Source: Andalucia godoyi And28 (lineage: Eukaryota > Protista > Jakobida). From it: a stretch of DNA of 64,000 bases. The stretch is from positions 1-64,000 of the forward strand of contig VRVR01000061.1 of NCBI GenBank assembly GCA_009859145.1. The letters are read 5' to 3'. The notes under the pieces were generated by a model that saw nothing but the letters and a program-made list of their open reading frames with translations, was not told the DNA's origin and ran no database searches. This document shows positions 1 through 64,000 of the stretch, one piece after another; position 1 is the first letter of the stretch, and the number at the start of each line of letters is the position of its first letter. Position numbers and translations under genes: made by a program.

Positions 1-1129
1 TTCCAAAACAGCTGCACAAAACAAATTATGTCTCATGTACCTTTCTTCCGGAGGAAGATTCATGATGTACAGCACGGCAGGAGTGTACGAAAACGATGAA
101 TATTGAAAAGGTGAGGCACCGTCAATGAAGCAACCAAAAGAAACATTCAGCACTGACGAAGATCCAGAACAGTCTCCAACTTCGACGGTCTTGCGAAACT
201 CTGGATTCATCAGTCTCAGAGCCACGACACTGGCAATGTCAAAACAGACCACCTGTTTGAGAGGCTTGAGGGAATTCCACAAACAAGCACCGCAACGATC
301 ACATGTCAAGCTATGCTCTCTGGACAGGACAAGGACTTGCTGCGGGCACAGAAGATTTGGACAAACAGCGTATGTCGTTTTGCAAATCCGAAGAGACGGG
401 AAGTACTGCAAGGACTTTTCTAAAAACAGCCGCCGAACCGTTGCGGAGCTCGAAGGAATATGTTTCTTTTGCAAGAAAGTGTGGCTGAAATGGCACAGCT
501 TCAGTATGTTTTCCGAAGAGCGGAAAGACAACTTTGCATGCTTGCTCCTCATGGAGTACAGGCACGATAAGAAAATCATTTCCGGATCATCTTTGAGGAG
601 GTCCCATCTCCATGATTGAAGAGCAACTGAATGCTCGCTGTTTATGAAGACATCAGAGTCACTTCCATCGCTAACATTTTCGAACTGCTCAATCATGTTC
701 GAATCCTGCGTCGCGTCATTCATTTCAGCAAGAACTTCCTCAAAAGCAAATGTAAGACGCAAGCGTACGTCACGGGCAAGTCGCGACATCCTTGGATATT
801 CCGCTGTTACAGATTTCACGAACGATATTCCTAAATCAAAGTGACTGACTAGTGAATCGATAAACAAAATGTTATTTACTTGGCAAATTGAAAAAACTGC
901 CAGGGATGGGTTCGGTACGAATCCGAGAAAATGAAACATCAAATTCTGTGGGCTTGTGGTTCCCGCCAAATCCTACGGGCTCACACGCGTTCCGATTGAA
1001 ATTTGCAGCCAAAAAAGTTCGTGTCTCCACGACGTATTCCTGTACTCCCGTTGATTTCACAACACTATTCTTTTCCTTTCTTCTTCTTTTTGTTTCTTGA
1101 TCTATTGCAGGAAGTGCTTTCGCAGTCAT
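1..1129 (-). CDS. CACTA/EnSpm-type (Transposase_21/tnp2-like) transposase, N-terminal part, truncated by window edge
   Basis: My translation: minus frame open from 972 to base 1, giving YAVCPNLLC...CDRCG (C4 cluster) and LNVSFGCFIDGASPFQYSSFSYTPAVLYIMNLPPEERYMRHNLFCAAVLE, matching the tnp2 motif L-x-DG-x-PF...NLPP-x-R...N. Start is ATG 939, or ATG 1129 using a 31-nt GT-AG intron (849..879) that restores frame. Confidence 0.8.
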
Positions 1130-1207
1130 TGTCCAAGTGTGAACTAGTCGTTTTTCTTTTGCAGATCATTCATAGGTTCCTGACGCTCCTGAGAATCATC
1201 AACAACC

Positions 1208-3209
1208 ATGAGCCACGTTGCTTTCCGACGGACGACAACCGCGGAACTCATGGCGCAAAAGCTGGACTACCTCGCCGAGACACTGGATCTTCTCGTTGAA
1301 AAATTCAACGTTCTTGAGGAAATGGTTCCCACGAAACTGGAACATCTTCGAACGTCCGTCAATCTCATTTGTGAAAAGCTGCACATCGAAGATCGAGCAG
1401 TCACACCAGGAATTCAGCAGGACGTCGCAGAGAGGCCGAAAAAGAAGTCGCGGTATGCTTTGCCTCTGAGCAGGCTACATCAAGTATGTGATTCTTCCTA
1501 GTTTTCAGACCAGAATTCACAACAAACTAACGAGGATGTTCAAAAAGAAAACTCTTGGAGAAATGGTTGTCGAATTTGTGCATCACCTGGGAAAGCCCTT
1601 GAATATTCTAGCGCTTGACAAGCTGAACTTGTCTTCCACGCTGCTTGACGAATGTGCAGTGCAGATGCAACGAGTGGATCCTGGTCACCCATACTTGGAG
1701 CAGGACATTCGTGCCTACGTCCGAACCAAACTTTCAAGATTGAAAGCGGACTGCCAAAACTGCCAATCAGGAGGAGCAAGGCAAGCCACGGACATCGAAG
1801 AGTTCTCAAAGAAATCCAGCAAGTTCAGTGCAAAATTTGTTTCAGTGTTGCAACGCGTGCAACTGGAAAACTGTGCACTGGAAGATGTCGGGGAGGATCA
1901 AGAGGAATTCACCAACCGTGAGAGTATTCTTGAAGGCAGCGATTTAGAAACTGATGCGCATGAGACTAACCCAGTGAGATATCCCATATCGTCAAGGGCC
2001 TTGTCAATCGCTTCGAACAGAGAGAGAGTGCAAATGACTCGAGTGTCAAACAATCCTTCAGTCGCGCAAGCTGCGTCATCAAGAATCCCAGCCAACTTAC
2101 CACGAGATGTTGAATCGGGAGCCAGTTCCTCCTGCTTTGGTATTTCCATTAGAGGCCATTCTCGCTCATCGGTGCAGGTGACGTCAAACCAAATACATGT
2201 TTCTTCTTCGACAACAAATACCAGAACAGAAGCCCAATGTGTCCAGCCAGGTGGAGGCGCTCTTTCCGCGTCGACGACCAGGCGAAGTTCATTACATCAT
2301 TCAAGGAGAGACGTTGTTCCTCTACATGGCCATGAGAATCCAATCATCAGCAATCCAACACGTTTGTCGATCATACAGTCTTCTGAAGATGTGGCATTGA
2401 TGGTCAGGAATCGACTGCCCAGAACAAAGAGTGCCGGTTCTGAATCTTTGGTGCCTCCTGTGCCAAAGGACGACCTGACAGCGGAACACATCGAGTTTCG
2501 AATATTGGAGTTGGAAAAGGATTGCCAGGAAATTCGAAAACAAAAGGAAGAGCAAATTGCGGAACTGAAAAAAAGGATTCAAGAAGAAGCGGGTCCAAAT
2601 ACGGCAGTTGCGCTGCCGACTGAAGAGCCAAAAAGTTTGTGACCAACAAGATGTACATCAGGAAGACTAATTAAAAAAAAGTTGCTCAGCATGATGCATA
2701 GGTGATGTGGAACACGCGAAAGAAGTGCACTATTTGGTGCGATTGTGGCGTCACCGTGTATACCCAGAGCACGCTTTGGTGATGCCTGCATGTGGTAGAG
2801 TAAAAGAAAATGATGACGACTTGGTGATGTAATGGTGAGATTTTTATTCAATAGTGATCCCACATGGAGCAGCGAAACGTCTGAGTGGACATTCTATGAT
2901 GGATGCGACAGATCGGGCACAATGTTCGGACATACCATGGACTCTGTGTTCCATGATGCTTTCCAGGCAGTCGGTCGAACAAAGCATGAAGTATGCCAGC
3001 TTTTGTATATCAGGCGGGATGCATGCCATGCACAAGTAGAAATTCCCATGATTCAGAGGGTGGACGGCCTTTCCGCAAGCTCTGTTGAGTGGGCAATCGC
3101 CCTCCGTAACCTTGCAAGGCAAAAAGCAGAACGTCGAGCCGAAGCAAACGTTGGTTCGTCGAAGAAGAAGAGGACGGCAGATTCAGATGCTATCGTCATC
3201 GATGATTAA
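1208..3209 (+). CDS. Transposon-associated accessory protein, 627 aa, join(1208..1483,1509..2634,2702..2828,2855..3209)
   Basis: Three GT-AG introns (25, 67, 26 nt) join ORFs 1208..1501, 1488..2642, an unlisted exon and 2832..3209 in one frame (1884 nt). The 67-nt intron has a CTAAT branch-like site. Ser-rich middle, short coiled coil, C-terminal KKKR (NLS-like). Confidence 0.6.
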
Positions 3210-4606
3210 AAATGTGACTTTGCGAGAAAACGATAAATGTTGTTTGGTTTGTGTTCCTTTATTAATAGGAAGCTTGCGTCACTTGATGCAGCATGCTGTG
3301 GAGTGTGTTTCAAACATTTTGGACTTTAAGGGGCCACCTGAGCACGTCTCCCAAATTTCCTGCGCTTTTCGCCTTTTGCTCCATAAACATGATACCAGCT
3401 GCGTGAACTGACGAACCTGCACCTGAATGTGAAATGATCAGAGTGTTTTTCGCTCTATCAGTTTGCTCGGGGACATGCTTCTTTTCACACACGGAATCAG
3501 ACGAACACGAAGGACTCAACGCCCGATGCGGATCAAAAACACGTAGTGAATATCCGCTGTTCCGCACTGGTGATAATTCATTAGAATGCTTGCAAAATGA
3601 AGACATTTTGCTTCGATCCTCACGTACACACGGACCAGAGGCTTTGCTCTGCATCACACAGCATGCAATGTAATTCGACAGACACGGATGACTGAGGCAT
3701 TTGAAGAATAAACAGTAAATTAGTGTACATAATTTCTCAGAAAGTTAATTCCGAACTGCTATTAAATTTGGAAAGTTCTGGTGCGACAGAAGTCTGCGAG
3801 CTGCTTCGCTGTCAACTTTCCTGAAGACAAAACAGCGTGATCTGTCGAACAACGTCTTTCAAGAAACACGCAGCATCATGAAACTCCAGAACACACTATT
3901 GAACAGAAATCGCGAAGGAATACAAACAGTTGGAAAGAAGAACCTTCAAATTGTCAATTTAAATTTCGAATGTGCTTCGCATTGGCGTCGATCAGAAACG
4001 TCTCCGATGCCATCCAACAAAAACACAAAAAAATCAAAATACGAGTTCACCTGCGTAGTAAGATGGATAGACAATTTGTTGATGTACAAAGAGCCGACAC
4101 AGGTCAGTTTCCAGGTGCAATACCTCGACTTTGTCGTTCGATGTCGGTTGGAAACCGATCGACATGCACGACAGGCACAGTAGCCAAAATGTTGCTAGGT
4201 GAAACATCCGAAACATGCAACCTGTTACTTTGCTGGCAGGAGCATAACAGCTGGCAGCCAACGGATCTCGCGAAAGTCAGGCGAGCAACATTTCATTGCA
4301 CTTCTTTTCAATTCGTTTTCTTCTGCAATTGATGATTCGAGCGACACAAACCCGCAGTTTCTCTTGCGTTCTCTTGCGTCTGAATGCTCGAAGTCAACAG
4401 GAAGTGAAAATGAAGCGCTCACCATCACAGGGAAATGACCCGACAATGACCCGACCTGCATAATAAGCTGATGACAACCTTCCAGGCCTCCCTTTTCCCT
4501 TTGGGCATCGTTCCTTTCGTTCTCCGACAACGAGTTTAATTCTCTTAGATAATAGCATTGAGCGAACGTACCTTGTTCTTCTTGTTTACATATTTGTCGA
4601 ACACTC

Positions 4607-6589
4607 ATGACAGACGTTCTACGTTATTTTACCGACGTTAAGGAGTTTCCTTTCAATGAGGTCACGTTAATGGAGGAAGATGCCCTTGTTGACGATTTGC
4701 TCCAGCAGTTTTGTCACTCCTTGTGGACGGAGCTTATGGCGGTGACTAAAAAAGCAATTCACACTGCCATCGTAAAAAGGGTGAGGGATATTTCGATTTC
4801 TTTGACGAAATCAAGTGTGGATGATACATTTATTTTGGAAGAGAATAAGAAATCGCTCGAAGATCAAGTCCAGAGTCTACAGCACTTTTTTTCTCTTCTT
4901 TTGGAATCGAAAAATGACGATGATATTCCGACGTATTCGATGGCGCTTCTTGCTCTTGTGCGCTATAACGAATTAGCTAAGAGTGAGACAGTTCCTTGCG
5001 TGGGGTCTTTAGTGCCTTTAGCAAACTTGGTCCTCAATGTACCGCCAAACAGTCGTGACTTTTTCATCCTGCAGTGTGCGTTTGCATCTTCGTTGTTTCG
5101 TTTGGGATATCAAGATGCCGTTCAAAATAATTTCCTTTCGCTGAAATTCAAAGATTTCGTTTTTGCTCACTGGTCAACCTTTTCTGTTCAAGAAAACGAT
5201 GTTTCCTTTTGTTTTGTCGCTCATTTTTTCAAACGTTTGTTGCGGTTCGAACGGTACCTATACAAATCCCACATTCCAGCTGCAGATGTTTCCATTTTTG
5301 TACAGGATTATCTTCTGTCCCGTACTCCAGATATGTCATCCTCGGCTTTCAATGCCCTACTGGGCTGCTGTTTGTTTGGACTGCATATCATTCGACGGGA
5401 AACTGTTGGTAAGAAGAACGAGCTTGAATTTGTCCGTAATTCCATTTGGGAATTGCTAAATAACGTTGTTCAGTCGAATGTGAATCAGATGGATGCAGTT
5501 GGAATGCTCTATTTTGTGAATACTCTGTGTTTGGTGCTCTCCCCATATCCTGGACGTAAGTGGCCGAAAGATTTGCAAACACTTTTCTACAAGACAAACG
5601 TCAAATGTTGTCGCCTATTTGTACAAGCTTCCATCGGCAGGGATTTCACCACATTCTGGTCGTGGTTGTTCACTGTGTTGTCGGACGGTCTTTTCAAGTG
5701 CGAAGATGATGTGTTAACATCGAAGATTTCTTCGTCGACCATGCGGCTGATAAACTTGGTCATGCGCGTTGAAAATGACCGTGACCCTGGAAAGGGTACG
5801 CTGTTTTTCTTGCAATTCGGCCTGCTTCCCGGATTGGAAGCGTTTCGTCGTCTGTCAGCGTTTACCGGCATAGAGAGAGAGTATATGCTCGACGTAGACG
5901 AATGTTTAACGACACTGCGAAGCTCAGCGAAAGATGCTTCTGCGAAAATGCTTCTTGGTGTTGCTAGTGATATGCTTGATGATGGATTACACTATGCTGA
6001 GATTTTGCGGTTTTCATTAACAAACTCTGAAGATCCCCCAGAGTGCCACGCTGACGAAGAGGATGCCAAGTTTTCCTCACGTCTTTCCACTTGGCTGACT
6101 GCTGTTGTGGGATTGAATGCATTTCCTGCTCGAGTTCTGTCGACTTGTTTTGCTCAGTTTTCCAAGGATCCTGGCATCGGAACTTCGAAGTTTGACGTAA
6201 TCCATGTATTATGCTGGTTAGTTGGTGCAGGGAGTACTAACCCGTGTGATTTTGTGCAGGACAGCCTTGACGATGAAGTGGAGTGCACACTTCGGTCTTT
6301 GGTGCGTAATCCGCAAGATGTTGATGAATACGCTGACCAGCCTCTTGATGCTTCCAGTTTTACTGTTGCACGTCGCTTACTCTTGAATGTGAAACGAATG
6401 GAAATCTCTCTTCCTGTTCTATCTCGCTTTGAAGGGAAAGTTGTGATAGAATGGGGCGATGATGTGTTCACAATCAATGCCGATAATACTGTGACAGGCT
6501 GGGTAGATAATGTTTCCTACGGCTGTGCTCCAGAAGGAGAGTTCTGGAAGTTCATTGTGAAGTTCGGTGTTGGCCGGTTAGATCCCTAG
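4607..6589 (+). CDS. Uncharacterised 660-aa largely helical protein with a small C-terminal alpha/beta domain
   Basis: Long intact ORF. C-terminal QDVDEYADQPLDASSFTVARRLL...LPVLSRFEGKVVIEW resembles a small bacterial family (recalled pattern WDxYGAxP..A..FL..P...G.I.LEW); not verified. Confidence 0.65.
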   Translation: MTDVLRYFTDVKEFPFNEVTLMEEDALVDDLLQQFCHSLWTELMAVTKKAIHTAIVKRVRDISISLTKSSVDDTFILEENKKSLEDQVQSLQHFFSLLLESKNDDDIPTYSMALLALVRYNELAKSETVPCVGSLVPLANLVLNVPPNSRDFFILQCAFASSLFRLGYQDAVQNNFLSLKFKDFVFAHWSTFSVQENDVSFCFVAHFFKRLLRFERYLYKSHIPAADVSIFVQDYLLSRTPDMSSSAFNALLGCCLFGLHIIRRETVGKKNELEFVRNSIWELLNNVVQSNVNQMDAVGMLYFVNTLCLVLSPYPGRKWPKDLQTLFYKTNVKCCRLFVQASIGRDFTTFWSWLFTVLSDGLFKCEDDVLTSKISSSTMRLINLVMRVENDRDPGKGTLFFLQFGLLPGLEAFRRLSAFTGIEREYMLDVDECLTTLRSSAKDASAKMLLGVASDMLDDGLHYAEILRFSLTNSEDPPECHADEEDAKFSSRLSTWLTAVVGLNAFPARVLSTCFAQFSKDPGIGTSKFDVIHVLCWLVGAGSTNPCDFVQDSLDDEVECTLRSLVRNPQDVDEYADQPLDASSFTVARRLLLNVKRMEISLPVLSRFEGKVVIEWGDDVFTINADNTVTGWVDNVSYGCAPEGEFWKFIVKFGVGRLDP

Positions 6590-6795
6590 ATATGGAAAGA
6601 CGCAGGGGAGTGAAATGTGTTGAAGAAGTAAAGGTTTGATACGTTTATCGCAAAAGTTACTGGCAATAGTAGTGACACGTCGCAACCGCAGCATTATTGT
6701 AAATCAGATTGTCATCATGGAATCTTGCAATGAAATTGATTTCATCACTCAAAATTAACAAGACATGATTGTTTTTGAAACACATACCAACAAAA

Positions 6796-7206
6796 TCACG
6801 CCGGATAGACAGCAAGGCTTCTCAAGGCAATCGAAACCTTCTTAATAACCACGTTTTCCGGATCAGTTGAGTTTTGAAACCAATGACCACATCCGATTCC
6901 AGTGTGCGATGGAAGGTCCCGAGACGGACGATGAACAACTGCGAAGTTCTGCGAACGACATGCGCCAGCTACCATTCGAGCAGCTCCATTGCCTTTCTCT
7001 CTACCCCTCGTAACTTGATTGAAAAGCGAAACGGCAGACGCTGCAGAGTTGATCATATCTGAGCGGAAAACAGACAAGTGATAATTGTCGGCAATGTCTC
7101 CTGGATTTAATACGAACGCGGTGGCTCTGAGTGTTCCAGAATTAGAGAAATGCGAAGGTTTTGTAATACGAAAAATTAGGGTAGAATCTGCAACAGGGGT
7201 TGTCAT
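6796..7206 (-). CDS. Small (136 aa) putative ADP-ribosyltransferase-fold protein (Tse2/RES-like, R-S-H type)
   Basis: From ATG 7206: IFRITKPSH (R13), AF...D...LSVFR (S45), VVHRPSRDLPSHTGI (H101). The spacing fits small bacterial ART-like proteins. The ORF can extend to an upstream ATG at 7317. Confidence 0.55.
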   Translation of the reverse strand: MTTPVADSTLIFRITKPSHFSNSGTLRATAFVLNPGDIADNYHLSVFRSDMINSAASAVSLFNQVTRGREKGNGAARMVAGACRSQNFAVVHRPSRDLPSHTGIGCGHWFQNSTDPENVVIKKVSIALRSLAVYPA

Positions 7207-7444
7207 AATGTTGTCCGTCAGAACTGCATGGATAGGATTGCAACAAATCTTTAGAAAGAACCGAGAAGCAAACGAGGCAGTGCGAAATCCATGGTCATCA
7301 ATGGCAGGCAAGCTCAACTGTCGAACATGTTTGCGTCAAGCACACTCATCTATCCTCATTTGAAGCTAGACAACTGCAATTTTGTTGCAGGTTTCATTTA
7401 TCGAATGTGAACTCCTACAGACATGCCGGTCGGAAACTGTTCGT

Positions 7445-7472
7445 CACTGCTACAGTGTTCGCGAGTGTAGTG
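7445..7472 (-). repeat. Candidate CACTA terminal inverted repeat with subterminal palindrome
   Basis: Minus strand reads CACTACACTCGCGAACACTGTAGCAGTG; contains the CACTG-N3-CAGTG palindrome. The partner TIR is outside the window. Confidence 0.35.
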
Positions 7473-7595
7473 ACAGAAGAACTGTTTCATCTCACTGATG
7501 ATGGTGACAACGATTAAGGCACAATGTGCGATATCGGAACGAGTGACGAATAATAAGAGGACATCGTGATGAATGATATCTGGGGCAGATTTTAC

Positions 7596-8685
7596 TTAAA
7601 CCTTGGCAAGTCCAGCGACGACCTCGGATTCGATACCGCACTCGTTCTTTCCACGAAGAATGCGGAAGTATCCGTTCTCACCCCATGACGTGTTCCACGA
7701 GTTCTTGATGATCCAGTACGGAACGTTGTTCTCAACTCCCCATCCAATCATCTCGACGGCATGGCCTCCCAAAAACTGACCAGACTTGTGCTGGTAGATT
7801 CCCGACTTGTAGTGTGCAAAGTCCTCATAGACAGAGAAGGCAACGGTAACAGGACCGTGCGTCTGGATTTCTGTCTGGATCTTGGCAACGTTCGAGGAGA
7901 TGCCGTATGAAGAAGCTGCATAGTAGAGGGTGTAGGGCGACGAGTCCTTGCAGGTTTTTGCAGTGTTGCAGGCAGGGGTCGGTTCCTCGGAACATCCAGG
8001 GTGCTGGCATGTTCCCATTTCAGATGGATAACACGGCTCCGAAGGAGAGCCGTTCTGGCTGAGCCAATCCCAGGCAGCGGAAGGATATCCTCCATCGCAG
8101 GATCCAGCAGAAGAGCACGAAACAAGGTCCTGGGAGCAGACCTGAACAGTGTTCTGACCCTTGGACTGGATGCAGAAACGGTCCGACAAGGTTTCCACAG
8201 TGCTCACAGCCCAGCACGATCCACAATGTCTAGCATTCGAAACGAACAGTGAGTGATACTATAAAACACAATGCAGTGCAGTGCAATGCACTTCAAACCA
8301 AAGCACAGGATTAATGGGAAGGAGAGGGAAAAGAAGAGAGAAAAGGGATTCGGCAGAGTGCTAAAGACACATACCCTTGGTCACGGACTGCGCCAACGCA
8401 GTTGGGAGTCTGTTGACGCCAGTCAAAAGAGGTCGGGATGTCTTTGAGGGTGATCGGGTCGACGATGGGAAGACCGTGTTCTCCGTTGGTCAAACGAGAT
8501 CCGAGGAGCTTCTTGAACTGTGAAACAGACATTCCTTCCAAACGATCGTTGCGTCCAGCAGTCCAAGTCGACTGCGTGTCCGCGTTGAGCTCGGCAACAC
8601 GCGCATCATTCAAAATGCGGTCCGAGTCAGAGAGTGCGAATGCAACTGCACTGAGTGCAACAACCAACACAATGGCCTTAATCAT
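7596..8685 (-). CDS. CTSB: Cathepsin B-like cysteine protease, complement(join(7596..8229,8375..8685))
   Basis: Signal peptide MIKAIVLVVALSAVAFA and propeptide. Splicing a 145-nt intron (GTATGT...CTAG, 8230..8374) gives QGHCGSCWAV. GGHAV and KNSW catalytic motifs present. Confidence 0.95.
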
Positions 8686-9081
8686 GTTTCTTGCTCTTTT
8701 CCCAGTAAGAGTTGAGCAAATCGGAAAAGAAAGAAGAAGAAAAAATGGAGAGTGACAAGAAGAAGAGGGAAGAGCAGTGGTGCGATGAGGGACAAAACGG
8801 CTGACAAGCACGGATGAGAGGTCGCCGCACAAAAAGTGCCCGACACAGTCTACTCGTCCATTGAGCGTAGCGCATAGATGCACGCAAAAAACCCTAAACC
8901 CACACAAAACAAAGATAAAAATTGCACAAACTCGCCTTGATTGGAAAGCACTCATCTACAGTACGTCGACTCTGCCACAGCGACAGATCTGCGGCGATGC
9001 ACGCTTTCTCCAACCGCTAGCCAAAACATGCATCATTATTGATCCAAAGAGTCATCGCTTCTTCTTGCTGCTCTCGGCCTC

Positions 9082-9305
9082 CGACGAGAGGGGGATCAAC
9101 GGGTTGCTTGGTTCTCGCTATCTTCGGGGCATGGCCGGTTTGAGTTTGTCGGGAAGATCCCTCTTTGGAGGCATGAGATGTTTTGTCTCTGATGAGGAGG
9201 TGCTGCTTGAGGGTTCGATAGTAAGGAACAAACAAACAGAAGGAATAATGAGAGGAAAGTGAAAGAATGAAGAAAATTTTGGACTTGACTACGGTAAGAA
9301 AAATC
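9082..9305 (+). repeat. Dispersed ~200-bp repeat, copy 1
   Basis: Aligns by eye with 58220..58406 (GACGAGAGGGGGATCAACGGG...GGCATGGCCGGTTTGAGTTTG...CTTGACTACGGTA), with a ~20-nt insertion. Confidence 0.85.
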
Positions 9306-9514
9306 GTGTCAAATAGGGTTGGTGCAAACAGACTTCCATTTATGATGCTGTTTTGTTTGATGTTTAGCGCTCATCCACAACACAGTCGATCGTGCACGTT
9401 ACTTTTCTCGTATTGCATTTTGGTTCTGCTCTTTTTTTTGTTGCTGCTTTTTTTAAATTTTTTTCGAGTTCAACCTACAGCAGTAGGAGCAGGGAAGGGA
9501 GAGAGGAATATTTC

Positions 9515-9985
9515 ATGGACGGACCAGCATCTGTAGTCAAGACAGAAGGGAAAAATGGCACGTCGTACATTTTGAAAGACGCTGCGCAGGGCTACGCGCA
9601 GTATCCGCATGCACGAGTCGTGAATGGAATGATCCATGTCTCTGGAATTTCATGCCGGCGTCCTGATAACACGCATGCTGGCGTTGCAGTTGATCCTGTG
9701 ACGGGCGAAAAAAAGCTTGATGCTGCGGTGCAGTCTCGAGCGGTTCTCGAGAACATTGAGCGCATCCTCAAGGCCGTCCACCCGCATGCGTGTCTGCGCG
9801 AGCATGCCGTGGAGATGGTTGTGTTTCTCGTTGACATGCAGGACTATCAGGCGATGAATGCTGTGTACAACGAATTCTTTCCAGAGGCGGCACACGGACC
9901 GTCGCGCACCACCGTGGCCGTCAAACAACTCCCGCATCCCAATCTTCTTGTCGAAATGAAGTGCACAGCCGTTCTCCCTCAGTGA
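9515..9985 (+). CDS. amnD: 2-aminomuconate deaminase (RidA/YjgF family, AmnD/NbaF-like)
   Basis: YPHARVVNGMIHVSGISCRRPDNTHAG and RTTVAVKQLPHPNLLVEMK match the bacterial 2-aminomuconate deaminase subfamily. Conserved Rid Arg present. First plausible ATG at 9515. Confidence 0.85.
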   Translation: MDGPASVVKTEGKNGTSYILKDAAQGYAQYPHARVVNGMIHVSGISCRRPDNTHAGVAVDPVTGEKKLDAAVQSRAVLENIERILKAVHPHACLREHAVEMVVFLVDMQDYQAMNAVYNEFFPEAAHGPSRTTVAVKQLPHPNLLVEMKCTAVLPQ

Positions 9986-10291
9986 GTCCAGTCCTCCCCG
10001 TAGCACTCCAAACAAAACACCAGTTTGCGTACGGATGCATTTTCCAGTCAGCTGTGCGTACTAGAAGCCTAGCACCGCCTTGTCGTCGCTTCTGCGGTCC
10101 CGGGCTATGTTAGATTCCCGATAAGCAGCAAAACGGATGAGTGCGTGCAGGGTGTGATACTGCGACCGGGAGCGCGAGAAGCGTAAAAAAATAAAAATAA
10201 AATACAATGTGTACGAACTACGCAGGCTACGGAGGCATTACAAGTTACGCACGGGCGGAGAAGGGGAAAAGGATCACTAACAGAAGAAAGA

Positions 10292-11452
10292 TCACTCATC
10301 AGCGGGCAAGGGATCGAGTCGGTGGGAGCAGCAGGAACAAGAGGAGTTGTGTTTGAGAAGGGAAGCATGTGCCTTGAAGGCTGGATCCGAAGGAACGAGC
10401 TTCAGGAAATCGAGAGCTGTGCGCGCAAGAAGCTGTTCTTTATCCGCAGAACTAAGCTTCTTGGACGCCTCGATGAGTGTGCCTGGGACATCTTCCCCGA
10501 GAGGGAAAGGATAGTCCGTGCCGAGCATGACCCTCTCAGATCCAAACATGGAGACCAGAAACTCGAGGGACCGCGGATCATGGACTAGCGAGTCTACGAA
10601 AAAGTGCTTTTGCGCAACGTACTTTGTCGGAGGATGCTTGTTGTCCACAGCACACAAATCCGGTCTTACCTCCCAGCCGTGCTGCACGCGACCAAGACAG
10701 AACGGAAACGACCCTCCGCCGTGTGCGAGTCCAATCCGCAGCGTAGGCAGTCGCTCCAAAACTCCTCCAAACACCAGGGAGCACGCGGCAAGAGCAGTCT
10801 CTGCAGGCATCCCGACGAGCCACGGCGTCCAGTACTTCTTCATGCACGCCGAGTCCATGTACCAAGGGTGGATGAAAACAGCGCATCCGAGATCCGCGGC
10901 CGTTTGGAACACCGGGAACAAAGAAGGGTCGTCCAGGGTCTTTGGAATGACTCCCGGTCCACCGACATGCGAGGCGATTTGAATGCCTTTCAGCCCCAGC
11001 TCGTTCACACATCGCTTAAGCTCGAGCACTGCGAGAGCAGGGTCCTGCAAGGGCACAGTGCCGAGTCCAACAAAGCGATCGGGATGCGCCCGGCAACATT
11101 CTGCGAGATGGTCGTTCAAAAACTGGCTCACGATCAGCCCGTCCTGCGGCTTTGCAAAGTACGAAAACAAGACCGGGATTGTCGACAGCACTTGCACAGA
11201 CACACCCTTCTCGTCCATTTCCACGATTCGAGCCTGTACATCATAGCAGTTTCGTTCCACCTTGCGGAAAAACTGACCGTCGTCATACACCATGTCCACA
11301 GTGCGATCTGGAAGATGCTGCAGCGTCATGAACCCACCATACCCAAACTTCTCCTTCCAGTTTGGAATGTGTGACGGCATCAAGTGCGCGTGCACGTCAA
11401 TGCGGAACAGCGGGTCGCGCGTCCCCATCCCTGGTGAACGATATTCAGACAT
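10292..11452 (-). CDS. ACMSD: 2-amino-3-carboxymuconate-6-semialdehyde decarboxylase (amidohydrolase 2)
   Basis: IDVHAH metal motif, KEKFGYGGF, VFIHPW, AHGGG, MLGTDYPFPLGE. Confidence 0.95.
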   Translation of the reverse strand: MSEYRSPGMGTRDPLFRIDVHAHLMPSHIPNWKEKFGYGGFMTLQHLPDRTVDMVYDDGQFFRKVERNCYDVQARIVEMDEKGVSVQVLSTIPVLFSYFAKPQDGLIVSQFLNDHLAECCRAHPDRFVGLGTVPLQDPALAVLELKRCVNELGLKGIQIASHVGGPGVIPKTLDDPSLFPVFQTAADLGCAVFIHPWYMDSACMKKYWTPWLVGMPAETALAACSLVFGGVLERLPTLRIGLAHGGGSFPFCLGRVQHGWEVRPDLCAVDNKHPPTKYVAQKHFFVDSLVHDPRSLEFLVSMFGSERVMLGTDYPFPLGEDVPGTLIEASKKLSSADKEQLLARTALDFLKLVPSDPAFKAHASLLKHNSSCSCCSHRLDPLPADE

Positions 11453-11962
11453 CCTCTGCTACTCTTCCTTTTTTCTCCTCCTTCTTATTCTTCCCCTTAT
11501 TCTATTTGTATTTCTATTCTTATTCTTATTGCCTTTGCCCCTCTGCTTTTCGGATTGTCGGAGAATCAACGATCAAGGTAGACTTCTGCAGGTGCTCGGT
11601 GTTTGGACTCGGAACTCGGAAAAACATAAAACAAAATTTCAAGAAAACCAAAGTAAAACCGCTGCCACTTATTGCAATATGATGAAGCAATTTAGACGAA
11701 TAGCGGGATTTTCCATGTGGGACCAGGCTGCGAGCTGCTGTACAGCACTGCCCCGAGCTCCTTTTGAGCGCCTTGAAGACAGAACGGGCTACAGACGCTG
11801 CGCTCGGTTGGGTTTCATTGGCAGGTTGAGTGCTGGGGCTTTTCCATTCTGCCGGTTCGTTTGCTCGTAGGCTTGTTTGTTTGGCGGCGTGGTGGTTTTT
11901 GGTACTTTTGTTTTTCATTGCGAGGGGAAAGGAAGCTCCGGGGAAGGTGAAAGAAAGTAGAT

Positions 11963-13483
11963 ATGTCAAAACTGGTGGCTGCTGAGCGTGTTCCTGCGAA
12001 TCTTCCGGCGAGTGTGGCTGCAGACGGCCGGGCGTCGTCTCTTCCGCTCTTGCGAAACTATATCAATGGAGCTTTTGTGGATTTCTGGGGCAGCGATGAG
12101 GTGTTGGAAGATGTGGATCCGTACACGGGGCAGGTGATTGCGTATCTGCCGAGATCGAAGAGTGAGGATGTTGACAGGGCTGTTCGAGCAGCCGACCACG
12201 CACACCGCGTTGGAGAATGGAGAAAGAGTAGCACGCAGCACAGAGCTCATGCGCTGGAAAGAATCGCACACTTGATTGAGAAACATCTCGACGAGTTTGC
12301 GGCGCTGGAAAGTGCAGACACCGGAAAACCGATCACGCTTGCAAAAAACATGGATGTTCCGCGTGCGGTCGACAACTTTATCTTTTTTGCTGCTTGCTTG
12401 CGTGCGTACTCCAACGAATCCACACTGCAAAATGCACCCGTGCAGGCGCTGCATTACACACACCGGACTCCGGTCGGTGTGTGTGCGCTAATTGCTCCGT
12501 GGAACTTGCCACTGTATCTCATGACGTGGAAAATTGCGCCGTGCTTGGCAATGGGGAATACCTGCGTCGTGAAGCCATCGGAATTCACGTCCCAGACGCT
12601 GCATCTGCTGGTGAGGCTGATTCATGAAGCACACATTTTACCTCCAGGAACGCTCAATCTTGTGATGGGGTATGGAGCGGATGTCGGTGCTGCTATGACC
12701 AGCCATGCTCTTGTGTCCGCGATCTCGTTTACTGGTGGAACCGTCACCGGGCAGCGGGTGGCAATCGCAGCTGCGCAAAGCTTCACAAAGGTCTCTCTTG
12801 AACTCGGCGGGAAGAATGCAACCATCATTACCGATTCGACTGATTTTGAGAACCCGGAAGTCATGGCCACGCTGGTTCGCGCGTCCTTTGCGAATTCCGG
12901 TCAGATCTGCTTGTGCGGATCGCGCATTCTCGTTCAGCAATCGATATACGACAAATTTGTGCCAGCATTTGTTTCGCATGTGAAATCATTGCGCTTTGGA
13001 GATCCTCGCGATCCACAAACGCAGGTGGGTCCTGTTATCTCGGCTCCGCACGCAGAAAAACTAGAGATGATCGTGGAGGCTCTTCGGAACACGGGAGGAC
13101 GAGTGCTGTGTGGCGGGTCCCGCATTGGATACGCGGGATTCCAGCCAACCGTTGTGGAGGGTGTCGATCATGGCCTCGTATGCGACGATGAATTCTTTGG
13201 ACCTGTTGTAACTGTGCATCCATTTTCGAATGATGAAGACGCGATTCAAATGGCCAATGCTTCTCGCTACGGTCTTGCAGGCTCTGTATGGACCAAGGAG
13301 ATCGATCGTGGACACAAGATTGCGCAAGGCATGGAAACAGGAATGGTGTGGGTGAATTGCTGGCTTGTACGCGACCTGCGAGTTCCTTTTGGCGGTGTCA
13401 AGGATTCTGGAGTGGGTCGCGAAGGAGGCCAGTACTCGCTGCGGTTCTTTTCTGATGAAAAGAACATTTGCATTCGGTTGTAG
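11963..13483 (+). CDS. ALDH8A1: 2-aminomuconate semialdehyde dehydrogenase (ALDH8A1-like)
   Basis: LRNYING, MDVPRAVDNFIFFA, IAPWNLPLYLMTWKIAP, LELGGKN (Glu), GQICLCGSRI (Cys), WVNCWLVRDLRVPFGG. Confidence 0.9.
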   Translation: MSKLVAAERVPANLPASVAADGRASSLPLLRNYINGAFVDFWGSDEVLEDVDPYTGQVIAYLPRSKSEDVDRAVRAADHAHRVGEWRKSSTQHRAHALERIAHLIEKHLDEFAALESADTGKPITLAKNMDVPRAVDNFIFFAACLRAYSNESTLQNAPVQALHYTHRTPVGVCALIAPWNLPLYLMTWKIAPCLAMGNTCVVKPSEFTSQTLHLLVRLIHEAHILPPGTLNLVMGYGADVGAAMTSHALVSAISFTGGTVTGQRVAIAAAQSFTKVSLELGGKNATIITDSTDFENPEVMATLVRASFANSGQICLCGSRILVQQSIYDKFVPAFVSHVKSLRFGDPRDPQTQVGPVISAPHAEKLEMIVEALRNTGGRVLCGGSRIGYAGFQPTVVEGVDHGLVCDDEFFGPVVTVHPFSNDEDAIQMANASRYGLAGSVWTKEIDRGHKIAQGMETGMVWVNCWLVRDLRVPFGGVKDSGVGREGGQYSLRFFSDEKNICIRL

Positions 13484-13486
13484 CTT

Positions 13487-13542
<56 letters not shown>
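13487..13542. repeat. (TTG)n microsatellite
   Basis: Perfect TTG run just after the ALDH stop, between convergent genes. Confidence 0.95.
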
Positions 13543-13543
<1 letters not shown>

Positions 13544-13628
13544 TCCTTTTTTTCTCCCGCGATTTGCAGTCTGCGGTCTGCGGTCTGCAGTTTGTTGAAC
13601 GAGTAGACTTTTGGGGGACGAGCGATTC

Positions 13629-14504
13629 TTACGGGGGCAGTCTTGTGATGTCGGCTGCTCGGGTTGTGATGGATCGGTACGGATAAGCATAAAACTGCGC
13701 GACGCCTGCCGGGGTTCCTTGAATTGATGTTGAGCGCACCACCTGCCACGCACCGATGATTTCTGGGATGACAAAATGCATCAACAAAAACACTCCGTAG
13801 AGAATAGGGGAGCCGACACATGCAGAGCATCTGGCAAACCAATACAGGACCAAAAAGAGGGACAGACAGAGCACCTTTAGAAACAGCAAGAACGAAATCA
13901 ACAGCGCTCTGCCAGCCAAGTCCTCGATGGCGTCTGCATGATTCGAGACTTCCAGGAGAGATCGCAGCTTTGTGCAGCTTCTTGCTATAATCACAAGGTA
14001 CACGAGTGCGATCAGAAGCAGCGACAAGGAAACCCCCAGAAACAGCCAGTGCAGCGGAAAGACACTAACAACGGTGAATGCAATGACTCCGAGACCCAGC
14101 ACAGCAGAGATCGCGAGAGCAAACGCAAAGAGCTTTGAGTCTGATCTCTGCTCATAGATTGACTGCTGCGTGATCAGCGACACGGATTCCAGCGGGTCGA
14201 ACGAGAATATCCGATACGTCTTTTTCCAGAACAGTACGAGCGGCACAAGCGACGCAAAGAACGACAGGCTTGCAACGTGGATCATTGCAATAATCCATTT
14301 TTGAGATGCCAACGTGTCGTCATACGGCACAAAACAGAAGCAGCGGAGTCCAAACGTAAAGATCAAGAGCAGCGCAGAAACCTGCTTCCGATGCGAGTGC
14401 GATCCTCGGCAAATCTTTCGAAGAAGAAGCAGCACAACCAGCACGAACGCCCCACCTCCGTAAAGCACTCCCACCGCTAAATCGACCCAATAAAACGCAT
14501 CCAT
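13629..14504 (-). CDS. Uncharacterised multi-pass (about 7 TM) membrane protein
   Basis: 291-aa ORF with about seven hydrophobic segments and a polar tail. Confidence 0.75.
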   Translation of the reverse strand: MDAFYWVDLAVGVLYGGGAFVLVVLLLLRKICRGSHSHRKQVSALLLIFTFGLRCFCFVPYDDTLASQKWIIAMIHVASLSFFASLVPLVLFWKKTYRIFSFDPLESVSLITQQSIYEQRSDSKLFAFALAISAVLGLGVIAFTVVSVFPLHWLFLGVSLSLLLIALVYLVIIARSCTKLRSLLEVSNHADAIEDLAGRALLISFLLFLKVLCLSLFLVLYWFARCSACVGSPILYGVFLLMHFVIPEIIGAWQVVRSTSIQGTPAGVAQFYAYPYRSITTRAADITRLPP

Positions 14505-15440
14505 GCCTCAAATACCTTTCAACAACAAAAACAACAAGCAGTCCAGCAACTCGGCATCAAAAAACGGAAGTGAAACCCGTAAAAAACGAAAGAACAGGAT
14601 AAACGTGCTGTGCGGGGGAGGAAACCCCAAGGGAGAAATGAAAAAAAAACGGAAATAACGTCGCATGAGGCATTCCCGTCGTGACGACAGTCGCCAATCT
14701 GTCGTAGTCCATCCAGGAGCTCAAGCGAGGGCGGGGAAAAAGAAACGGACCGACAAAAAAAAAACGAGAGAGAAAGGCTTTCCATTTTACCCGCATCACG
14801 CGGCATTGGAAGGACGACCGAGGCGGAGAGGTTCGACTTCAGCAGTGGAAGTGTCAACGTGACTGGGCTAGGTTAACACTGGCCCGTGTCAGTACTGCTC
14901 ACAATGGACGGCGTTTCTTGCGACAAAAACGTGTGTGTGTCAACAAGAATGGACAAACCAGCCAAGAAAGTTAATTTAAATTTTTTATGGAAAAATGGAT
15001 CCGTACTGGAATACACTTGGGTTCTCTTTCTCTCACTCCATACCTTTTGACGCAACATAGTACCACACAGGTTTTTTCTTCTCTTCTTCTTTTGTTTCCT
15101 TTTCTCCCTCAACACGCTGCTCTCTGTCGTCCTTTTTTGTCTGTCTGTCCCTCGCTTTGCTGAATAGACTGTGCATTTCTTTCTGTCCTCTACCTGTCTT
15201 GAATTGCAATGGACTTCCCGCTTTTCGTCTCCACCACCCCTGCATGATCAACTAGTTACGAGACATCCCAAAAGACAGAGCTTCACACATCGCACACCTC
15301 CACACATCACACACGCCGCCTGAAGATTCTCCTGTCGAATTGCGTTTCTTTTTGTACTACTTGAAGTTTTTGACATCGTCATCAGCGTCGACACCACCAC
15401 TGCCACTTAACGTCCCCTTTCTTTGTTGTACATTCAATTA

Positions 15441-15918
15441 ATGGGTGAGCTGCTGGTTCCTGGGACTCCGTTGGAGACTCGCTGGAATCTGTTCCTCGTG
15501 GTTCTCTCTATTTTTCTGTCTTTATTCGGATCATTTACAGCTATGCAACTCGCCTTGGCGGCAAAGTCCGCAAGGGCCGATGCAAAGTCCAGACATGCAC
15601 TGTACGTTTTGTCTGCGTTCTCTCTTGCGTGCTGCGGTGTCTTTGCATTCCACTTTTTGGGCATGTTGGCTCTTGAATTTCACCCGTATGTTGAAATTCA
15701 GTATGACGCAAAAATGACTTCGCTGTCGCTCATCTGCTGTTTGCTGTGCTGCGAGGTGTCCTTGTTCGTGCTGATCTACGGCAGAAGAGATCGCTTGGGC
15801 GCTGTGGATGTGCGCGGGGCAGATCACATATACTGGGTCCGAAACCGCAGGAATTCAATGTCCGAGCTGGATGTTGTACAGCGTAATACCCCCGGACTTC
15901 CTATGGACTCTAGCTCTA

Positions 15919-15952
<34 letters not shown>

Positions 15953-17636
15953 TGGTTCTGCTTCGAGCGATTCCGAGGGTCCACTCGACGGCTCCGACAG
16001 TTTGGAGCGGCAGCAAATGCTGAGCCAATCCAGCCAGGATGGAGGTATGCAGTCCTCCACCCCGGACGGCGAGGATCCAGAAATTGCTGAAACGCAGTCG
16101 GAGGATTCGGAAGTGGATAACTATGTGTTGGACATTTCGGACGGTCGAGTCTCGCACTTTGAACAGCCGCCGCTGCATCGCAGGAGAGGACTGCATCGGC
16201 GCCATTCGTTGGACATGGCCTCGCATCGTGGACGCGGACCCCATGGAGAGCCAGTACCCCCACTTCCTGCATTCAGCAGTGACCGACATCCCGGTCGTCA
16301 TCCAGAGCACCGCAGCTACTCCAGTCCTGCGGCTCCCGAATATCACTTGCGATTCCGGTGGCCAGTTCGCTGGGCATTGTGCTTCAAAAAGGGCGCGCAA
16401 CAAATGCTGGGCCTGAGCAGCATTGACAAGTTCCGGTATCTGTCAGTGTCGTTCCTATTTGCAGTGGGTCTCGGAACGATGCACTTCATGGGAATGGCCT
16501 CGATGACCGGGCCGATTCGAGGTACGTACGGAATACCTCTCTTGGTCGTGAGCCTTTTGATTTTGGCAGTCAGCGGGTTCGTCGCTGCGGTGGCGTTTGA
16601 TGTTGTCAGCAACGCTCGACAGATTGTGTCCTTCTCCACAGGCATTTCCTCGGGAGTCGCGCTGTTCCATTACATTGCGATGCTCTCCATGGACTTTGTG
16701 TACGATCCGTTTTCCAAGCGGAACGTTGATAATTCGTCCGCATGGCTCTACATGTCCAACTTGTCTCGATCGGATCTCGCTGTGCTTGTGATTGTGATTG
16801 CGCTTCTTGTGTGCCTGTTTTTGCAAGGTATCCAGTCGATTTTTGTTTCGCGCGTCAACAGCGAATTAGAAACGATGATGGCAGAGCTTTCGCGAGAAAA
16901 GGCGAGGTCCGAAGCGCTCCTCTTGAACATCCTTCCCAAGGATGTCGCGGAGATCATGAAGAAACACGGTGGCTCGCATCTTATCCATCGCAAGATTGAA
17001 TCCTGCAGCGTACTCTTTTGCGATCTCGTGAACTTTACTCCTCTCGCTGCCACCCTGACATCCTTCCAAGTAGTCTCCATGCTGCACCGCTTGTTTTCGG
17101 GCCTGGATGACATCTGCGAGTCCTACGGGATTGAAAAGATCAAGACAATTGGCGACTGCCTCTTTGCACTGTCCGAAGGGCCGAACCATGCGACACGTGC
17201 TCTCGAGTTCGCACTCGCTGTTGTGGATGTCGTGGAGAAGAAGTGGTCGCACAAGGGACTGCAGATTCGAATCGGAGTGGCCAGCGGGTCTGCGTCCGCC
17301 GGTATTGTAGGGCGGCGGAAGTGGCTGTACGACTTGTTTGGCGACGTCATCAACGTCGCCAGTCGGATGGAATCCACGTCTTTTCCGCAGTGTGTGCAAA
17401 TCAGCAATGCGACATATGAACTGCTTCTGGGAGAAAACGCGGTCTCGCCGTCATTACGCTTTCGATTCTCCGACTTTGTCCAACGACGGGTGCTTATCAA
17501 GGGTAAGGGGTTCATGACCACTTGGGTCTGGGTCCACCCGAGCCAGTTTCAGATTCGCAAGCTTGTGGAATCCGAGGAAGAAGAGCAACCCCCCGATCTC
17601 ATCTCTGTCGACGGTGCGTCGGATCTCGATTCGTAA
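15441..17636 (+). CDS. MHYT-domain membrane sensor fused to class III adenylate cyclase
   Basis: Three MHYT-like motifs (AFHFLGM, TMHFMGM, LFHYIAM). Cyclase motifs VLFCDLVNFT, KIKTIGD and YDLFGDVINVASRMES; the Lys/Asp pair indicates ATP specificity. Confidence 0.9.
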
Positions 17637-17748
17637 TGTATTTTAATTTTAGTTCGTTTTAAATTTTTAATTTAATAATAATAATAAAAACTGAACAGCT
17701 GTACTCTTCCGGGGAAAAAAAAGGGCTAATAAAGAGGAAAAAATTACT

Positions 17749-17833
17749 TGCACGCGCTGGGATTCGAACCCAGGCCCTCGAATGAAGAGTCGAACTTGAG
17801 TCGACCGCCTTAGACCAACTCGGCCACACGTGC
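17749..17833 (-). tRNA. tRNA-Leu(CAA)
   Basis: Full cloverleaf; anticodon arm GTCGA-CTCAAGT-TCGAC, long variable arm, TTCGAAT loop, followed by a T6 Pol III terminator. Confidence 0.95.
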
Positions 17834-18118
17834 CCATTCCAGGGGAGTCGCTCCGAGTATTCAGTCTTGTTTTTTTTTCTTCTCCAACAGTGATCCGCTT
17901 GGGCCAAAAACAGCGGCAGAGGCCCATGCATCAATTGATGGAACAGCATCCTATGTTTCCCGGTAGACTTTGGGAGATGTCTTTTCGCTTTCGCCTTTCG
18001 CTTCTCCATCCTTTTTGGTATTTTGATCCTATTTTCATATGGAATTGAGCTTTATTTTTATTTTTATTTTTATTAATTGTACACATAATCTTCTAGATCG
18101 TCGCAGTGATTCGTAGCA

Positions 18119-18508
18119 ATGAGCGACAAGTCCGGAGTGAACCCCAAGGCATACCCCCTTGCAGACTCTGCATTGACTGCGCGTATCCTTGATCTTGTGC
18201 AGCAGTCGTGCAATTTCAAGCAGCTGCGCAAGGGAGCCAACGAAGCGACCAAGGCCCTGAACCGTGGAATTTCGGAAATCATCATCATGGCCGCGGATGC
18301 CGAGCCTATTGAGATTTTGCTCCACCTCCCGCTCTTGTGTGAGGATAAGAACGTGCCCTATGTCTTTGTCCCCTCGAAGACCGCCCTTGGACGAGCATGC
18401 GGCGTCAGCAGACCCGTCATTTCAGCTGCTGTCCTCATCAACGAGGGCTCGCAGCTCAAGCAGGCTATCGACGGTGTCAAGCTCGCCGTTGAGAAACTCG
18501 TCGTCTAA
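18119..18508 (+). CDS. SNU13: 15.5K / Snu13 kink-turn binding protein
   Basis: NPKAYPLAD...[17 protein letters not shown]...[21 protein letters not shown]. Confidence 0.97.
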
Positions 18509-18727
18509 GTTTGTTTGTCTGTTTAATTCCACGCACCAGTAAAGAAATACTATCGATTCCACCCGCTATTCTCTTACTCTGTTGGTTTCCTCTTCTTTTT
18601 TTCTTTTTTTCTTTTTTTTTTATTTTATTCCCCCTTTATATTAAATTTTCCCACTCTTCATTCACTCGTTCGATTGATCTTGCGCTTTCCTTTGGTGTTT
18701 TTGGCGTGGTGCCAAAAGACACTGCAG

Positions 18728-19231
18728 ATGTTCTCACGGATGTGTGCAGTCGCAAGGATCGCAAGCTGGCCTGGGCAGGCGCGTTGCTATGCGGTACCAA
18801 TGTCTCAAGGTGTTCTTGTTTGTGGCGGAGGAGGTCGTGGTGCGGCAGTTCGGCAGTTTTCCACGGATGCTCCGTTTGTGGGAGGAAAGTTCTTCACGGA
18901 AGAAGAGATTGAAGAGCAATTTACAAAGGGCAGTGGGAATGGCGGTCAAAAGGTGAACAAGTCTGTGAACGCAGTCATTCTGAAGCACATTGCAACGGGT
19001 ACGATGGTGAAGTGCCATGCCGAGCGGTCTCTGTACGTCAACAGAAAGATTGCTCGGAAGCTGCTGGATGGGCATTTGGACGCCATCTTGAACGGCAAAG
19101 ACAGCAAAGTCGAACTTCAAAAGGCAAAAGTCCGCAAGCAACGCGACCGACGACGCAGACGACAGGCCGCCAAGAAGCAGGACGATGAGGACAGCGACCA
19201 CGAGATCGACACGATTCCACAAGCACTTTAG
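18728..19231 (+). CDS. MTRFR: Mitochondrial peptide release factor-like rescue factor (C12orf65-like)
   Basis: GSGNGGQKVNK GGQ motif, KCHAERS...NRKIAR, basic C-terminal tail, Arg-rich N-terminal presequence-like leader. Confidence 0.85.
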   Translation: MFSRMCAVARIASWPGQARCYAVPMSQGVLVCGGGGRGAAVRQFSTDAPFVGGKFFTEEEIEEQFTKGSGNGGQKVNKSVNAVILKHIATGTMVKCHAERSLYVNRKIARKLLDGHLDAILNGKDSKVELQKAKVRKQRDRRRRRQAAKKQDDEDSDHEIDTIPQAL

Positions 19232-19376
19232 AAATGGTCGTCATCATCACCATCATCGCCACCCCCACCGCCACCGCCACCACGATGGCGCTCATTTTCT
19301 GACAACAATCATAGGGCGGGATGCAGTGCTGCTACTTTGTCTTTACTATCGTATAGGGTGTCGCCCGTGCCGCACA

Positions 19377-20153
19377 CTAGTCATCATCTTCTCGATCATC
19401 GTCATCCCCGTCGCCGTTGTCATTGTTGGAGATCCTTCTATAGTCTTTCCTGGCGCCTGCGATTCCCGCAAGTTCCTCGTACTCCTCGGGCATTTCCAGC
19501 CCGCGCGTCTGGATTGCCTGTGCTCGGTGGAGCTCCCACTCGAGGAAATCGTCTCGGAACCCGCTGTGCCCTGCGCCCTTTGGAAATACGAACCTTCCGA
19601 TCCCAATGAACTGGACCGCGACGTCCGCGTTCTTGTACACGAGAATCGTCGGCATCTTGTCCCTCGGGTAGTTCTGGATCGCCTCCTTACCGTAAATCTC
19701 GACGAATTTCGAGCTTGGGTATCGCGCCGCAAGTTTCTTGAACGCCTTCTGCACGACCTCCGAGTCTGGGTATCCTTCTTCAAAGAGCAGCACGATGACC
19801 GGGTACGTTCTGGAGGTCTGTGTCACTGCCTGCTCCCATTCCACCTTCCGGATCTGCTGAACCGCGCCAAACACCGCGCTCTTCTTCAGCTCCTGCATCT
19901 GTCGTACACGCTCTTTACGGTAGTTTGCAAGAAACTCTGCATCGTCGTCCGCCCCGCGGTCTTCCGCCTCTTCCTCCATTGTCCGCAGCGATGCGTCGGA
20001 CGCCTTTGCATACGGGTCCGCTGCTCGCTCGTCAATCGCATCCTCCACAAGCTCCTCCAGCTGCTTCGCCGCCGCTTCTTCCTGCGAAATGTTGCCGTAC
20101 TTGCGCTGCACCCGCACCCAATCCGACTCGTACTTTTGATACGGATTCGACAT
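19377..20153 (-). CDS. PDCL3: Phosducin-like protein 2/3 (thioredoxin fold, CCT co-chaperone)
   Basis: SDWVRVQRKYGNI, FLANYRKERVRQM, KFVEI...IQNYPRDKMPTILVY. Start taken at ATG 20153. Confidence 0.88.
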   Translation of the reverse strand: MSNPYQKYESDWVRVQRKYGNISQEEAAAKQLEELVEDAIDERAADPYAKASDASLRTMEEEAEDRGADDDAEFLANYRKERVRQMQELKKSAVFGAVQQIRKVEWEQAVTQTSRTYPVIVLLFEEGYPDSEVVQKAFKKLAARYPSSKFVEIYGKEAIQNYPRDKMPTILVYKNADVAVQFIGIGRFVFPKGAGHSGFRDDFLEWELHRAQAIQTRGLEMPEEYEELAGIAGARKDYRRISNNDNGDGDDDDREDDD

Positions 20154-20318
20154 GACTACGTCTCTCACCACCCGTCTCTTTTTCTCTCTTTTTCTCTTTC
20201 CTGTTCGTGTTCTTGTTCGTCTTCGTGTTCGTCTTCGTGTTCGTGTTCGTCTTCGTGTTCGTGTTTGGGGCTGGAATCCCGCGTCCTACTTCAGATTCAC
20301 AGTTGACATTGGAGACTG

Positions 20319-20383
20319 GCCTCTGACACCAGCCTCTGACACCAGCCTCTGACACCAGCCTCTGACACCAGCCTCTGACACTG
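20319..20383. repeat. 13-bp tandem repeat (GCCTCTGACACCA)x5 in a divergent promoter
   Basis: Four perfect copies plus one near-perfect copy, no spacers. Confidence 0.95.
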
Positions 20384-20583
20384 GCATGTGTGTGACACCT
20401 GGCAAAACATCAGCATCAACTCCGGTCGTTGTTCATCCGAGTCAAATTTCCCAAAGGAGTCGTACAAAGGCGCGCTCTCATCTGTTTTCCTCTTCTCTTT
20501 TTTATTTATCTTTATTTATCTATTTATTTATTTATTATTAGTATTTTGCTGTGCATGAGAGTGTGAGAGTGTGAGAGTACGTG

Positions 20584-22029
20584 ATGGCGAGACGAGTATT
20601 GTCGGGTGTGCTGGTGCTCTTGGTGGCTGCAGTGGTGTGTGGCGTGGTATCTGCAAACAAGGGCGCAACGCAGACGAAGTTTACATCGTGGCTGTCGCAG
20701 CACAAGGTTGCGATTCCGAATGTCAAGTTTGTTGATTTTGTAGAGACCGGGCCTGGGGCGATGGCGAATGCAGACATTGCAGCGGACTCGACGATTGTGC
20801 GGGTTCCAAAGTCGCTGTTCTTGTCGTCGGGGCTTCTGTCCAACAAGACGAATCCAGAACTTGCAGAAGCCGTCGAGTCCATCCGTGGACTGACGCCGCA
20901 GTACAAGCTTGCGCTCATCTTGCTGAACGAGGCTGCAAAGGGCGAAAAGTCGTTTTGGGCACCGTACATTGCGACGTTCCCGGCCGAATACGACACCTCC
21001 ATCTACTTCTCGGAAGAGCAGCTCGAAGAACTCAAGGGTTCCAACTTGCTTCCTCTTACGCTGGCACGAAAGCAACAGCTCCAGCAGAACTACGACGAGG
21101 TGTTCCCGTTTTTGCTCGAGAAGTTTGCAAAGGTCTTTTCGCCAAAGGCGGCATACTCGCTCGAGAAGTTCACGTGGGCAATCTCCACCGTGTGGAAGTA
21201 CTCGTTCTACCTGAAGGACGGCGAGGACACTGTCTCTGTCCTCGTTCCGCTGCTGGATCGATTCAACCACGGATCCGTGGAGACCCAATTCAAGCTTGCA
21301 GGTGGTGATGGCGGGGATGCTGATGCATCGTCGGCGGCCGAAGATGCAGTGCTCGAGGTCTCGACCAAGACTGCGTTCCGAAAGGGTGAACAGGTGTTTG
21401 TTTCTCGTGGACCAAAGTCCAACTTGGAATTGGTCCTTGATTATGGATATGCGCTGGAGAAGAACCCGAACGATAACGTCGCTCTCAACGTTCGCATGAC
21501 TGGAGAGGACAAGCTGTCGAAGATCAAGAGCACCCTTTTGGGAATCGCCGGGCTCGAGGTGAACGCCACGTACCTGTTGTTTGACTCGCTGCTTTCGGAC
21601 GAGCTTCTGAAGGGACTCCGTATTCAGCTGCTTCGCGACAATGAACTTGAAAAGTTTGAGCGCGTCACCTCGGGAAAACCCGTGTCGTTGGCAAACGAAT
21701 TGCGAGTTCACCGGGCAATTCTTGCCGCTTGCAACAATATGCTTAACGGATACAGCGCCTCTCTCGATGACGATGAAACGCTCCTTAAGACGTCTCTGCC
21801 GATCCGTGAGCGATCTGCAATTGTACTGCGCCGCAACGAGAAGAAGGTCATCCAGTCTGTCATGATTGAGGTGTCCAAGCGTTGGAGAGATATTCTCCTC
21901 GACGGCTTCCCGGAGACGGACGACGAGATCAAGGCCGTAGAAGAGGCAAAGCAACAGGAGCAGCTGGAAAAGACTGGCGATCAGCAAAAGCAACAGTCCC
22001 AGACTCGCGAGATTAAGACCGAACTCTAA
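20584..22029 (+). CDS. Rubisco-LSMT-class SET-domain protein with signal peptide and C-terminal KTEL
   Basis: SFWAPYIATFP, LVPLLDRFNH, GEQVFVSRGPKSNLELVLDYGY, LSMT substrate-binding-like C-terminal half, hydrophobic N-terminus, ends EIKTEL. Confidence 0.88.
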   Translation: MARRVLSGVLVLLVAAVVCGVVSANKGATQTKFTSWLSQHKVAIPNVKFVDFVETGPGAMANADIAADSTIVRVPKSLFLSSGLLSNKTNPELAEAVESIRGLTPQYKLALILLNEAAKGEKSFWAPYIATFPAEYDTSIYFSEEQLEELKGSNLLPLTLARKQQLQQNYDEVFPFLLEKFAKVFSPKAAYSLEKFTWAISTVWKYSFYLKDGEDTVSVLVPLLDRFNHGSVETQFKLAGGDGGDADASSAAEDAVLEVSTKTAFRKGEQVFVSRGPKSNLELVLDYGYALEKNPNDNVALNVRMTGEDKLSKIKSTLLGIAGLEVNATYLLFDSLLSDELLKGLRIQLLRDNELEKFERVTSGKPVSLANELRVHRAILAACNNMLNGYSASLDDDETLLKTSLPIRERSAIVLRRNEKKVIQSVMIEVSKRWRDILLDGFPETDDEIKAVEEAKQQEQLEKTGDQQKQQSQTREIKTEL

Positions 22030-22268
22030 AGTACTATATTCTAGTTTTGTAAAAAGGATGATTCAGTTCTTAATAAAAAAGAAGAAGAGGAAAAAACAAG
22101 TCAATGTATAGGACTAAATAGTACGTTGTGCATATCATCACAGAACAGCATTTTGCATTGTTTTTGCACATAGCATGTTATTCTTTTGTGGATTCTTTTT
22201 TTTTCCCCCTGAAAGCGCAAGGATCTGTACAAAAATGGGGAGAAACGCTGCAGGGATGGGATTCCCGC

Positions 22269-24367
22269 TCATTTTGGATGGCCGTTGTGGATTCCAGCAG
22301 GGAGCGTGAGTCCTACAGGCGTGTGCGACCACTGCTGCTGCACGACAACGATCGAGCTCGGCGAAGCGCGGCGGCTGCGAGCGGATCCTGCCCGGCTGCC
22401 ATCTCCGGACGAGGTGGAGCGGTTCGCAGGCCCCTCTCCAAACCCCGACCCTCCGGAAAGCCCGTTGCGGTGGTCGAGGCGAGGTGACTGCAGAGCTTGC
22501 AAATTGATCGGTCGATCGTGAACAGCTCGTTCCTCCGGTGCGTGAACGCATGGACGATAGCGAATTCGGCCTGCCATTTCTCGGTCACGCATGGCATCCT
22601 CGAACGCTTCGCAAGAGTCAAACAAATTCGCCCGAAGCATCAGCAAGTTCCGCAGCGGATCGTCATTCTCCCCCGAGTCCGAAACACGGAAGCACAGCAG
22701 CTCGATCGCTTTGGTGCAATCCCAAATCGCCCGTGAGATCTTTGCTTCCCGAGCCATTGCGGCCCACGAAGGAGGCTGAGCATGGACGGACGGCAGGAGG
22801 TGAGGATGTGGGGGTTGGGCAACAAATGGTGCGGATGAAACGGACGATGTCGTGGACAGCGGGGGAGCAACAAGATGCCCCGTTAGTGCCTCCGTCTCTG
22901 CATCATCTCCCCCAAATGTCCGTGTGGCAGTTGCTGCTCCCTCTCCATCTCCTACTCCCACTCCCATTCCCATTCCTTCCCTTTCCCCTGCTCCTGCTCT
23001 TGCTCTTCCTGTTTCTTCCCGCGCCTCTGCAGCGGCGGCCCTCGTAGCTTGCGCTGCTGCATCCGCATCCAGCGTCTGGACCCATTCAATGATGATCAAT
23101 GCACGATGGTACCACCAGTCCCAGACGAACGGCTCGAGATCCTGAGCCGTGGAAATATCCACCAAGGCTTCTTCAAAATACCCAATCATGGCAAGAAGCA
23201 CTGCTCGGTTTGACCACGCAACTGCAAAGGACGGATCCGATGCAACCGCGTGGTTGTATGCATTGCACGCCTTATCAGTGATTCCGGCGGCCTTGTATTG
23301 GTGACCGAGGAAATTCCACGCCTCAGCCCAGGATGGATCCAGGTCGCACGCCCTCTCAAGATCGTCAATGGCCTCCAGATGGCATCGCAGTCTTCCATGG
23401 ACGCGCGCTCTGCGATAGTACATAAATTTTGAGTTTGGAGCGAGCGCAATCGCTCGAGTCGCATCTTCCAGCGCTGCGGCAAATTCGCCGTTGTGCTCAT
23501 AGATCATGCTTCGGTGGTAGTAAATCATTCCGCCACCAAGCTTGGACGTCGGATCGCGAAGAGCGTGCTCCAAGTCTCTAAACGCGTTCTTCCAGTCGTG
23601 CAAGTCCAAGTACACGGATGCTCGATTGTTGAACAGAAACGAGAGGACACAGTCGTAGCGATGTACATAGGCGTGAATTGCGCCGTTCAGAAACAACAGT
23701 GCATGATGTGGATTGCCAAGCGCCTTGAACGAAATTCCAGCAAGGTTCCAAACCAGCAACGCCGACACATTTTCCAGCACGTCGTCTGCAGCCACGCTAC
23801 CTGCATCTCCAAGACGCGCACGATCGTTTTCAAAGGGACCACCAAGAATAGATCGTACTTCGTCCGACTCGGCCGACAATGGAGAGGCGACTGCGGCAGT
23901 CAGCGGCGATTGCGAGCTTGGAAGGTGGTGCACTTCTTCAGGAGAGAACGTGCCACCACAAGCACACTGGCTGTGGTCGTACGAGGCAAGCCAGTGTCGG
24001 ATATGAAACACTGTGTCGAGAGTCTCAATGGCTTCGTCGAACCGACTGAGCAAAGCAAGCGCATGCGCTCGAATAAACGTCACAAATCGCAATTCCATCG
24101 TGACTGGCTCTGGTTCTGGCCCTCTGTCCACACGCGTCGATGCGATCGCTGCCAGCCGTTCCAAACATGCTTCGTCCAATGGAAGCCCTCGAGTACTCAG
24201 AATGTTGGCTTCGAGGACCAGCGACAGGTCGTCTTCCGCAGCGTACGTACGAGCCCTCTCGAGCAACACAGATTCGTCTTCCAAGTTCCTCAGAAATCGC
24301 ACATAGTTCTGAATCGACTCTGTCCGTCGACTATTCGCGCTCTGAAAACCAGGACTGCCGCCGCCGC

Positions 24368-24407
<40 letters not shown>

Positions 24408-24476
24408 AGAACTCAAAATCGGTGCAAAATCGAGAGACAGAAACGCTGACTCTAATCCAGATGCCATCATCGACAT
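22269..24476 (-). CDS. TPR-repeat protein
   Basis: Multiple TPR-like units (FNNRASVYLDL, YYHRSMIYEH, AWNFLGHQY, AWSNRAVLL). Start placed at ATG 24476. Confidence 0.85.
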
Positions 24477-25522
24477 CCCAGTATAAAGCACAGAAATGCA
24501 ATAGCCAAGTCGAATAATTAAATTTCCTTTCAAATTAATAAATTGTATAATGATAAAATAAAACAAGATCAAAGACCAGCATGGGAAAAGCCAGCCCCAG
24601 ACAAAGAGCCAAACCAAGGATTAGGTTGGTGATAAAATAAAAAGCTAAAAATACAAAACGGGGGCGGTTGACGGGTGTGCGGGGGACTTGAATTGCCATT
24701 TTCGGCAAAAATGGAAATTATCTCCGACGCGCACAATGATGAAACCTTCCCGTACTACAGTAAGCAAAGGCTGGCGACCGCCCGTTACACCTTTTTTTTT
24801 TTTGATTCTCTTTTCCGTGTGACGGGCTCGTGATTTCACGAGAGATCCCCGGCTGCGGGACCGGACCGAGCGGGAAACTGCGAAGGACCCGTAGCCCAAG
24901 AGAGGACAGCAAAGGCAGCAGGGAGAAAGGACTGGACCCAAATAAGGGAGGGGAAAGACGTGGTGGTTGATTGGTCGAAGCACAACCGCATGTTTTGCTG
25001 GATTTGCAGTTCGAGTGCGAGCGGTGCATTCAAGTTCCTGTATAAGGACGGGCGGTGCACGAAATGAAGAACCGAGGGGTGCGAATTTCCACAGGGAGAC
25101 TTCGACTGCTGCTTCCAATGCCTTCATTACTTCCAAATTAAGAAGGCGACCCGAGTTGGAAAAAATGATACAACATTCAGCCCAACAACTTGTCGGAAAA
25201 CAAACAGTCACCACGGGGACGCCACATCCGGACTTCCGAAACCTCCCTTGCGACGATGACGATGCAGTGCAGAGTCTCCAAAAGCCCTGCGGTCTTGCAC
25301 AACTTCCTTTTCCACCCGTCCACCCCCGTCCACCCCGTGCTTCTGATTAACATCGCTCGTTCGCGCGCGCGTGAGACTGTGTAAGAGTTTTTTTTTGTCC
25401 CAGCGATCCATGATCTGTAACCTGGACTCGGACCGCTTTTTGATTTCATTTACACTATTCGAATTACACGAAACATCGCAAGCTGTGTCGTGCACTGAAC
25501 ACAGATAAAGAAGAAGACGACC

Positions 25523-25559
<37 letters not shown>

Positions 25560-25585
25560 AAGAGACATCCAGAGCGCTCTGAGAA

Positions 25586-28408
25586 ATGGCCTATCCGTCA
25601 CGTGAGTTCAGGATTGCGTGCAATGAAGCCGGAGCGATTCTCGAACGTGACCAGGCTGTGCCGAAAACCCTCTTGAAAATACAGAATATGTGCAGATCCG
25701 CAGCATCCGTCTTGGATTTTTGCTGCGATCCGGAAGACAAGCAACGGCTAAGGACATTTCTTCGCGGACTCATGCGTCGCGGAAGTCAGCGGCTTTACGA
25801 AAGAAGCGACAGTCCCGACTCTCCCATTCTCGTGCGCTGTGGGAACTCGTGCTACGTCCAGATCTTCGCCATGCTGTCCACAGAGGAGGAGGAGGCGGTG
25901 CAGGGGGACAGCGCCGCCACCAGGCTTCACATCGTTGTGCGAGCTGCAGATGGATATGATGAGCAGACGTGGTGCGCAATGTCGGATCGACCGTTTTCCG
26001 TCCGACGAAGTTGGAATCCGCTGACCGGAGCCATGGTGTGGTCGGAGAACGTATCCTTCTTGCTGGGCTATGACACAGAAGAGATCAAAGACACATTCGA
26101 CTGGTGGAGCTCCATTCTTTACAGCTCGGATCGCGAGCGAGTGATCTCCGGGCTGAATGCTTGCTTGACAGACAGCCACACACGGTTTTGGACGGAGAAG
26201 TATCGGATGAGAAGGGCGGATGGATCCTGGGCGAACGTCATCGAGCAATCGATCTTCATTCGATCTCCTCCGCCGCTGTCGCAAGTCCATCACGTCGAGT
26301 TTTCGCTCACCGACATTGTGCAGCAAAAGCTCGTTGATGATGTCATGAAATGCTCACATCGCGATCTCATACAGCAAGTCAGAAGCATGGATTCGTATCC
26401 CGGCCCCCAAGAAGACGAGTTGGAATATCAAATAGGGTTGATTCGCACGATTACCGATAACACGGCCTCCGCGCTGTTCATGATGGACGTGGATGGTCAC
26501 CCAACATTTATGAATGCCGCCGCGGAGAAGGTCACTGGCTACAAATTGAAAGAAATTGAGAATCAGCCGCTCCACTGTTCGATTCACCACAAACGGCCCG
26601 ATGGATCGCCGTGCTCGATTGAAAATTGTCCTTTGAACCGTCGCGGCGCGATGCTCACTGCTCGTCGAAACGTACGGGATGTATTCGTGGACAAATCCGG
26701 GCGACTGTTTCCAGTGATCTGGTCCGTGTCTCCGCTCGAAAGAGACGGGACTGCCATCGGAGCTGTCATCGAATTTCGAGATGTGTCAGACGACGAAATC
26801 CTGGAGAAGGAACGGCTTGATGCGCTTCTGCAAAAGGAGCAAGAAGAAGCAAGAAGAAGAGAGGCCGAGGCGCGGAAGGAGTACCTCTCATGGTATGCAT
26901 ACAAACTGTCCCACGAAATGAGAAATCCGCTGCATGGCATCTCTGCCAACTTGACGTTTGTCTGCGAGACGCTGGCACAAATGCGCGATATGGTTGTGTC
27001 TCCGCAGGATGCTCTTCCCGGAAGAGCACGATGCAGCAGCAGACTGCGGACTGCACTCTGCGAGAAGTTTGAGGAGTTGGAAGGATACCTTTCTGACATG
27101 GAGTCGTGCGCAGATCATCAGCATGTTGTCGCCAACAGTGTATTGGAGCTTGCGCGGCTCGACAGTCAGCACGCGCCCGTGGACTGTGTTCCGGTTAGTC
27201 TCTCGGCACTGGTGAAATCTGCGGCAGGCATCATGAGAGCCAAAGCACATGAGAAGAGAATTTCGCTGAAGCTGTCTCTTCCGAATTCCGAAAACTCCTC
27301 GGATTGGGTCATGACAGATCCCACGAAAGTCAAGCAAATCATCGTCAACTTCTTGTCAAACTCGATCAAGTACACTCCGGACGGAGGGAACATCTGCATT
27401 GAACTCGCAACGAATGACGCTGTAGTCGACAGCAACGTTGCCACCGTGAAACGCGATACGGCCGACTCCCACTCCCCGATTCAGACCCAAGGCACGCTGG
27501 CTGTGTTTGTCGTGAAAGACTCGGGAGTTGGGTTGTCCGATGATGAACAGAAGAACCTGTTTCAGAGATTCTACCAGGCAGACCCGGCTGTCAGCAGGCA
27601 GTATGGTGGCTCGGGCCTTGGTCTTGTGATCAGTCTTGAACTTGCGCACTTGCTCGGCGGCACGATCTTGGTGAAGAGCCAACGCGGTCTTGGAAGCGAG
27701 TTCTCTCTGTTGCTGCCCGTTGTCCGATCTCAGGCTTGCGAGAAAATGAAGGAGTTCATCGCATCGTCTGCTGCACAGGATGAGCTGTGCTGCGACGGCA
27801 AGCTTGACGCGGCAATCGATCGAGACACAGACAGGCGCAGACAGAGATATGGACGCACAGCCACAGCCACAGGCACAAAGACAGACAGAGACAGAGATGG
27901 GTGCAGTGATGGGTGCAGTGATGGGTACAGAGACGGGTACAGAGACGGGTACAGAGACGGAGATGGACACACAGATAGAGATGATGATGCTGATTTTGAT
28001 GAAATGCACCTGTTTAGAATCCTGGTGGTCGAGGATAATATAATCAACCAAAAGCTGGTTTCAAAGTTTCTTTCCAAGCTTGGCTACGTCTTTGAGATTG
28101 TGGAGAATGGCAGAAGGGCGGTTGAAAAGCGTTTTTCGACGGACCGGACCTTTGATCTCATTCTGATGGACATTGAGATGCCTGTGCTGAACGGAATCGA
28201 TGCGACGAAAGAGATTCGCAGGATCGAAAAGGAAGATCTCGCGGCGTACGGACGAATAACCATTGTAGGACTCTCTGGAAACGCTTCCAAGGACTCCGTG
28301 GACCGGGCCCTCGCAGCAGGTATGGACGACTACTTGATCAAGCCGTGCAAGATCGCCGAAATCCAGTCGTGCATCGTCAAATGGGAGCAGCAGTTCACGT
28401 CGAAATAG
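25586..28408 (+). CDS. Hybrid sensor histidine kinase (PAS-PAS-HisKA-HATPase-REC)
   Basis: H-box LSHEMRNPLHGI, N-box QIIVNFLSNSIKYT, DSGVG, GGSGLGL, receiver LMDIEMP...KP, two PAS/PAC-like segments. Confidence 0.95.
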   Translation: MAYPSREFRIACNEAGAILERDQAVPKTLLKIQNMCRSAASVLDFCCDPEDKQRLRTFLRGLMRRGSQRLYERSDSPDSPILVRCGNSCYVQIFAMLSTEEEEAVQGDSAATRLHIVVRAADGYDEQTWCAMSDRPFSVRRSWNPLTGAMVWSENVSFLLGYDTEEIKDTFDWWSSILYSSDRERVISGLNACLTDSHTRFWTEKYRMRRADGSWANVIEQSIFIRSPPPLSQVHHVEFSLTDIVQQKLVDDVMKCSHRDLIQQVRSMDSYPGPQEDELEYQIGLIRTITDNTASALFMMDVDGHPTFMNAAAEKVTGYKLKEIENQPLHCSIHHKRPDGSPCSIENCPLNRRGAMLTARRNVRDVFVDKSGRLFPVIWSVSPLERDGTAIGAVIEFRDVSDDEILEKERLDALLQKEQEEARRREAEARKEYLSWYAYKLSHEMRNPLHGISANLTFVCETLAQMRDMVVSPQDALPGRARCSSRLRTALCEKFEELEGYLSDMESCADHQHVVANSVLELARLDSQHAPVDCVPVSLSALVKSAAGIMRAKAHEKRISLKLSLPNSENSSDWVMTDPTKVKQIIVNFLSNSIKYTPDGGNICIELATNDAVVDSNVATVKRDTADSHSPIQTQGTLAVFVVKDSGVGLSDDEQKNLFQRFYQADPAVSRQYGGSGLGLVISLELAHLLGGTILVKSQRGLGSEFSLLLPVVRSQACEKMKEFIASSAAQDELCCDGKLDAAIDRDTDRRRQRYGRTATATGTKTDRDRDGCSDGCSDGYRDGYRDGYRDGDGHTDRDDDADFDEMHLFRILVVEDNIINQKLVSKFLSKLGYVFEIVENGRRAVEKRFSTDRTFDLILMDIEMPVLNGIDATKEIRRIEKEDLAAYGRITIVGLSGNASKDSVDRALAAGMDDYLIKPCKIAEIQSCIVKWEQQFTSK

Positions 28409-28661
28409 TGCTCAAACCCGACTGCTGCCTGCTGTTTCCTGTCGTAAAAAAACAACGGCAATTCTTTTCACCGCTTTTTTTCTCTTTTCGGCTATTCTCC
28501 CGACAAATGAAACGTCCGAATCGTCCGAAAACTCCTCCAAATTCCCCGATTTCCCGACACACATTCAAAGCTTCACAAAGCGTTTCGTTTACGGTTTTCC
28601 ATTGTCTGGTGGAACCAGTATGTCTGAGTGTATCGTGCTGCATGCATGCTAGTGAAGAGGA

Positions 28662-30389
28662 ATGACGGACTGCAAAGAATTCGGTGGATTCAAGTCGATG
28701 GTCGATGAGCTTCATGAAGAGGCGGAGATCCCGTATGTGATGGCCGCTGATCCGAAGCGCAGCTTGAAGCTGTACGTCGGGTCGTCAAAGGCAATGTGGT
28801 CGCAGATCGTCCTTGCTGAGAAGGACGTGTCCTTGCTGGCCGAGTGCGTGGCTGAAAAGCAGCCTCTCAGAAACAGAACGGCTGCAAAGTCTGATCCACT
28901 TTTGGAAGAACGCAGATTCAGTCTGTTCCAAGAAAAGCTAAAGTACATGTATATTCTGTTGTTTCGATATGCGCTGTTCTATGTGAATGTTATATCGAAG
29001 CATCCCATGCGGAAAGATGCGGAGTGGAAATCCATTGTGGCGGAAATAAGAACAAATTGCGATGCAGCGCTCGAGAAGCTGGAGGAACTGCGTAGGCAAC
29101 CGGATGGCTTGCTGTATAGGACCTATGTCAAGATCGCCAATGATCGGAACCAGCGGCTGGTCGCAGTCGCAGTCGCAGTCGCAGCTGCCAATGCGCAACC
29201 ACAAGTCACCACTCGGGGTTCAGAAGAAGAGGACTGCTCAGTGAACCAGAATGCAAGCTCGGCAGCGCCAGCAGCTGGGTCCGCAACCCTCGCCGCTGTT
29301 GCCTTCTCCAGTAGCACCAGCAGTAGTAGTGGCGGAGGCGGAGCCGGTGGTGGTGGTGCGTTGGAGAATGTAGATTCGAATGCGGTGCAAATGCCGTCCC
29401 TTGCGCTGGCGTATCTCACTCCAGCTGCACAAAAGTCCAGCGATGCAGCACCACGATCGGCGGTGCCTTCTGTTCAGAGGCCGGCGTCGTCAAACTCTGC
29501 AAATGCCGGTCTGTACCCAACTCCGTTGACGTTCTTGGCAACTTCCCCGGTTCCTCGAAATCCCATTGCTCCTGCCTATGTCACGACCCCCACCACGCGT
29601 GCTCTCCCTTCCCAGGCACAACCTTTGGCTTCCGCTCCTCCATCCGTGAACGACACGTCTTTACAACACAGATTTCAACCTCGCCACCTGCAACAACAAC
29701 AGCCACAGCAAGAACTGCAGCAGCAACTCCAGCCAGCATCGGAACAGTATTTTTCGTACAATGCAACACTGGCGTCTCCTCCAGCGGTTCCGCACCACGC
29801 TGCTGTCCATCCCGACAGTTCTCCAGCGGGTCTGCAAATGCTGCGGCGTGTACTCATTGAGGTGTTCTTGCTGGACTGCTTTCTGAAGCTTGCGGACGGT
29901 CACACGCGAAGCGACATTGAATTCTGCGGCGTGCTTGGGGGTGTTCTTGATTCAAATCGGAATTGCTACGTCGTGACACATCTCTTGATTCCAGAGCAAC
30001 AGGGCGCTGCAGACACCTGTGCAACGCTGAATGAAGACGTGTTGTTCGAGTATCAGTCGTCGCACGACTTGCTTCCTCTGGGATGGATCCATACCCATCC
30101 GGCCGTCAACATGGGCGCGTTTCTATCGTCTGTCGACCAGCATTGCCAATTCGGATACCAAATCATGTTGCCTGAAGCCGTCGCAATCGTCATGGCGCCG
30201 AAGAGCAATCCAGATCGCGGAGTATTCCGGCTCTCCACCCCATCTGGAATGGACACCATCCAAAAATGTCCAAAAAGCGGGTTTCACGAACACGTCAAGA
30301 AGACATTTGAACTCGCTACCCACATCGATATGGTCCACGGGACGACTTCAACTGTCGTCGACCTGCGCAATGAACAGCAACGACGATAA
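28662..30389 (+). CDS. STAMBP: AMSH/STAMBP-like JAMM deubiquitinase
   Basis: EFCGVLGG, LGWIHTHP...FLSSVD, QIMLPEAVAIV; N-terminal USP8-dimer/MIT-like helical region. Confidence 0.9.
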   Translation: MTDCKEFGGFKSMVDELHEEAEIPYVMAADPKRSLKLYVGSSKAMWSQIVLAEKDVSLLAECVAEKQPLRNRTAAKSDPLLEERRFSLFQEKLKYMYILLFRYALFYVNVISKHPMRKDAEWKSIVAEIRTNCDAALEKLEELRRQPDGLLYRTYVKIANDRNQRLVAVAVAVAAANAQPQVTTRGSEEEDCSVNQNASSAAPAAGSATLAAVAFSSSTSSSSGGGGAGGGGALENVDSNAVQMPSLALAYLTPAAQKSSDAAPRSAVPSVQRPASSNSANAGLYPTPLTFLATSPVPRNPIAPAYVTTPTTRALPSQAQPLASAPPSVNDTSLQHRFQPRHLQQQQPQQELQQQLQPASEQYFSYNATLASPPAVPHHAAVHPDSSPAGLQMLRRVLIEVFLLDCFLKLADGHTRSDIEFCGVLGGVLDSNRNCYVVTHLLIPEQQGAADTCATLNEDVLFEYQSSHDLLPLGWIHTHPAVNMGAFLSSVDQHCQFGYQIMLPEAVAIVMAPKSNPDRGVFRLSTPSGMDTIQKCPKSGFHEHVKKTFELATHIDMVHGTTSTVVDLRNEQQRR

Positions 30390-31154
30390 TTTTGCTGTTT
30401 GTGCATGAACCTGCTGATCTCTATCTCTCTATCTCTTTTCTTACCTTTTTTTTTAAATTTATTCTGAAGGCTCGGTACTGCGTACCGGGGGCTTGTTGCT
30501 GCTGCCCGTCCACCATCCGGCTTGGCCGCTTCTTCGTGCAGCACGCATAAGCAAATCATAACCGACTCTTTACCCTACTTTACCCGAACTCACCCGGAAA
30601 TTTCAGGCAATGCTATTATTCCGATCGCCTTTTTCCCCCCATTCTCGCCTGTCCACATCGTCATTCCGGCTCGAGATCGGAATGGCGACCGCAAGAATGC
30701 TTCGGTGAACTGTAGCTTACCCCGACTTCTGAATTGAATGGAATTCGCATTCGGCTCCGATGCAGGACTGCATATGGATGGTCAGCAATGATTTGCCATG
30801 CTTCGTGTACAATGAAGGCATCGCATGTGCTCCCCCTGACAGTCCAAAACAAAACAACAAAAAGAAAAGAAACAGCGCGAGACTGAAAATTGCCGGCTGT
30901 AAAAACAACCAACACTCAAAAAAATAAATGAAACGTCCACCAAAACAAAACATGGCTTCAAGTTGAGGCTTGTGTAGGGACAGAATCATGTCTGGGGCTC
31001 GGGCTCATCAAAAAGAAAAGCCAGGCCATTGTTAGACTAACAACCGCAGACTGACCTCTCCAACCCTACACGTCCCTGACTCGAGGCTGTTTATTTTCGA
31101 TCGCTCGTCGGCCTTTTTTTTTCCTCCTCAAGTCTCTCGCGAGCGCATGGTTGT

Positions 31155-33875
31155 ATGCAAGATTTCCACCACCACCAATTGAATGCAACTTTTATCCCGT
31201 CCCAAGCAGACCACACGGGCCTAGCGCTCTCTGACTCCCTGGCACTTCCGTTGGTTCCGGAGTCCCAGCTCGGAGTCTCGTCTCGATCGGCTGTTCCAAA
31301 CTTGTTTTGCGATGAATCGGACCATCTAACCCTAGTTCAAATGACTAACCCTACCTCCGACGAAACAACAAGCGTGCCATCCTCGTCACCTGCCTTACTA
31401 CAGTCGTGTTTCATCGATCTTTCGCACGAACCTTCACCAGGATCTTCTCTCGAAGATGTCATTGACTCTGTCTACCATGCGCATACCGCAGCCGACTCCC
31501 TCTCGGATTCCAGCGAAGATGCAGTGTCCATTCATCTGTTGAATTCCGTTTCGCCGAAAAAGTCGGTTCACGTGGACGTGAGCCACCACCACCTCGACTA
31601 CTTCCAGCATCATCTCCATGGCCACGAGAGCCATGCTCAACCGGTTCTAGCCATTGAAAATGGGGGTGCGTACAAATCGGGGCCTCTTTCGGCTGCTGCG
31701 AGTGGTGATGCCTTTACAGATCACGCGGCAGCCGATGAGGACTTGGGTGTCGATGGCGAGGTTGACGGCGACGGTGTCAGTATCAGTTTAGAAGAAGAGG
31801 ACGACTTGCTGATTGAGGATGAGGAATCGTTAGCGGAAGAGGAGGAGGAGGGGAAGGACGTGCAATTTGATATCGCAGAGAGGTTTGTCCTGGATGATTT
31901 GACTGATATCCACCAGCTGGCTGTTGCGATTCGAAAGGCCCGAAAGATTGTGGTAATGACAGGCGCCGGAATATCACGAGCTGCTGGGATTCCTTGCTTC
32001 CGAGGCGCAGATGGACTGTTTGCAGAGCTTCTTCGTGACTATCCGAACCTGTCGGATCCTTCCGAAGCACTCGATCGCGATGCATTGTCGGATGAACCGC
32101 AGATGGTGTATGACGCATTGTCGCGATTGTGGCCGCGGCCTGAGTGGCGACCAACTGCGTGCCATTACCTGTTGCGACTGCTGCACGAAAGTGGCAGATT
32201 GCTGCGGCTCTACACGCAGAATATTGATGACTTGGACGTTGTGGCAGGTGTTCCAAGAGACAAGCTGGTCCGGCTGCATGGAAACTTTGAGCGCGGTGTC
32301 TTTTATTATCAAAACCAAAAGGTTGAGTATCCGCTGCACTTGTTTGAGCGTATGATTCTTGAGAAGAAGGTTCCGGTTCTGGACCTGAAGCCAATCTCTA
32401 TCCCTCTTCATATGAAGCGTCCAGTCGAGTTTGATGAGGTGCTGGCAAACCCCAACAAGCAGTATCGGAATCACCACTTTGTGTTCCTGCGTCCGGATGT
32501 CACGTTATATCACGATGACGTAGGACAAGACATGGATCAGTGGTTCAATGCAGATGCAAAAGAGTGCGACATGGTGATTGTGATTGGAACTTCGCTCGAG
32601 GTTTCGCCAGCAAACTCCATTGCGAAACCTGGCTATGACTACAGTCCGATGACGGAAACAATCAAGATTCGCTATCCTCGCGTCTGGGTGAATCGGTCGA
32701 ATCCGCCTCGGTCGTTTGGCTTCTTCTTTGGAACCGTCAATGACAATGGCGTACCTGTTCGAACAGACTACAAGATGTTGTGTGAGTCAGACAGGTTTGC
32801 AGTCGCGCTTGCCGAAGAGTTGGGTTGGTCGCCACGTCTTCACGAACTTTTCCACTCAACTCCCGCAAAACGCTCCCTTCCTGCAGTGAAGTGTGGCACC
32901 AATCCTCTTCTGCACGTACCCGTTGCTGTTCAAGAAATGGAGCGCCATTCCAGATTTTCTCGTCGACGGGAGATTAAGGACGAGGTCATCCGGCATTTCA
33001 AAGCACATATGGCGTCTCGTACGAATGGGTACCATGCAAGAGTAGAGGAGGAGGAGGAGGAGGAGTACCAGCCAAAGCGGTCGGCACTCCCTTCCGTACG
33101 TAAGACTCGCCGATGCTCTCTGATGTCGTTGCTGGACTGTGTCTCGTCGTCCATGGGCGATGCGCTGGCCAGCCACTCGCAAGGCCCGCATGGACAAATA
33201 TACCAAGCACTGGTTAATGCCAACTCAGAGGAAGACTTTGCAAAGTTTCCGATTGATATTCTCTCGATGGTGCTTCAAGTTTATAATGCAATTGCGGAAC
33301 GCGATGCGACTCGTCCTGCTGCAAAGAGATCAAAGAAGGGTCCACATCCGGCGGTGTCGTCAGCGACGCATCGATCAGATCCGCTTCCTGCCGTCGAAAC
33401 CTCAGAATCACATCTCGATGGACGTGCGGCGCATTCTCCGTCATTGGAATCTAGTTCGCTGCATCCGGGGCCTGCAGAGGACGACTCAGATGACCGCAGC
33501 AGCGATCTTGATGGGGAGGAGGCGCACGCCGCATATGGAATCAATCGTGATTTGACAGACAGGCAGGCGGACCAGGCAGTGCACGCTCGCTTGAATCAGA
33601 TTTGCGTATTGTCGGGTGGATCGGAAGTCGTGGGCGTTGCAGACGGTGTCGCCCATGAAATCGATGCATTTAGTGTCCCATATGCCATGAAAAGCTCGGC
33701 AGGGCTTCCGGTGGTTCGGAGTCCGTTTGGCTCCCCCCGAAAGATGGCGGGCGCTCACGTATCGCTGTCGGAGCATGCGCTTGCGGCAACTGCATGTCCT
33801 GTGTCTCCATCCGTTATCCGCCGACCGTCCCCTTCTGCCATTCCGCATCATGGAGTGGATGCAAACTTGCTATAG
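31155..33875 (+). CDS. Divergent Sir2-family (sirtuin) protein with long low-complexity termini
   Basis: VMTGAGISRAAGIPCFRG, YTQNIDDL, LHGN, VIGTSLEVSPANS, VNR. Confidence 0.88.
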   Translation: MQDFHHHQLNATFIPSQADHTGLALSDSLALPLVPESQLGVSSRSAVPNLFCDESDHLTLVQMTNPTSDETTSVPSSSPALLQSCFIDLSHEPSPGSSLEDVIDSVYHAHTAADSLSDSSEDAVSIHLLNSVSPKKSVHVDVSHHHLDYFQHHLHGHESHAQPVLAIENGGAYKSGPLSAAASGDAFTDHAAADEDLGVDGEVDGDGVSISLEEEDDLLIEDEESLAEEEEEGKDVQFDIAERFVLDDLTDIHQLAVAIRKARKIVVMTGAGISRAAGIPCFRGADGLFAELLRDYPNLSDPSEALDRDALSDEPQMVYDALSRLWPRPEWRPTACHYLLRLLHESGRLLRLYTQNIDDLDVVAGVPRDKLVRLHGNFERGVFYYQNQKVEYPLHLFERMILEKKVPVLDLKPISIPLHMKRPVEFDEVLANPNKQYRNHHFVFLRPDVTLYHDDVGQDMDQWFNADAKECDMVIVIGTSLEVSPANSIAKPGYDYSPMTETIKIRYPRVWVNRSNPPRSFGFFFGTVNDNGVPVRTDYKMLCESDRFAVALAEELGWSPRLHELFHSTPAKRSLPAVKCGTNPLLHVPVAVQEMERHSRFSRRREIKDEVIRHFKAHMASRTNGYHARVEEEEEEEYQPKRSALPSVRKTRRCSLMSLLDCVSSSMGDALASHSQGPHGQIYQALVNANSEEDFAKFPIDILSMVLQVYNAIAERDATRPAAKRSKKGPHPAVSSATHRSDPLPAVETSESHLDGRAAHSPSLESSSLHPGPAEDDSDDRSSDLDGEEAHAAYGINRDLTDRQADQAVHARLNQICVLSGGSEVVGVADGVAHEIDAFSVPYAMKSSAGLPVVRSPFGSPRKMAGAHVSLSEHALAATACPVSPSVIRRPSPSAIPHHGVDANLL

Positions 33876-34333
33876 AGTGTCTTTTTCTCCTCTCATCTCT
33901 GTCTCCTCCATTCCTTCGGCTCTCTCTCTCTCTCTTTTGATCTTTTGCCCCCTTTTTTTGATTCTACTTGCCAGAAAAATAGTTGTGTGCGAATTTCGAG
34001 CGTCATCTTTTCATTCTAATTTATGACCCTTTCTGTTCGTCTTGTTCAAAATTCAAAACCGAAACAAACAAAAAGAAGAAAATAACTCATGGAAAAAAAA
34101 ACTTCATCTGTAAATTATGCGTCTAGGAAAACGGACAAATTGACAGTAGGTTTTACAAGCAAGCATCTTTTCTTTTCTTTTCTTTTCTTTTTTGAAAATA
34201 GAATTCGACAGAAACACACAAACAGACAAAGTGGGTGCGTCCGTGGGAAAGAAATGTTTTCTTTTTTGAAGGTGACGAGAGAGAGAGAGAGAGAGAGAGA
34301 GAAGGAAGAAAAAAACCAGAAATCCAGGATCGA

Positions 34334-35944
34334 TTACATAAAGTCCCAATTCTGAACCATCATCTTTTGCACGCTCAACAGGGCTTCTTTGCGGATCTGT
34401 TCGTTGTTGTGCGACATGAGTTTCATGACCTTTGTTTTTGCATCGAGGGCATTGATGATCTTCCGACCGCGGGCATGATGGCGGACAAACTCGCCAAGAT
34501 CATGGCAGACAACGGCAACAGTCCGTGCGTCCGCTTCGTTCTCCACGTCGGCTAGCGAAAGCAAATTGATGAGCTCCTTCACGACGGTGAACTCGTTGGC
34601 TTCAAACTTGTCAATGTTGTCTCTCCAAAATTGCTCCGATCGGTGCGCAGGAGTCCAGTCCATGCGCCCAGACATCACTTCCTGGAGATACGAGTCGAAG
34701 GTCGAAAGCTCAGTGACTTGCGAATCGAGCTTGGAGTACAGCGCATTACACAGCTCGGTGATGTCGGCATCACCAAATTTGCGCTTGGACATGTTCTTCA
34801 GAGTGGAGAACAAACCCACCGAAATCATCTCTTTTGCATAGGATCCGATATCGACGAGATTCTGCAAGATTCCCAGCGAAACTCGCAAGATCTTTTCCCT
34901 GTTCACCCGGAGCAGGGTATCGTGCAACATTGCCACCACATGCGAATCATGCAACTCGGACGCGATGTCCTTGTTGAACGACAGCAGCCACAGGGAAATG
35001 CATACGTTGTACATTGTTAAGAGGTGATTTGTTTGTGTCCGCAACAATGGCGGCAACAGTCTGGCTCCCTTTGAAGCTGCAAACACGGCTCGCAAATCTG
35101 CGCGCTGCATCAGAATCGCAAGTGCATCCACGGCAGGCGCAATCTCACGATGGTCCTTCTTCCTCAATTGAACCGACAGCCAGTCCAAAAACTCCTCGCG
35201 TTCTTTTCGTCCTCCAATTGCGACCAGTCCAGAGGAAGACCCGGATTTCGTCGGCGATTGTGGAGACGCGACAGCAATGGGCGCAGGCCGTGGCTTTCCA
35301 GTGGCATCCGTGAAATCTAAACCTGGAAGCAACACGCTGCTGTTGCCGCCTCCACTACTATTAACACTACTACTACTGCTGCTGCTGCTGTCATTGTTAT
35401 TCGTATTCGCTGCTGAAGATGTTCCATTGGAGGACAATGTGGATGTGCTTGAAGTCGATGAATTAAGCTTTGCGTCGGCGACGAGCAGCCGTGCAAGAAC
35501 CTGCGCAGCCTGATCCACAATCACAAACTGCGTATCCTTTCCGCGGAGGAGTCTGGCGAACGGCTGGAACGGGTCCATTTTGTGGACCGGCGATTTCTCG
35601 AGCTGCACAAACCGAGATGCCAAGTCCGGGATCGACCCCATAAGATCATTCAGCAACACAAGCACCGATTCCAGCGCATCAATCGACGACAACTGCTTGA
35701 CGACCTTGAGCAACACAATGCAGTACTTGTCCGGACCGAGCGAGACCGAAGATGCCTTTGCCCCAATCGAGTCCTCGCGCTGAAGATCTGTCATCAGCTG
35801 TGCATCTGCAGACGAAATGTACGCAGCAGCTTCGAAATCAGACCACAAAATACGGCGTCCTCGGACCGCGTGGATCAGTGTCGCGTCCTCATCCTCGGGT
35901 GGAATCGTCGACAAATCAGGTCGGTTCAATCCTGACGAAGACAT
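34334..35944 (-). CDS. ATP6V1H: V-type ATPase subunit H
   Basis: C-terminal STFDSYLQEVMSGRMDWTPAHRSEQFWRDN...CHDLGEFVRHH...EALLSVQKMM. Start MSSSG at 35944. Confidence 0.95.
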   Translation of the reverse strand: MSSSGLNRPDLSTIPPEDEDATLIHAVRGRRILWSDFEAAAYISSADAQLMTDLQREDSIGAKASSVSLGPDKYCIVLLKVVKQLSSIDALESVLVLLNDLMGSIPDLASRFVQLEKSPVHKMDPFQPFARLLRGKDTQFVIVDQAAQVLARLLVADAKLNSSTSSTSTLSSNGTSSAANTNNNDSSSSSSSSVNSSGGGNSSVLLPGLDFTDATGKPRPAPIAVASPQSPTKSGSSSGLVAIGGRKEREEFLDWLSVQLRKKDHREIAPAVDALAILMQRADLRAVFAASKGARLLPPLLRTQTNHLLTMYNVCISLWLLSFNKDIASELHDSHVVAMLHDTLLRVNREKILRVSLGILQNLVDIGSYAKEMISVGLFSTLKNMSKRKFGDADITELCNALYSKLDSQVTELSTFDSYLQEVMSGRMDWTPAHRSEQFWRDNIDKFEANEFTVVKELINLLSLADVENEADARTVAVVCHDLGEFVRHHARGRKIINALDAKTKVMKLMSHNNEQIRKEALLSVQKMMVQNWDFM

Positions 35945-35964
35945 GATTTTCCGATGCTTACTTT

Positions 35965-35983
35965 TCTGTATGTATGTATGTAT

Positions 35984-36028
<45 letters not shown>

Positions 36029-36041
36029 CGTGTGTGTGTGC
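35965..36041. repeat. (TG)n-rich microsatellite upstream of V-ATPase H
   Basis: Visible TATG/TG runs. Confidence 0.9.
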
Positions 36042-36396
36042 GTATATATATGAAAGAGAGAACCCCAAATACACAAAGGAGCATGTAAAGAGAAAAATGT
36101 ATGCAAGTCGGGCAGTACAATTTCGAATCTTCCTATTGGGCGGTGTCAGTCTGTCAGTCTGTCAGTGGTGACTTTTGTGCGCAGTGTGTACACCTTCCTC
36201 TGTTCGTACAGAAATGACATGCACTGACACCTCTGACATTTCAGGCAAGCTTTAATTGCGTCGAGTTGCTGACTACAGTCCGTGGGGCAGTGGGTGCGTG
36301 TGTTTCTCTTTGTAGGCGCCCAATCCTGGAGGTTCTTGCGTGTGTTTTTACGGATCAACGTTGGGCATCGTATTGTCCATCTATGCCGACAGTGCG

Positions 36397-38127
36397 ATGA
36401 GTGTTGAAGTGACTGGGTCGCAACTGCTTCGAATCAAGGATGTGCTGAAGAAGCGGCTTGCGGAAGTGGAAGCCGAGAGAGCTGAGTACCGTTTGCTGGA
36501 GTCTATTGAAACGCAGGAGCGCCAGACGTACCGCACCCAAGTTGCCGAGTATGACGCGCGGCTCAAGGACTGGGAGTCGCGCGAACTGCAGAGACGAGAG
36601 GCGCGACGATCGCAGCTGCAGAAGAGCCGCAAGCTCGATGAATTGCTGAAACTTGCGAAACGCGCTCGGCTCGGTGGTGACTGCGACAGCGCCGGCGCTG
36701 GCGGGAGTGAAGTGACTGCGAACGAAAAGCATGGTTGCTTGAATGAGGGTGCAAGAGCCGCAAAATCATCCCGAGCGAGTTCGGCGGTTCGCAGCACTGG
36801 CCGGTCAAAGGCGACTCCGAGGACTGGGTTCGTAGGGGCTTCTACGACGGTCGCCGTCGCCGTCGCGGTGGGCGCGGGCGGGGGCGTGGGCGTTGGTGCG
36901 GGGGTCCGGTCAATGACTCCAACGGCGAGCGCCGGGGGTGCGGGACGTTCCGGAAGGCGTGGAGGCAGTGGTGGTGGTGGTGATGATGATGATGATGGAG
37001 ATCCAAAGCCCGAGCCGCCCGCTGCGTTTTCCTCGGCGCTTGGTACTCGGTTGAAGAGACTTAAGAGTTTGCGACGGAAGTTGGCGAGTGAAGTGAGTGC
37101 GGTGATTGCGAGTATGCGGGACGCTCCGGGGCCGAGGCTCTGTGGAACTGGAGAGTATTGCAAACTCGGCACTGCGCAGCGAGTCCAGATGCGTGTGCAG
37201 GATCGGTTGGACGAGATTGTGGAGACCCTGCAGAGCCTCACCGAGCAGCAAAAGACCATTCGCAAGAGTTTCAGGTTTGGAAAGGACGAAGGGGAAGACG
37301 AGGAGAATCTGCTCAAGAAGTACGACGACGAATTCTGCAGCCAGCTTGCGTACTGTGCAGCAGAACTGGAGCGGTGCAGCAATCTCCTGGAAAAGTACAA
37401 GGACGAGGAGACTGTGCAAGCAGCCGTATGCAGGTTTCGCGCGGCGCACGGACTGTCCGATGCAGCAAGGCAAACTGAGGAGCAGCACAAAAAGAAAGCT
37501 GAAGCCCTCACTGCGTCCCCGTTGCGTGCTCCCAGTTCTCCCAGTGGTCTTGTTTCTCCAAGCGTCTCTGCTCCTCCGTCGGATGCACGATGCAGCGATG
37601 TGACCCTTCGCTATCGCATTCGATGGCCCGTCGTTTTCGCATCGGCGGATCCCGTTGCCACGTACGCAAGCATTCCTCTGGAGTCCATCCCGCTTGGTCT
37701 GTCGCCGCTCGAAACGGCCGGCTTCCAATCCGCCCTTTCATTCTCGCACCGTCATGATTTGCGCAATATCGTGAGAGCCAACATTTCGCTCTTCACAATG
37801 CGCGTCACACTCGAGATGCAGAGAATTGTGCTCGCCGGAGTGCGGGACACGTTCTGGAAAGATCTCATTGTGAAGATGCGAGAGTCGTCCAGTACGAACG
37901 ACCAGCAGCGTGCACGCGCCGAGTTCGCGCACACGTATCGCTTTGTCTATTCAGTTCTCATGCATCAGGGACGCTCCTACGGTGCATTCCTTCCGAAGCC
38001 ACTGTCCTCCTCCTCCACCTCCGTCACTCCGGCTCGTGCTCCGGATCCACAGACTGGCGACGAGCAGCATGCCGCCGCAGAACAGGTGACTACAGGCACG
38101 GATGATGAGCCCGCCAGCAAGTCGTAA
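36397..38127 (+). CDS. Uncharacterised coiled-coil protein
   Basis: About 576-aa intact ORF, two coiled-coil segments separated by a Gly/Ala-rich linker. Confidence 0.75.
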   Translation: MSVEVTGSQLLRIKDVLKKRLAEVEAERAEYRLLESIETQERQTYRTQVAEYDARLKDWESRELQRREARRSQLQKSRKLDELLKLAKRARLGGDCDSAGAGGSEVTANEKHGCLNEGARAAKSSRASSAVRSTGRSKATPRTGFVGASTTVAVAVAVGAGGGVGVGAGVRSMTPTASAGGAGRSGRRGGSGGGGDDDDDGDPKPEPPAAFSSALGTRLKRLKSLRRKLASEVSAVIASMRDAPGPRLCGTGEYCKLGTAQRVQMRVQDRLDEIVETLQSLTEQQKTIRKSFRFGKDEGEDEENLLKKYDDEFCSQLAYCAAELERCSNLLEKYKDEETVQAAVCRFRAAHGLSDAARQTEEQHKKKAEALTASPLRAPSSPSGLVSPSVSAPPSDARCSDVTLRYRIRWPVVFASADPVATYASIPLESIPLGLSPLETAGFQSALSFSHRHDLRNIVRANISLFTMRVTLEMQRIVLAGVRDTFWKDLIVKMRESSSTNDQQRARAEFAHTYRFVYSVLMHQGRSYGAFLPKPLSSSSTSVTPARAPDPQTGDEQHAAAEQVTTGTDDEPASKS

Positions 38128-38216
38128 AACATCCTGCACTGCTGCGCTCGCTCGTATTTCGGATTGCCGTCTGTCAGATTGGAGATGTAATTGTAATTGT
38201 TCTTAAAATTGTTCTA

Positions 38217-38257
<41 letters not shown>

Positions 38258-38278
38258 GTGCGTGTGGATCAATATTCT

Positions 38279-40162
38279 TTACAAGTCATGTGAAAGAGGA
38301 GCGGTGTTGCCAAGAAGTTGCTGATTGAGGATGCTTTCCAACTGACCCTGCAGCAACCCGAGTTCATTTTGGAGCGCCACTTCTTCCTGGAGACGCTCTC
38401 GCAATCGAAACAGCCCGTCGTCCAATGTGGCAGACACTCCGAGTTGAGAAGAGTATATATCCAAGAACAGCTCTGCGATAGGGATCAACAATGCGGCATA
38501 GAACGGATCCACGATGTGCTTCGCGAAAAATGCAAGCACCGGCTCCAGCGCTGACTCGTCGCGGTTTGCAAGCGCAATTTCCACGCCGTCGCGCAGCGTA
38601 AGCTCCTCGAAAAGCGAGCACACAATGTGAATGTTCCTGGTTTCCAGAGCAGCGTCCAGGGCCTGTGCATACTCGAACGACTTGAGATGGCGATCGAATG
38701 GAGCAAGCCGCTTCCGGCGCTCCTGTTCTCCAAGTCCCGTTGTTGTTCCGCGTCGCGTCATATACGAATACGAGCCTTTTCTACCAGTCCGCTCCGGCTG
38801 GCGGGGTTTTTGCACGGAACCGAGCGTCTGTGAAACCGAAGAACGAGCTTTGATGACTGCCGTGGAGTTGGCGTGGAGGGCAACGAGAACCGAGTCGTCG
38901 AACGCGAGTCCCAAGATCGGTGCATCGTATCGCATCGTATGCACAACCGGATACGCGGGACTTGTCAGGTCGTACACCTTCACAAGCTGGTCGAGACCGC
39001 CAGAAAGCAGTCGCGTGCCATCTGCATTGACCGCCAAACACGTCACAGTTTTTTGGTGATGGATAAGATGCGTCAGGGAACCCCCGTCGCTCTGAAGCTC
39101 CACGTTTGCACCAACTCCAGCGCTGCTACCAGTAGCAATACCCGTAACATTCGTGGCACCAGTACCAGCACCAGTACCAACATCCGCCGCACCAGAAACA
39201 CCGCCTGCTGCTGCTGCTGCTGCTGCTGTCACTGCCGCTGCTGTCGACGACGATGACGATGACAAGATGTTTAGAATGGAGACGGCGGGGCCTCCGCCAA
39301 CGGCGGCCATTCCACGAGAAGTCCACACGACTGATTCAACCGGTCTTCCGACATGGAACGCCCTGACCTTGTTCTTCATGCGCACATCCCACAGCACAAC
39401 AGAATGATCGTACGAGCCAGACAGCACCAGGGCCGGGTCAAAGGGACACACCGCGAGCGTTCGCACGTAGTCCGAGTGCCCTTCCAGCGTCGCCGTTTCC
39501 TTGCCGACGGACACATCCCAAATCTTCAGGAATGCATCATCGGATCCCGAGACGAGCGAGGTTTGCGAAAGAAATGATAGCGCATGAATCGGCCGTGAAT
39601 GGCCCTGCAGCACTCGAAGCGATGACCGAGACTGCGAATCAAACACCTTGACAACCGCATCAAACGTTGACGCTGCAATCAGCCTGTGATCAGGACGAAT
39701 CGCAACCGACAGCACAGGCTCCATGAACTTGGACAGCCGAAACGACTCTGAAAACGACGGCGCCGAGTACGCAGTCACCGCTGTTCCCGCTCCAATCAGC
39801 ACCCGCGCATCAAGTGCAAACGGCACATGATTCGCACTACCACTGTGGCGGTTACTATGACTGTGGCTATGACTATGGCCAGTGCCGCCATGGGTCGAAC
39901 TCGGCTCGTTCGTGCTGCTGCCGCCAATCGCAGTGGAACCCAACCCCGACCCTGACGACGACGGAGACGACGAAGGACCCGGACCAGACGTGCTTGGTCC
40001 GCGACCTGGAACCAGAGAGAGACATGTCGGCGCCGAGGACAGCTTCAAGAAGTGACTCTGTGCATAAGATTTCCAGTACCGTGACTCTGCAGTGTCCTTC
40101 AACGAGGACGTCTTTGGAGGCGGGCGCAGCGACAGTGGTTGGTACGACGTCAGGCTTGCCAT
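38279..40162 (-). CDS. UTP15: U3 snoRNP protein UTP15 (WD40 + UTP15_C)
   Basis: ESRYWKSY, WD repeats (GHSDYVR, LSGSYDHSVVLWD, HHQKTVTCL), C-terminal FDRHLKSFEYAQALD...ALANRDE. Confidence 0.92.
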   Translation of the reverse strand: MASLTSYQPLSLRPPPKTSSLKDTAESRYWKSYAQSHFLKLSSAPTCLSLVPGRGPSTSGPGPSSSPSSSGSGLGSTAIGGSSTNEPSSTHGGTGHSHSHSHSNRHSGSANHVPFALDARVLIGAGTAVTAYSAPSFSESFRLSKFMEPVLSVAIRPDHRLIAASTFDAVVKVFDSQSRSSLRVLQGHSRPIHALSFLSQTSLVSGSDDAFLKIWDVSVGKETATLEGHSDYVRTLAVCPFDPALVLSGSYDHSVVLWDVRMKNKVRAFHVGRPVESVVWTSRGMAAVGGGPAVSILNILSSSSSSTAAAVTAAAAAAAGGVSGAADVGTGAGTGATNVTGIATGSSAGVGANVELQSDGGSLTHLIHHQKTVTCLAVNADGTRLLSGGLDQLVKVYDLTSPAYPVVHTMRYDAPILGLAFDDSVLVALHANSTAVIKARSSVSQTLGSVQKPRQPERTGRKGSYSYMTRRGTTTGLGEQERRKRLAPFDRHLKSFEYAQALDAALETRNIHIVCSLFEELTLRDGVEIALANRDESALEPVLAFFAKHIVDPFYAALLIPIAELFLDIYSSQLGVSATLDDGLFRLRERLQEEVALQNELGLLQGQLESILNQQLLGNTAPLSHDL

Positions 40163-40223
<61 letters not shown>

Positions 40224-40398
40224 TAATACAACGTACGAATAAACTAAAATAACAGTAATATTCTGATTTAAAAAACAAAACGAAAAACCCAAAAGGAAAG
40301 TGAGTATCGATGCTGGTGTGTTTGGAAGCCAAAGTAAAAATGATATAGGGGACAGAAAGGCGAAAAAAACTACAGCTGGAAAACAATTTTCAGATGGA

Positions 40399-40477
40399 GG
40401 TTTCTTCATGGGTTTCTTCATGGGTTTCTTCATGGGTTTCTTCATGGGTTTCCTCGTGGGCTCCTTCATGGGTTTCC
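40399..40477. repeat. 12-bp tandem repeat (GGTTTCTTCATG)x4 plus degenerate copies
   Basis: Upstream of UTP15, no spacers. Confidence 0.9.
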
Positions 40478-40770
40478 CCACTTGGTGGGTTAGTGGAGGG
40501 GGAGCGAGTGCTTTATAGGCACACCGTCACGGTGTTTCCTTCTTGTCACGTACAGTACATCATACTACATACAGTAGGGCAACCACAACATCACATTTCT
40601 AGAGTCTAGAGACAAGACACGCACACGCACGCAGGCTTGTTGATGCTTTTGTTTTGTTTTTGTTTTTGTTTTTTGTTTGATTGTTTTCTTTCCTTCTTTT
40701 TTTCCTTTCCATTTTTTCTGAATTCTAAAAATCTTCATAGGGGAGCACCAAGCACCAGGGGATCAGATGG

Positions 40771-42138
40771 CTATTTGAGCATGAGCAACACAATCAAAAT
40801 GACAAGTGCGATGATTGCGGTGATGCGCTCGAGCTGCGAGCGGAGCTGGAGCTGGCGAGTGGCTTCGTCGCGGCCGACACGTACGCCCTCTGCACGCCCC
40901 TTTGCTTCAGCCTCGGAGCGCTGTGCCTTGATGGAGGCCTTGAGCTGACGGACAGCGGCCTCACGCGCTTCAATGCCCTGCAGCTTGGCGTCGAGTGCAC
41001 TCTCCTTCTGCTCGAGTTTGGCTGCAACCTTGTCCACATTTGCCTTCTGGGCCACGGCGTCCTTCCTCGCCTTTTCTACGTCGTTCTGCGACCGCGCGAC
41101 AGCTTCCAAGGCAAGCTGCACACGCTTTTCATTCACCTGGATTCCAGATTCGCGCGCATCCAGTGCCTGTGCACGCGCATCCATCTTTTTCTTCTCTTCC
41201 TCCACGCTCGCCTTCGATGCAGCTTCGCGCTGCGCAGCTTCCGACTTTAAGCGCTCGCTATCCTGATGCGATTGAACCACGAGCTGGACATGGCGGCGAT
41301 CCAGCTCAGCAGACCGCGCATCCAAGCTGCGCTTCTGGACATCTAGTGCAGCTCGCTTCTCCTCGAGAGAAGCTCGATCCTTGTCAAGCGACGCAAGAAG
41401 CACAAGCTGCGAAGACAGCTCCTGCTCACGAACCGAAATCTCTTGATGCAGTCTCTCCAGCTCCTGCTCTTTAGCATCCACTGCCGACTGCTTCGCGAGC
41501 ACATTCTGGTCAAAGATGCGCAGGCTCTGCTCTCTTTGGTAAAGAGCAGACAGCTGCTGCTCAATCGCACTTTGCTTTTGATGCATAGTCCCCATTTGCT
41601 GATCCAACGTGGCTTGCTTGCTTGCGACGGCCTGTTCCTTCTGCTCCAATGCACTCTGGCGCTGCTGCAACCCATTCATCTGCTCACCAACTGAGCGCCG
41701 CGTATCTTCCAGTGCGTGCTTGTCCTTTTCCAGTGCGTGCTTGTCCTTTTCCAGTGCGTGCTTGTCCTTTTCAAGCCCGGCCTTGATGCTCTCAACAGAC
41801 GCCTTTTCCTGCTCAATCCACGATTTTTCCTGCTCGAGCCACGTCTTTTGAGATTCCCACAGGTTGATGTCCTTGTTCAAGGCATCGCGATCCATCTGAA
41901 GCGTGTTCTTCTCCTGCAACAGCGCCTCTCTTGCAAATTCAACGCCCTTCTTTTCATCCTCCATCGCAAGTTTTTCTTGTTCAGTCAGCCTCTGCAGTGC
42001 AGCAAGCTCCGCCTTTTCCGCATCCACCATTGCTCTCGCTTCCTGGACACTCTTGAGCTGCTCCCCAGCCGTCTTTTTGAGCTGCTCGAGCTGCACGCGC
42101 TTGGTCTCGAGCGCCTGTTCCTCCTCCTCCATCGCAAC

Positions 42139-42180
<42 letters not shown>

Positions 42181-42801
42181 TGCAGATGCATTTACGCTCT
42201 GGACCATGGATTCCAGCTCTGCAATCCGGGACTGCAGCTCTGCTTTGTGCGACTCGAAGCCGCGAATCTGAGACTCGAGCTCAGCCTCGCGCTGCACCAG
42301 ATGCGCAGACTTTGCGTCAAGCTCTGCCTGCTTGGCCTTGACGCTTTCCCAAAGCTTCTTCAGGTTCTGCTGGGACTGCTCAGACTGTTCAGAATTCGAC
42401 ATTTCTTGCGGACCACCTCTACTGCTATTGCTGCTGCTATTGCTGCTATTGCTGCTGCTGCTGCTGTTGTTGTTGTTGTTGTTGTTGTCGTTCTGTTGTT
42501 GAAAGTGCGAACGCAGGGAAAGAAACATGGATGCCGAAAAAGCAGACGGCAGCGATGCATATTTCGCGCTGCTACTCGTAGTTGGAACCGCAGTTGCCGC
42601 AGACGAAAGATGAGGAGCTTGTACAGCAGGCAGGAAAAAAGGAAGCGCACCAAGCATCAATCGCCGACTCTCGTCATCCTCGTCCGCAGCAGCATCGTGG
42701 ACAGCATCATTGCGAACAGCATCGGACGGCCGCTTGATGTCATGAGACGGAGACGCATGGTTCGAAAGAACTTCAGGTTCGTCCAGCCGAGATCCATCCA
42801 T
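40771..42801 (-). CDS. Long coiled-coil protein with C-terminal transmembrane tail anchor (golgin-like architecture)
   Basis: Heptad-rich E/Q/K body with (LEKDKHA)x3 from a 21-bp repeat at ~41707-41772. Ends ITAIIALVILIVLLMLK. Start uncertain. Confidence 0.8.
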
Positions 42802-43314
42802 CTTGAAAAACAAAAAAGGAAAAGAAAGTATTGAAGGAAAAAACCGTAAAGTTTTAAATTTTTTTTAATAAAAAAAAAACAAGAAGAAGAATGAATGAAT
42901 GAATGAACGAATAAATAAATGAATAAATAAATAAATAAATAAATAAATAAAGAGAATGTTTTAGGAGGCGAAAAACCCACTGGAAAACCAAATATGCGGA
43001 AAATGGAAAACAAAAGGGAAAGTCGAAGCATAGTGGCATTGCATAGTTGAAAGACAGCGTTAACGGAAAGAAGGAGGAAAAGGGTGGTTCTCGTTTCCGT
43101 ATTGTTTTAATCGGGTCCGAAATTTTATATTCGTTTTCTCTCAAATGAAAAGAAAGAAAAAATCGCTCCAAACGCAAACTTTTAATTAATGCCGATTTAT
43201 TTAATTATTTTTTTGGTTTTTCAGGTTTTTGATTTTCCTATTTTCTGTTTTTCTTTTTCGTTTGATTGGTTTGGTTTTGATTTTGGTGGTCGGACGAGAC
43301 GAGAGGGGAGAGAG

Positions 43315-45636
43315 ATGTCTGCGGGAGAGATGCAGGAGATCTTCTGCGGGGCACTTGGCGTGTCTTTGGAAGTGCTGTCGAGTGTGTTTGACGGTCCTGT
43401 TGAGGAGTATTTGCTGGGGGTATTAGAGGAGCAGACGCAGGATGCGCTGCTTTCTGAGCGAGATGTGCTGCTTTGCATGAGTCCTTTTCTTGTGGACAGT
43501 GGGTTGTGTGTGTCGCTTGTGGAAGCGGAGTCGAGTGTGAAAAGGATGTTGGCGGAGCTTGGGAGACGCGGGCTGGCAAAGGCGCGGGTGGACGAGGTGA
43601 AGGTTCTGCAGCAGGCAGTGGTGCTTGAGCGTGTGGTGATGACTGGGTCTGCAATGTCGATGGCAATGGGCGCTGGGGCACAGCCGCATCATTTGAGCTC
43701 GGTTGCGGTGAACACGAATGCAGACTTGGACGACTGGGACGCGGCGATTGCGAGTCGGAAGCAGGCTAAGAAGAACAGCAAAAAGAAGGACGACGGGAAG
43801 CGCGCGTCGGATTATGCAAAGTTCATCCAGGATCGTGAGGAGGCGCAAAAGAGAGCCATGGAGAATCTGTTCATTCGGAAGAACAACGATTCAGGGGCAA
43901 ACGCAAATGAACTTCGCGACATTGTTTGCGAGGCAATTACGATCACCATGGGCACTACAAAGCTCATTGACAAGGCGAGCTTGACGATTTCGTATGGAAG
44001 AAGGTATGGCTTGGTCGGGAAGAACGGATCAGGTAAGACGACGCTGCTAAGACACCTTGCAGACTATGCGCTGGAAGGGATCCCAAAGTCGCTGCAGATT
44101 CTGCATGTCGAGCAGGAGGTCATGGCAGATGATAGAACGCCGCTCCAGGTGGTGCTGGAGGCGGATCGGGAACGGACAGGACTCATGGACAAGGAGGCAA
44201 AGATCCAGCAGCAACTATCGGCGCTGCGGACAACTGCGGGCGCGGCAGATGAAGTCGCAGCAAGCATAAAGGCCGAGGAGGAGAAACTCCTGACTCAGCT
44301 TAACAAGGTGTATGAAGAGCTCACCGCGATGGATGCAGACGCGTCCGAGGCTGGCGCATCGCAGATTTTGGCAGGGTTGCAGTTCACGCAGGAGTCCATG
44401 AATGCGCCAACCCGCATGTTGTCTGGAGGTTGGCGAATGCGTGTTGCGCTTGCTCGTGCATTGTTTATTCAGCCGGATGTGCTGCTGCTTGATGAGCCAA
44501 CGAACATGATTGATCTGTCTGCCCTGCTGTGGCTTGAAGAGTATCTAAAGGGCTGGACGAAGACACTTGTGGTCGTTTCGCACGCTCGAGACTTTTTGAA
44601 TGCAATCTGCACGGACATGGTCCATTTGCACTCGAAGAACTTGACGTACTACAAGGGTAACTATGATGCGTTTGAGAATGTCAGGAGAGACCGGCTGAAG
44701 AACCAGGTTCGGTTGCACGAGGCGCAGGATAAGCAGAGGAAGCACGTCCAGGCCTTCATCGACCGCTTCAAATACAAGGCGAAAACTGCAAGAATGGCCC
44801 AGTCACGCATCAAGCTGCTGGAGCGCATGGAAGTCATTCCCGCCGTTATCGAAGATCCATCCATCTGCTTTGATTTCCCACAGCCGGAAATCGTTCCTCC
44901 TCCCATTCTGCAAGCGATTGACATTTCCTTTTCCTACCCCAAATCCTCTTCCTCTGCTTCTGCCTCTGCTTCTGCTTCTGCCACCTCGAATGGTCTCCAG
45001 TCACTGTTCAAGGATGTGAATTTTGGAGTCACCATGGACTCGCGCATTGCCATTGTCGGTCCGAACGGAGCGGGCAAAACCACGCTTCTCAAGGTTCTCT
45101 TTGGCGACTATGAACCGACGACGGGGCTTGTCATGCGCTCATCCAAGGTGCGCATTGGGTACTTTTCGCAGTTCTTTGTGGACACGCTCGATCTGCAGCT
45201 CTCTGCTGTTGAAAACATGATGGCCAGGTTTCCGTCCACCAATGCAAACCCACAGGGCGTGAGAGCGCACCTGTCGTCGTTCGGTCTCATTGGCGACGTT
45301 GCCTTGCAGCCGGCATACACGCTCTCAGGCGGTCAGAAGTCACGTCTTGTGCTTGCGATGGTCATGTGGATCAAGCCTCACATTCTCATCATGGATGAGC
45401 CGTCTACGCATCTCGACATTGAAACTGTCGAGGCACTGATCCAGGCTCTGAACGGCTGGGACGGCGGAATCGTCCTCGTGTCCCATGACCAGCATCTCAT
45501 TGCATCCGTTTGCGACGAGATCTGGATCTTTGATGCCCGTCCCGAAGAAAAGGGAAGCGTCTACCGCTACAATGGCGAGTTTGAAGACTACAAGCGCATG
45601 TTCCTTGCTCAGATGAAGGCACAAGGCAAGTGTTGA
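43315..45636 (+). CDS. ABCF3: ABC-F family ATPase (ABCF3/GCN20-like)
   Basis: Two NBDs (GKNGSGKTT, LSGGWRMR, LLDEPTN; GPNGAGKTT, LSGGQKSR, MDEPS), no TM segments. Confidence 0.92.
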   Translation: MSAGEMQEIFCGALGVSLEVLSSVFDGPVEEYLLGVLEEQTQDALLSERDVLLCMSPFLVDSGLCVSLVEAESSVKRMLAELGRRGLAKARVDEVKVLQQAVVLERVVMTGSAMSMAMGAGAQPHHLSSVAVNTNADLDDWDAAIASRKQAKKNSKKKDDGKRASDYAKFIQDREEAQKRAMENLFIRKNNDSGANANELRDIVCEAITITMGTTKLIDKASLTISYGRRYGLVGKNGSGKTTLLRHLADYALEGIPKSLQILHVEQEVMADDRTPLQVVLEADRERTGLMDKEAKIQQQLSALRTTAGAADEVAASIKAEEEKLLTQLNKVYEELTAMDADASEAGASQILAGLQFTQESMNAPTRMLSGGWRMRVALARALFIQPDVLLLDEPTNMIDLSALLWLEEYLKGWTKTLVVVSHARDFLNAICTDMVHLHSKNLTYYKGNYDAFENVRRDRLKNQVRLHEAQDKQRKHVQAFIDRFKYKAKTARMAQSRIKLLERMEVIPAVIEDPSICFDFPQPEIVPPPILQAIDISFSYPKSSSSASASASASATSNGLQSLFKDVNFGVTMDSRIAIVGPNGAGKTTLLKVLFGDYEPTTGLVMRSSKVRIGYFSQFFVDTLDLQLSAVENMMARFPSTNANPQGVRAHLSSFGLIGDVALQPAYTLSGGQKSRLVLAMVMWIKPHILIMDEPSTHLDIETVEALIQALNGWDGGIVLVSHDQHLIASVCDEIWIFDARPEEKGSVYRYNGEFEDYKRMFLAQMKAQGKC

Positions 45637-45931
45637 TTATCCCTCGTGTGCTCCTTGCATGAAAAAGTAAAGGTAGGTTGCTTCGTCCTACTGGTGGTTG
45701 TTTTGTTTTCTTTCGTTTGTTTGTTTGCTTGTTGTTTTTTAATCTTCCCTTTTCTTTTTCTTTTTTCTTTTTTCTTTTTTCTTTTTTCTTTTTTCCATTC
45801 CTTCTGTACCCACGCTCCTTACTCGGTACTGTAATCCAACCCCGGACGGCAAAAAAAATAAAATTAAAATTAAAAAAAAGTTTCAAAACAAACAAAAATA
45901 AGAAAGACGAGAGAGAGCAAAAGTAGGAGTC

Positions 45932-47017
45932 CTAGCAGAAGTCCTTGTTGTTCTTAAAGTCTCCCGACAATGGAAGTCCCTTCTTCATGACGTAGCATGC
46001 GGCGTTCCAGTCGACCAACCGGACGAACATTCTCATAAAGATGGTGAAAGCGCCGGTGTCGAGCATGGTGACCCATCCTGCCGCACGGCACGCCTGTCGG
46101 GCAACGACGTTTGGCGTTGTTGCGATTGCAAGGAAGAACTTGAAGGCATCGAGCTTGGGGACTTTTCCTGCTTCGTTTTGGGTGTAGAAGTTGGAGGTTC
46201 CGGCCATGGGGCCCGGAAGCAAGACCTGCACGTCGATTCCGTACTGGCCAGCTTCGATGGCAAGCGACTGTGCAAAGTTCTGCAGGAATGCCTTTCCGGA
46301 CGAGTAGAGCACCTGGGACGGCGCTGGAAACATTGCGGCAGCAGACGACGTAAAGCACACAAATCCTCTTGTATTGTTGGCTCGCATGCGCGACATGAAC
46401 GCGTGCGAGAGCCTCACTCCCGAGAGCACATTGCACTCCAAGTTGCGCATCCACGTGTCGATCGGAGCCTTCGTGAACCCTTTCAGCACAATGTACCCTG
46501 CATTCAAAAAGACCACGTTGATCCGCAAGTCCCGTGTCTGCTCCAGAATCACCTGTTCATACGAGTGGTGCTCAAAGTCGCCAAAGTTTACTCCGATCTT
46601 CATGAACTGTCGGTTCGGATACAGCGCCGTCAGCTCGGCACACGTCGAGTGCAACAGTTCATTGTCGAGGGCCACCAACACCACGTTCGCGCCCTGCGAC
46701 GCAAGATCAAACGCAATTGCCTTTCCAAGCCCCGACGACGCGCCCGTCACAAGAGCCCACTCGCACCGGTACTTCTTCACAAGCTTGCCGGACGACAGGA
46801 AATTTACAATGAACAGCTGTGTGTAGTGCACCGCAACCGAAAACAAAAACACCGTCCCAAGCACAAGCGGCACCAACATAGGAAGCAGCGTCAGCGAAAA
46901 CCCGTACGGAGACATCAAAAGCTCGGCAAACACTGGAAGAATCAGCGCAATCAGACCCCAAATCGACAGCGTCAGTGCGAGCGAAAACGAAAACTGCAGC
47001 AAATACACTATTCCCAT
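45932..47017 (-). CDS. Membrane-anchored SDR (17beta-HSD12 / very-long-chain 3-ketoacyl-CoA reductase-like)
   Basis: N-terminal TM, EWALVTGASSGLGK, LNAG, YSSGK catalytic YxxxK. Confidence 0.88.
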   Translation of the reverse strand: MGIVYLLQFSFSLALTLSIWGLIALILPVFAELLMSPYGFSLTLLPMLVPLVLGTVFLFSVAVHYTQLFIVNFLSSGKLVKKYRCEWALVTGASSGLGKAIAFDLASQGANVVLVALDNELLHSTCAELTALYPNRQFMKIGVNFGDFEHHSYEQVILEQTRDLRINVVFLNAGYIVLKGFTKAPIDTWMRNLECNVLSGVRLSHAFMSRMRANNTRGFVCFTSSAAAMFPAPSQVLYSSGKAFLQNFAQSLAIEAGQYGIDVQVLLPGPMAGTSNFYTQNEAGKVPKLDAFKFFLAIATTPNVVARQACRAAGWVTMLDTGAFTIFMRMFVRLVDWNAACYVMKKGLPLSGDFKNNKDFC

Positions 47018-47021
47018 CTCC

Positions 47022-47055
<34 letters not shown>

Positions 47056-47412
47056 ATCCCTGCTCGTTAACAGTAGTTCTTCTTGTCCACGCTCAAACAG
47101 CCCACCTGCTCAGTAACCAAAGTACACCAATAACACACACAGCCTAGTGAACATTCAAACGAAGAAAACAAAACAAAACCAAAGAAAGAAAAGAAAAGAG
47201 CGGGAAAAACACGCAGCTAAAAAACCAGCAACGGACTACAGTTGATCGTTTTGTGCATGAACATCAAACAGCATCAAATCGGAAGTCTGCTTATCTAACC
47301 CTATGGGAAGACGCGAGTTTCCTTGTCTTATTTTATTTTTTTTTGTATTCTGCACGCGTGACACCGCCCTCGAGTGCCGACTGCTGGACGGGAAAAGCAC
47401 AAAAGAAGGGAG

Positions 47413-49593
47413 ATGATGGGAATGATGCCCGCGATGGTGGCGGTGACGGCGATGGCGGTGATGGCGGTGGCGGGCTACGGGGACGGGTATGCAGACGGCG
47501 CACCGCTGCCTCTAATCTCGTACGAGGTGCACTCGTGGAACGACCTTCGCGAGTGGTCTCAATTGACGCTAAAGGGAATTCGGTTTTTCAAGATCGACCC
47601 GCACTACATGCGTTCTGCGTTTTGCGCCGCCTATGAAAACGCGACGCACGCGCCGATCCGCGGCTATGATCCGCGGTACGGGTGTCTGCTGCTGAACCAC
47701 GATGCCCCGACGCTGGCGCACGGGTCGCATGATGCTCCGTATTTTTCGCTGTTTGACATTGGGGACTACCCGCCTTTGACGCTGGCGACGCCACCGTCGA
47801 CGCCCATCAAAGTTGCTCTGTGCCTCAAGACACCCGACGATGTCGACCCGTGCGATCCGGGCGTCCTTGCGCTTCTCGACGCCTTCTTCTCGTCCGTCTC
47901 ACATGCTGACCGTGACCCGCACCGCTACCAGAATGTTGAGTGGGTGCTGGACGGCGCGGCGGTCGCGAAGCACGCGTGCTATGCTCAGCGGTACCGGCCG
48001 TATAACATGACCTTCATCCCGTTGTCGGATCCCGTTGACGCGCTCTTTTCGGACGATGCAGCCCGCGGTTACGACCGATATCGCATCCTCAACGTCGCCG
48101 CACTCACCCCGCCGTTGCGTGCCTACGACACCCTCGCAGTCCTCGACGACACCGTCCACTACGGCAAGTTCCTGCCCCAGAAGTCCAAGCCCGCTTCCAC
48201 GGAATACAACTATGCGCTGTTCTGGGAACCATCCGACGCGACGAGAATCGCCGAGACTGTCCAATTTTGGCTATCCTCCAATGCGAGCGGTGGTCCGGAT
48301 TGGGGATTGCGGTTCGCAGTCAATCTCGATCCGGTGCACTGGCGCTACTATGCTGCCTCTGCCGTCCATGCTGCCAGCACCGCTCTCGGCGGCTCTGCCT
48401 CCGTCATCACGTTCCACCAGCCATCCCCGTTCCCGTTCGCATCGGGCAACAGAAACTCTACCCCAACTCTCGTGGTCCTCGATTCCAACCGCCCTCTTCT
48501 GCTCTTCAGTCCGCAGCCGTCGCCCTCCGGTTATGACATTCACGTGGAACTCTACAGCGCTGCTCCCGTCCTTAGCCCCTCCCTCCTCGATGCTGTCCTT
48601 GTCTTTCCCACGAAACTCGACCTGCCGCAGGAGGCGCTGGTCGGCTCGGTGGTCGCGGCGTACGCAGCGTCTTCGGGGCGCGTGCGCGTCAGTTTGGACT
48701 GGCAAACCGAACAAGTGATGGCGAGTGTGGTGTGTGCGTATGATGCATCGACGATTCTGCATGCGAAAGAAGCATCGAGAATCAATCCTTTAGACGAATG
48801 CGTGGTGTTCGGCACCAACCTCCCAGTGGATGGATCGCCGATGCGAGTCGTTGCGCTTGCAGGCGATGACCTTGTTCTCACTGTTCAGTCGGAGGAGCTG
48901 GTGTGTGTGCAGCCAATGCAAGCATGTGGGTCTCTTCAGACCAACATTACGTCTGCTTCTCTTGTTGCCTATCCTCCCAAGTCCACCTCCACTTCCACTT
49001 CATCCGCGTCATCAACAGGGTTGGTAGTGGCCATTGTGGCAACGAGTGCCAACGAAGTGTACTATGCATTCCTTGATGACAGTGGCAGTGACACCCTGGA
49101 GTTTGTGTTTCTAGGGTATGGATCGCGCGTGTCGGCCAGCGCAAGGACGAGTTCCGACGAGGGCGAGGACGACGACGACGATGACGTGTTGATGGTGGTC
49201 GTAGAAGACGGGTATGCATGGAACACCGAGGTCCGAAACAAGCAAACGTATCCGCGCCTATGTGACATGGAACCTCGCAGCGAAAAGGGTGTTTTTGCAT
49301 ATGGTCTCTTTCCTCTTTCTCTCCTCTCTCATCATGCCGCGTCTGGCTCTGAATCCGAGACGGAGATGCTGTGGAGTGCGTGCAATGCCCAAGGAGCGCG
49401 AGTCGGGACGATGGGAGCCGGCGTCGGACTGAGTGCGGCGGCTATAGACCGACTGGACGGCAGAGCTGACCAGGTATGGATGGCAGCGAGCGCAAGAGGC
49501 CTGGACGAGCGCGAGTGTATCGGCGCACTCCAAGACGTCGGCTGCCCCATCCGTGACTCGCGCGTCTCCCTTACTCTACTGCAGCTCTTCTAA
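47413..49593 (+). CDS. Uncharacterised, probably secreted protein
   Basis: About 726-aa ORF with signal-like MMGMMPAMVAVTAMAVMAVAG. N-terminal HSWND...GIRFFKIDPH weakly recalls PLC-like phosphodiesterases. Confidence 0.75.
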   Translation: MMGMMPAMVAVTAMAVMAVAGYGDGYADGAPLPLISYEVHSWNDLREWSQLTLKGIRFFKIDPHYMRSAFCAAYENATHAPIRGYDPRYGCLLLNHDAPTLAHGSHDAPYFSLFDIGDYPPLTLATPPSTPIKVALCLKTPDDVDPCDPGVLALLDAFFSSVSHADRDPHRYQNVEWVLDGAAVAKHACYAQRYRPYNMTFIPLSDPVDALFSDDAARGYDRYRILNVAALTPPLRAYDTLAVLDDTVHYGKFLPQKSKPASTEYNYALFWEPSDATRIAETVQFWLSSNASGGPDWGLRFAVNLDPVHWRYYAASAVHAASTALGGSASVITFHQPSPFPFASGNRNSTPTLVVLDSNRPLLLFSPQPSPSGYDIHVELYSAAPVLSPSLLDAVLVFPTKLDLPQEALVGSVVAAYAASSGRVRVSLDWQTEQVMASVVCAYDASTILHAKEASRINPLDECVVFGTNLPVDGSPMRVVALAGDDLVLTVQSEELVCVQPMQACGSLQTNITSASLVAYPPKSTSTSTSSASSTGLVVAIVATSANEVYYAFLDDSGSDTLEFVFLGYGSRVSASARTSSDEGEDDDDDDVLMVVVEDGYAWNTEVRNKQTYPRLCDMEPRSEKGVFAYGLFPLSLLSHHAASGSESETEMLWSACNAQGARVGTMGAGVGLSAAAIDRLDGRADQVWMAASARGLDERECIGALQDVGCPIRDSRVSLTLLQLF

Positions 49594-50097
49594 ACCCTTC
49601 CCAACGCCTGCATCATCCACTGAAGATGCGTATCTACGAACAGACATGCATATTCAATCCTGCATCCCGTTGCCTGGAAGGGGATAGGCCCCAACACGCC
49701 TCACGGCGCTCTTCAGATAGATGCTCCGCGCTCCGTTCCCAATCTCGATCAATCGGTGAGCCACTTTCTCAGCGTGACACGTTGCTCCTGAGAAGGGTGC
49801 ATTTTGATTCTGACGGCCCTAGCAGCAGGCGTAGTGACACGTGGTCTCTTAATAGGTCTGCGGGACCTAGGAGGCCCTGTATCACGAATTCCTGTGAAAC
49901 AAACGTGCTAGTGTCGGCCACTGTTGACCGTGTCTGTTTGTGTATACTTCCGTATGCATGACAATGACGTGTTATCATTCAACGGTTAACCTCATTTCGT
50001 ATCTACAGTCGTCTCCTGTTTGTTCCTCAGCCACAGCCGTCGTGTTATGTCGTGCTGGTACTGTATGTGTGTATTATCGTGTGTACATTATCCTTTA

Positions 50098-50098
<1 letters not shown>

Positions 50099-50177
<79 letters not shown>
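50099..50177. repeat. (TG)n microsatellite
   Basis: Long TG run with one GG interruption. Confidence 0.95.
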
Positions 50178-50178
<1 letters not shown>

Positions 50179-51092
50179 ATGTGAAGATGGAAGCTTTTTT
50201 CCGTTGCCGCAGCGATGACCCTATGGGAGGCTTCAAGGATCATCAAGGGGGACAACAAGAAGATAATCTACAGACGATGTATGTCAAGTGATCACCATGG
50301 GAAATAAGTACAGGTGAGCTCGTGGGCACCGGTCTGAAGTGCTTTCCGCACTGCGCTATAAGAAAGAGAAAAAGAAGAGGGGGAAAAAAAATGAAAATGA
50401 AATGAAGAGATGAAGCGAATGCCTGAACAGGTTGATGCGAAAGCGTAGAAAGCGATGGGGAAAACGCGAGAAAAAACTGTCGGTCGACCCATGTCGACAT
50501 GCACGGGAGGTGCTTTTTTTACAGTCGCTGCGTAGATGCCGGTTGCGATGTTGTGTGACGCGAGCTGTCGTGCGGCGTGATCGGAGCACGGCCCAGCGTC
50601 TCAGCAACCGCCGTGTGCAACAACGGAGCCTACTGGACTGGGCTTTGCTCCACAGGCCCGAGCGCATGATGGACGCCCAAGCAAGGGGTCCAAAAGGAAA
50701 AAAAAAGGGGAGAAAGTGGGAGTTTAGTACGAGCAGAGATGGCTATTTCTGATGGCACCCGGGAATACTCGGAGTTCCCAGACACTTCCCCGGATCGAAC
50801 CTTGCTCATAGATACCACCGCATCCCGCTATTACGGGATGCTGGGTGTGGTATTCTTGGAACGCTCGTCGGACAGCCGACGCCGGACTGCTCAATGCAGG
50901 CGTGCACAGTGTCTATTTAAAAAAATGACAATGAAAAAATTAAAAACATAGCCAAGACGCGCGTGGCTTGCAGTGGCACACCTCCACCAGACTGTGTTTC
51001 TTCCAGAACAACGTTCGTTCGTAGACTAAAGAAGAACCTCCTCGCTCGCCTCCGTCCGCACCAGCCTCTGTGTTCCGAGGGAGAGAAAAAAC

Positions 51093-53288
51093 ATGGGACA
51101 GTGTACTAGCGATTGTGCAGGGGATGCACGCGTGACAGCGTCTCGCAAGAGTGATGTGTATCGTGCATCGTCCGCGTTTGCAAAGAAACCCGACCAAGGC
51201 CAACAACAACAACAACAACAACAACAAGAACAAGAACAAGAACGGCAAGAAGGAGAAGCTGGCGTTGGAAAGGACACGAGACTGGCGGCAACGGCATCTC
51301 CGAGAAGATACGAGACACACTCCATCCACGGCGACCAGGATCTCAAAGACGTCTTTCGGCTCGACAATGAAGCACTGTGGTGCTGGAATCGACGCGGATT
51401 CCGGGCGTCGCAACATATCGGTCGAGTTCTGTGCAAGCTGCGAAATCCAACTGGGGATTCGCAAACGACACAACAACAGCAGCAATTCTGCGGGATTGCA
51501 GAGGATTCACGACTGCTGAAAAGCTCGGTGACACCGGAGACGGAGGCGACGGCAGCCTCGGCATCATCGACACTCCGGCTCCGTTCCATTCGACAGCTAA
51601 GCCTCGACAAATCGCGGTCCAAGGCCATGATCTCTCAGTTGGCTGGCACCGAGGAAGAAGAGCCGCAGAAATGGATTCGTCTGAACGGGCGATTTTCGAC
51701 GCCGAGGATGAACATTGTTCCGTTCCAGAAGAAGCGGCCGATTGCACTTCCCGATTCTCAGAACCTGCTCACAGAAATTCAAAAACGAAGAAGCCTTGGC
51801 ACACAGAACAGAACTGCAGAGGTAGCTGCAAGCGAGATTCCAAGTGTAGAATCTGAAAATCACGGCCCGTGGCAACGCGTGGAGTCTGTGGAAATCAGTG
51901 TCTGTGCTGCTGACTCGCAGAAGACCATCGTTCGTCAGCGGCGAGACACGGATCATGATCTCCATGATCACCGCGAGCGTCAAGACCAAGCTGATCGTTC
52001 TGACATTGCGGTGGAGGCTGGTCTGCAACTGCACGGTCATCACGAGAGCCTTCCTGCGATTCTTCCCAGCTGCAAGATGTCGATCGACACACCATGTATC
52101 ACCGCAAGAGAGCCCACGGCGGATGATCCGGAAAGCAAGCGGAGGCACGGCATTGACCATGATCGGCTTGGAGGACCTGGAGATGACAAGCGCAAAGAAG
52201 ACGCGGTTGCGACACCACGACTGGTGGTGGTGAAGAAAGAGTCGCGATCGGATCTCATGGTCGCCAGGGACTCCCGAGCACCGCAAGAAACGAGAATTGT
52301 CATCTCTCGAGACGGCTCCGCAACAGCATATCGGAGCCAGCAAGCAGCAGCAAGTGCAGAATACGTGTTGCCGGAAGATGAGGAGAGCCCGCATTCTGCC
52401 CCGATGCTCGAGCACAGCCCACCATCTTTCGCTATCGCGTCTAAGGACCCGCACGGCAAGCTTTTGGAAATCTATGCAGCGAAGCACGCAACGGACAACA
52501 TGCATCCGGTCACCTTGCAGGTGTACAATGAAACATACTTTCCCGTCCGGCTGGCTCTTGTGTGTGTGGCTTGCAACTGTGACGTGTCATCCTCGACCAT
52601 GGCGCTAGTGGAGCACTCCCTGACGGTCGTTCCGAGCCGATCGGTGCCCGTGCAGCAAAGACGCCATCGACCTCGAGCAGCAGCGGCGGCGGCGACAACT
52701 GCGGGAGATCCCGATGATGATCAAGACAAGTTTGGCGCGCATGCAACACTGGTGTATGTGACGTGCTGTGCGATAGCCTACATCCGAATTACGCAGGGGT
52801 GGGAATGTGCCGCGATCATGGGCTCCGAGCTGGACTTCATACGAACGTCCCGAACCGGATACGCGATCGTCATTGAGAACATCCCAAAGTCCAGCAAGAC
52901 TGCTGTCGCGCACGCGCAATCCCAAACAATGCAGTCGCAGCCGCAGTCGCAGCCGCAGTCAGCACCCTGTACCGTCGGTCTGCAGGACACGATGCGCGTT
53001 CGGCTTGTGCTGAATGCCACGACACTCGGAACCGCACCAGCTCACACTCTCTCTACGTTGACCAGCGCCAGTACTAGTGCCACTGCACCGGAGGCACGAA
53101 GCCTGAAAGAGAGAAGTGGCGGCGGCGACGCAACCTCCCGACCTGCGACAACCATTCCCCTGCGGGTGCTTGTAACGGAAGAGCAGAGCTCGTCACACCA
53201 CGGGAACGAAGACGGCTGGACGAACACGTTTCTTCATACGCAGCAGCTCATGCACATCGCACCTTTGCGTGCTCAGTGTAAACAGTAA
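51093..53288 (+). CDS. Uncharacterised 731-aa largely disordered protein
   Basis: Long intact ORF with poly-Q; beta-rich segment near the C-terminus (VYNETYFPVRLALV); no family recognised. Confidence 0.7.
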   Translation: MGQCTSDCAGDARVTASRKSDVYRASSAFAKKPDQGQQQQQQQQQEQEQERQEGEAGVGKDTRLAATASPRRYETHSIHGDQDLKDVFRLDNEALWCWNRRGFRASQHIGRVLCKLRNPTGDSQTTQQQQQFCGIAEDSRLLKSSVTPETEATAASASSTLRLRSIRQLSLDKSRSKAMISQLAGTEEEEPQKWIRLNGRFSTPRMNIVPFQKKRPIALPDSQNLLTEIQKRRSLGTQNRTAEVAASEIPSVESENHGPWQRVESVEISVCAADSQKTIVRQRRDTDHDLHDHRERQDQADRSDIAVEAGLQLHGHHESLPAILPSCKMSIDTPCITAREPTADDPESKRRHGIDHDRLGGPGDDKRKEDAVATPRLVVVKKESRSDLMVARDSRAPQETRIVISRDGSATAYRSQQAAASAEYVLPEDEESPHSAPMLEHSPPSFAIASKDPHGKLLEIYAAKHATDNMHPVTLQVYNETYFPVRLALVCVACNCDVSSSTMALVEHSLTVVPSRSVPVQQRRHRPRAAAAAATTAGDPDDDQDKFGAHATLVYVTCCAIAYIRITQGWECAAIMGSELDFIRTSRTGYAIVIENIPKSSKTAVAHAQSQTMQSQPQSQPQSAPCTVGLQDTMRVRLVLNATTLGTAPAHTLSTLTSASTSATAPEARSLKERSGGGDATSRPATTIPLRVLVTEEQSSSHHGNEDGWTNTFLHTQQLMHIAPLRAQCKQ

Positions 53289-53414
53289 TCAGCGAAGATG
53301 TCCCCTGCGATATGGGTGACAGCTTTGTGTATCAATGTTGAACGTCAAACAATACGATGTCTCCGTGCTTCACCTTTTATTCTTTTCATCTATTATTTTT
53401 CTATTTGGTTGTGT

Positions 53415-53487
53415 TTTACTATCGACCCCTCAAGCAGACAAAACATCACATGGCTCCATAGAGGGGGACTTCCCAGCAAACTCAAAC
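53415..53487 (-). repeat. Dispersed repeat, partial inverted copy
   Basis: 73 nt identical to the reverse complement of 58276..58348. Confidence 0.92.
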
Positions 53488-53758
53488 AAAGCGACGACCC
53501 TTTGATATAAAGCAATCTGCGTTGAAGAGTTGGTGCTCGCCCCAATTAATTAATAAAAAAACACGTGGGTTGGATCTGTCTTCGGTGACAGCGTAGCCAA
53601 TGATGATCAATAATGATTCATACTTTGGCGAGCGGCCCCAATAGGTGGTGAATCAGTACTGGAAACGTATTAAAAAAAAGTACGCACTGTAAGAAAACAA
53701 ACCAAAAGTCGGTCCAAGGAAAGGAAAGAAGAAGAGGAAAAAAAAATCAAAAATGTTA

Positions 53759-53830
53759 GGGAGATGCCGGGAATCGAACCCGGGACCACTCCGACCCGAA
53801 CGGAGTATTCTACTACTGAACTACACCTCC
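53759..53830 (-). tRNA. tRNA-Pro(CGG)
   Basis: 72-nt cloverleaf; anticodon arm CTCCG-TTCGGGT-CGGAG, TTCGATT loop, C73, T-rich trailer. D-loop AGTAGTA lacks the usual GG. Confidence 0.88.
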
Positions 53831-54054
53831 AAGCGACACGATGCCTCTGCTTGCTCTTCTTGATGAGTGAAAATGATTTCGCGCATCCTTTTTTACGGTT
53901 TCTGTTTTCATCGTTGTCTTTTCTAAAGCACTTCACGACTTTTCAACATTTACTTGCATTCATTTATTGGTTTGGTTTGGTTTTGTTTTGTTTTGGCGGA
54001 TTTTGGTTCATTTACGTTGCGTTTTTACAGCTGGATTTTACAAGTTGGAAAAGG

Positions 54055-55095
54055 ATGTCGCGACCTGAGCATGCGGCGCCGCCAGAGATTGTATGTGTAT
54101 TGCTTCTTATGATTGGTGGGGTGTCTCCATTCGGCGACAGAGATTTGCGGATAGGAAGAATGCGTGTTGTAAATGATCCTAATGCGAGTTATTTGCTGTA
54201 TTGGCTTTGCTTGATGGGTTTTCTTGATTGGTTTGGATTCATGAATTCGCAGTTTTACAATGTTGACGAGGCCGCAAAGTATGCAATGAATTCGCGGATG
54301 ATATACATCCAGAGTGTGATGGCTGAGCGCGCGCTGCAGCTTTTGAACTTGAAGGATGAAAATGCACTGATTCTTGATATTGGGTGTGGATCTGGACTGT
54401 CTGGCGAGGTGCTGTCGAACAAGGGGCTTGCGTGGATCGGAACCGACATCTCGTCAAGCATGCTCTCAGTCGCAATGCAACGTGAAGTAGACGGAGATGT
54501 CATTCTCGGAGACATGGGCGAAGGACTGCCATTCCGCCCGGGTGTGTTCGACGGCGCAATCTCCATCTCTGCACTCCAGTGGCTGTGCAACGCAGACTTT
54601 ACAGACGCAAACCCTTACAAACGATGCATGAAGCTGTTTACAAGGCTCTACGCAGCTCTTAAAAGGGGAACGCGTGCTGTGTTCCAGTGGTATCCCGAGA
54701 ACACCAAGCAGATGGAAATGGTCACTGCTGCTGCGATGAAGTGCGGGTTTACGGGAGGTATGATCATTGACTATCCGCACTCCACGAGAGCAAAGAAGTA
54801 CTTTTTGGTTCTGTTCTGCGGTGCCTCCTCGGATCCAAGCGAGGAGGCGCCAAAAGCACTTGGGACGAACGGAGAAGAACCGGACGAAGGAGACGCCGGC
54901 GCAGAAGGCGAGGGTGCACCGACCTCTGCGTCTGTTCTCGGGGCATCCAGAAGGAGAGTATCAAGGAGAGGGAAAAAGGTTTCAGTCAAGTCCAGGGAGT
55001 GGATCCAGAGCAAGAAGGACAGACAACGCAGACAAGGAAAGGAAGTGAGAAGCGACTCCAAGTACACTGGCAGAAAACGCAAGGGAAAGTTCTAA
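54055..55095 (+). CDS. BUD23: 18S rRNA m7G methyltransferase, join(54055..54090,54253..55095)
   Basis: MSRPEHAAPPEI spliced to FYNVDEAAKY via a 162-nt GTATGT...GCAG intron; LDIGCGSGLSG; C-terminal DSKYTGRKRK. Confidence 0.95.
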   Translation: MSRPEHAAPPEIVCVLLLMIGGVSPFGDRDLRIGRMRVVNDPNASYLLYWLCLMGFLDWFGFMNSQFYNVDEAAKYAMNSRMIYIQSVMAERALQLLNLKDENALILDIGCGSGLSGEVLSNKGLAWIGTDISSSMLSVAMQREVDGDVILGDMGEGLPFRPGVFDGAISISALQWLCNADFTDANPYKRCMKLFTRLYAALKRGTRAVFQWYPENTKQMEMVTAAAMKCGFTGGMIIDYPHSTRAKKYFLVLFCGASSDPSEEAPKALGTNGEEPDEGDAGAEGEGAPTSASVLGASRRRVSRRGKKVSVKSREWIQSKKDRQRRQGKEVRSDSKYTGRKRKGKF

Positions 55096-55248
55096 CACTC
55101 AGCGTGAATGCTGTGTGGTGCAGACGTACAGCATGGCTCAACTTTACATGATTTACATTTGACGAAAGGGGAAAGGGGGACTAATTAATTAATTAAAAAT
55201 AAAAAATAAAAAAAGAGGCAAGATATAAAATACTGCGAAGCTTCAGAT

Positions 55249-57330
55249 CTAGTGATAGCGCGCATCGTCGGAAGCCCATTCATCACCCCAGTATTCATCC
55301 GACTCGACAGCATCTCCGCCAGGATGCGCATTGTCGTCGGCATAGTCGACATATCCCTCTGCCGTGTATGCGTCACCAGCATCGTCGCCGTCGTCATCGT
55401 CTGCTGCTGCATATGCCTGGTTTGCACGGACGAAATGAGACGTTCCGTCCGGGAAGCGGATTTCCTTGTCGCCAGCCGGATAGTGCTTCTCAATCTGGCC
55501 GTTCTCAAAATAGTAGATTTGGACACCATCTGGATACGAAACATGCGTCGTTTTGGGTTTCGCATAGTAGTACTCGCATCGATCTGCATACTTTGTCTTT
55601 GAATCTCCATTGTGAAAGTACGTGACCGTGCGGTCTGCATGCTTCTCCACCCGCGTGCCCACAGGAAACAGGACAACCTCACAATGCTCAAACACAAACA
55701 CCGATTTTGAATTTCCTTTCTGTGCTGACAAGAGCCTGCCAAACGAGGCGTCCGGCGCAAATCCAAAGTCTTGCGGTCGCAAATTGGATGCGGCTGTCGA
55801 TTTGCTGGACACTGAAGCACCGGCAACAGCAGCAGCAGCAGAAGAAGAAGAAGGAGGAGGAGGGCGAAGAGGGCCAGAAGACTGTGTCAATGACGATGAC
55901 GTTAATATTGCAGACGACGTCGGTAAGAATGTGGACGGTGGGGCACCAGACGCCAGCTCCTGCCTCTGCTCTGCGATTGACAGAGGTTTCTGAGCAATCT
56001 TTCTCCATTTGTCCTTCCACTCTTTCTCGCGCTTGGACCAATCCTTTTCCTTTTCCGCAATCTCCTTTTCCTTTGCTGCAATCTGCTGCTCAAGCTGAGA
56101 GATCTTTTCTTTTTGAAACGCGACCTGTCTCTGCAGCCGATCCACTGCCATTTTGTGCTTGGATGCCGCGTCCTTTTGAAGCTTGTCCATTTCGGCGACT
56201 TTCTCACGCAGCGCAGCCAGCTCAGCATCATTCGACGTCTTTGAGTTTGCGGACATCACTTGCAGCGATCTCTTCTCTCTCTCAACGGCCGCTTTCTCCT
56301 TTCGAATCTTCTCACTCTCTGCTTCTCGGAACCGAATAAACTCGTTGCGCTCCGCCTCTAGCTTCTTGGAGGCCTCCAGTTTCTCGATGTTGATCTTTTC
56401 AATTTTCGATTCATATAATTCCCTGGTCTTCCTCAGGCTTTCAATCTCGGACAACAGCGTCGTTTCCTTGTCGAGAATATCCAGCACATCCTCCGGTGCA
56501 TGATGCACTTCCTTTGCATGATGAATCTGCGATGCGCCAGCAGCAGGTGGCTTTCCCGAACTTGCTGACTGCCGAACCACCGGTTGTTGTGCGTGCTGTT
56601 GCTGCTGCGGATGGTGTGCATGAGCCATTCTGCTCATTGGAAGCATCGACGCCTGGGAAGCAGGCCTTGATGCAGCAGGCGGCTTACCATAGCTCGTAAG
56701 CATTCTCCTGTGATCTTCAGCTTCATCCAACGAAGACTCTACGCTTTCATCATGATCAATGCCCACATCATCATTCCCGCTCCTGGCATCCTCATCTGCT
56801 CTCTGCTCGTCCTCTCCCTCGTCTTTTTGTGGCCACTGGCGTTGGTGTTCGTGCTGATGCTGATGCTGATGCTGATGCTGGTGATGGCCATTTTCGATGT
56901 GATAACTATGCTCCGCTGCTTCACCGTCGTAATCATCCGACTCGACATGGTCTGCGAATCCAGAAGGTCGGAATGTCGAATATGTGTGATTGCGTGCGAA
57001 CGACTCGCCCAACTCATCAGCACCCTCCTCCTCGGACTCGGCGCCCTCCTCTCCCGACTCTTCATTCTGCCACACATTTGTGTTCTGCGATTTCGCTGGA
57101 TTTCGAAGAGGCTGCTGAACTGGAGACGCGGCGACCCGCGAAGAACCAGGACGTGATCCTGGCGTCTGCCGCTCTTGTTGCTCACGCAGCTTGCGCTCCA
57201 ATAGCTCCTCAAACGACAGTCCGGTTGCGCGAATCGGCTGCGCGTCCAACGGCTGGGAATCCACGCCAAGCGACTCATACGCTGATGATATTCGATCCAG
57301 CAAATCATCCGGCCCGCCAGACATCATCAT
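55249..57330 (-). CDS. CENPJ: Centriole protein SAS-4/CPAP (Tcp10_C G-box)
   Basis: N-terminal [10 protein letters not shown] (PN2-3-like), central coiled coil, C-terminal YFHNGDSK...YPDG...[23 protein letters not shown]. Confidence 0.9.
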
Positions 57331-58219
57331 TCCACGAAAATCTCAAACTAGATCACAAAAACAAAAACGAAAACTTTTTTCAACCTGAATTAAATTAAAT
57401 TAAGAAGCAAAAGAAGAAAAGGTTGGAAAAACAAATCAAATAAGCATACTTCATCCTTGGAAAAATAGACAGACCGAAATATAATAAAACACGAAACCTG
57501 GAAAATATCAAAAGACAAACGACTCGGGCGGGAATGTCGATAGCCCATTTTTTGCTGCTTTAATAATTTTTTGTTTTTTTTTTTACAGCAGGAAACAGAA
57601 GTGTGGAGAGAAAAACGCACACCTTTCCGTGTTCAACGAAAGGCATAGCTGTTTCTACTCGCTGCCTGAATTCTGTGATGGGATGTGTCACAAGCGTCGT
57701 GCGTTTCTGACTGAAAGACAACTGGTCTTTTGGAAGGAAGAATTAGAGTGGTATCCAGTGAATCTAAAACATGGACTCGCGGATGCCTTTGAAGGATAAT
57801 GCTATAACCGTCTCTTCTGTGATGCAATGAATGGCTGTTGCTGGCTACAGCCATAAGGTTGACGATTACTTGACGACCATGCATCCATTCTGAGAAAATT
57901 TACCGTTGTAAGTTTGTGCTTAGATATGTCACTGTAAACATGTAAGTAACTAACTATGCCGCTTGATCATCATTGGGTAAGGTGTCGCAGAAGACAGATC
58001 CAAGCCACGTGTTCTTTGTTTTTATTTTGGGGGGCGAGCACCAACTCTGCATCAAAAGGGTCATCGCAACCAACATGTTCCCCCGATCGATTCAGCATTC
58101 AAAATTGAACGTCGCTCGCAAACTGCGTTGGTCGGGCGGATGCGAATACTCGCATTCCGAACGCGCAATCGAACACACATCTCCGTGGTTCGATGATCAT
58201 CAGCTTGCTCGGCAAGTTG

Positions 58220-58406
58220 CGACGAGAGGGGGATCAACGGGTTTCTTTGGTTCTCGGCATCTTCGGGCATGGCCGGTTTGAGTTTGCTGGGAAGTCCCCC
58301 TCTATGGAGCCATGTGATGTTTTGTCTGCTTGAGGGGTCGATAGTAAACCACAGCCAAACAGAAAATAGCTGAAAGAAGAATGGGCTTGACTACGGTAGG
58401 AAGATC
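58220..58406 (+). repeat. Dispersed ~190-bp repeat, copy 3
   Basis: Homologous to 9082..9305 and, inverted, to 53415..53487. Confidence 0.88.
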
Positions 58407-58567
58407 ACATTGTTCTGATGGTCAATGTTGATGCACAACGCTGCCAGCCGTCTTTTCTCGTTCCTGCCAAAAGAGCGGAAAACAGAAGACGAGCGCGTGG
58501 ACACTGGACAGCTCTTCAGAAGAAGCTGGCATAAAAAGGCATTTTTCCTTTTCATGATACTGACGAA

Positions 58568-59407
58568 ATGGTGATGATGTTGCAACGGATGTTCGATCAG
58601 TTGATGCGAGTTTCATTTCGTGGAACTGGAGCCTCTGTGGCATTTGTCGTGTGCAACATCCTCGTGTGCATTTGCAGCATTTTGTTTGGCTGCTTCATTG
58701 TATTTCCAAGTCTGCAAGAAAACACCATTATTTTCATCGCCATGGTTGCGTTGACCATATACGTTATTTTGGTGTCAGCGTTTGTGATTCTGCTGTTTGC
58801 TGCGTGGAACCGCGCCGCACGGACGTCGCACATCTCGCACAAGCATGACTGGATCGTGAAGTACAACCTCGTCTTGCTGTGCATCCTGACCGGCGTTGAT
58901 TTGTCATCAACTCCCTTGGCAGGCATTTTCATCAGCCCGATCTTCCTTGTATTCGACGAGCTGGCCGTGGTTTTCACTTACGCCATCACTGCGTCTGCGT
59001 TTGCGTACATCGATGTGCTGTGGTACTATCCGATCGTGACTCGGCGGATCCATGCCTGGCAAATACGCCTGGTCTACGCAAATGTGTCGCTGCTGCTCTT
59101 TGTTCTTGCGCTGATTAATCTGCTGTACGAATTCTCAGGATACTTGGTGCTACCTTCCGATTCCAACGAGTCTCTCGCGCTGCGCATATTCTTCCTCGCG
59201 TGCATCGTTCTGCGCCTCAAAGTCTACCCGGTTGTGCTTCAGGTGTTCATCCACAAGATGATGTGGCCTGAGAGACTGGTGGTGGCTAGAGAAACAAAAA
59301 CGGCTGCGGTCTTTTGGAAGAATGCAGCGCTCTCGGTCTCGGAACCCGTCGCAACGCAACTGCACGTGATGTTGCTCGACGAAGAAGAATCCCGTGAGCT
59401 GCCGTAG
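58568..59407 (+). CDS. Uncharacterised multi-pass (6-7 TM) membrane protein
   Basis: 279-aa ORF with successive hydrophobic helices. Confidence 0.75.
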   Translation: MVMMLQRMFDQLMRVSFRGTGASVAFVVCNILVCICSILFGCFIVFPSLQENTIIFIAMVALTIYVILVSAFVILLFAAWNRAARTSHISHKHDWIVKYNLVLLCILTGVDLSSTPLAGIFISPIFLVFDELAVVFTYAITASAFAYIDVLWYYPIVTRRIHAWQIRLVYANVSLLLFVLALINLLYEFSGYLVLPSDSNESLALRIFFLACIVLRLKVYPVVLQVFIHKMMWPERLVVARETKTAAVFWKNAALSVSEPVATQLHVMLLDEEESRELP

Positions 59408-59641
59408 CCAAGGAAGGCAAGGCTTTCTTCTCCCTTATGCCATCGGAGTCGACAGCATTCAATATCCGATATTCGACAAAATCGGCAGTCGGACTCACAA
59501 CTCGAGGAAATAATCCGATAACGTCTCTTCTTGCTCTTCTTCCTTTTGTTTGACTGATTGGTTTTGTTTTTTTCCTTTAACACGAATATATTTGCATTGT
59601 CCAGTATTGCAAAGAAAAAGAGAGGGTGGGCCAGAGAGGGA

Positions 59642-62536
59642 ATGCGGCTCTCGATTTTGCAGTGTTCCGGTGATGCGCCGAGTGCAAGGTTTGCGCATGC
59701 AACCTGCTTTGCACCAGCGCAGCATGACAATTCGTCTGCGATGTTTATTGTTTCTTGCGGCTTTGAGTCGGGGCGATTGAGCCGAGGATGTTCCAAGTCA
59801 ATGCATGCTTTGGACTCTCACAATGACCAGTGGACGGATTTATCGGCACTTCCTCCGCAAACGCCTTCCTCCGCCACAGAATCCACCATTGGTGCTACTG
59901 TTGGTGGCTCTAATTCGATTCTTCCAATGTCTCCGAAAACTGGAGTTTCCGAAGGCCCGACTGCTCGAATGCGGCATTCGGTTGTATGTACAAATGGGCA
60001 GCTCATCGTGTTTGGCGGCATTGACGGAATGCAAGATGCGCTGAATGACACATGGTCGTTTGATCTTGGGAAGCGGGAGTGGAAGCTCATGTTTCCTGTC
60101 TCTGCAATTCGACACATGTGGAGAATATCAAAGTATCCGTCCCCCCGCTATGGACATGTCTGCTTTGTTGTGCGGTCTGACACGGGAGAGCCATTCATGT
60201 TTCTGATGGGTGGCGTCAACCGTGAAGGGCATGTGCAACGAGATCTGTGGTGTCTGGCCATCAACAGCAAAATGTGGATACGACTTTTTCCTCCCGCCCC
60301 AGGTGATCCGTTCGCAAATGTTGTCAGTGCTGTTCAGAGCGTCAAGGCCAAGCTTGCCAACAAGGAGACCCCGGAAGAAAGGTCGGAAAGAGAAGCCCGA
60401 GTGAAGGAGCAGGAGGAAATGCTACTCGATGTTCCGTCGGTCTACTCGTCGGTCGCGTGCGTCGGGCCGAACGATGTATATATTTATGGAGGAGATCATC
60501 GAACGGACCTTTTTCACTTGCGAGTAATTATGCAATCGACAGCATCCCCTGCACCCGCACCTGGTCCTTCTGGTTCACCAGATGGGAAATCCAGCAGGAA
60601 TGCAAAGCCGGCTCCGAGGGCTCCGCTGCTGCCCGGTGAAAAGACGTTTCCTATGGGAGATACTGTGCTGCGACTGCATGTGCGGAAATTGACGCCGGCA
60701 CCGGCTGGAGTTTCGTCGGCTGCCTTCATCCCATATGGGCCTAACATCATCTTGTATGGGGGGACCAATCAATACGAAGCTGCATCCAACCACATGTTTG
60801 TGTATTCCGTTCCTTTTGATGTGTGGAGTGTTGTTCCTCTGCAATCTGCATCCGGCGTCTCTTGTCCGGCTCTGGATTCGCTGGCTGGTGCGTATGATTC
60901 ATACAAGCGTCGGATCTTGTTTTTTGGAGGCAGAGACAAGAACACGTTTGTGTCGCACGTCATGTCCTTTGAATATCACACAAGCTTTGTTTTCAGTCCG
61001 GCGCTTTGCACTGCTGTTGGATGTCTCCCGTACATGCGCAAGCACAATATGAGTCGCCCGATTGACGACGTATTAAAGGAGGAACGGCGTGAGGTGGTGA
61101 GAAAGCAGATTGGCGACCTCTTTGCGGCCAGAGTTTCAATTCGGAACCTGAAAGACTTTGGCAGTGCGTTGAACGCCATCATTGGACCGTTTGTGTCGGT
61201 TGCAGTCGAGCAGGGCGGTGCTGCGCGCCGGCGAATGACGCTGCGAACCATGGCGGAGGCCATGTGGCAGGCTCCGCTTTATTCACTTTCCTCGCATCCG
61301 AAATCTCCACGAAAGGGTGCAAGCGTCCCGGGGTCTCCTCAGGTCTTGTTTAGTGGCCCGTTTCCGCCAGGCTATGCAAGACCCGATGGATCTGCTACTG
61401 TGGAGGAAAGCATCCTTCAGTCCATTGCGAAGACCAAGCGGGTCCGCCGAGTAGTTCACAAAATCAAAAAGACTGCCCCTCCTCCTGAACTCGTCTTGTT
61501 CGACGAGATGACGAAAAAGTTGGCGATCAAGGCACCGCTTTCTCAGAGAAGGAGTTTGTCGCTTGGTATGTCGCGCCAAGAAGACGATGGGCTGGGGCGT
61601 GAACTGTCTTTGAATCCCCAAAAGAATACCAAGATGAGAAATCCAAAGGGAAAAGCTGTGGGCTTTTCAGTGAAGCACGCAATGGATTCCGATGCGGACT
61701 CGGGTGAAGCGGAGTCTTCGTCGTCGGATTCCGAGTACGAATACCACGTGGAGGAGATAGTCGAGAGTGACGACGATTTCGATGAGTCCATTCGCGTTGA
61801 CCAGTCTGCGCAACAGCTACGAGCGAGCACCGTATATCGGTCGCAAGGTCGTGGTACGTCGTCTGGCCGCTCGCGATCGTCTTCCATTTCTGCTAATCGA
61901 TCTCGCGGGGCTGTTGAGGAAGATGAGGAGCTTCGTCGCCGAGAAGAAGTTGAAAAGGTGAAGGACATTGCACGTTCCGTTTGTCGAAAGCCAGCTGTCA
62001 GCCCTCCGGCTTCTGCCAGTTCTGCCCGCGATGTCATGGCCAAACGCCTTGAAGCATTCCGGCTTGTTAGCTCCGAGACTTCCAATAACACATTCGCCCT
62101 CAATCATCCAAAGCCACCTCGTCGGTTTTCTGTGAATGTGAATGAAGATGTGTATGCTCCGTTGCGGAAACTGCGAAGAGCAGAGTTTTCGAACCATTTG
62201 AACGAGCTGGAGCTGCAGTTTCACCAAAGAGTGGACGAACGTGCTGTGCATTTGATTGCAGTCCCGGAGTACAACGTTGGTGTTAAAATTGTAAGGCAGG
62301 AGGAGATGCCGTCAAAACGGTCTACGTCTCCGGAAGATTGGAAGAAGCGATTCAAGGAAAACCTGGAGGAAATGAGGGCCAAGCAACGTGGACAAATACC
62401 GACAAAGAGGAAAACGCGCGTCATGTCCGCGCGCGACGTGGTTCATGCAGATATTGATGCGCACACGGAAAAGTTGGCTCATCTAGGAATGCGAGAGAGT
62501 CGTTCTAAACATTCGAGAACACTTTCTGCTCGCTGA
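59642..62536 (+). CDS. Kelch-repeat protein with long C-terminal low-complexity region
   Basis: PSARFAH, LIVFGG...NDTWSFD, PSPRYGH, FLMGG, YIYGG, ILYGG, LFFGG repeats. Confidence 0.85.
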   Translation: MRLSILQCSGDAPSARFAHATCFAPAQHDNSSAMFIVSCGFESGRLSRGCSKSMHALDSHNDQWTDLSALPPQTPSSATESTIGATVGGSNSILPMSPKTGVSEGPTARMRHSVVCTNGQLIVFGGIDGMQDALNDTWSFDLGKREWKLMFPVSAIRHMWRISKYPSPRYGHVCFVVRSDTGEPFMFLMGGVNREGHVQRDLWCLAINSKMWIRLFPPAPGDPFANVVSAVQSVKAKLANKETPEERSEREARVKEQEEMLLDVPSVYSSVACVGPNDVYIYGGDHRTDLFHLRVIMQSTASPAPAPGPSGSPDGKSSRNAKPAPRAPLLPGEKTFPMGDTVLRLHVRKLTPAPAGVSSAAFIPYGPNIILYGGTNQYEAASNHMFVYSVPFDVWSVVPLQSASGVSCPALDSLAGAYDSYKRRILFFGGRDKNTFVSHVMSFEYHTSFVFSPALCTAVGCLPYMRKHNMSRPIDDVLKEERREVVRKQIGDLFAARVSIRNLKDFGSALNAIIGPFVSVAVEQGGAARRRMTLRTMAEAMWQAPLYSLSSHPKSPRKGASVPGSPQVLFSGPFPPGYARPDGSATVEESILQSIAKTKRVRRVVHKIKKTAPPPELVLFDEMTKKLAIKAPLSQRRSLSLGMSRQEDDGLGRELSLNPQKNTKMRNPKGKAVGFSVKHAMDSDADSGEAESSSSDSEYEYHVEEIVESDDDFDESIRVDQSAQQLRASTVYRSQGRGTSSGRSRSSSISANRSRGAVEEDEELRRREEVEKVKDIARSVCRKPAVSPPASASSARDVMAKRLEAFRLVSSETSNNTFALNHPKPPRRFSVNVNEDVYAPLRKLRRAEFSNHLNELELQFHQRVDERAVHLIAVPEYNVGVKIVRQEEMPSKRSTSPEDWKKRFKENLEEMRAKQRGQIPTKRKTRVMSARDVVHADIDAHTEKLAHLGMRESRSKHSRTLSAR

Positions 62537-62990
62537 TTATTATTATTATTATTTTTTCTTCCATTTTTTGATTATTTATTTGTATATTTCTATTTTGATT
62601 ATTTATTTTTAAATTTATTTATGGTTTTTGTTTCTCTCTCCGTGCAGTTTCAAATCCATGTTTTTGTTTGCGGTTGAAATGAACGCCTGTGATAGCATTG
62701 CATCAATACGAATTGGCTCTAATACGGGTACAATAATGCAATGCTGCATGACAATCGATCCTACGAAAATCAGTCATCTAGTGGGCAAGCCCCAGTTCAC
62801 ACAAGTGCCTGCGCGCACCGTGTTGTTCAAAGCGATATTGCACGCACCATTCCAACTGCAGTCCACCTGATTCACCATCTGTCACCGAAGTGTGAGGCTG
62901 GGGATGTGCCGGCTGTACGCACACGGAAACACTGGGACGCGCTGTTTTCTTCCATGATCAGGTTGTCGGGAGGTTCCTCGCTTAGGAAGG

Positions 62991-63075
62991 GCACGTGTGG
63001 CCGAGTTGGTCTAAGGCGGTCGACTCAAGTTCGACTCTTCATTCGAGGGCCTGGGTTCGAATCCCAGCGCGTGCA
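62991..63075 (+). tRNA. tRNA-Leu(CAA), identical to the 17749..17833 copy
   Basis: Same 85-nt sequence followed by AGTAA and a T-run. Confidence 0.95.
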
Positions 63076-63685
63076 AGTAATTTTTTTTATTTTTTTTAAT
63101 AACCATTATTTCTCCTTTCCAAATACTGTCCACTTTTGCTCAGCATGCTGGAGACTTGTTTCCCATGATCAGGAAGCCAGGGCATTGCTCCCTGGGTGGT
63201 TCAACGTAGCGGGGCTCAGTGCTTGGGAAACAGAGGAGGGAATGATCTGCCTTCCTTCCCCCTCCCCTCTCCCGTAAAAGTCCGATGTTCAGCCTCTGAA
63301 AAACAGATGTGTCTGTCAAGGCTCCCGAGTCTGCTCGGACCGTCATTTTGATCCGTTTGACCCAATCAGGACTCTGCTGGCACAGTCATTCACGAGGCAG
63401 AAAAAAAACACTGCAAAACCGTTTCCAACTTCCCCAATGGAAACGTTTTGTCTTTTTGAAAGGGAGGGGAAAAGAAGAAGAAGAAAATTAAACAGATTAT
63501 TTGTCTGACTGTTCATCATTGTTTTTCTCACGTTGGCTCAGTCATCAATAACAATAGGAGGTGGCTGATTTATATATATATATATATATACCATTGTGTT
63601 TATATACGTGTTTTGTTTTTTGGTTTTGTTTTTTTGCATGTACTTATGACATATTGAATCATTGTCGTCCCGATAGTCTAAAGTC

Positions 63686-64000
63686 ATGATGATGATGCCT
63701 CCACAGTCTAGATCCCCTGGGCTCCGATCGACGTCTCCGGGCCCGACATCTCCGGCATCTCTGATCAAGAACACTCCTGTGAATGAGCGAGAAGAGAGCT
63801 TTCGCCAGTGCCTGTCGATCTATGAAGTGTTTTCGCTGAACGAAGGTCCGTTTTCAGCGTGTCCGGTTCGACTAGCGGATACGCTGCTGTTTGATAAAGG
63901 ATCGCCAATTGTGTGGTATTCACATGGGACTTCGCAAGGGCTCGTGGTTTCCAAGTTGGCGGAAGGAAACTTCGAGAATCCAGACATGGTCCTGGACGCA
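63686..64000 (+). CDS. Partial uncharacterised protein, open at window end
   Basis: MMMMPPQSRSP...DTLLFDKGSPIVWYSHG..., 105 codons without a stop. Confidence 0.65.
   Translation, partial: MMMMPPQSRSPGLRSTSPGPTSPASLIKNTPVNEREESFRQCLSIYEVFSLNEGPFSACPVRLADTLLFDKGSPIVWYSHGTSQGLVVSKLAEGNFENPDMVLDA

Follow-up and report, generated by a model that had tools for sequence, protein, structure and literature searches.

CACTA and EnSpm elements

Plant CACTA elements (En/Spm, ATENSPM, Caspar and others) are delimited by terminal inverted repeats (TIRs) of the form CACTA...TAGTG, duplicate 3 bp of their target site (target site duplication, TSD) and encode a transposase together with ORF2 (PMC4158355); the ORF2 carried by the canonical elements is of unknown function (PMC4158355). 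EnSpm-family transposases also have a catalytic E, a further D and the motifs C(2)C and H(3–4)H (PMC12730594). In fungi, the gene-carrying EnSpm, Plavaka and KDZ transposons, which encode TET/JBP proteins, are 8–15 kb long and contain, in addition to the transposase, one or two extra protein genes (PMC12730594).

The left edge of the window, meaning here the whole 64-kb stretch of protist DNA that was analysed, contains a minus-strand reading frame with the features of such a transposase (Table 1). As in plant and fungal EnSpm transposases, a C..C...C..C cluster lies upstream of the catalytic domain, in the same order. The spacing of the first catalytic block, DG-x2-PF-x8-P-x6-NLPPE, is identical to that of the fungal Transposase_21 loci L007 and L011 and 1–2 residues shorter than that of plant CACTA transposases. 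The fragment is otherwise too divergent from EnSpm/CACTA transposases to be detected by phmmer. In the profile alignment, its Cys cluster and DG stand approximately 40 residues closer together than in the plant and fungal proteins, and the W that precedes the conserved P is missing (SYTP instead of S/T-x-WP). Unlike the plant proteins, the fragment also lacks the Transpos_assoc N-terminal domain in Pfam searches. The surroundings resemble plant CACTA elements in that the nearby ORFs have no known function and a TAGTG sequence is available at 7468–7472, but differ from them in the absence of subterminal repeats and in the location of the neighbouring ORFs on the opposite strand. In contrast to the fungal gene-carrying elements, the ORFs encode neither TET/JBP nor any other recognizable domain. 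Assignment to the KDZ (Kyakuja-Dileera-Zisupton) or Plavaka groups was rejected, as no KDZ, CxC or Plavaka Pfam family was reported for the fragment (KDZ and CxC were checked to E 10). A Starship-type element was likewise rejected, since no DUF3435/tyrosine recombinase 'captain' is present in any ORF of positions 1–7600.

These comparisons suggest that a DNA transposon of the EnSpm/CACTA superfamily (CMC clade, Transposase_21 type), or a remnant of one, probably enters the window from the left. What the window holds is, as it stands, an ordinary, incomplete transposon fragment at its edge.

Table 1. Features of the left end of the window and of the adjoining host DNA
Feature	Position	Strand	Basis
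N-terminal 324 codons of a probable EnSpm/CACTA-type (Transposase_21-like) DDE transposase	1..972	−	Reading frame and custom HMMs
First-D block LNVSFGCFIDGASPFQYSSFSYTPAVLYIMNLPPEERYMRHNLFCAAVLE	1..150	−	Domain 3 in plant + fungal profile, 19.6 bits
Cys cluster C-x4-C-x15-C-x2-C (CPNLLC...CDRC)	292..363	−	Coordinates and weak collinear profile alignment
Two ORFs, 97 aa (1208–1501) and 384 aa (1488–2642)	1208..2642	+	ORF list, coding scores
125-aa orphan ORF	2832..3209	+	Same frame as 384-aa ORF; no family match
660-aa orphan ORF	4607..6589	+	Strong coding signal; annotated in the EukProt proteome of the source organism
173-codon orphan ORF, first ATG internal	6796..7317	−	Coding-like codon score; no family match
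Candidate right terminus, CACTAC (GTAGTG on +), then ACA	7467..7472	−	Motif match
Cathepsin B-like cysteine protease gene, two exons (host flank)	7596..8955	−	Peptidase_C1, E 2.6e-52

The probable transposase frame

The frame begins after a stop on the 972 side, extends for 324 codons (972 to 1) and is open at base 1; it includes ATGs at 937–939 and 787–789, and the gene runs on leftward beyond the window. A sequence-only reading had described such a frame as hidden from the ORF track and as bearing a C4 cluster and a DGxxPF...NLPPxxR motif, all of which was borne out. The frame is missing from the ORF list because it runs off the end of the window. The Cys cluster (CPNLLC-x15-CDRC) is preceded by IPSSSATVRRL at 427–459, and the motif consists of DGASPF at 106–123 and NLPPEER at 40–60, with the codon at 121–123 presumed to encode the first catalytic Asp. 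Of the catalytic domain, only approximately 50 residues fall inside the window; two thirds of it, and most of the DDE domain, lies to the left of base 1 together with the left end of the element and its TSD, and the further D, the catalytic E and the C(2)C and H(3–4)H motifs would also be encoded there. The 972-to-1 frame would supply a variable N-terminus, the C-x4-C...C-x2-C cluster and, with DGASPF...NLPPEER, the first catalytic block. Judging from the family, the full transposase would bind TIRs beginning 5'-CA(C), excise the element and re-insert it with a 2–5 bp target duplication.

Two custom profiles were searched against the 761 six-frame segments of the window. The first comprised 8 published transposases of plant CACTA elements, taken from the supplement of PMC4158355, and the second added 2 fungal Transposase_21 loci obtained in a metagenome scan. 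With the plant-only profile the fragment scored 17.1 bits (E 1e-4 over 761 segments), as compared with 5.9 bits for the runner-up, and none of 5000 shuffles matched this value (shuffle maximum, 9.5). With the plant + fungal profile the fragment reached 23.0 bits (E 1.7e-6 over 761 segments), as against 4.6 bits for the best of the 760 others, which places the motif above chance. In this profile the first-D block aligns with positions 146–195. The Cys cluster is collinear with that of both custom profiles, albeit weakly (0.5–2.4 bits).

A match to Transposase_21, on which the sequence-only reading had turned, was thus obtained with the custom profile, but the Pfam model itself gave 12.7 bits at best. 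The range for PF02992 on the fragment is 12.4–12.7 bits (E 0.07–0.09), which is noise level in this block, where random small ORFs reach E 0.005–0.25 against unrelated Pfam families. The score is below the PF02992 gathering score (28.6 bits), with only approximately 44 of the 213 profile positions (29–72) in the window. Genuine fungal Transposase_21 fragments of 70–104 aa similarly remain under the Pfam cut-off (20.8–23.4 bits), and no Pfam family other than Transposase_21 was reported for the fragment, the match covering those profile positions that would be expected. A 263-aa query from the fragment found no significant relative with phmmer among 1.84 billion representatives or by word-indexed protein search, and no significant relative in metagenome or viral contigs. 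Searches of the protein collection, which includes the organism's own EukProt proteome, returned no paralogue, and the fragment is absent from the annotated proteome. The distance in score between the fragment and all remaining segments therefore supports the transposase call, and the frame, judged by its significantly similar first-D block and the collinear Cys cluster upstream of it, probably encodes an EnSpm/CACTA-type enzyme.

If this call is right, the fragment represents an EnSpm/CACTA lineage that is very divergent and comes from a eukaryote without a close sequenced relative (one conserved enzyme encoded in the window shares 61 % identity with its nearest non-self match), and genes of this type slip past standard annotation and large-scale searches alike.

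Neighbouring ORFs and composition of the block

The two ORFs of 1208..2642 are divergent from the transposase frame and may be two exons of a single gene, separated by a 64-bp GTATGT..AG intron (1484–1547); its product would be Ser-rich with a coiled-coil C-terminus. Neither has a significant match in Pfam, NCBIfam, PHROGs, PDB sequences or viral contigs. The 660-aa ORF found only itself among 5.8 billion proteins (EukProt source, a cluster of one); no family, structural or viral relative was detected, nor any paralogue in the collection including the organism's EukProt proteome. The protein is predicted to be all-helical with a small beta C-terminus, and its AF2 model has a pLDDT of 39. The minus-strand ORF at 6796..7317 may be an exon or spurious. 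The searches with block ORFs returned no significant relative in protein collections, family libraries or PDB sequences. The intact orphan ORFs between 1 and approximately 7500 may represent ORF2-type accessory genes that belong to the transposase's element, or merely lineage-specific neighbours.

The lower GC reported for the block 1–7472 was confirmed: its value is 0.451, whereas the lowest among the other 7.47-kb segments is 0.492. The maximum-likelihood change point lies at approximately 7600 (LLR 65), at the stop codon of the cathepsin B-like gene. The GC3 of the block ORFs is 0.41–0.49 (0.49 in the transposase frame), as against 0.52–0.68 in host ORFs. The GC of the block ORFs equals that of host non-coding DNA, and the block shares the dinucleotide signature of the host, down to the depletion of TA (0.42). 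The block is DNA without the GC-rich codon bias of the host genes rather than foreign DNA, and its composition therefore indicates weak codon bias and not shared mobility. No compositional break is present from 972 to 7500, and shared composition is the sole link between the block ORFs and the transposase. The absence of microsatellites from the block, a further point of the sequence-only reading, is real but carries little weight: given approximately 20 loci (period ≤6) in the other 56 kb, approximately 2.7 would be expected, so that P(0) is approximately 0.07, and microsatellites are likewise missing from the initial 6 kb of host sequence.

Possible extent of the element

The right-hand limit proposed earlier, a CACTAC beside the first host gene, is indeed present, 124 bp past the stop of the cathepsin B gene, but it occurs at chance frequency. 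The minus strand carries four CACTAC copies in the first 9 kb and 14 in the whole window, and the copy at 7467–7472 is therefore not above chance. No subterminal arrays of short repeats, such as form the TnpA/ORF2 binding sites close to EnSpm/CACTA ends, were found within 900 bp of 7472, where the sole exact 9-mer repeat is at chance expectation. Both 6590–7600 and 800–1500 contain only two-copy matches of 9–20 nt, at chance level and without subterminal arrays. The 64-kb window holds no inverted partner of this terminus, no terminus-like copy elsewhere and no second copy.

Among the alternatives, a compact element is the most plausible, while still somewhat unlikely. Its right end would fall at approximately 790–1200, just upstream of the transposase start (for example at TAGTG 850–854), and the remainder of the block would be host DNA, with 1200–7500 comprising ordinary lineage-specific host genes of weak codon bias next to a chance insertion. 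Candidate TAGTG sites are available, the gene density of the block is host-like and the dinucleotide signature matches the host's. The annotation of the 660-aa ORF as a singleton beside an unannotated transposase also fits repeat masking confined to the transposase part. The uniform composition between 972 and 7500 argues against such a boundary, as does the lack of repeat structure at 800–1500, which is no better in this respect than the distal site. A terminus 60–400 bp from the start codon would moreover leave little room for the usual subterminal regions of the superfamily.

The reading put forward from the sequence, that the block and an unknown leftward length constitute one large autonomous CACTA element, is doubtful and ranks below the compact one. 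It would end at ...GTAGTG at 7472 with the TSD ACA, and the ORFs at 1208–2642, 2832–3209, 4607–6589 and 6796–7317 would be mobile accessory or cargo genes. It is consistent with the low GC and GC3, uniform from the transposase ORF to the change point beside the first recognizable host gene, with the lack of detectable relatives for all intervening ORFs examined, with the correctly oriented TAGTG at 7468–7472 and with the existence of EnSpm elements that carry extra genes (PMC12730594). Within the window, a single element of more than 7.4 kb with several cargo ORFs is nevertheless unsupported, given the chance-level motif without subterminal repeats or TIR partners. The ORFs are packed to within approximately 155 bp of the proposed end and lie opposite the transposase strand (6796..7317 itself being on the minus strand), which is unlike canonical CACTA anatomy. 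The composition is that expected of any weakly expressed or young gene, and the largest presumed cargo ORF is an annotated proteome singleton, a single-copy orphan without a paralogue among the 5.8 billion proteins. An autonomous EnSpm/CACTA-type protist element of more than 7.5 kb, carrying two to four intact lineage-restricted genes including the 660-aa helical protein, is an unlikely prospect.

If the whole block did move as a unit, it would represent a case of intact orphan genes being carried by a DDE transposon in a protist, which bears on the spread of lineage-specific genes. Such an element, with a transposase beyond the reach of single-sequence searches and from a poorly sampled lineage, would correspond in a protist to the fungal EnSpm elements that carry genes.

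Other readings of the frame

It is improbable that the frame is a domesticated or relic single-copy host gene whose ancestor was an EnSpm transposase and whose surrounding mobile element is gone. The intactness of the frame over 324 codons, the lack of paralogues in the protein collections, the host-like dinucleotide signature without decay and the absence of detectable termini would all agree with this explanation. On the other hand, its codon usage is unlike that of host genes (GC3 0.49 versus 0.52–0.68), it does not appear in the annotated proteome, and an N-terminus so divergent that nothing matches it is more often seen in selfish genes, which evolve fast.

Chance resemblance, in which the frame would not be a transposase and the block would be a set of orphan genes, is very improbable. 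The noise-level Pfam result (E 0.07) and the failure of the 263-aa query to match anything among the 1.84 billion proteins would be expected under this explanation, but the custom-profile E values of 1e-4 and 1.7e-6, the gap of 11–18 bits to all other segments, a score that no shuffle equals, the collinear Cys cluster and the motif spacing shared with fungal members would not.

An integrated virus or foreign island (a giant-virus, polinton-like or bacterial insert), suggested by an orphan-ORF block of deviant GC at the window edge, is scarcely credible in view of three ORFs without relatives in IMG/VR contigs, no significant PHROG or NCBIfam matches, no capsid, polymerase or integrase domain and a dinucleotide signature identical to the host's, TA depletion (0.42) included.

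In the host DNA, in contrast to the block, Pfam domains were assigned to 8 of 10 ORFs, and the cathepsin B-like gene is interrupted by a GTATGT..TAG intron.

A probable transposase frame at the window edge

A minus-strand frame runs from position 972 to base 1 of the window through 324 codons without a stop, and it is unlisted among the ORFs since it leaves the window at base 1, which bears out the remark that it was hidden from the ORF track. The sequence-only reading had described this frame as open to base 1, with a C4 cluster and a DGxxPF...NLPPxxR motif, and each of these was found in place in the translation of the fragment. The first catalytic Asp of the putative transposase would be encoded by the codon at 121–123, while the second D, the C(2)C and H(3–4)H motifs and the E, which are hallmarks of this transposase clade (PMC12730594), would lie beyond base 1.

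Features of the block, window positions 1–7472, and of the metagenome loci used for comparison (positions of the latter refer to their own contigs)
Feature	Position	Strand	Basis
IPSSSATVRRL	427–459	-	translation of fragment
CPNLLC-x15-CDRC (Cys cluster)	292–363	-	translation of fragment
DGASPF	106–123	-	translation of fragment
NLPPEER	40–60	-	translation of fragment
ORFs that may form one gene interrupted by a 64-bp GTATGT..AG intron	1208–1501 + 1488–2642		coding-like codon statistics
ORF	2832–3209		coding-like codon statistics
660-aa ORF	4607–6589	+	coding-like codon statistics
ORF	6796–7317		coding-like codon statistics
L007 Transposase_21 pseudogene motif	1519–1593	-	metagenome contig, fungal-type by sequence
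L009 Transposase_21 pseudogene motif	168–242	-	metagenome contig, fungal-type by sequence
L011 Transposase_21 pseudogene motif	1171–1245	+	metagenome contig, fungal-type by sequence

Profile tests of the transposase assignment

Pfam returned no Transposase_21 match for the 292-aa and 136-aa versions of the fragment. For its last 50–56 residues Transposase_21 was the sole family reported, over profile positions 29–72 of 213, but the 12.4–12.7 bits obtained (E 0.07–0.09) fell short of the gathering score of 28.6 in this HMM search, which had been proposed as a check. This E-value is at noise level, because small ORFs of the block that are probably meaningless reach E 0.005–0.25 against unrelated Pfam families, and Pfam by itself is insufficient to decide whether the fragment is a transposase. 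Genuine fungal fragments of similar length scored 20.8–23.4 bits and likewise missed the cut-off, so a sub-threshold score is to be expected from truncation and divergence. No relative of the fragment was found by a word-indexed search of 5.8 billion proteins, by full phmmer against 1.84 billion representatives, or among JGI metagenome contigs, IMG/VR viral contigs and PDB sequences.

Custom profiles were searched against all 761 stop-to-stop segments of at least 50 aa in the six frames of the whole window. With an HMM built from eight sequences of a published 64-sequence alignment of plant CACTA transposases (PMC4158355, supplementary file 6) and covering the region from the Cys cluster to just beyond the first catalytic block, the fragment scored 17.1 bits (E 1e-4), compared with 5.9 bits for the runner-up segment and a maximum of 9.5 bits among 5000 shuffled versions of the fragment. 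A degenerate-motif scan of metagenome contigs yielded three fungal-type loci (L007, L009 and L011). The DNA pattern carried one extra N, which placed its last block out of frame, so that intact relatives were missed; the catch consists of three fungal Transposase_21 pseudogenes with a 1-bp insertion at the position of the extra N. Pfam assigns pieces of L007 and L011 to Transposase_21 (E 2.4e-4 to 3.9e-11), and L009 is an almost identical copy of L007. All three pseudogenes show in-frame stops and a 1-bp frameshift separating WPIIL from NLPP, and in L007 the transposase is preceded by a long acidic GDEDED repeat. When the L007 and L011 sequences, each joined by hand across the frameshift from two frames and with X at stops, were combined with the plant sequences, the fragment rose to 23.0 bits (E 1.7e-6), with the runner-up segment at 4.6 bits. 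The Cys cluster of the fragment aligns in order with the C..C...C..C cluster of the family, although the gain in score is small (0.5–2.4 bits).

It was from this custom HMM test, after Pfam had left the matter unsettled, that the fragment was judged likely to be an EnSpm/CACTA-type transposase, of which the stretch 972–1 would represent the N-terminal third. The earlier assignment to an EnSpm-type enzyme is upheld for the first-D block, which both custom profiles recognize, and not at the Pfam cut-off. The fragment most probably belongs to the EnSpm/CACTA (CMC) superfamily, whose first-D block it possesses, and its DG-x2-PF-x8-P-x6-NLPPE spacing, the same as in the three fungal-type loci, places it closer to fungal-type Transposase_21 than to plant CACTA proteins. 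The gene at the window edge is regarded as a real EnSpm/CACTA-type transposase gene, though an incomplete one that has diverged strongly.

Composition and orphan ORFs of the block

The lower GC attributed to the block was confirmed: its GC is 0.451, every other 7.47-kb stretch has at least 0.492, the single best change point falls at approximately 7600, at the cathepsin B stop codon, and GC3 is 0.41–0.49 in the block ORFs versus 0.52–0.68 in the host ORFs (n=17). Overall GC is 0.542 in long host ORFs and 0.456 in host non-ORF DNA, and 0.459 and 0.431 in the ORFs and non-ORF DNA of the block. Dinucleotide relative abundances are alike in block and host (TA 0.42 versus 0.41, CpG 0.99 versus 1.06), so the block is neither compositionally foreign nor decayed by methylation or RIP; CpG decay or RIP was ruled out as the cause of the low GC by the same CpG ratios, observed over expected. 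TA is strongly depleted (0.41–0.42), TG/CA is in excess and CpG is close to 1, uniformly over block and host DNA. The block genes merely lack the GC-rich codon bias of host genes, which is equally compatible with selfish, young or weakly expressed genes. The block also contains no microsatellites, as had been claimed, although with approximately 2.7 expected this is merely suggestive.

Beyond the fragment, the block contains further ORFs that are intact and whose codon statistics resemble those of coding sequence. The tabulated ORFs matched no Pfam, NCBIfam or PHROG family and no PDB sequence, and those scanned against IMG/VR, including the 660-aa ORF, had no relative there. For the 384-aa ORF (1488–2642) and eleven smaller ORFs, only noise-level matches were obtained. 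The only match of the 660-aa ORF among 5.8 billion proteins was its own sequence, and it forms a one-member cluster in EukProt, which indicates that it is annotated in the source proteome, without an annotated paralogue there. A single-sequence AlphaFold model of it was unusable (mean pLDDT 39). Single-copy cargo genes had been named among the findings that would refute the cargo-carrying element, and within the annotated proteome the 660-aa ORF is indeed single-copy; the same would equally be expected from a single-copy element. At a CATG palindrome (4606–4609), its ATG overlaps that of a minus-strand 127-aa ORF (4225–4608), which is probably either spurious or an exon of another gene. Searches of the block for domains and families revealed no KDZ family member, tyrosine recombinase or viral hallmark.

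Extent of the proposed element

Composition places the orphan ORFs in one group with the transposase gene; joint mobility does not follow from it. A tentative possibility is that the element stops near the transposase start and that the remaining ORFs are adjoining orphan genes.

A single element that spans the whole block and ends at 7472 seems unlikely, and the cargo-carrying 7.4-kb element is a proposal with modest prior support. Fungal EnSpm-type elements bearing extra genes provide a precedent (PMC12730594). The layout departs from that of canonical CACTA elements, which comprise TIRs, subterminal repeats, a transposase and ORF2 (PMC4158355). In the block, by contrast, ORFs crowd to within approximately 155 bp of the proposed end, the subterminal regions are devoid of repeats and the ORFs lie on the strand opposite to the transposase. 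The CACTAC reported beside the first host gene is present (GTAGTG on the plus strand at 7467–7472) but carries no statistical weight, as the same hexamer occurs on the same strand at 3543, 6669 and 7809, with 14 occurrences in the window. The 9-nt repeat GTAGTGACA (6669 and 7467) is no more than would be expected by chance in 1 kb. Neither inverted nor direct repeats of any note were detected in 1–9000, and subterminal arrays were found neither within 900 bp of 7472 nor ahead of the transposase start; the window likewise yielded no second copy of the block or its putative terminus, and no TIRs, subterminal repeats or MITE-like derivatives. Nothing testable in the window supports a single element ending at 7472.

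It is rather improbable that the transposase gene is a relic or a domesticated copy. A spurious similarity to transposases, against which the custom-profile scores stand, is very improbable.

Genomic setting

The window is gene-dense eukaryotic DNA with long, mostly intronless ORFs on both strands; introns are canonical GT..AG, as in the cathepsin B gene (7596–8955, GTATGT..TAG). Recognized host genes include those for Peptidase_C1, Amidohydro_2, aldehyde dehydrogenase (ALDH), an MHYT-guanylate cyclase, a PAS hybrid histidine kinase, a JAB protein, Sir2 and V-ATPase subunit H, and exact look-ups traced at least three window proteins to a EukProt proteome, so that the DNA comes from a protist or other microbial eukaryote that has been annotated.

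The Amidohydro_2 (ACMSD-like) gene (10292–11452, minus strand) and an aminomuconate-semialdehyde-dehydrogenase-like ALDH gene (11963–13483, plus strand) form a divergent pair, which may represent kynurenine or aromatic-degradation genes of bacterial origin. The best non-self match of the ALDH (61 % identity) lies on a short JGI metagenome contig. Apart from this one and a second metagenome or SRA contig at 54 %, the matches listed are approximately 48–54 % identical (about 52 % for those of bacterial type), and the named ones among them come from Acidobacteria, Myxococcota and other bacteria. The Amidohydro_2–RidA–ALDH neighbourhood recurs on an SRA contig (L002). In a 737-aa ORF (15423–17636, plus strand), MHYT sensor repeats of bacterial type are joined to an HNOBA segment and an adenylate/guanylate cyclase domain, an architecture that is unusual for a eukaryote.

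Rfam and ARAGORN identified three tRNAs, all in host DNA, as the sole RNA matches. Two are tRNA-Leu(CAA) copies on opposite strands 45 kb apart (17749–17833, minus; 62991–63075, plus), which agree at 85/85 nt and show 99 % identity across 103 aligned nt when approximately 10 flanking bp at either end are included. The tRNA-Pro(CGG) gene (53759–53830, minus strand) overlaps the first 67 bases of an opposite-strand 443-aa ORF (53764–55095, plus strand), whose true start probably lies further downstream. Microsatellites are numerous past 13.4 kb, and perfect tandem repeats occur at 20319–20381 (13 bp x4.8), 41707–41772 (21 bp x3.1, situated within a long ORF) and 50098–50177 (a (TG)40 microsatellite).
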